A stretch of DNA of 15,517 nucleotides from assembly GCA_019649035.1 (NCBI GenBank), contig BMAT01011902.1, positions 296,901 through 312,417 on the forward strand. Reading direction: 5' to 3'. The notes under the pieces are model-generated. The model was not told where the DNA came from. It made no database searches and saw only the letters and a list, made by a program, of their open reading frames with translations. Below, piece by piece: positions 1-15,517 of this stretch (within the stretch, counting starts at the first letter, position 1; every line of letters begins with the position of its first letter). The translations under genes were made by a program, and so were the position numbers. This stretch comes from Elysia marginata. Taxonomy: Eukaryota.

Positions 1-18
1 ACACACACACACATACAC
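1..18. repeat. (AC)n microsatellite
   Basis: ACACACACACACATACAC at the window start. Confidence 0.9.
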
Positions 19-351
19 AAGAAAAAATGTGAGAATATTTTCCTGCACTCAACAAGTAATTTATTTATAATAAAGACTTAATTTAGTTTTGATGGAGAAG
101 GCGGGTACATTACTAGATAAAGCTTCTTCCTATATTAAAACTTTTGGTGAAATAATAGATCACTTGTCAGAAAAAAAACTGGTTGTCAGTCTGTTTACAT
201 TGTTGTTTCAAAAATAATTGAGGTAGATAAGAAGTTTGAGAGTACTTGAGTGTTTTTGTATAATTTCTCAGTATATTAAATTTTTAAGATATCTACCTCA
301 TTTATCAACCATAAAACCAGGCCTTAATCAATGTTTGTTTTTCACCAACAG

Positions 352-501
352 GAAGTTTCTCGCAGCCCTGGTGACAGGTGGATGATCCGAGGGCCCAAAG
401 AGTATGTTCCCCCTGTGGAGGTGGAGGTTGTGATGAAGAGACAAGCTATCCCCATGGATGAGAATGAGGGCATTTATGTGCGCGACATCAAGAGTGGAAA
501 G
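352..501 (+). CDS. MVP: Major vault protein internal exon ([50 protein letters not shown]), phase 0 to phase 0
   Basis: Polypyrimidine tract plus CAG acceptor at 349-351 and AAG|GTAATT donor at 502-503. The translation closely matches vertebrate MVP at ...[39 protein letters not shown]. Confidence 0.88.
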
Positions 502-822
502 GTAATTCTCTCTCAATGCTGTTCAGAAAAACCCCCAGGGAAAGCCAATTTTTAAAAAATTGATATTTTCTGTTATAGGGTAAAATTTGACTTAAAAATG
601 TTTTGCATAACACAACAATATAATTTATGAAGTAGTCTCCTTAAAATTACATAGAAGAATAGTTGGTTCGCCCTTTAAATCCCCTATGACAAAAAAATCT
701 TTATTTGTTTTGCATTTTGAGCGAATGATTCAGAAGTCAAAATAGCTTTTGAGAAAACATTTATGTGTCTATTTTTTCTTCTTTTTTTTTCTAGTATTTC
801 AAATCAATGAAAGTTTACATTT

Positions 823-910
823 CTTTTGACAAAATATTGATAAGCCTAGAAAAATGTCTTGTTCAAAACAGCAACTTCTTTTAAAAATTTCAACATCTAA
901 CTCATTCACC
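823..910 (+). repeat. Dispersed intronic repeat, copy A (MVP intron)
   Basis: Three collinear blocks are shared with 5597-5716: TTTTGACAAAATATTGA, the 27-mer GAAAAATGTCTTGTTCAAAACAGCAAC (27/27 identical) and CTCATTCACC. Confidence 0.6.
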
Positions 911-1159
911 CCAGATGCAAGACAGTTTATTTTGAATTTGCTTAATTTTTAAAGTCAGATGGGTCTCATAACTCTAATCTTTCAAATCTTGTGACATAAT
1001 ATAGGTTGCAAAGCAATATTTTTTTTATCTGAAAACATGTTCAGCTTCCAACCCATTTATACTAAATATACTAAATTCCACAACTAGACTCATCTTGTGG
1101 GCACAGAATAGTGATCAAGTTTTCGGCAAAATTTATTTATTAACTTTCATCGTCCACAG

Positions 1160-1392
1160 GTGCGTGCTATCCAGGGTGTTACATACATGCTGAACCAAGA
1201 TGAGGAACTCTGGGCCAAAGAACTTCCACCGGCAGTGGAGAATCTGCTGACCGTTGACCACATGGCTGAGAGGAGTGACCGCCAAGGTGTTAAAGATGCC
1301 AAGGGTACCAGAGACAAAACTCGTGTTGTCAACTTTCGAGTGCCTCACAATGCAGCTGTGCAGATCTATGACTACAAAGAGAAAAAAGCAAG
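1160..1392 (+). CDS. MVP: MVP exon ([24 protein letters not shown]...[18 protein letters not shown] + 2 nt), starts phase 0 and ends phase 2
   Basis: CACAG acceptor at 1158-1159 and CAAG|GTAAGA donor at 1393-1394. Matches MVP at [30 protein letters not shown]...[26 protein letters not shown]. Confidence 0.9.
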
Positions 1393-2274
1393 GTAAGAAT
1401 GGATCGTTCTACTGTTTTTTTGTTTACCATGTAAAGGAAGCTATTTGACACATAATCATCATACTTTTTGTTCAGTGCAAAATTCTCTTTGCCTTATTTT
1501 TGAGCATCCAGTAAAATCCTGACTATCAACACCACAAGACTGGACAAAAAATAAAAGATAAATGTGGATGAATGTCTTCTTAAACTTTAAGAAAAAAGAA
1601 AGAAAAGACTACCAAAAGAGGTTGGCTTATAGCAAGCAAGTCCCCTTAAGAGTGTTTTACTGATAACAGAATCCTCAATTCATTGTTTGATTACATATGA
1701 TAATGTTGATCTCACCACTAACTGATTGTTTAGCAATGTCTGTGATGAGTTTTTTATATCCCCTGTATTTTTTCTCTGTGTCACAGGCAGGTTCGTAGAC
1801 AATTAGGTGCATTGCAATTGAATAGCTGTATATGACACTTGTAGAATGGGAAACACAATAAGAAAGTTTAACTATGAAAAGGAAAAAAATACCTTTTCAT
1901 TGATTTGGGTCATTCAGTTGTATTATACCAAACAAAAAAATCCTTTATAAAGTTAATATGATTTTGTCAAATAAGAATCTTGGTTTTGTGATATATTTAG
2001 TGAGGGAGATGGCAGAAATTATATTTTTTGGAAAGAGTGAATTGGTATCATCATAGAGGTTTTTGAAGCTCTTGAACTAAAAATGATTTCTCGATTTAGG
2101 GATTTGAAAACATGTCGTCTATGTCATACCTCTCAAAATGCGTCTTTACTAACAAAATCGAAGTTGTTTTATTCTTAAATCACTGAAATTATGCACCATA
2201 CCTCTCACACCTTTCAAATAAAAAAACACCCCATTTTTAAAAATTTCTCACATATGTGGCTTTTTGTTTTTCAG

Positions 2275-2472
2275 AGTTATTTTTGGGCCAGAACTTGTGA
2301 TGCTCGGCCCAGATGAGCAGTTCACACAATTGAGCCTGTCAGGAGGAAAGCCTAAGAAGCCCAACATGATTAAGTCCCTTTGTCTGCTCTTGGGGCCTGA
2401 CTTCTGTACAGATATCATTGTTGTTGAGACGGCCGACCATGCTCGGCTATCTCTTCAGCTGTCATACAACTG
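2275..2472 (+). CDS. MVP: MVP exon ((R)[65 protein letters not shown] + TG of W)
   Basis: TTTTCAG acceptor at 2273-2274 completes the split Arg codon. Donor is TG|GTTAGG with GT at 2473-2474. Matches MVP at [29 protein letters not shown]...[32 protein letters not shown]. Confidence 0.9.
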
Positions 2473-2489
2473 GTTAGGGCCTTTCTCTG

Positions 2490-2517
2490 TTTTTTTTTTT
2501 TTCTTTTTTTTTTTTTT
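2490..2517. repeat. Poly-T tract of 28 nt with one C, located in the intron immediately after the exon donor
   Basis: TTTTTTTTTTTTTCTTTTTTTTTTTTTT. Confidence 0.9.
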
Positions 2518-2912
2518 GACGTAAAAAAGCTTTGGCTTGCTAGGTTTTGCTCTCTGATTATTAGACACAACTATAGAAATAAAAGATGACAAAACATCTT
2601 ACTGTGTAGTTTAATCTATGATAATTGCAAATTTATGGAGTGCCTATAATCTACAAAAGCAGTGTACTGAGCACTGTGCATGGTAAACGCTGAAGATAAA
2701 ACACATCCATTCACTAAAAATACACAATGGGCAATATTATCATTTACATAATGGTTTAAAAAGAGGCTGTAAGATTGTTTGCACACACAAAAAGTAAAAA
2801 AAAAAAACAACTCATTTTTCTCTATAAAAGGGAAATAAAAAGTAAGGTAGAGATCATTTTATGTATTGATGACCAGAACTTGAAAACTTGTATTGTAACA
2901 TTTTCTAAACAG

Positions 2913-3054
2913 GCATTTTGATTACGCAAAGCAAACAGCAGAGGAAGCAGCGAAACTGTTCAGTGTGCCTGATTTCACTGGTGATGCTTGCAAGGCGATT
3001 GCTTCTCGAGTGAGAGGGGCTGTTGCACAGGTCCAGTTTGACGATTTCCACAAG
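2913..3054 (+). CDS. MVP: MVP exon ((W)[47 protein letters not shown])
   Basis: AAACAG acceptor at 2911-2912 supplies the G completing Trp. AAG|GTGAGT donor at 3055-3056. Matches MVP at [48 protein letters not shown]. Confidence 0.9.
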
Positions 3055-4255
3055 GTGAGTCCACTTGGTTGTTGATCGTGCAGCAATTTCAAAATGTTAG
3101 AAACCTTTGCTCTTGATGGTTTATCTTTTCTCAAGCTTCATTTAAGGCTGAAAATAAAATAAAAACACATGTGTGGTGATTGAACGAAACCCGCTGGAAC
3201 TCGGTAAAGTTAGTTCTGTGCTAGTGGTTTAAAGTGAAAATATTGATGGTAAATCGATACTCAGCCAACACCAAAATTTATTTTCAGAACCTTTCTTGTT
3301 CTAGATTTAATCTAGATCTTGGTCCATTATTGGTAGATCATAAAATCAGATTTAGACCTAGATTCTACTCTAGATCTGTCAGCTGTTGGATGATCGGTAA
3401 GTGCTACGCAAGGCCGTATTTAGTCCATAGTGTGAAAGCAAGCTTCATCTCGACAAAATGTAGGCTGCATTAAGTCGGCTAGATCACTTTTGGTCAAAGG
3501 AAAAGCAGTTAAATAGTGCTATACACTAAAGGTGGAAACAAGATGATGGTATGAAAGCAGAATTTTAAGTGTAAAAGGAGCTTTTAATTTTTCTTTCATG
3601 CAAGAATTGTTGATAATGAAATCTCTGAACATAGCAATGATGTTCAAAATGTTTTAACGACTGAAAACAATGTTTTTATTGTTAAACACTTTGAAAAACA
3701 GTGGAAAAAGCCTTAACTCTAAACATGATTTTCTCAGTTTCTACTTTTTACGAGTGAATGTCTTTGAAAGGCCATAACTTTGGTTCTAATTAAGATATTT
3801 ACAAAATTTAAACAGCATTCTAATCAGAAAAGGTTGTTCTCCATAAAAAAAAGTAAAAACAAAATATCCCTCATTGGCGAGTTGTGGAGGGTTTCCCCAT
3901 ATACCCACACAGATTTAAACAAAAAGGATCCTTTTTGTTATCTCAACTCAATGATAATTTTAATATTTTTGCATATCCTTAAATACTTTAAAAAATGATT
4001 GGATGCGAATATGGTCTTAATTTTGTTGCAGATTTTAATAATAGATGCTTGTTCTTATTCTGAAATGATGCGGTTGCAAATGCCATAAATTGTCCTGTCC
4101 TGATTTTGTAGTTGTTAAAAACGACCTTAATTAGTAAAAGGTCCCACTCTTCCAAAATGGTACCATTTAATTGGGATCAACTTTGTTGACTTTTAGCAAT
4201 GTTTAAAAAAAATCAGGTTTGTCTGTGTTCAGCAAAGCAATTATTTTATATCGCA

Positions 4256-4271
4256 ATATATATATATATAA
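4256..4271. repeat. (AT)n microsatellite
   Basis: ATATATATATATATAA in the intron. Confidence 0.85.
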
Positions 4272-4375
4272 AAATGTGTATTGTGCTTTGCATTATAGTC
4301 ATTCTTTTAAATCAAAACACCAAATAAATCTCAACTTTCAGGAGTTAATGCTTTGTCACCATGCTTGCCTTTCAG

Positions 4376-4587
4376 AATTCTGCCAAAATCATCCGTGCTT
4401 CTGTGTTTGGCATGGACACCAATGGTAAAGTGAAGGAGCAGTTCAACTTTCCCCAGAACAATCTCGTCATAACGAGCATAGATATCCAGTCTGTGGAACC
4501 GGTAGACCAGAGGACGAGAGACGCCCTGCAGAAGTCGGTGCAGCTGGCTATTGAGATCACAACAAACTCTCAGGAGGCTGCCGCCAG
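4376..4587 (+). CDS. MVP: MVP exon ([70 protein letters not shown] + AG)
   Basis: CCTTTCAG acceptor at 4374-4375 and CAG|GTGCTG donor at 4588-4589. Near-identical to vertebrate MVP at NSARIIRTAVFGF...[48 protein letters not shown]. Confidence 0.92.
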
Positions 4588-4961
4588 GTGCTGCCTAAGA
4601 TTTCCAGCTTGAGTTCAAGGCTTCTTTGTGTTTCATTAGTTTTAAACCAATCGATTCATTTCACTGGATGTAGAAGATGTGAATGTCTAAAAAATGATAG
4701 ACCATAGTACTGCTCTCTTAAAAAAAGACCAATGTTTTGCCTTTCTCTGTTAATGTAACACTACTGATACTTTAAAAAGAACAGAATAAGGATGGCAATG
4801 TAAGAAGTCTTTGTTAGATTTAGCTGAAGAACTGAGTCAAAGAGAGCTCAGAAGTATTTAATGTGTTGTGAAAACAAACTCGATGAAGCTGACGAGAAGT
4901 TCATCAACTGCTTACTCGAAATGATAGAGTTTAACCCAAAATTTTCTTTCCTTACCATTAG

Positions 4962-5205
4962 GCACGAAGCCGAACGTCTGGAGCAGGAGGCCAAGGGCAG
5001 ACTTGAGAGGCAGAAAATCACAGACGAAGCAGAGGCAGAAAAGGCCAGGAAACAACTGCTGGAGCTGCAAGCCAACAGCGCTGCGGTGGAGAGCACAGGA
5101 CAGGCCAAGGCTGAGGCCCAGAGTAGAGCAGAGGCCTCCAAGATTGAGGGTGAGGCAGCAGTGGAGCAAGCCAAACTCAAGTCAATGGCATCCAAGATTG
5201 AGGCT
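4962..5205 (+). CDS. MVP: MVP coiled-coil (cap-helix) exon ((R)[81 protein letters not shown])
   Basis: CATTAG acceptor at 4960-4961 completes the split Arg. GCT|GTAAGT donor at 5206-5207. Matches MVP at [80 protein letters not shown]. Confidence 0.9.
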
Positions 5206-5596
5206 GTAAGTGGTTAGAGTTAAGGGTTGACTTACTTTCTCTTGTGTTGAAATCTTCTTGACATCAAATAGGTCATCTATCCCTGAAAAAAACTGTTACA
5301 TACAAAACCAATTAAACTAGGAAAAAAAAAGCCCTACAAAACTCACAATTAGCAACTTCTATCTTTTGTGTGCAGGGAAGTAATTAGAAATAACCAGTGA
5401 TTTGTATTTATGTCCCTTTAAATGTTGATGGAGCTTTACGTTTGTCACACATTCCTGGAATGACTGATAAATTTAATATTTTCTCGCATTCAGGGTTATT
5501 GAATCGGAAATTAGAAATCCCTCCCCCTCCCCCTTTTTTTTTAAAATTCTATTTAAAAGTCTATTTTTACTTCTTTTATATAAACAAAATTATTAT

Positions 5597-5716
5597 CTTT
5601 TCACAAAATATTGAAATAATTATGAATTTTTTTGACATTTGGTAGCTTGGAAAAATGTCTTGTTCAAAACAGCAACACCTTTGAGGATGCAAATAGCGAT
5701 TTCCGACTCATTCACC
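5597..5716 (+). repeat. Dispersed intronic repeat, copy B (a different MVP intron, same orientation)
   Basis: TTTTCACAAAATATTGA ... GGAAAAATGTCTTGTTCAAAACAGCAAC ... CTCATTCACC. The spacers between blocks differ in length and sequence from copy A. Confidence 0.6.
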
Positions 5717-6071
5717 TTAAAAACTAGAAATTAACTATTCATTTTTGTAAAGTTAAACATTTTTTTGTGATGACCAATCACAGATGGATATTTCGAGATG
5801 TTGAACCTGTGCAAGAGGTTGTGGGTTTTATCCCCAGTCCAGGCAAATTCTTATTCTCTGCAACCCAGCCTGAGACATTGGATAGCTGAGTCCTTGTAAA
5901 GTTTTATAGCAAACTGCCACACAACTCTATAATGAGGATCCTTCTTCTTGTTTCCTGACTGTGGTATTAAGTGTAGGACATAGTTGACTTTTTATCTTAA
6001 ATTTATTTGGACCATGCAAAGGACTAATTCTATATCTAAAACCTTTTTTTTAAAAATCCTAAATCTATCAG

Positions 6072-6260
6072 GAGTCTGAGCTAGACCGCCTGACCCAGGC
6101 TCGGGAAGCCGAACTGAAATATTCGTCAGAGCAGAACAGGATGGAGCTGGGCAAGGCCCAGGAGCTATCAGCCATCGAGATCAAGAAGTTCAAAGAGATG
6201 GTCGAATCGATTGGAGCCAACACACTCCTCGCCATGGCAACGGCTGGTCCAGACATGCAG
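6072..6260 (+). CDS. MVP: MVP exon (ESELDRLTQAREAELKYSSEQNRMELGKAQELSAIEIKKFKEMVESIGANTLLAMATAGPDMQ)
   Basis: CTATCAG acceptor at 6070-6071 and CAG|GTAAAT donor at 6261-6262. Matches MVP at ...[26 protein letters not shown]. Confidence 0.88.
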
Positions 6261-6399
6261 GTAAATAAGATGTAGCCTAAGCAACATATTGTCACGTCTG
6301 GCTTGCTAAACCATAAAAAACATCGTTCATTGTTTTAGTCTAGAGATGTTGTCAATTGATAAACTTTGAAATGGGGAAACAATCTATTAGTAATAACAT

Positions 6400-6600
6400 T
6401 GATACTAAAAGTAATTGTAGTCATAATAGTTGTAATAATAATGCTTATAATAAATTTTAAAGTAACGTCAATAATTATGGTCTGAATAATGAAAATGTTA
6501 AAAAATATTGTTATAAATAATAATGATGGTAATAGTGATGTTCATGATGATTATAATAAGAATAATGATTATAATGCTTTTGATGTTGTCATAAAGAAGG
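6400..6600. repeat. AAT/GAT-rich low-complexity block with triplet periodicity (last MVP intron)
   Basis: Reiterated AATAAT, GATGAT and TAATAA units, for example AATAATAATGATGGTAATAGTGATGTTCATGATGATTATAATAAGAATAATGATTATAATGC. Confidence 0.7.
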
Positions 6601-6713
6601 CAATAAGATGATTTTTTTCCTGTAAGTAGTTTTTCTTTTTCTTATAAATTTGCATTCAATTCACAAGAACTTAAACATGTGAACTAATCAACCTTCATCC
6701 CTCCTTCTCATAG

Positions 6714-6869
6714 GTGCGCATGCTGCAGGCCCTGGGCTTGAAGTCGACGCTCATTACCGATGGTTCATCTCCCATCAACCTGTTCAACACAGCATCTGGT
6801 CTCATTGGAGGCCTGGTGCCAGCAAAACCTGGCAGAGCACAGACCGCGGATGATGATGATGATGTGTAG
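6714..6869 (+). CDS. MVP: MVP terminal coding exon ([51 protein letters not shown], then TAG stop)
   Basis: TCTCATAG acceptor at 6712-6713. Matches MVP at [32 protein letters not shown]. In-frame TAG at 6867-6869. The poly-Asp tail is encoded by (GAT)5. Confidence 0.88.
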
Positions 6870-7060
6870 ATGCAGAACTGGTCTTTAGCTTTACTTGATT
6901 CAAGCATAGAGAGGGGGCAATAACACTTTCCACCATTTAGGCTACATTTGTTCAAGAAAGAATCCTTTGAAAAGTTAAACATTTCATTTAAAAGAACTGC
7001 ATGAGTTCGAAAATATAGGAAGGCATGTGAAAATAAAACCAAAGGAATATAATCTATCAA
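6870..7060 (+). other. MVP: Probable MVP 3' UTR with an AATAAA polyadenylation signal at 7032-7037
   Basis: Non-coding sequence follows the stop. The canonical AATAAA lies about 165 nt downstream, within GAAAATAAAACC. A second AATAAA near 8368 could serve a longer UTR isoform. Confidence 0.4.
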
Positions 7061-9494
7061 TTGTTTAAACTCCATTGGAAAAGTATAAAGGAGGGAGCCG
7101 GATAAAAAGCATTGCAAATTTTCATGAAAAGATCTTTCAGCAAAGACTTTGTTGGTCCTTTAAAATGCAATTAATTTTAAATTGCGAGCATTCAGTGTTG
7201 CCCATCGCCCCATATAATCCAGTTCTGTTTAAAGTTAATCAGGGAATTTATTTAGTAAGGTCTGCCTTTGGCTCAGGCTTAAATGAAATGACACTTAGAT
7301 CTGTAGTCTACACTATAGTAGATCTTTGTCTGATGAAGATACAGAGAGCTCCTAATGGAAACATCTTTTAATGATGAATTTATTGTTGTATACCACTCAT
7401 TAAATTTCCAAAACAAAATATGTAAAGCGATATTTTTTACATATATTGTCGTCATTTTTAGATTTTATGTAAGCTGTGAAATCACATTGTTGTAATCTAT
7501 TCTTGTTTCATTCTTTAAAACTTTATTTGCTGTGACAATTTGATATAACTTATTTAGACTTATATATGTAGAATGTACAGTACAACCGCCTGAACCGCCT
7601 GTTGTATAATTATCATTTAGTTTCTACAGTTTGTGTGTGACTCATATCAAGTGAAGGACCTCATGCCATTCTTATGAAATAAGCGCATCAATGGTGTCAT
7701 GTTACTTTTTTACACTATTGAAGTAAATCATGTTTGTTGTAAAATTGATCACTAGACTTTCTCTTCTATTTTGACTCATTTTTTCGTAATGACCCACACA
7801 AACCATATTCCATGGAGTATTTACTGTATAAAGTGTTGCCTTGGTTAGTGTTATAAGTCGTTGCTCAATTTTTTATACAATCTTTTATTTTCGAAATGGG
7901 AACAGTTTCTTAAATTTTCATTGGTTTTGATTATAATAAGATTTTTGGCTTTAAAGAAATACCAAAATATAAGCTAAAATCTTCGAGTTTAAGGGGGCAA
8001 AAAGAAGACTTTAAAAATTAGCCTTAAAAAAAAATCCAAACAAACAAGCTATATTTTGTGTATTGCAAGCTTGGCTTCCCGGAGTTTGAGGTTGTTGGAC
8101 TTTTGTTTTGCTTGTTACTGTCTACAGAAGACATTACCTGTACAGGGACTTTTTATTTTTGAACAAATTTAGTTTCCCTTTTTTTTCCCTTACACATGCA
8201 ATATCAATTGATAGATAATTCACGTGACTCGACTCAACTGTGATGAAAGTTTGTGGTTTTTTGTTTGCTTTTTCACAATCTCATATTTCTTAAAATTTTC
8301 TTTTGTTTTTGAATAAGTGTAAATTAAGTTTTTTTTTCTGAGTTTTCAACATTGAATTCTACAACAAATAAATCATTCTTTTGTTACAAACTTGTGATAT
8401 TCAAACTAATAAATTTAAAATCCAGTTTACACACATCTTTGTTCTATGTATGCTTTTTTTTCAACTTACATTTTGGTAGTACCAGTTTGTGTCAAGACCC
8501 ATTGCAGTTGAAAGCCAAGGTACAGGTTTAATTTTTGAAATCATTTGTCCATTAAGAGTAATTATATCACTAGAAGAGACATTAGGCAGGAGACAGCAAA
8601 GCTAATGATTTTCAATATAGGTCTTGCTTTTAAAAGTTATTTAATTCTGCAATGTTGCACATTAGGTTATAAAAATCTTATGCTAGAAGGATAAGAGAAG
8701 TCTTCTGCAAAATATTTTTCTTTTTAAAACAACAATGATACCTGAAGACTTGCATTGAAATATTTTTTTTCTTTGGTTTATGGCAGGTTTGAGAAAAAAA
8801 ATAGCCCAGCTGTGGCTCCCAACTTAGCTAAAAAAAAGGTGTTGAATAGTGTCAGCAAAAGAATATCAGTTTAATATAAAATTTCACTGGTGATAAACTC
8901 CAGAAAAGTTGTAAGATGTAATTTCTGTTTTCAAGGATCCCATTGAAAAGCAGACCTGTCCTTTTTATTCTGTAAGGAGCACTGCATTGTTTCTAAATTT
9001 GTCATCAGAGAAAAAGAAACATCAATGATTTTTTTATTTCATTTCTAATAATTTTGCCATCATTTCGGGCATTCTTCTTAAAGCATGCTTCTACCCACCT
9101 CTAATTTCATACTGTACCTAAAATCTTGTAATCAGCTCTTATCAGGAGTTGTTTACTTCGGTCTGAATTGTTATAATACTCGGCAGCTCTGCACTTAGCC
9201 CTGCCGATGTTTACCATAAGTCTAGCGTACGGTACTAAAATCACTTAGATGACATCAAACACCTAAAGCTAGTTTACCCTCAAAATATTCGAATCCATAT
9301 TTATGAACCCAAGCACCACCTAATTACATAGTGGACGAGAGAGACAGACACTTGAAAGCTGAAAGTAATCTTATTTTGTATCCTCGGGAAAAGGTTTAAT
9401 TTTTACGGATACCAGACTGTCCGGGCCCCTACTGGTTGGGTCCGTGTCAGTATAATGTGACCGGCTGAGGCCAAGTCATGGTATCACCGCTAGT

Positions 9495-9645
9495 AGAGGC
9501 CTTTAGCACACGCACCGTGTTTCATTACGCGTACGTGAAAATCGGGAAAGCAGATTGAGAAACTATAAAAATAATGAAACCAGTTTCTAAAAATAGACCC
9601 ACAGACGTTCGCGTCATACTCACGCGTTGCTGCTTAAAGTCTGTA
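9495..9645 (+). mobile_element. Solo arm (half-copy) of the same foldback element family
   Basis: This 151-bp stretch is about 94% identical to the left arm of the 14959-15263 palindrome (AGAGGCCTTTAGCACACGCACCGTGT...GCTGCTTAAAGTCTGTA). It begins at the same terminus and stops exactly at the position matching the palindrome centre. No inverted partner arm lies nearby. Confidence 0.75.
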
Positions 9646-11820
9646 TTCTCTGGGTGGCAGCCCGTACATTGTCATTGGGATCTAAGCGCTGAGAGCACCT
9701 TTGAAGTGGAATTGGGCTTGTAAAATATCCTTCAATCAATCAATTACGGATATCAGGGTTGTAAAGATTTTAGTGTTGCGTCTAGGATATCAATAAGATA
9801 AAGGATATGTTGAAAAGGGTAAGTGTAAATCGACAGCTTCATGACTATAATAGTTTGCAGACTGTTATGAAAAGAAGGAAGAAGCCTCCCCAGGTCTTGG
9901 GATACACGAATCTTTCAAAGTAAGCAGCAGCCTTAAAGCTACACTAGGCTCTTATTTTAGTACGGCAGTGTAAACAACATTGGATGAAGAAATTTAAATA
10001 TGTGGATGCGGGGGTGGAATAAACGGTCAACATTCGGGCCAGCTCTTCAAAATTCTTAGAAATGCCTCCAGAATGATAGACCTACCAATTTTTGACAAAG
10101 GTGCAATTAAAATCGAGTTAGAACCTGGAAAAGGAGAGTACAAAGTAAAGCAGATGCTGGGGCAGGACTTGATATTTTGGTTGCTTCACATGAAGAGAGG
10201 CAACCAATAGAAAACTGTGCATAGACGTATGACAAACGGTCATGGTTGGATGTCAAATAAAAAATATGGGAGGCAACTGAACTAAAAACAAATTTTGAAG
10301 TATCGCAGCTTAAACTCGTGTTTTTATTCTCTTTGAGAGTGATTTTTCGCGTTTCTTACTTCGTTTTTGCTTTTGCAACTTAACATTTCATATTCCTGAG
10401 ATTCACCCTTTGAGATTGAAGGTAGATACTTACAGAGAAATAAACAGCAAGACAACTTTAAATCATCTCAACCATCTCTGAGGTCTTCTTGATCTTGACG
10501 CATTTCCGTCTCCTTTGCAAAACTGGCCATGAATAGTGCAAAACCACCAGCAATGGCGGGCCGAACAGTGATGAGAGAATGATTTTATCTTGACAGAAAT
10601 TATAGTCTATATTCTAAAAAAAACAACAACTAAAAGCAATAACAAAATGCAATGAATTTGTTGAAAAATTCCTTCAACCCTAGGATGTTAACCATGTTAA
10701 AAGGAAAAAGACGCCGTATCTATACATGGAGACAGTGAGTAACGAGCTATGCGCGCATTAAACATGACCACAGATTGCGATGTAGACCAGTAAAAAAATA
10801 CAGTAAAATCATGTAGAATGTGATATAAACTTATAAAGTTGTCTTCCTATTTTTATTTCTCTCTTGAAAAAGAGATTATTGATTTTATTGTGGGTTTCTT
10901 TCATTAAATGCCCAATGCATTAGTCTATTCAGCGTTATTTTAGAAAAAAGGAATTTTATCTTTGAGAAAATGTTATCTCATCCAGCAAAAACACGAAATA
11001 AAAAGTTGCACATGTTTTTAAGGACTTGAAAAGCAACATTATGAAGTAAGGCTTGCCAGGTATCTATTAAGTTTTTCATTGGTTGCTTCGCTATGCAATT
11101 TCAAAGTATCAGTAAACTTTTATTCTTTTGATGCCACATTTGGAGATTTAAAATAATTTTGCCCAGAAGGCTCTCCACACATCTTTTGGCGTTAGTGTGA
11201 AAAGACATTATTTCAACTCTTAGGCCTAATCTTCCCGGACGTTTCTTAGCTTGTTCAAACAGAGGGATCACAGGGCACGTTGACAGCTTACTAAAGTAGA
11301 GATTTTGGCTGTTCGTGACCAAATCAAAGGCAAGTGTAGAGGCGACTTAAGGATATGTCTTTACCAACGGTGATAAAAGAACAGAAAAGTAAGGGTGCAT
11401 GCAGAGTGTGAACAAGTAATCTTGCTTCAGTTGACACTGTCTACCGTTTTTAGAGGTGAAACAGTTCAAGAAAATATCCAAAAGATTATGGATTAGCCAA
11501 TATTTTTTAACTAAATAGTCATTAGCATGTCTTCATCTTTCCTTAGACTCTATTGGGTAACTTTAAGTATCATATTATTTTCAACCCAAACAAGCATAAT
11601 ATGAATCATTTAATCGTGACTTCTTCATTTGTTAAAGAAACTATATGAACCAATCCAAAATTACTATAAAGACCGCCCACTAAACTTAATAAGTCTAAAC
11701 GCCACATCTTCATCAAGGAACTATTTATGTTTTATTCTTTTGCTTTTCATGCGCTGTCTCAATACCACCCCGTGGCTTTTACTATATCTTTTACTCACTG
11801 TCTCTCTCACACAGTCACGC

Positions 11821-11838
11821 CCCTCCCCCCCCCACACC
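11821..11838. repeat. Poly-C / C-rich homopolymer tract
   Basis: CCCTCCCCCCCCCACACC. Confidence 0.8.
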
Positions 11839-12727
11839 TCTCTTATGCCCTAAATGCATATTACAACTCCTACACCTCTATTGTTTCGTACCATGCTTAA
11901 TGGAAACGTATTAACTTGTAGGGAAGGAGTATATTCTTTCATGATGGCACAAACAGGCCTGGAGCCTACTAAAACCGATTTGATTCCAAAGTTAGTCACA
12001 CCACTTCAATCTGTCTCTCCGAAATTCAATGAACAAAAATATTAACTAGGCCTACTGCTTTGTAAAAAGTTAACATCTAATTAAAAATAATTTTACTTTA
12101 TTACAGTACACTTTAAATAGCCCATACATTTTCTGCTTGCTCGCTACAACCTACTTTATATCAACATTGCGAGTACCATTACGCTTGATGAAGTAATTTA
12201 ACTTTTTTAAGAAATGTATTGCTTCGTTTAATACCAAAGACATTAGACATGAAATTTAGAAAGTAGGAGATAGAGATAGAAATTATTTAGACGCTGTAGT
12301 GAAAAACATGCTATATGTACTAAATTGATTGCCGATTCACCAGTTTTATTTACTGTGTTATTTTTTGAATAAAGGTATTTTCCGAATAAAAAAAAATGTT
12401 GCAAATGTTGTGCCAAACTGGCAAACTCGTATTAGTTGCAAAATTTATAAGTTTTGGTGCAGACGTATAACATCAGTTTCATAGAACCTAAAAAAAACAA
12501 AAACAACAAAAAAAAAACTGTTTATGGTAACACAGAGATCTAGTAGAAATAAAAGGCAGGGTTGAATGAACCAGCCAGCTTAGAAAAGGCAAAAATGTAT
12601 AAAAGAAGCTATAAACCTTTGCTTTAGGCTAAAGCCGTGTGTAATTTTCCCACAACAGTAACTGTTTAGAAGCAACAGATGTTTATTTAAAGACTTCAAA
12701 AATGTTGTGTTTATAACGTATTCACCG

Positions 12728-12730
<3 letters not shown>

Positions 12731-12775
<45 letters not shown>
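12731..12775. repeat. (CT)n / (GA)n microsatellite with about 19 pure units
   Basis: CTCTCT... run. It explains the spurious minus-strand ORF encoding RERERERE at 12580-12786. Confidence 0.95.
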
Positions 12776-13417
12776 AACAAACCCATTTAAACATAGTGGT
12801 TCAAAAAATTAAGCTACTGATAAGTTTTGAAGTAATTGATTATACCATCAACGCAACCATCCAGTTCTATGGCATCTTACATAACTACAACTAGTCTACG
12901 TTTTAATGATTTACATGTTTTAAAGTCTTAAGATGTTGCAATCTTGTAGCATAAAACATCTCACTATTGATAAGAAAATGACACGATCCCTTTGAGGGGC
13001 TCAGTTCCCCAGCTCATCAGATTTCTCTGTATGGTTTAATCAAAGACGGTGCAGTTAGATAAGATCAGGCACTCTCTAGTAGGCACAACTAAAACACGCG
13101 TACACAACCATACCCTCTCAGGCGACATCCTGCAAAGAAAAATAGTCTTTTTATTTTAGGCTTACTGCAGTTGGAAAAAAACCCAACAACATTGTAGTAA
13201 ATTTATTGATACGCAGACGTAGAAATTTATTTCTGTTATTGTGACCATTGTTTACATGTGCACACGCCGGTACAGCCATAGCGACAAATTATTTTCAAAT
13301 AGTGTCCTATCTGTACACTTATTATATCTGTGGTTTACAGTCCTGACTGATGCTTCCCGCAGATCCTCATATGGAGGGCTCTTTAAAACTGGCTCAAGCA
13401 CCGCGGCATCTGACTGG

Positions 13418-13425
13418 TGACGTCA
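13418..13425. promoter_or_regulatory. Perfect palindromic CRE (TGACGTCA) inside a CpG-retaining patch; candidate promoter element
   Basis: GGTGACGTCACACGG lies in a locally CpG-containing region (13250-13460) of an otherwise AT-rich, CpG-poor window. A CTATATT motif and a CA|GTAAGC donor-like site follow at about 13482-13500. Confidence 0.2.
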
Positions 13426-14225
13426 CACGGTGTATCTGGGTCAGACAAACACTCCAGGGATGTGCTGCTCAAACCATCTTCCTATATTGTCCTTCCTCAG
13501 TAAGCTAACATAATACTGTAAGTTTTAACCTAACCATGAATAATCAGCATTTTTTCTTATGTTGTATCCCGTGTTATGAAATACGTAGAAAAGTAGGGTA
13601 CCGTTGCAAAAAAATCAGGCGGAAGTAAAACCTAAGGTACTGGAGCTTTAAGGTCTCTCATTAAAACGATTGATGCGTCTTTGTGAAGCTGTCGGGATTC
13701 AGACTTCCCTGCGAAACTACTGCCGACCCAGGAGCGATAAAATAGGGCCTTAACAATGACGAGAAAGTATGGTTCTTCCCGGGTAGACCTCATAAAGGCC
13801 TTATTAAAAAGTTTAAAAAAGATACCAGGACCAAATGATAGGATTTGTTTTAAATGCCCGCTCTCGGTTTTTAATCTTTGTTAAAAAAAGCAAATAATGG
13901 TCATGTCGAGAAGTTTTACTAAAACACACAAAATTCAATGTGCCGGCCAGCCTAAAACAGTTTTATCTGCGGAGATGTATTTATGATATCAACCAATAGA
14001 TCAGAAAAAAATATAAATCAAACAGCATTTTGAGATGATAGGTTAAACGAAATAAAAGTTTAACAGAAAATAGTCGCGATTCGAAAATCTTTCCACGGTG
14101 GGGTAATCAGCCTGATTCACAGCGGCTCAGGTAGAAATATTTTTCAAGAATACTGTATGGCGATGACGATAAATCTATTTAAAGATCGAGTGTGCCTGAT
14201 AGTGGTTAAATTTAGCCAACTCTTT

Positions 14226-14249
14226 CTTGGATTGCATCTTGGATTGCAT
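14226..14249. repeat. Perfect tandem duplication of a 12-mer (CTTGGATTGCAT x2)
   Basis: Direct adjacent repeat read in the sequence. Confidence 0.85.
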
Positions 14250-14958
14250 CATAATTATTCAAACATAGTTCGGGAAAACTTTTATTTGCGCCTCTGTGCC
14301 TACCAAGCCCTTGATGGGTAGCTGGATCTCTTGAGACTCGACGAAAGTGAAGGCGGCGAGGAAAGCAATGGCAAACTACCTCGTTATGCTGTATGCCTGA
14401 AAAATAAGAACACTGCTCCTTGTTCCATTACGCTCGTCTCGAGTACGGGAAATTTTACTCTACTTTACAATAAAATGTCTTTGAATCCGTTTTTTTCCCT
14501 TTCACCTTGATGAAATCTACTGATCACCTATCTTTCAAGTCTGATAACCTCAAGGCGTAATCAAGATATCAAATTAATATTTCCACCACATTAAAAAATT
14601 TGAAACAGATTTTCAAATATATAGGGTCTATAAAATTATGTATCTCTAGATTTCAAGTTTCCGAAGCTATTTAATTTATGAGATATCTACAGAAAAACCG
14701 AGACCGCCACAAGTATTTGAGTTTAAACGTGAGCACTCTAAACACAGTTTGCTTTCGATTTCAAAAGTTTGACAAAATGTCGATAAACTGTAATCCTCTT
14801 TGACAAGAAACAAAAGGTAGGCTACAAACAACATGACGGCAAACTTTCATCGAGGAATTGAAATTGAAAGGAGGTGCTAGATTTTTATGTAAAGAAGTTT
14901 CAAGAAGAGCTCAGGATAGAAGCGAGTGAAAGCCGTTTGTCGTCGAAACCTAGACCAT

Positions 14959-15263
14959 AGAGACCTTTAGCACACGCACCGTGTCTCACTACGCGTACGT
15001 GAAAATCGGGAAAGCAGATTGAGAAACTATAAAAATAATGAAATCAGTTTCTAAAAATAGACCCACAGACGTTCGCGTCATACTCACGTGCTGCTGCTTA
15101 AACTCTGTCATACAGACTTTAAGCAGCCAACGCGTGAGCATGACGGGAACGTCTGTGGGTCTATTTTTAGAAACTGGTTTAATTATTTTTATAGTTTCCT
15201 TGATCTGTTTTCCCGATTTTCACGTACGCATAGTGAGACGCGGTGCGTGTGCTTAAGGTCTCT
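14959..15263. mobile_element. Foldback / hairpin element, a near-perfect 305-bp palindrome made of two ~152-bp inverted arms with essentially no loop
   Basis: The left arm is AGAGACCTTTAGCACACGCACCGTGTCTCACTACGCGTACGTGAAAATCGGG...GCTGCTTAAA. The right arm is its reverse complement at about 90% identity and ends ...CGCGGTGCGTGTGCTTAAGGTCTCT. The symmetry centre lies at 15110/15111. Termini are AGAGACC / GGTCTCT. CAT abuts both ends and may be a 3-bp target-site duplication. Confidence 0.75.
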
Positions 15264-15517
15264 CATATATGTTAAAAAGCCCACGATGATGATGATGGTT
15301 ATAATTAAATGAACTAAGAAAAAACTTCTAAGAAAAAAGGCAAATTCAACTCTAACACAATTATGTCAATATGTTTCGCAAAATGACTAGACTGCACGTA
15401 GTCAAAAATATTTTAAGATTTAACTGTGATTTATTTCTCGTAATATTTTTATCATTATCTAGAATATTCTCCTGCTTCTGAAGGGTGTGGCCGTTGACAC
15501 GAAACTAGGGCTAGGTC

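What the first reader, a model, noticed from the sequence alone, without database searches (positions are those of the whole stretch)
9495..9645. Solo half-copy of the foldback arm ending exactly at the palindrome centre
A 151-bp copy of one arm, about 94% identical to the left arm at 14959, sits 5.3 kb upstream. It begins at the same AGAG(G/A)CC terminus and stops precisely at the position matching the symmetry centre (...GCTTAAAGTCTGTA). The flanking sequences are unrelated between the two loci. Either the mobile unit is the ~151-bp monomer and the downstream copy is a head-to-head dimer, or the solo copy is a hairpin-mediated deletion product of a full palindrome. The first case would be a foldback formed by template switching or hairpin synthesis. 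Both mechanisms are informative about how this family propagates.
Basis: seen in the sequence. Interest (0 to 1): 0.5.

Follow-up and report, generated by a model that had tools for sequence, protein, structure and literature searches.

The report
Half foldback element inside a retroposon
The lone half-copy of the palindromic repeat is real and does stop at the palindrome's tip, but it lies inside a small insertion that looks retrotransposon-made, so it is probably an ordinary by-product of a LINE element joining foldback elements at their centre.

Summary
Observation confirmed. 9495-9646 is a complete single arm of the 305-bp foldback element at 14959-15263. It is 95% identical to the left arm and 91% to the right arm. 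It starts at the same AGAG terminus and ends inside the 3-nt hairpin loop. Its flanks are unrelated to those of the foldback.

The solo arm lies inside a 328-bp unit (9416-9743). That unit is bracketed by a 13-bp direct repeat, TTACGGATAYCAG, and ends in (TCAA)3, the only tetranucleotide repeat in the window. These are the marks of LINE-mediated retroposition.

Two Elysia marginata proteins (GFR95935.1, GFR62157.1) begin in the same arm and read to the same apex position (within 2 nt). They then continue into LINE ORF2 at two different points. The apex is therefore a recurrent junction with variably 5'-truncated LINE sequence.

Best reading (confidence about 0.45): a LINE joins foldback copies at their centre, and a read-through transcript of flank + left arm + LINE 3' end was retroposed here. 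The closest precedent is Tx1-Mar/SINEU targeting Mariner-N4_AMi in crocodilians.

No genome-wide census was possible. The LINE origin of 9647-9743 is inferred, not shown. Interest is moderate to low.

The parts
9403..9415 (+). Upstream copy of the 13-bp direct repeat TTACGGATACCAG. Candidate target-site duplication of the 328-bp unit.
   Evidence: family D3, 12/13 identical, spacing 341. Taken alone it is compatible with chance: about 6 such pairs are expected per window, and about 5% would bracket the solo arm.
9416..9494 (+). 79-bp 5' segment of the unit. It is unrelated to the foldback element and has 57% G+C against a 36% background. Its origin is unknown: it could be the flank of a source copy, a SINE-like head or LINE sequence.
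   Evidence: No similarity to the foldback flanks. G+C. No tRNA or Rfam family. No Pfam domain.
9495..9646 (+). Solo arm: a complete single arm of the foldback family, from the outer terminus AGAGGCC to the hairpin apex ...GTCTGTAT.
   Evidence: It has no hairpin of its own (z = -1.4). Its translation is 24/25 identical to the N-terminus of E. marginata GFR62157.1.
9647..9731 (+). 85-bp 3' segment that follows the apex junction. Inferred to be the extreme 3' end of a 5'-truncated LINE. This is not shown.
   Evidence: The inference rests on the tail and direct repeat and on the arm-to-LINE ORF2 fusions in E. marginata. No protein domain and no unusual RNA fold.
9732..9743 (+). (TCAA)3 simple-repeat 3' tail of the unit. 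It abuts the downstream direct-repeat copy.
   Evidence: this is the only perfect repeat of three or more copies with a unit of 4-6 nt in the whole 15.5-kb window, and it ends exactly where the second direct-repeat copy begins.
9744..9756 (+). Downstream copy of the 13-bp direct repeat, TTACGGATATCAG.
   Evidence: (D3).
14959..15108 (+). Left arm of the full foldback element.
   Evidence: It carries 4-5 private changes relative to the three-way consensus.
15109..15111 (.). The 3-nt loop (CAT) at the symmetry centre of the foldback element.
15112..15263 (-). Right arm of the full foldback element (reverse complement of the arm consensus). It is the most diverged of the three copies, with about 10 substitutions and 2 one-base insertions that are private to it.

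Best explanation
14959-15263 is a non-coding, all-inverted-repeat (foldback, or '2-TIR') DNA element of a family that also occurs in the sea slug Elysia marginata. 9495-9646 is one complete arm of that family. It is not a free-standing half element produced at this locus.

The arm is the middle part of a 328-bp insertion, 9416-9743, that was most probably installed by LINE-type target-primed reverse transcription. The insertion has a 13-bp target-site duplication and a (TCAA)3 3' tail.

Proposed history:
1. A LINE family joins foldback copies at the hairpin apex. This could be endonuclease target preference, or capture of LINE cDNA at breaks at the palindrome tip. The products have the form left arm - variably 5'-truncated LINE - (right arm).
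2. At one such copy the LINE remnant was only about 97 nt long. A transcript that started upstream, ran through the left arm and ended at the LINE's own 3' end was recognised by the LINE machinery through that 3' end.
3. That transcript was reverse-transcribed into the present site and 5'-truncated 79 nt upstream of the arm.

On this reading the arm ends 'exactly at the centre' because the centre is where the LINE is joined.

Shown: the arm homology and its boundaries; the direct repeat and the tail; and the arm-apex-to-LINE ORF2 fusions in two E. marginata proteins. Inferred: that 9647-9743 is LINE-derived, that the direct repeat is a target-site duplication, that the LINE targets the apex, and the read-through (5'-transduction) step.
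For: (a) The arm boundaries are exact and the flanks are unrelated.

(b) The unit has retroposon marks. TTACGGATAYCAG occurs at 9403 and 9744. (TCAA)3 at 9732-9743 is the only tetranucleotide-or-longer tandem repeat in the window, and it ends exactly at the second direct-repeat copy.

(c) An exhaustive protein search with the ORF that crosses the foldback centre found two proteins: P0125 = GFR95935.1, 'endonuclease-reverse transcriptase', and P0126 = GFR62157.1, both from Elysia marginata. Their first 25-26 residues translate the inner 75-78 nt of the arm (24/25 identical to the window copies). That match runs up to ...GTCATA or ...GTATT, which is the loop +0 to +2 nt. P0125 then continues into the start of a reverse-transcriptase domain (weak RVT_1 hit, E 9e-4, below Pfam's cut-off). 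P0126 continues into a sequence I recognise, from my own knowledge, as a LINE ORF2 C-terminal tail. So there are three independent junctions at the same arm position, with different partners, all in LINE sense orientation.

(d) The left arm is closer to the solo copy than to its own right arm. The three copies therefore behave as independent family members.

(e) There is precedent. Tx1-Mar LINEs and SINEU insert preferentially into the non-autonomous transposon Mariner-N4_AMi. One SINEU-2B subfamily carries a 5' extension derived from that transposon because its master copy sat inside it (PMC4494074).

(f) LINEs are abundant in E. marginata: 539 Ingi sequences are reported in PMC11203168.
Against: - No DNA of any other copy could be obtained, so the LINE origin of 9647-9743 is untested. 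That segment shows no similarity to the C-terminus of P0126.
- The 13-bp direct repeat alone is compatible with chance.
- The 79-bp 5' segment is 57% G+C. That is unusual for a random intergenic flank and fits better with a TE or SINE-head origin.
- The two E. marginata proteins are gene models, so an intron at the junction cannot be strictly excluded.
- The search could only detect junctions at or beyond the centre that are fused in frame to a long ORF. This favours LINE partners.
- The expected right arm downstream of a LINE tail was not observed anywhere.
Confidence: 0.45

Rival explanations
1. The monomer is the unit. A roughly 152-bp arm with a defined inner end is itself mobile or repeatedly copied, and the 305-bp palindrome is a head-to-head dimer that arose once and then spread. 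The solo copies happen to lie in, or insert into, LINE-derived sequence. In the window, 9416-9494 plus 9647-9743 would then be a single 176-bp LINE or SINE 3' fragment, with its own target-site duplication and tail, interrupted by the arm.
For: Three independent solo junctions end at the same arm position. The solo copy is the closest of the three to the consensus (about 3 private changes, against 4-5 and about 12). Both segments flanking the arm are G+C-rich (57% and 48%, against 36%), as if they belonged together.
Against: The 152-bp unit has no terminal inverted repeats, no target-site duplication (AGT | TCT) and no Helitron-like or other termini. No known eukaryotic mechanism moves such a unit. 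It has no structure of its own.
Confidence: 0.15
2. SINE-like family. 9416-9743 is a (5'-truncated) copy of a composite SINE. Its body is a captured foldback arm, and its tail is the 3' end of the partner LINE. The apex junction was created once in a master copy.
For: Direct repeat plus (TCAA)3 tail. A G+C-rich 5' segment. Mollusc SINEs are modular, with heads, bodies and LINE-derived tails that are exchanged between families (PMC4758252).
Against: No tRNA, 5S, 7SL or snRNA head was detected. A single master junction does not explain why the E. marginata copies join the same apex to two other LINE positions.
Confidence: 0.12
3. Hairpin or centre-break deletion at this locus. A full palindrome once sat at 9495. 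Cruciform or hairpin cleavage at the tip, followed by end joining, removed the right arm and some flanking DNA.
For: The copy ends within the 3-nt loop. A 150-bp-arm palindrome with a 3-nt spacer is the type known to break at its centre. That last point rests on my own knowledge of centre-break palindrome revision in mouse and yeast; PMC7467729 documents related hairpin-mediated rearrangements.
Against: It does not explain the direct repeat plus tail that brackets the unit. It does not explain the same endpoint at two E. marginata loci fused to LINE ORF2. It requires zero loss on one side and more than 150 bp lost on the other. No microhomology or remnant target-site duplication is present. 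The TCTCT after the junction matches the last 5 nt of the element, but the following bases do not repeat the left flank.
Confidence: 0.12
4. Solo TIR of a larger DNA transposon. The arm is the terminal inverted repeat of a longer element, the palindrome is a 2-TIR deletion derivative, and 9647 onward is internal sequence of the longer element.
For: Solo-TIR and 2-TIR copies are common in long-TIR families. For Galileo in Drosophila mojavensis, 64 of 170 copies are solo-TIR and 49 are 2-TIR (PMC3573991).
Against: There is no transposase or other domain in six frames of 8701-11100. There is no second arm nearby. The sequences beyond the apex differ among all three solo junctions, and two of them are LINE ORF2.
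Confidence: 0.07
5. Assembly artefact: a chimeric join at the centre of a palindrome.
For: Palindromes are hard to sequence and assemble, and the assembly method for this window is unknown.
Against: The arms differ by 5-11%, so they would not collapse onto each other. The junction lies inside a coherent unit bracketed by a direct repeat. The same junction position is seen in an independent genome.
Confidence: 0.03

Closest known systems
Tx1-Mar LINEs and SINEU retroposons that target the non-autonomous transposon Mariner-N4_AMi in crocodilians (Kojima 2015, PMC4494074). Also Tx1L in Tx1D of Xenopus, which I cite from my own knowledge.
   Same: A LINE lineage is joined again and again at one position of a multicopy non-autonomous DNA transposon, with variable 5' truncation. 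Retroposed copies can carry part of the target transposon as a 5' extension because the master copy sat inside it.
   Different: Here the junction is the apex of a perfect palindrome, so structure rather than sequence might be what is recognised. The LINE clade is unknown. Only three junctions have been seen. The 3' junction and the target-site duplication at the target were not observed.
Solo-TIR and 2-TIR copies of long-TIR foldback-like transposons (Galileo, P superfamily; PMC3573991)
   Same: One family shows both an element made almost entirely of two long inverted repeats and copies that consist of a single repeat with no partner nearby.
   Different: Galileo solo TIRs are attributed to deletion or recombination and have no fixed inner end. 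Here the inner end is reproducible and is joined to LINE-type sequence.
U6/L1-type chimeric retrocopies made by reverse-transcriptase template switching (own knowledge)
   Same: A fixed 3' end of one sequence is fused to a variably 5'-truncated LINE, and the whole is flanked by a target-site duplication.
   Different: No RNA with a natural 3' end at the foldback apex is known, and no small-RNA family matches.
Centre-break revision and hairpin-capped breaks at long palindromes (own knowledge; related work in PMC7467729)
   Same: The breakpoint is at the tip of a long perfect hairpin.
   Different: Those events yield deletions or rearrangements at the same locus. Here the half element lies in a unit with retroposition marks, and the same endpoint recurs in another genome.

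Membership tests
Foldback / MITE-like (2-TIR) non-autonomous DNA transposon (applied to 14959-15263) | Terminal inverted repeats that make up nearly the whole element | tested here: met
   The arms are 150 and 152 nt, 88-89% complementary, with a 3-nt loop. The DNA fold is -148.5 kcal/mol, z = -26.
Foldback / MITE-like (2-TIR) non-autonomous DNA transposon | Target-site duplication of a fixed length | tested here: inconclusive
   The element is flanked as CAT|AGAGACC...GGTCTCT|CAT, a 3-bp match with a 1/64 chance probability, and this is the only full copy. No superfamily can be assigned.
Foldback / MITE-like (2-TIR) non-autonomous DNA transposon | Several copies at unrelated loci, no coding capacity, and an autonomous partner that encodes a transposase | tested here: inconclusive
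   Arms occur at two loci in the window and at two in E. marginata. The ORFs inside the element have no homologues. No partner was found, and a census was not possible.
Solo-TIR copy (sensu Galileo, PMC3573991) | A single TIR with no inverted partner in the surrounding few kb | tested here: met
   The only other arms in the window are those of the complete element 5.3 kb away.
LINE-mobilised retroposed insertion (LINE 3' fragment, SINE, or transduced copy), applied to 9416-9743 | Flanking target-site duplication of about 7-20 bp | tested here: met
   A 13-bp repeat, 12/13 identical, directly flanks the unit. Alone it is compatible with chance.
LINE-mobilised retroposed insertion | A 3' end that is poly(A) or a short tandem repeat and abuts the downstream target-site duplication | tested here: met
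   (TCAA)3 at 9732-9743 is the only such repeat in the window and ends at the second direct-repeat copy.
LINE-mobilised retroposed insertion | A 3' region homologous to the 3' end of a partner LINE | not testable with these tools
   No LINE consensus or Elysia DNA was available. There is no similarity to the coding C-terminus of P0126.
SINE | A head derived from a Pol III gene (tRNA, 5S, 7SL or snRNA) with an internal promoter | tested here: not met
   ARAGORN and Rfam, at both the gathering threshold and E <= 10, find nothing in 9100-10400. A 5'-truncated head cannot be excluded.
Target-specific LINE (Tx1-Mar-like) | Independent insertions, with variable 5' truncation, at one position of a repeated target | tested here: inconclusive
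   Three junctions lie within 2 nt of the apex. Two are joined to different ORF2 positions and one to a 97-bp tailed segment. The sample is small and detection was biased.
Target-specific LINE (Tx1-Mar-like) | The target sequence resumes after the LINE 3' tail, with a constant 3' junction; membership of the Tx1 or R1 clade | not testable with these tools
   No DNA downstream of the E. marginata LINE fragments could be obtained. The clade was not determined, since the only hit is a weak RVT_1 match.
Palindrome centre-break deletion product | A full palindrome at the orthologous or ancestral site | not testable with these tools
   The related loci that could be fetched (L003-L008) share only MVP exons, at 71-85% identity.

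The most novel reading that the evidence does not exclude
A LINE lineage in sacoglossan sea slugs integrates specifically at the apex of a palindromic foldback transposon. It would recognise the extruded hairpin or cruciform tip, or exploit breaks there, rather than a linear sequence motif. In doing so it splits foldback elements and generates new arm-carrying retroposons.
Probability: 0.2. Interest if true: 0.65.

Novelty: new member of a known kind. Interest (0 to 1): 0.38.

Why it matters
If the reading holds, the 'half element' is not evidence about how the foldback family itself propagates, whether by monomer dimerisation or hairpin deletion. It is evidence of an interaction between two transposon classes: a LINE that is repeatedly joined to the centre of a palindromic DNA element, and retroposons that then spread single arms. 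That would add a mollusc example to the few known cases of LINEs that target DNA transposons. It would also raise the testable question of whether a DNA hairpin tip can serve as a retrotransposition target. In practice, it warns that solo arms of foldback families should be checked for retroposition marks before they are used to infer DNA-level mechanisms.

Tried and rejected
1. Census of the family. Exact-pattern scans with two invariant 19-20-mers found nothing in the metagenome or viral collections. The bacterial/archaeal genome collection gave two Dyadobacter hits that are bare 19-mers with no extension. Degenerate scans with the foldback ORF also found nothing.

2. Word-indexed protein searches with two ORFs that lie in the foldback (one runs into the right flank): no homologue. 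Only the exhaustive search gave hits.

3. Orthologous loci. MVP-bearing contigs from related organisms (L003-L008) align only in exons, at 71-85%. The window's own ORFs, and P0125 and P0126, are not in the contig index.

4. Segmental duplication: rejected, because the flanks are no more alike than shuffled sequence.

5. One large element spanning 9495-15263, with the solo arm and the right arm as its TIRs: rejected. There is no matching target-site duplication, and the left arm at 14959 makes a complete element on its own.

6. Internal-deletion model that keeps the last 5 nt of the right arm (TCTCT at 9647-9651): the following bases do not repeat the left flank, so it is not supported.

7. Transposase or other protein remnant next to the solo arm: none in six frames of 8701-11100.

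8. tRNA, snRNA or other RNA identity for the 5' segment or the arm: none.

9. A structured LINE-like 3' stem-loop in 9647-9744: the fold is no better than shuffles.

10. The similarity of 10305-10332 to the junction sequence does not extend, so it was left unexplained.

Full report
**Context**

The window is eukaryotic. Exons of a major vault protein gene lie on the + strand from about 331 to 6828. The G+C content is 36% and CpG observed/expected is 0.58. The repeat family under study also occurs in the sacoglossan sea slug Elysia marginata. The window therefore most probably comes from that group; this is an inference.

**Observation**

- 14959-15263 is a 305-bp palindrome. Its arms are 150 and 152 nt, 88-89% complementary, around a 3-nt loop, CAT, at 15109-15111. 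As single-stranded DNA it folds at -148.5 kcal/mol, z = -26.
- 9495-9646 matches the left arm at 95% (145/153 in the global alignment; BLAST E 6e-65) and the reverse complement of the right arm at 90-91%.
- It begins at the same AGAG(G/A)CC terminus as both arms.
- It follows the right-arm reading through ...GTCTGTAT, the middle base of the loop, and then diverges.
- The 200-bp flanks of the two loci are no more alike than shuffled sequence, in any orientation.

An end within 1 nt of the centre would be expected about 1% of the time if truncation points were random, so the boundary needs a cause.

**Relationship of the three arms**

Against a three-way majority consensus, the solo copy has about 3 private substitutions. 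The left arm has 4 plus one indel. The right arm has about 10 plus two one-base insertions. The left arm is thus closer to the solo copy than to its own partner. The three behave as independently diverging family members, and the palindrome is not a recent in-situ inverted duplication. Several differences are CpG/TpG transitions. Even so, the arms remain CpG-rich (observed/expected 1.4-1.6).

**Search for other copies**

- Exact and degenerate scans of the metagenome, viral and prokaryotic genome collections found no copy. Two Dyadobacter hits are bare 19-mers.
- Word-indexed protein searches with ORFs from the palindrome found nothing.
- MVP-bearing contigs of related organisms align with the window only in exons.

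**The turning point**

An exhaustive HMMER search with the 72-aa ORF that crosses the palindrome centre returned two proteins: GFR95935.1, named 'endonuclease-reverse transcriptase', and GFR62157.1, both from Elysia marginata.

- Their first 25-26 residues (MKPVSKNRPTDVRVILTCCCL[N/K]SV[I/F]) translate the inner 75-78 nt of the arm. They are 24/25 identical to the window's left arm and solo copy respectively.
- The match runs through ...GTCATA or ...GTATT, which is the loop plus 0-2 nt, and then stops.
- GFR95935.1 continues into the start of a reverse-transcriptase domain (..EVEKALARLNNNRACGEDGIPGEF...NLRPITLL..). Its RVT_1 hit is weak (E 9e-4) and below Pfam's cut-off.
- GFR62157.1 continues into a sequence (..GRLFGHILRRDNDIP...RGRPSTTLP...AQDRGNW..) that I recognise from my own knowledge as the C-terminal tail of LINE ORF2.
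- The residues just before each junction follow the arm variant of that copy (VI in one, VF in the other). A splice donor at the internal GT of the arm is therefore unlikely, although an intron exactly at the junction cannot be strictly excluded.

The apex is thus a reproducible boundary at three independent loci. At two of them it is joined to LINE coding sequence, in sense orientation, at two different LINE positions.

One caveat on detection: the search could only see junctions at or beyond the centre that were fused in frame to a long ORF. Even so, two random junctions among about 48 detectable residue positions would both fall at the centre with a probability below 1%.

**Re-reading the solo locus**

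- The arm is followed by 97 bp that end in (TCAA)3 at 9732-9743.
- Immediately after that comes TTACGGATATCAG (9744-9756), a 12/13 copy of TTACGGATACCAG at 9403-9415, which lies 79 bp upstream of the arm.
- On its own, a repeat of that quality is expected about six times per window, and about 5% of such pairs would bracket the arm.
- However, (TCAA)3 is the only perfect tandem repeat of three or more copies with a unit of 4-6 nt in all 15.5 kb, and it ends exactly where the second repeat copy starts.

A target-site duplication together with a simple-repeat 3' tail is the mark of LINE-mediated retroposition. The unit 9416-9743 (328 bp) is therefore best read as one retroposed insertion made of a 79-bp 5' segment, a complete arm and a tail-bearing 3' segment.

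**Mechanism proposed (confidence about 0.45)**

1. A LINE is joined to foldback copies at the hairpin apex, with variable 5' truncation. This could be target preference, or capture at breaks at the palindrome tip.
2. At a copy whose LINE remnant was only about 97 nt, a transcript started upstream and ended at the LINE's own 3' end. It was retroposed in trans, or in cis, to 9416 and carried the left arm as a 5' passenger.

This explains the exact end at the centre, the missing right arm, the unrelated flanks, the direct repeat and the tail. It uses only known steps.

Kojima (PMC4494074) showed that Tx1-Mar LINEs and SINEU retroposons insert preferentially into the non-autonomous transposon Mariner-N4_AMi. 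He also showed that one SINEU-2B subfamily carries a 5' extension derived from that transposon, because its master copy lay inside it.

**What remains unproven**

- The LINE origin of 9647-9743 is untested. No LINE consensus or Elysia DNA was reachable, and the segment shows no similarity to the coding end of GFR62157.1.
- The 79-bp 5' segment is 57% G+C, which is odd for a random flank. It could be a 5'-truncated SINE head, though no tRNA or other RNA family matches. It could also be LINE sequence, in which case the arm might have entered a LINE 3' fragment rather than the reverse.

**Rivals**

- *Monomer model (0.15).* It gains from the reproducible inner end and from both flanking segments being G+C-rich. 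It lacks any transposon hallmark for a 152-bp unit: no TIR, no target-site duplication, no Helitron-like ends and no structure of its own.
- *Composite SINE with the arm as body (0.12).* It fits the direct repeat and tail and the modular SINEs of molluscs (PMC4758252). It does not fit the two other LINE junctions.
- *Centre-break or hairpin deletion at this locus (0.12).* It fits the breakpoint. It does not fit the bracketing direct repeat and tail, or the recurrence in E. marginata.
- *Solo TIR of a larger DNA transposon (0.07).* It has precedent: 64 of 170 Galileo copies are solo-TIR (PMC3573991). No transposase remnant is present, and the sequences beyond the apex differ at all three loci.
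- *Misassembly (0.03).* It is unlikely given the 5-11% divergence between arms and the independent genome.

**Verdict**

The half copy is most probably a passenger in a LINE-made insertion, not a product of how the foldback family itself replicates. That is a new example of a known kind of interaction, a LINE joined to a specific site of a DNA transposon followed by transduction of target sequence.

The one reading that would be surprising is that the LINE recognises the hairpin tip as such. It is not excluded, but it rests on three junctions. Interest is moderate to low until a genome-wide census is done.

Noticed in passing
window 331-6828 (+): Exons of a major vault protein gene, at about 331-555, 1160-1396, 2264-2473, 2940-3060, 4361-4600, 4950-5217 and 6721-6828. 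The best database matches are 89-91% identical and none is exact, so the source species' own MVP was not among the proteins the search returned.
   Followed up: partly
window 10305-10332: GCAGCTTAAACTCGTGTTTTTATTCTCT resembles the solo junction GCTGCTTAAAGTCTGTAT|TCTCT, that is, the arm end plus the first 5 nt beyond it. About 21 bases match, with 2 mismatches and 5 indel bases. The similarity does not extend on either side. It is either chance or a relic of a second junction.
   Followed up: partly
window 9416-9494: The 79-bp segment upstream of the solo arm is 57% G+C, against 36% for the window. Bases 9422-9436 form an imperfect inverted repeat with 9487-9501, and that repeat overlaps the first 7 nt of the arm. 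The origin of the segment is unknown.
   Followed up: partly
window 3918-3939: A perfect 22-bp palindrome inside an MVP intron (self-BLAST).
   Followed up: no
window 843-881 and 5644-5682: A 39-bp direct repeat, 90% identical, in two different MVP introns. It may be a fragment of another interspersed repeat.
   Followed up: no
window about 12729-12775; also 2489-2517 and 12490-12518: A (CT)n microsatellite, and long T-rich and A-rich tracts that are complementary to each other. This is ordinary low-complexity sequence.
   Followed up: no
window 14959-15263 and 9495-9646: The arms keep a high CpG content (observed/expected 1.4-1.6) in a window that is CpG-depleted overall (0.58), even though several differences between copies are CpG-to-TpG changes.
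   Followed up: no
window 9800-9925 (+): Sequences that look like exons with splice sites (ATGTTGAAAAGG|gtaagt, and cag|ACTGTT...TTTCAAA|gtaagc) lie just downstream of the 328-bp unit. The unit may therefore sit near the 5' end of an unannotated gene. No Pfam domain was found.
   Followed up: partly

Follow-up and report, generated by a model that had tools for sequence, protein, structure and literature searches.

A 305-bp palindrome of Elysia marginata as a probable inverted double insertion of a 150-bp MITE

Introduction

A non-autonomous cut-and-paste element, which a DDE transposase moves in trans, is typically recognised by short terminal inverted repeats (TIRs), by a target-site duplication (TSD) with a fixed length of 3 bp and by the absence of coding capacity. 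The TSD of PIF/Harbinger elements has the consensus TWA, and termini of the Tc1 type read TA-CAG. In the foldback elements of Drosophila (FB) the arms are made of tandem sub-repeats, and FB moves as one element. The centres of palindromes are hotspots of breakage.

Canonical Harbinger and EnSpm elements make 3-bp TSDs, and the termini of EnSpm are 5'-CAC...GTG-3' (PMC12730594). The Repbase rule by which non-autonomous elements are classified asks for the same TSD length and for the same terminal positions 1-11 with at most one mismatch (PMC4455052). Complete elements can also be brought together by double insertion, the published signature of which is a copy of the target, of TSD length, inside the junction (McGurk & Barbash 2018, PMC5932611). 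This arrangement has been shown for P-element and hobo dimers, with bacterial IS dimers cited alongside them, and head-to-head P-element dimers are documented as well (PMC5932611).

Here we analyse a palindrome in a 15,517-nt stretch of Elysia marginata DNA (the window), which is animal DNA with a GC content of ~36%. The original prediction described the palindrome as a single 305-bp foldback element. We come to a different reading of the mobile unit, which appears to be the ~150-bp arm with its own TIRs, its own TSD and solo copies, and we suggest that the palindrome probably consists of two such MITE copies.

Results

The palindrome has the same triplet at its centre and on both flanks

The inverted repeat at 14959-15263 was confirmed over its 305 bp, with CAT on each flank (Table 1). 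Repeat finding resolves it into three collinear arm pairs, namely the outermost 14959-15026/15196-15263 (90%), the middle 15023-15093/15128-15198 (92%) and the innermost 15093-15108/15112-15127 (94%), the last with 3 nt between the arms. In full, the arms of 150 and 152 nt are 90.0% identical and differ by 13 substitutions and two 1-nt indels. When folded as single-stranded DNA, the 305 nt form a single hairpin of -148.5 kcal/mol; the dinucleotide shuffles give -33.6 +/- 4.4 kcal/mol (z = -26), and none of 100 shuffles is as good. The predicted palindrome, its arm identity of ~90% and its nearly loopless centre are all borne out by the repeat finding and by the hairpin energy, a check proposed with the prediction, which lies far below the shuffles. 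The termini AGAGACC...GGTCTCT were also given correctly, as seen by direct reading.

The 3 nt at the centre are CAT, identical to both flanking triplets. The locus thus reads CAT-unit L-CAT-unit R (inverted)-CAT, where both units have their full length and the middle CAT is common to them. The flanking CAT triplets had been noticed before, and they represent a genuine 3-bp TSD. The identity of the central triplet with them had been overlooked, as had the TIRs of each arm and a solo arm at 9495-9644.

Table 1. Coordinates of the palindrome, its units and the solo copy within the window.
Feature	Position	Strand	Evidence or remark
Left TSD copy CAT	14956..14958	.	Direct reading; identical to central and right triplets
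Left MITE unit, 150 bp, subfamily A	14959..15108	+	Reads outer to inner end; nhmmer full-length E = 1.6e-54
Left unit outer TIR AGAGACCTTTAGCA	14959..14972	+	10/14 vs reverse complement of inner 14 nt
Left unit inner TIR TGCTTAAACTCTGT	15095..15108	+	TIR comparison
Central CAT, target-site copy common to both units	15109..15111	.	Palindrome centre
Right MITE unit, 152 bp, subfamily B, inverted	15112..15263	-	nhmmer full-length E = 2.3e-51
Right unit inner TIR ACAGACTTTAAGCA	15112..15125	+	12/14 vs its outer TIR
Right unit outer TIR TGCTTAAGGTCTCT	15250..15263	+	TIR comparison
Right TSD copy CAT	15264..15266	.	Direct reading
Solo MITE unit, 150 bp, subfamily A	9495..9644	+	nhmmer E = 4e-55; no inverted partner near
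Solo unit left TSD AGT	9492..9494	.	Empty-site inference
Solo unit right TSD ATT	9645..9647	.	One mismatch vs AGT
Host SINE-like retroposon	9416..9743	+	Pieces 9416-9491 and 9648-9743, (CAAT)3 tail; context, outside MITE
SINE 13-bp TSD TTACGGATAyCAG	9403-9415 and 9744-9756		Brackets 328-bp insertion

Six-frame Pfam scans of 7000-15517 revealed no domain and no transposase, and no protein family matched the element in any frame, in agreement with the prediction of a non-autonomous element lacking an ORF. Matches to the unit in protein databases are only mis-annotated fragments of gene models. No tandem sub-repeats were reported by Tandem Repeats Finder within 14959-15263. The earlier remark that the arms match no recognised family is supported: nothing reached the gathering score in Rfam, the element is undescribed in the papers searched, and a full-text search with four 16-18-mers of the unit returned no paper.

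The 150-bp stem would be an ideal Dicer substrate if transcribed. We consider it very improbable that the palindrome is a hairpin-RNA gene (a miRNA or siRNA precursor) kept by selection, although such a gene would be compatible with a transposon origin. The Rfam scan gave only sub-threshold hits of the generic-hairpin kind, and tRNA genes were not found. The weak hits to the long-hairpin miRNA models MIR8562 (99.5 bits), mir-3179 (45.8 bits) and mir-2002 (29.6 bits) are far under the gathering thresholds of 211, 90 and 49 bits, respectively, and those to mir-3179 and mir-2002 fall on both strands equally, as any long hairpin would produce. Moreover, the differences between the arms track the transposon subfamilies described below, not compensatory pairing.

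Each arm is a unit with its own termini

The unit has the termini 5'-AGAGACCTTTAGCA ... TGCTTAAAGTCTGT-3', which form imperfect TIRs of ~14 bp. When the opening 14 nt (AGAGACCTTTAGCA) are compared with the reverse complement of the closing 14 nt (ACAGACTTTAAGCA), 10-12 of 14 positions agree in each of the three units of the window. As good a TIR match is reached by only 0.02-0.06% of the 14-mers of the window (0.04% for the left unit outer TIR). Folds of the single arms pair the outer end with the inner end, and they are only marginally better than those of shuffles (z = -0.5 to -2.1). We also considered, and rejected, a 'palindrome of a palindrome' in which the whole arm would be self-complementary; that complementarity is marginal (z = 1.4-2.5), and only the ends of ~14 nt are convincingly inverted.

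Repeat finding over the whole window together with the profile search located the solo unit, which is 95.3% identical to the left arm. Its homology starts precisely at AGAG and ends precisely at ...TCTGT. The terminal 22-mer occurs at three sites in the window, where none is expected by chance. With a length of 150-152 bp the units are below the ~800 bp of MITEs, and they have no coding capacity.

A single 5.8-kb transposon at 9495-15263, whose left TIR would be the solo arm, was rejected, as no protein domain is present between the ends; it is also ruled out by the solo unit's own TSD inside a SINE.

The MITE units are rich in CpG, with 10-11 CpGs each and an observed/expected ratio of 1.4-1.6, compared with 0.58 for the window. 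Many of these CpGs sit in motifs of the ACGCGT/ACGT type. The CpG richness could reflect protein-binding sites, youth or a lack of methylation.

The unit is dispersed in Elysia marginata and enters its gene models

Searching translations of the element against the protein collection gave six hits, all of them E. marginata gene models and all on different contigs. The copies seen are three units in the 15.5-kb window and fragments in these six models; the genomic units examined number three, and the remaining copies are known as translated parts of gene models, whose splicing might displace the apparent boundaries. This agrees with the predicted transposon-derived nature of the DNA, which belongs to a dispersed family. 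P0121 (GFR81128.1) holds the whole unit with unrelated sequence on either side. P0122 and P0123 begin at an ATG inside the unit and exit at its inner end into LINE ORF2, and P0124, P0125 and P0126 finish in the outer terminus of the unit. According to the original prediction, copies that do not share the termini would point to a local inverted duplication instead of an element. Other copies do have the termini, which favours an element, but all of those found are single arms.

The joining of P0122 and P0123 to LINE ORF2 at two different positions prompted us to ask whether the arm could be a small RNA, the head of a SINE or the target of a site-specific LINE. We rejected this; in the simpler reading, units are nested in LINE copies and the models start at an ATG inside the unit.

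Translated fragments of the MITE, the SINE and LINEs are carried by the E. marginata models P0121-P0131 (e.g. GFR95935.1 and GFR62157.1). These fragments are repeat contamination of the annotation and probably reflect units nested in LINE copies. The SINE family is exonised in antisense in 'protein numb' (GFS05320.1), GFR73793.1, GFR99337.1, P0130 and P0131. Relatives of both the SINE and the MITE family were found only in E. marginata models.

Scans with a CpG-free invariant 21-mer gave four metagenome loci, one prokaryote locus and no viral one. We discarded them as chance matches, which share 22 nt alone. Among them, L001, L002, L004 and L007 (Porticoccaceae MAG) are prokaryotic contigs with the same exact 22-nt match and, ~250 nt from it, a 17/20 match. 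All four appear to carry a single conserved bacterial gene that resembles the element by coincidence.

The arms represent two subfamilies

The left unit is closer to the solo unit than to the right unit (90.0%). L and R differ at 15 places, and in the three-way alignment with the solo unit 11 of these differences are private to R. At least four of these R-private changes are also present in P0121: an extra G at column 65, C at 118, G at 125 and an extra G at 136. R and P0121 thus have two 1-nt insertions and two substitutions in common and translate as ...DVPVMLTRWLL..., whereas L, the solo unit, P0122 and P0123 carry the other state, ...DVRVILTCCCL.... Since the markers of R recur in the independent copy P0121, the arms come from different source lineages, which we call subfamilies A and B.

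The subfamily difference argues against duplication by folding back or by template switching. It also speaks against taking the 10% divergence simply for the age of a once-perfect palindrome. The recent formation proposed earlier is not supported, given this 10% divergence, in which four or more of the differences are subfamily markers common to an independent copy.

Without any transposition, a resident arm could also have been duplicated locally in inverted orientation, through hairpin-primed repair or a template switch during replication. Such events yield loopless palindromes, and the window has just one palindrome. We regard this origin as extremely unlikely nonetheless. The copy in such an event starts identical to its template, yet R has four changes of a separate lineage in common with P0121; in addition, the junction and both flanks bear the same 3-bp triplet, and the family is dispersed.

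Empty sites point to a 3-bp target-site duplication

The solo unit is embedded in a 328-bp insertion that looks like a retroposon of the SINE type, ending in (CAAT)3 and having its own 13-bp TSD. With the unit removed, the SINE translation matched five further E. marginata models. The intact SINE copies in P0127, P0128 and P0129 read across the insertion point as ...AATQR-LAGIP.... The joined SINE flanks of the window read ...AATQRILAVIP..., which is one codon longer than the E. marginata models, and the reading of these models is restored by dropping exactly 3 nt, while dropping 1 or 2 nt fails. Since the joined flanks are 3 nt longer than the intact SINE, the insertion comprises 150 bp plus 3 bp, i.e. 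the unit and a 3-bp TSD. The empty site used here is a paralogue that may belong to another species, and it is read at the level of codons; the comparison indicates that the unit makes a 3-bp TSD (AGT/unit/ATT at the solo copy). The TSDs of the window are CAT/CAT twice, both perfect, and AGT/ATT once, with one mismatch, at the solo unit. In P0121, the only other copy with both flanks readable, the TSD also looks imperfect (?GT/AAT).

A TA duplication of the Tc1/mariner type is suggested by four of the six ends, which read TA/[G/C]AGAC. It is ruled out by the 3-nt excess at the empty site, and the other two ends (left unit inner and right unit outer) carry TC or GA where TA is needed.

One boundary was confirmed against orthologous DNA of Elysia crispata. 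P0124 follows the E. crispata orthologue codon by codon (...VVSSFS[I/T]I) before it passes into the outer terminus of the unit. The DNA of E. crispata at this place (L008, ~11510-11530) reads ...TCATTTTCAACAAT/TACTAGC... without the unit, and the divergence between E. marginata GFR79519.1 and orthologous E. crispata lies exactly at the outer terminus of the unit. The E. crispata site is empty, hence the insertion in GFR79519.1 is species-specific. In the 15.5 kb of E. crispata retrieved there is no MITE unit and no SINE copy. L008 11500-11540 belongs to Elysia crispata JAWDGP010001097.1, in the orthologue of the FLYWCH-domain gene modelled as GFR79519.1.

These data bear on the possibility that the 305-bp palindrome is a canonical foldback element or a MITE with long TIRs, of which the solo arms are broken halves. 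Such an element would account for the nearly loopless centre between CAT/CAT flanks; breakage at the palindrome centre, a known hotspot, could produce the halves, and microhomology between the central and flanking triplets could remove one arm cleanly. We find this unlikely on several grounds. It leaves unexplained why the inner end of each arm is an inverted copy of its outer end, and it does not explain the unit plus 3 nt at the empty site of the solo copy. A constant spacer would be expected next to the inner end, but solo copies have different triplets there (ATT, ATT, AAT and CAT). Furthermore, both arm types occur solo, and the arms have no tandem sub-repeats. The solo unit, with its own TSD and empty site, indicates that the whole inverted repeat is probably not the transposing unit.

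Proposed origin of the palindrome

We suggest that the palindrome most probably consists of two ~150-bp MITE copies which were inserted in opposite orientations into the same CAT triplet. The junction holds one CAT of TSD length, identical to the outer duplications. In the proposed mechanism, which builds on the TIRs and the TSD, the MITE would be non-autonomous and would move by cut and paste, with a DDE transposase supplied in trans.

Step 1: The first integration would duplicate CAT.

Step 2: The second integration would use one of the two CATs and duplicate it again, which would give the product CAT-[A unit]-CAT-[B unit, inverted]-CAT.

Step 3: With the units facing each other, the locus would become a 305-bp palindrome with a 3-nt centre.

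Both insertions probably occurred at the present locus, the alternative being that the units arrived as a preformed dimer. In the latter case an A-CAT-B dimer, made elsewhere, would have moved here as one 305-bp piece into a CAT target. Its outer ends, AGAGACCTTTAGCA and TGCTTAAGGTCTCT, are a good inverted pair, usable by a transposase, and CAT also flanks another copy (P0122), which makes a chance match of the central and flanking CAT less unlikely. This route deserves some weight but is on balance improbable: it needs the chance identity of the central and flanking triplets, which double insertion in place predicts, and neither the E. marginata fragments nor the representative-protein search showed a second dimer. 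Four copies reach an inner end, in three models of E. marginata and in the solo unit of the window, and none of them goes on into an inverted partner. An exhaustive search with the ORF that spans the centre found nothing reading across the dimer centre in 1.84 billion representative proteins; this ORF matched P0122 and P0123 only, and with its left-arm part only.

Two insertions into the same 3 bp need a strong target preference or targeting directed by the resident end. There is a hint that CAT or other A/T-rich triplets may recur as targets (CAT, CAT, AAT, ATT and AGT). As a rather doubtful extension of the double-insertion mechanism, the transposase may prefer the duplicated target beside a resident end, so that inverted dimers would arise systematically and not by accident. 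These could behave as composite foldback elements and, if transcribed, could give perfect-stem hairpin RNAs feeding an endo-siRNA pathway directed at the family. If this were true, systematic dimers would be a route from a MITE to a foldback element and further to a small-RNA locus in a mollusc.

Genomic surroundings

The palindrome lies ~8 kb downstream of the MVP (major vault protein) gene, the exons of which occupy 328-6828 on the + strand and encode the shoulder and cap-helix regions. Identity to the MVP exons does not exceed 91% in the nearest database fragments, none of which bears the name Elysia; no Elysia MVP orthologue, in which the orthologous dimer site could be viewed, was found among the closest hits. 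L005 and L006 share with the MVP region of the window the exons alone, at ~80% identity.

Other repeats of the window include a (TC)23 microsatellite at 12730-12775 and a perfect 12-bp tandem duplication, TCTTGGATTGCA x2, at 14225-14248. A 39-nt direct repeat (90%) is present in two MVP introns (843-881 and 5644-5682), and a 38-nt inverted match (76%) links an MVP exon segment (6175-6212) to the downstream region 10461-10498. The 39-nt and 38-nt matches may be other small repeats or chance.

Discussion

Read in this way, the locus presents a clean eukaryotic inverted double insertion, preserved for long enough that its arms can be compared. The dimer creates a cruciform-prone site near the MVP gene; no function is indicated. 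For the annotation of sacoglossan genomes the result has two practical consequences. Repeat libraries should hold the 150-bp unit (3-bp TSD, TIR AGAGACCTTTAGCA) and not a 305-bp consensus. The MITE and SINE families contaminate coding predictions in the public annotation of E. marginata, e.g. at the N-terminal ends of the models named 'protein numb' and 'TMEM177'.

In comparison with MITEs that have a 3-bp TSD (Tourist-like PIF/Harbinger and CACTA/EnSpm), the unit is alike in its size, lack of coding, short TIRs, TSD and dispersal. Like them, it nests in other repeats, here in the SINE and probably in LINE copies of E. marginata. The 3-bp TSD fits PIF/Harbinger; however, the triplets CAT, AGT/ATT and AAT do not fit the TWA consensus. 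An EnSpm/CACTA (CMC) MITE was rejected, since its TSD length fits but the termini AGAGAC.../...GTCTGT do not. Stowaway-like (Tc1/mariner) MITEs are similar in size, and the inner end TA/CAGAC... is reminiscent of the Tc1 type, but unlike in Stowaway the excess at the empty site is 3 nt, not 2 nt.

The palindrome resembles foldback elements of the Drosophila FB kind in that long inverted repeats make up nearly the whole structure, with a strong potential for hairpins and cruciforms. Unlike those of FB, the arms here lack tandem sub-repeats; each is bounded by TIRs and a TSD of its own, and arms are also found singly.

In its arrangement the locus resembles the dimers of the P element, hobo, R1 and bacterial IS, in which complete elements with intact ends are separated by one target copy of TSD length. 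Unlike in these double-insertion dimers, the partners here are non-autonomous units of 150 bp from two subfamilies, and the spacer is just 3 bp, so that the dimer mimics a single near-perfect palindrome. We see in the palindrome a MITE family that is new but of a familiar kind, arranged as a dimer of a type already known.
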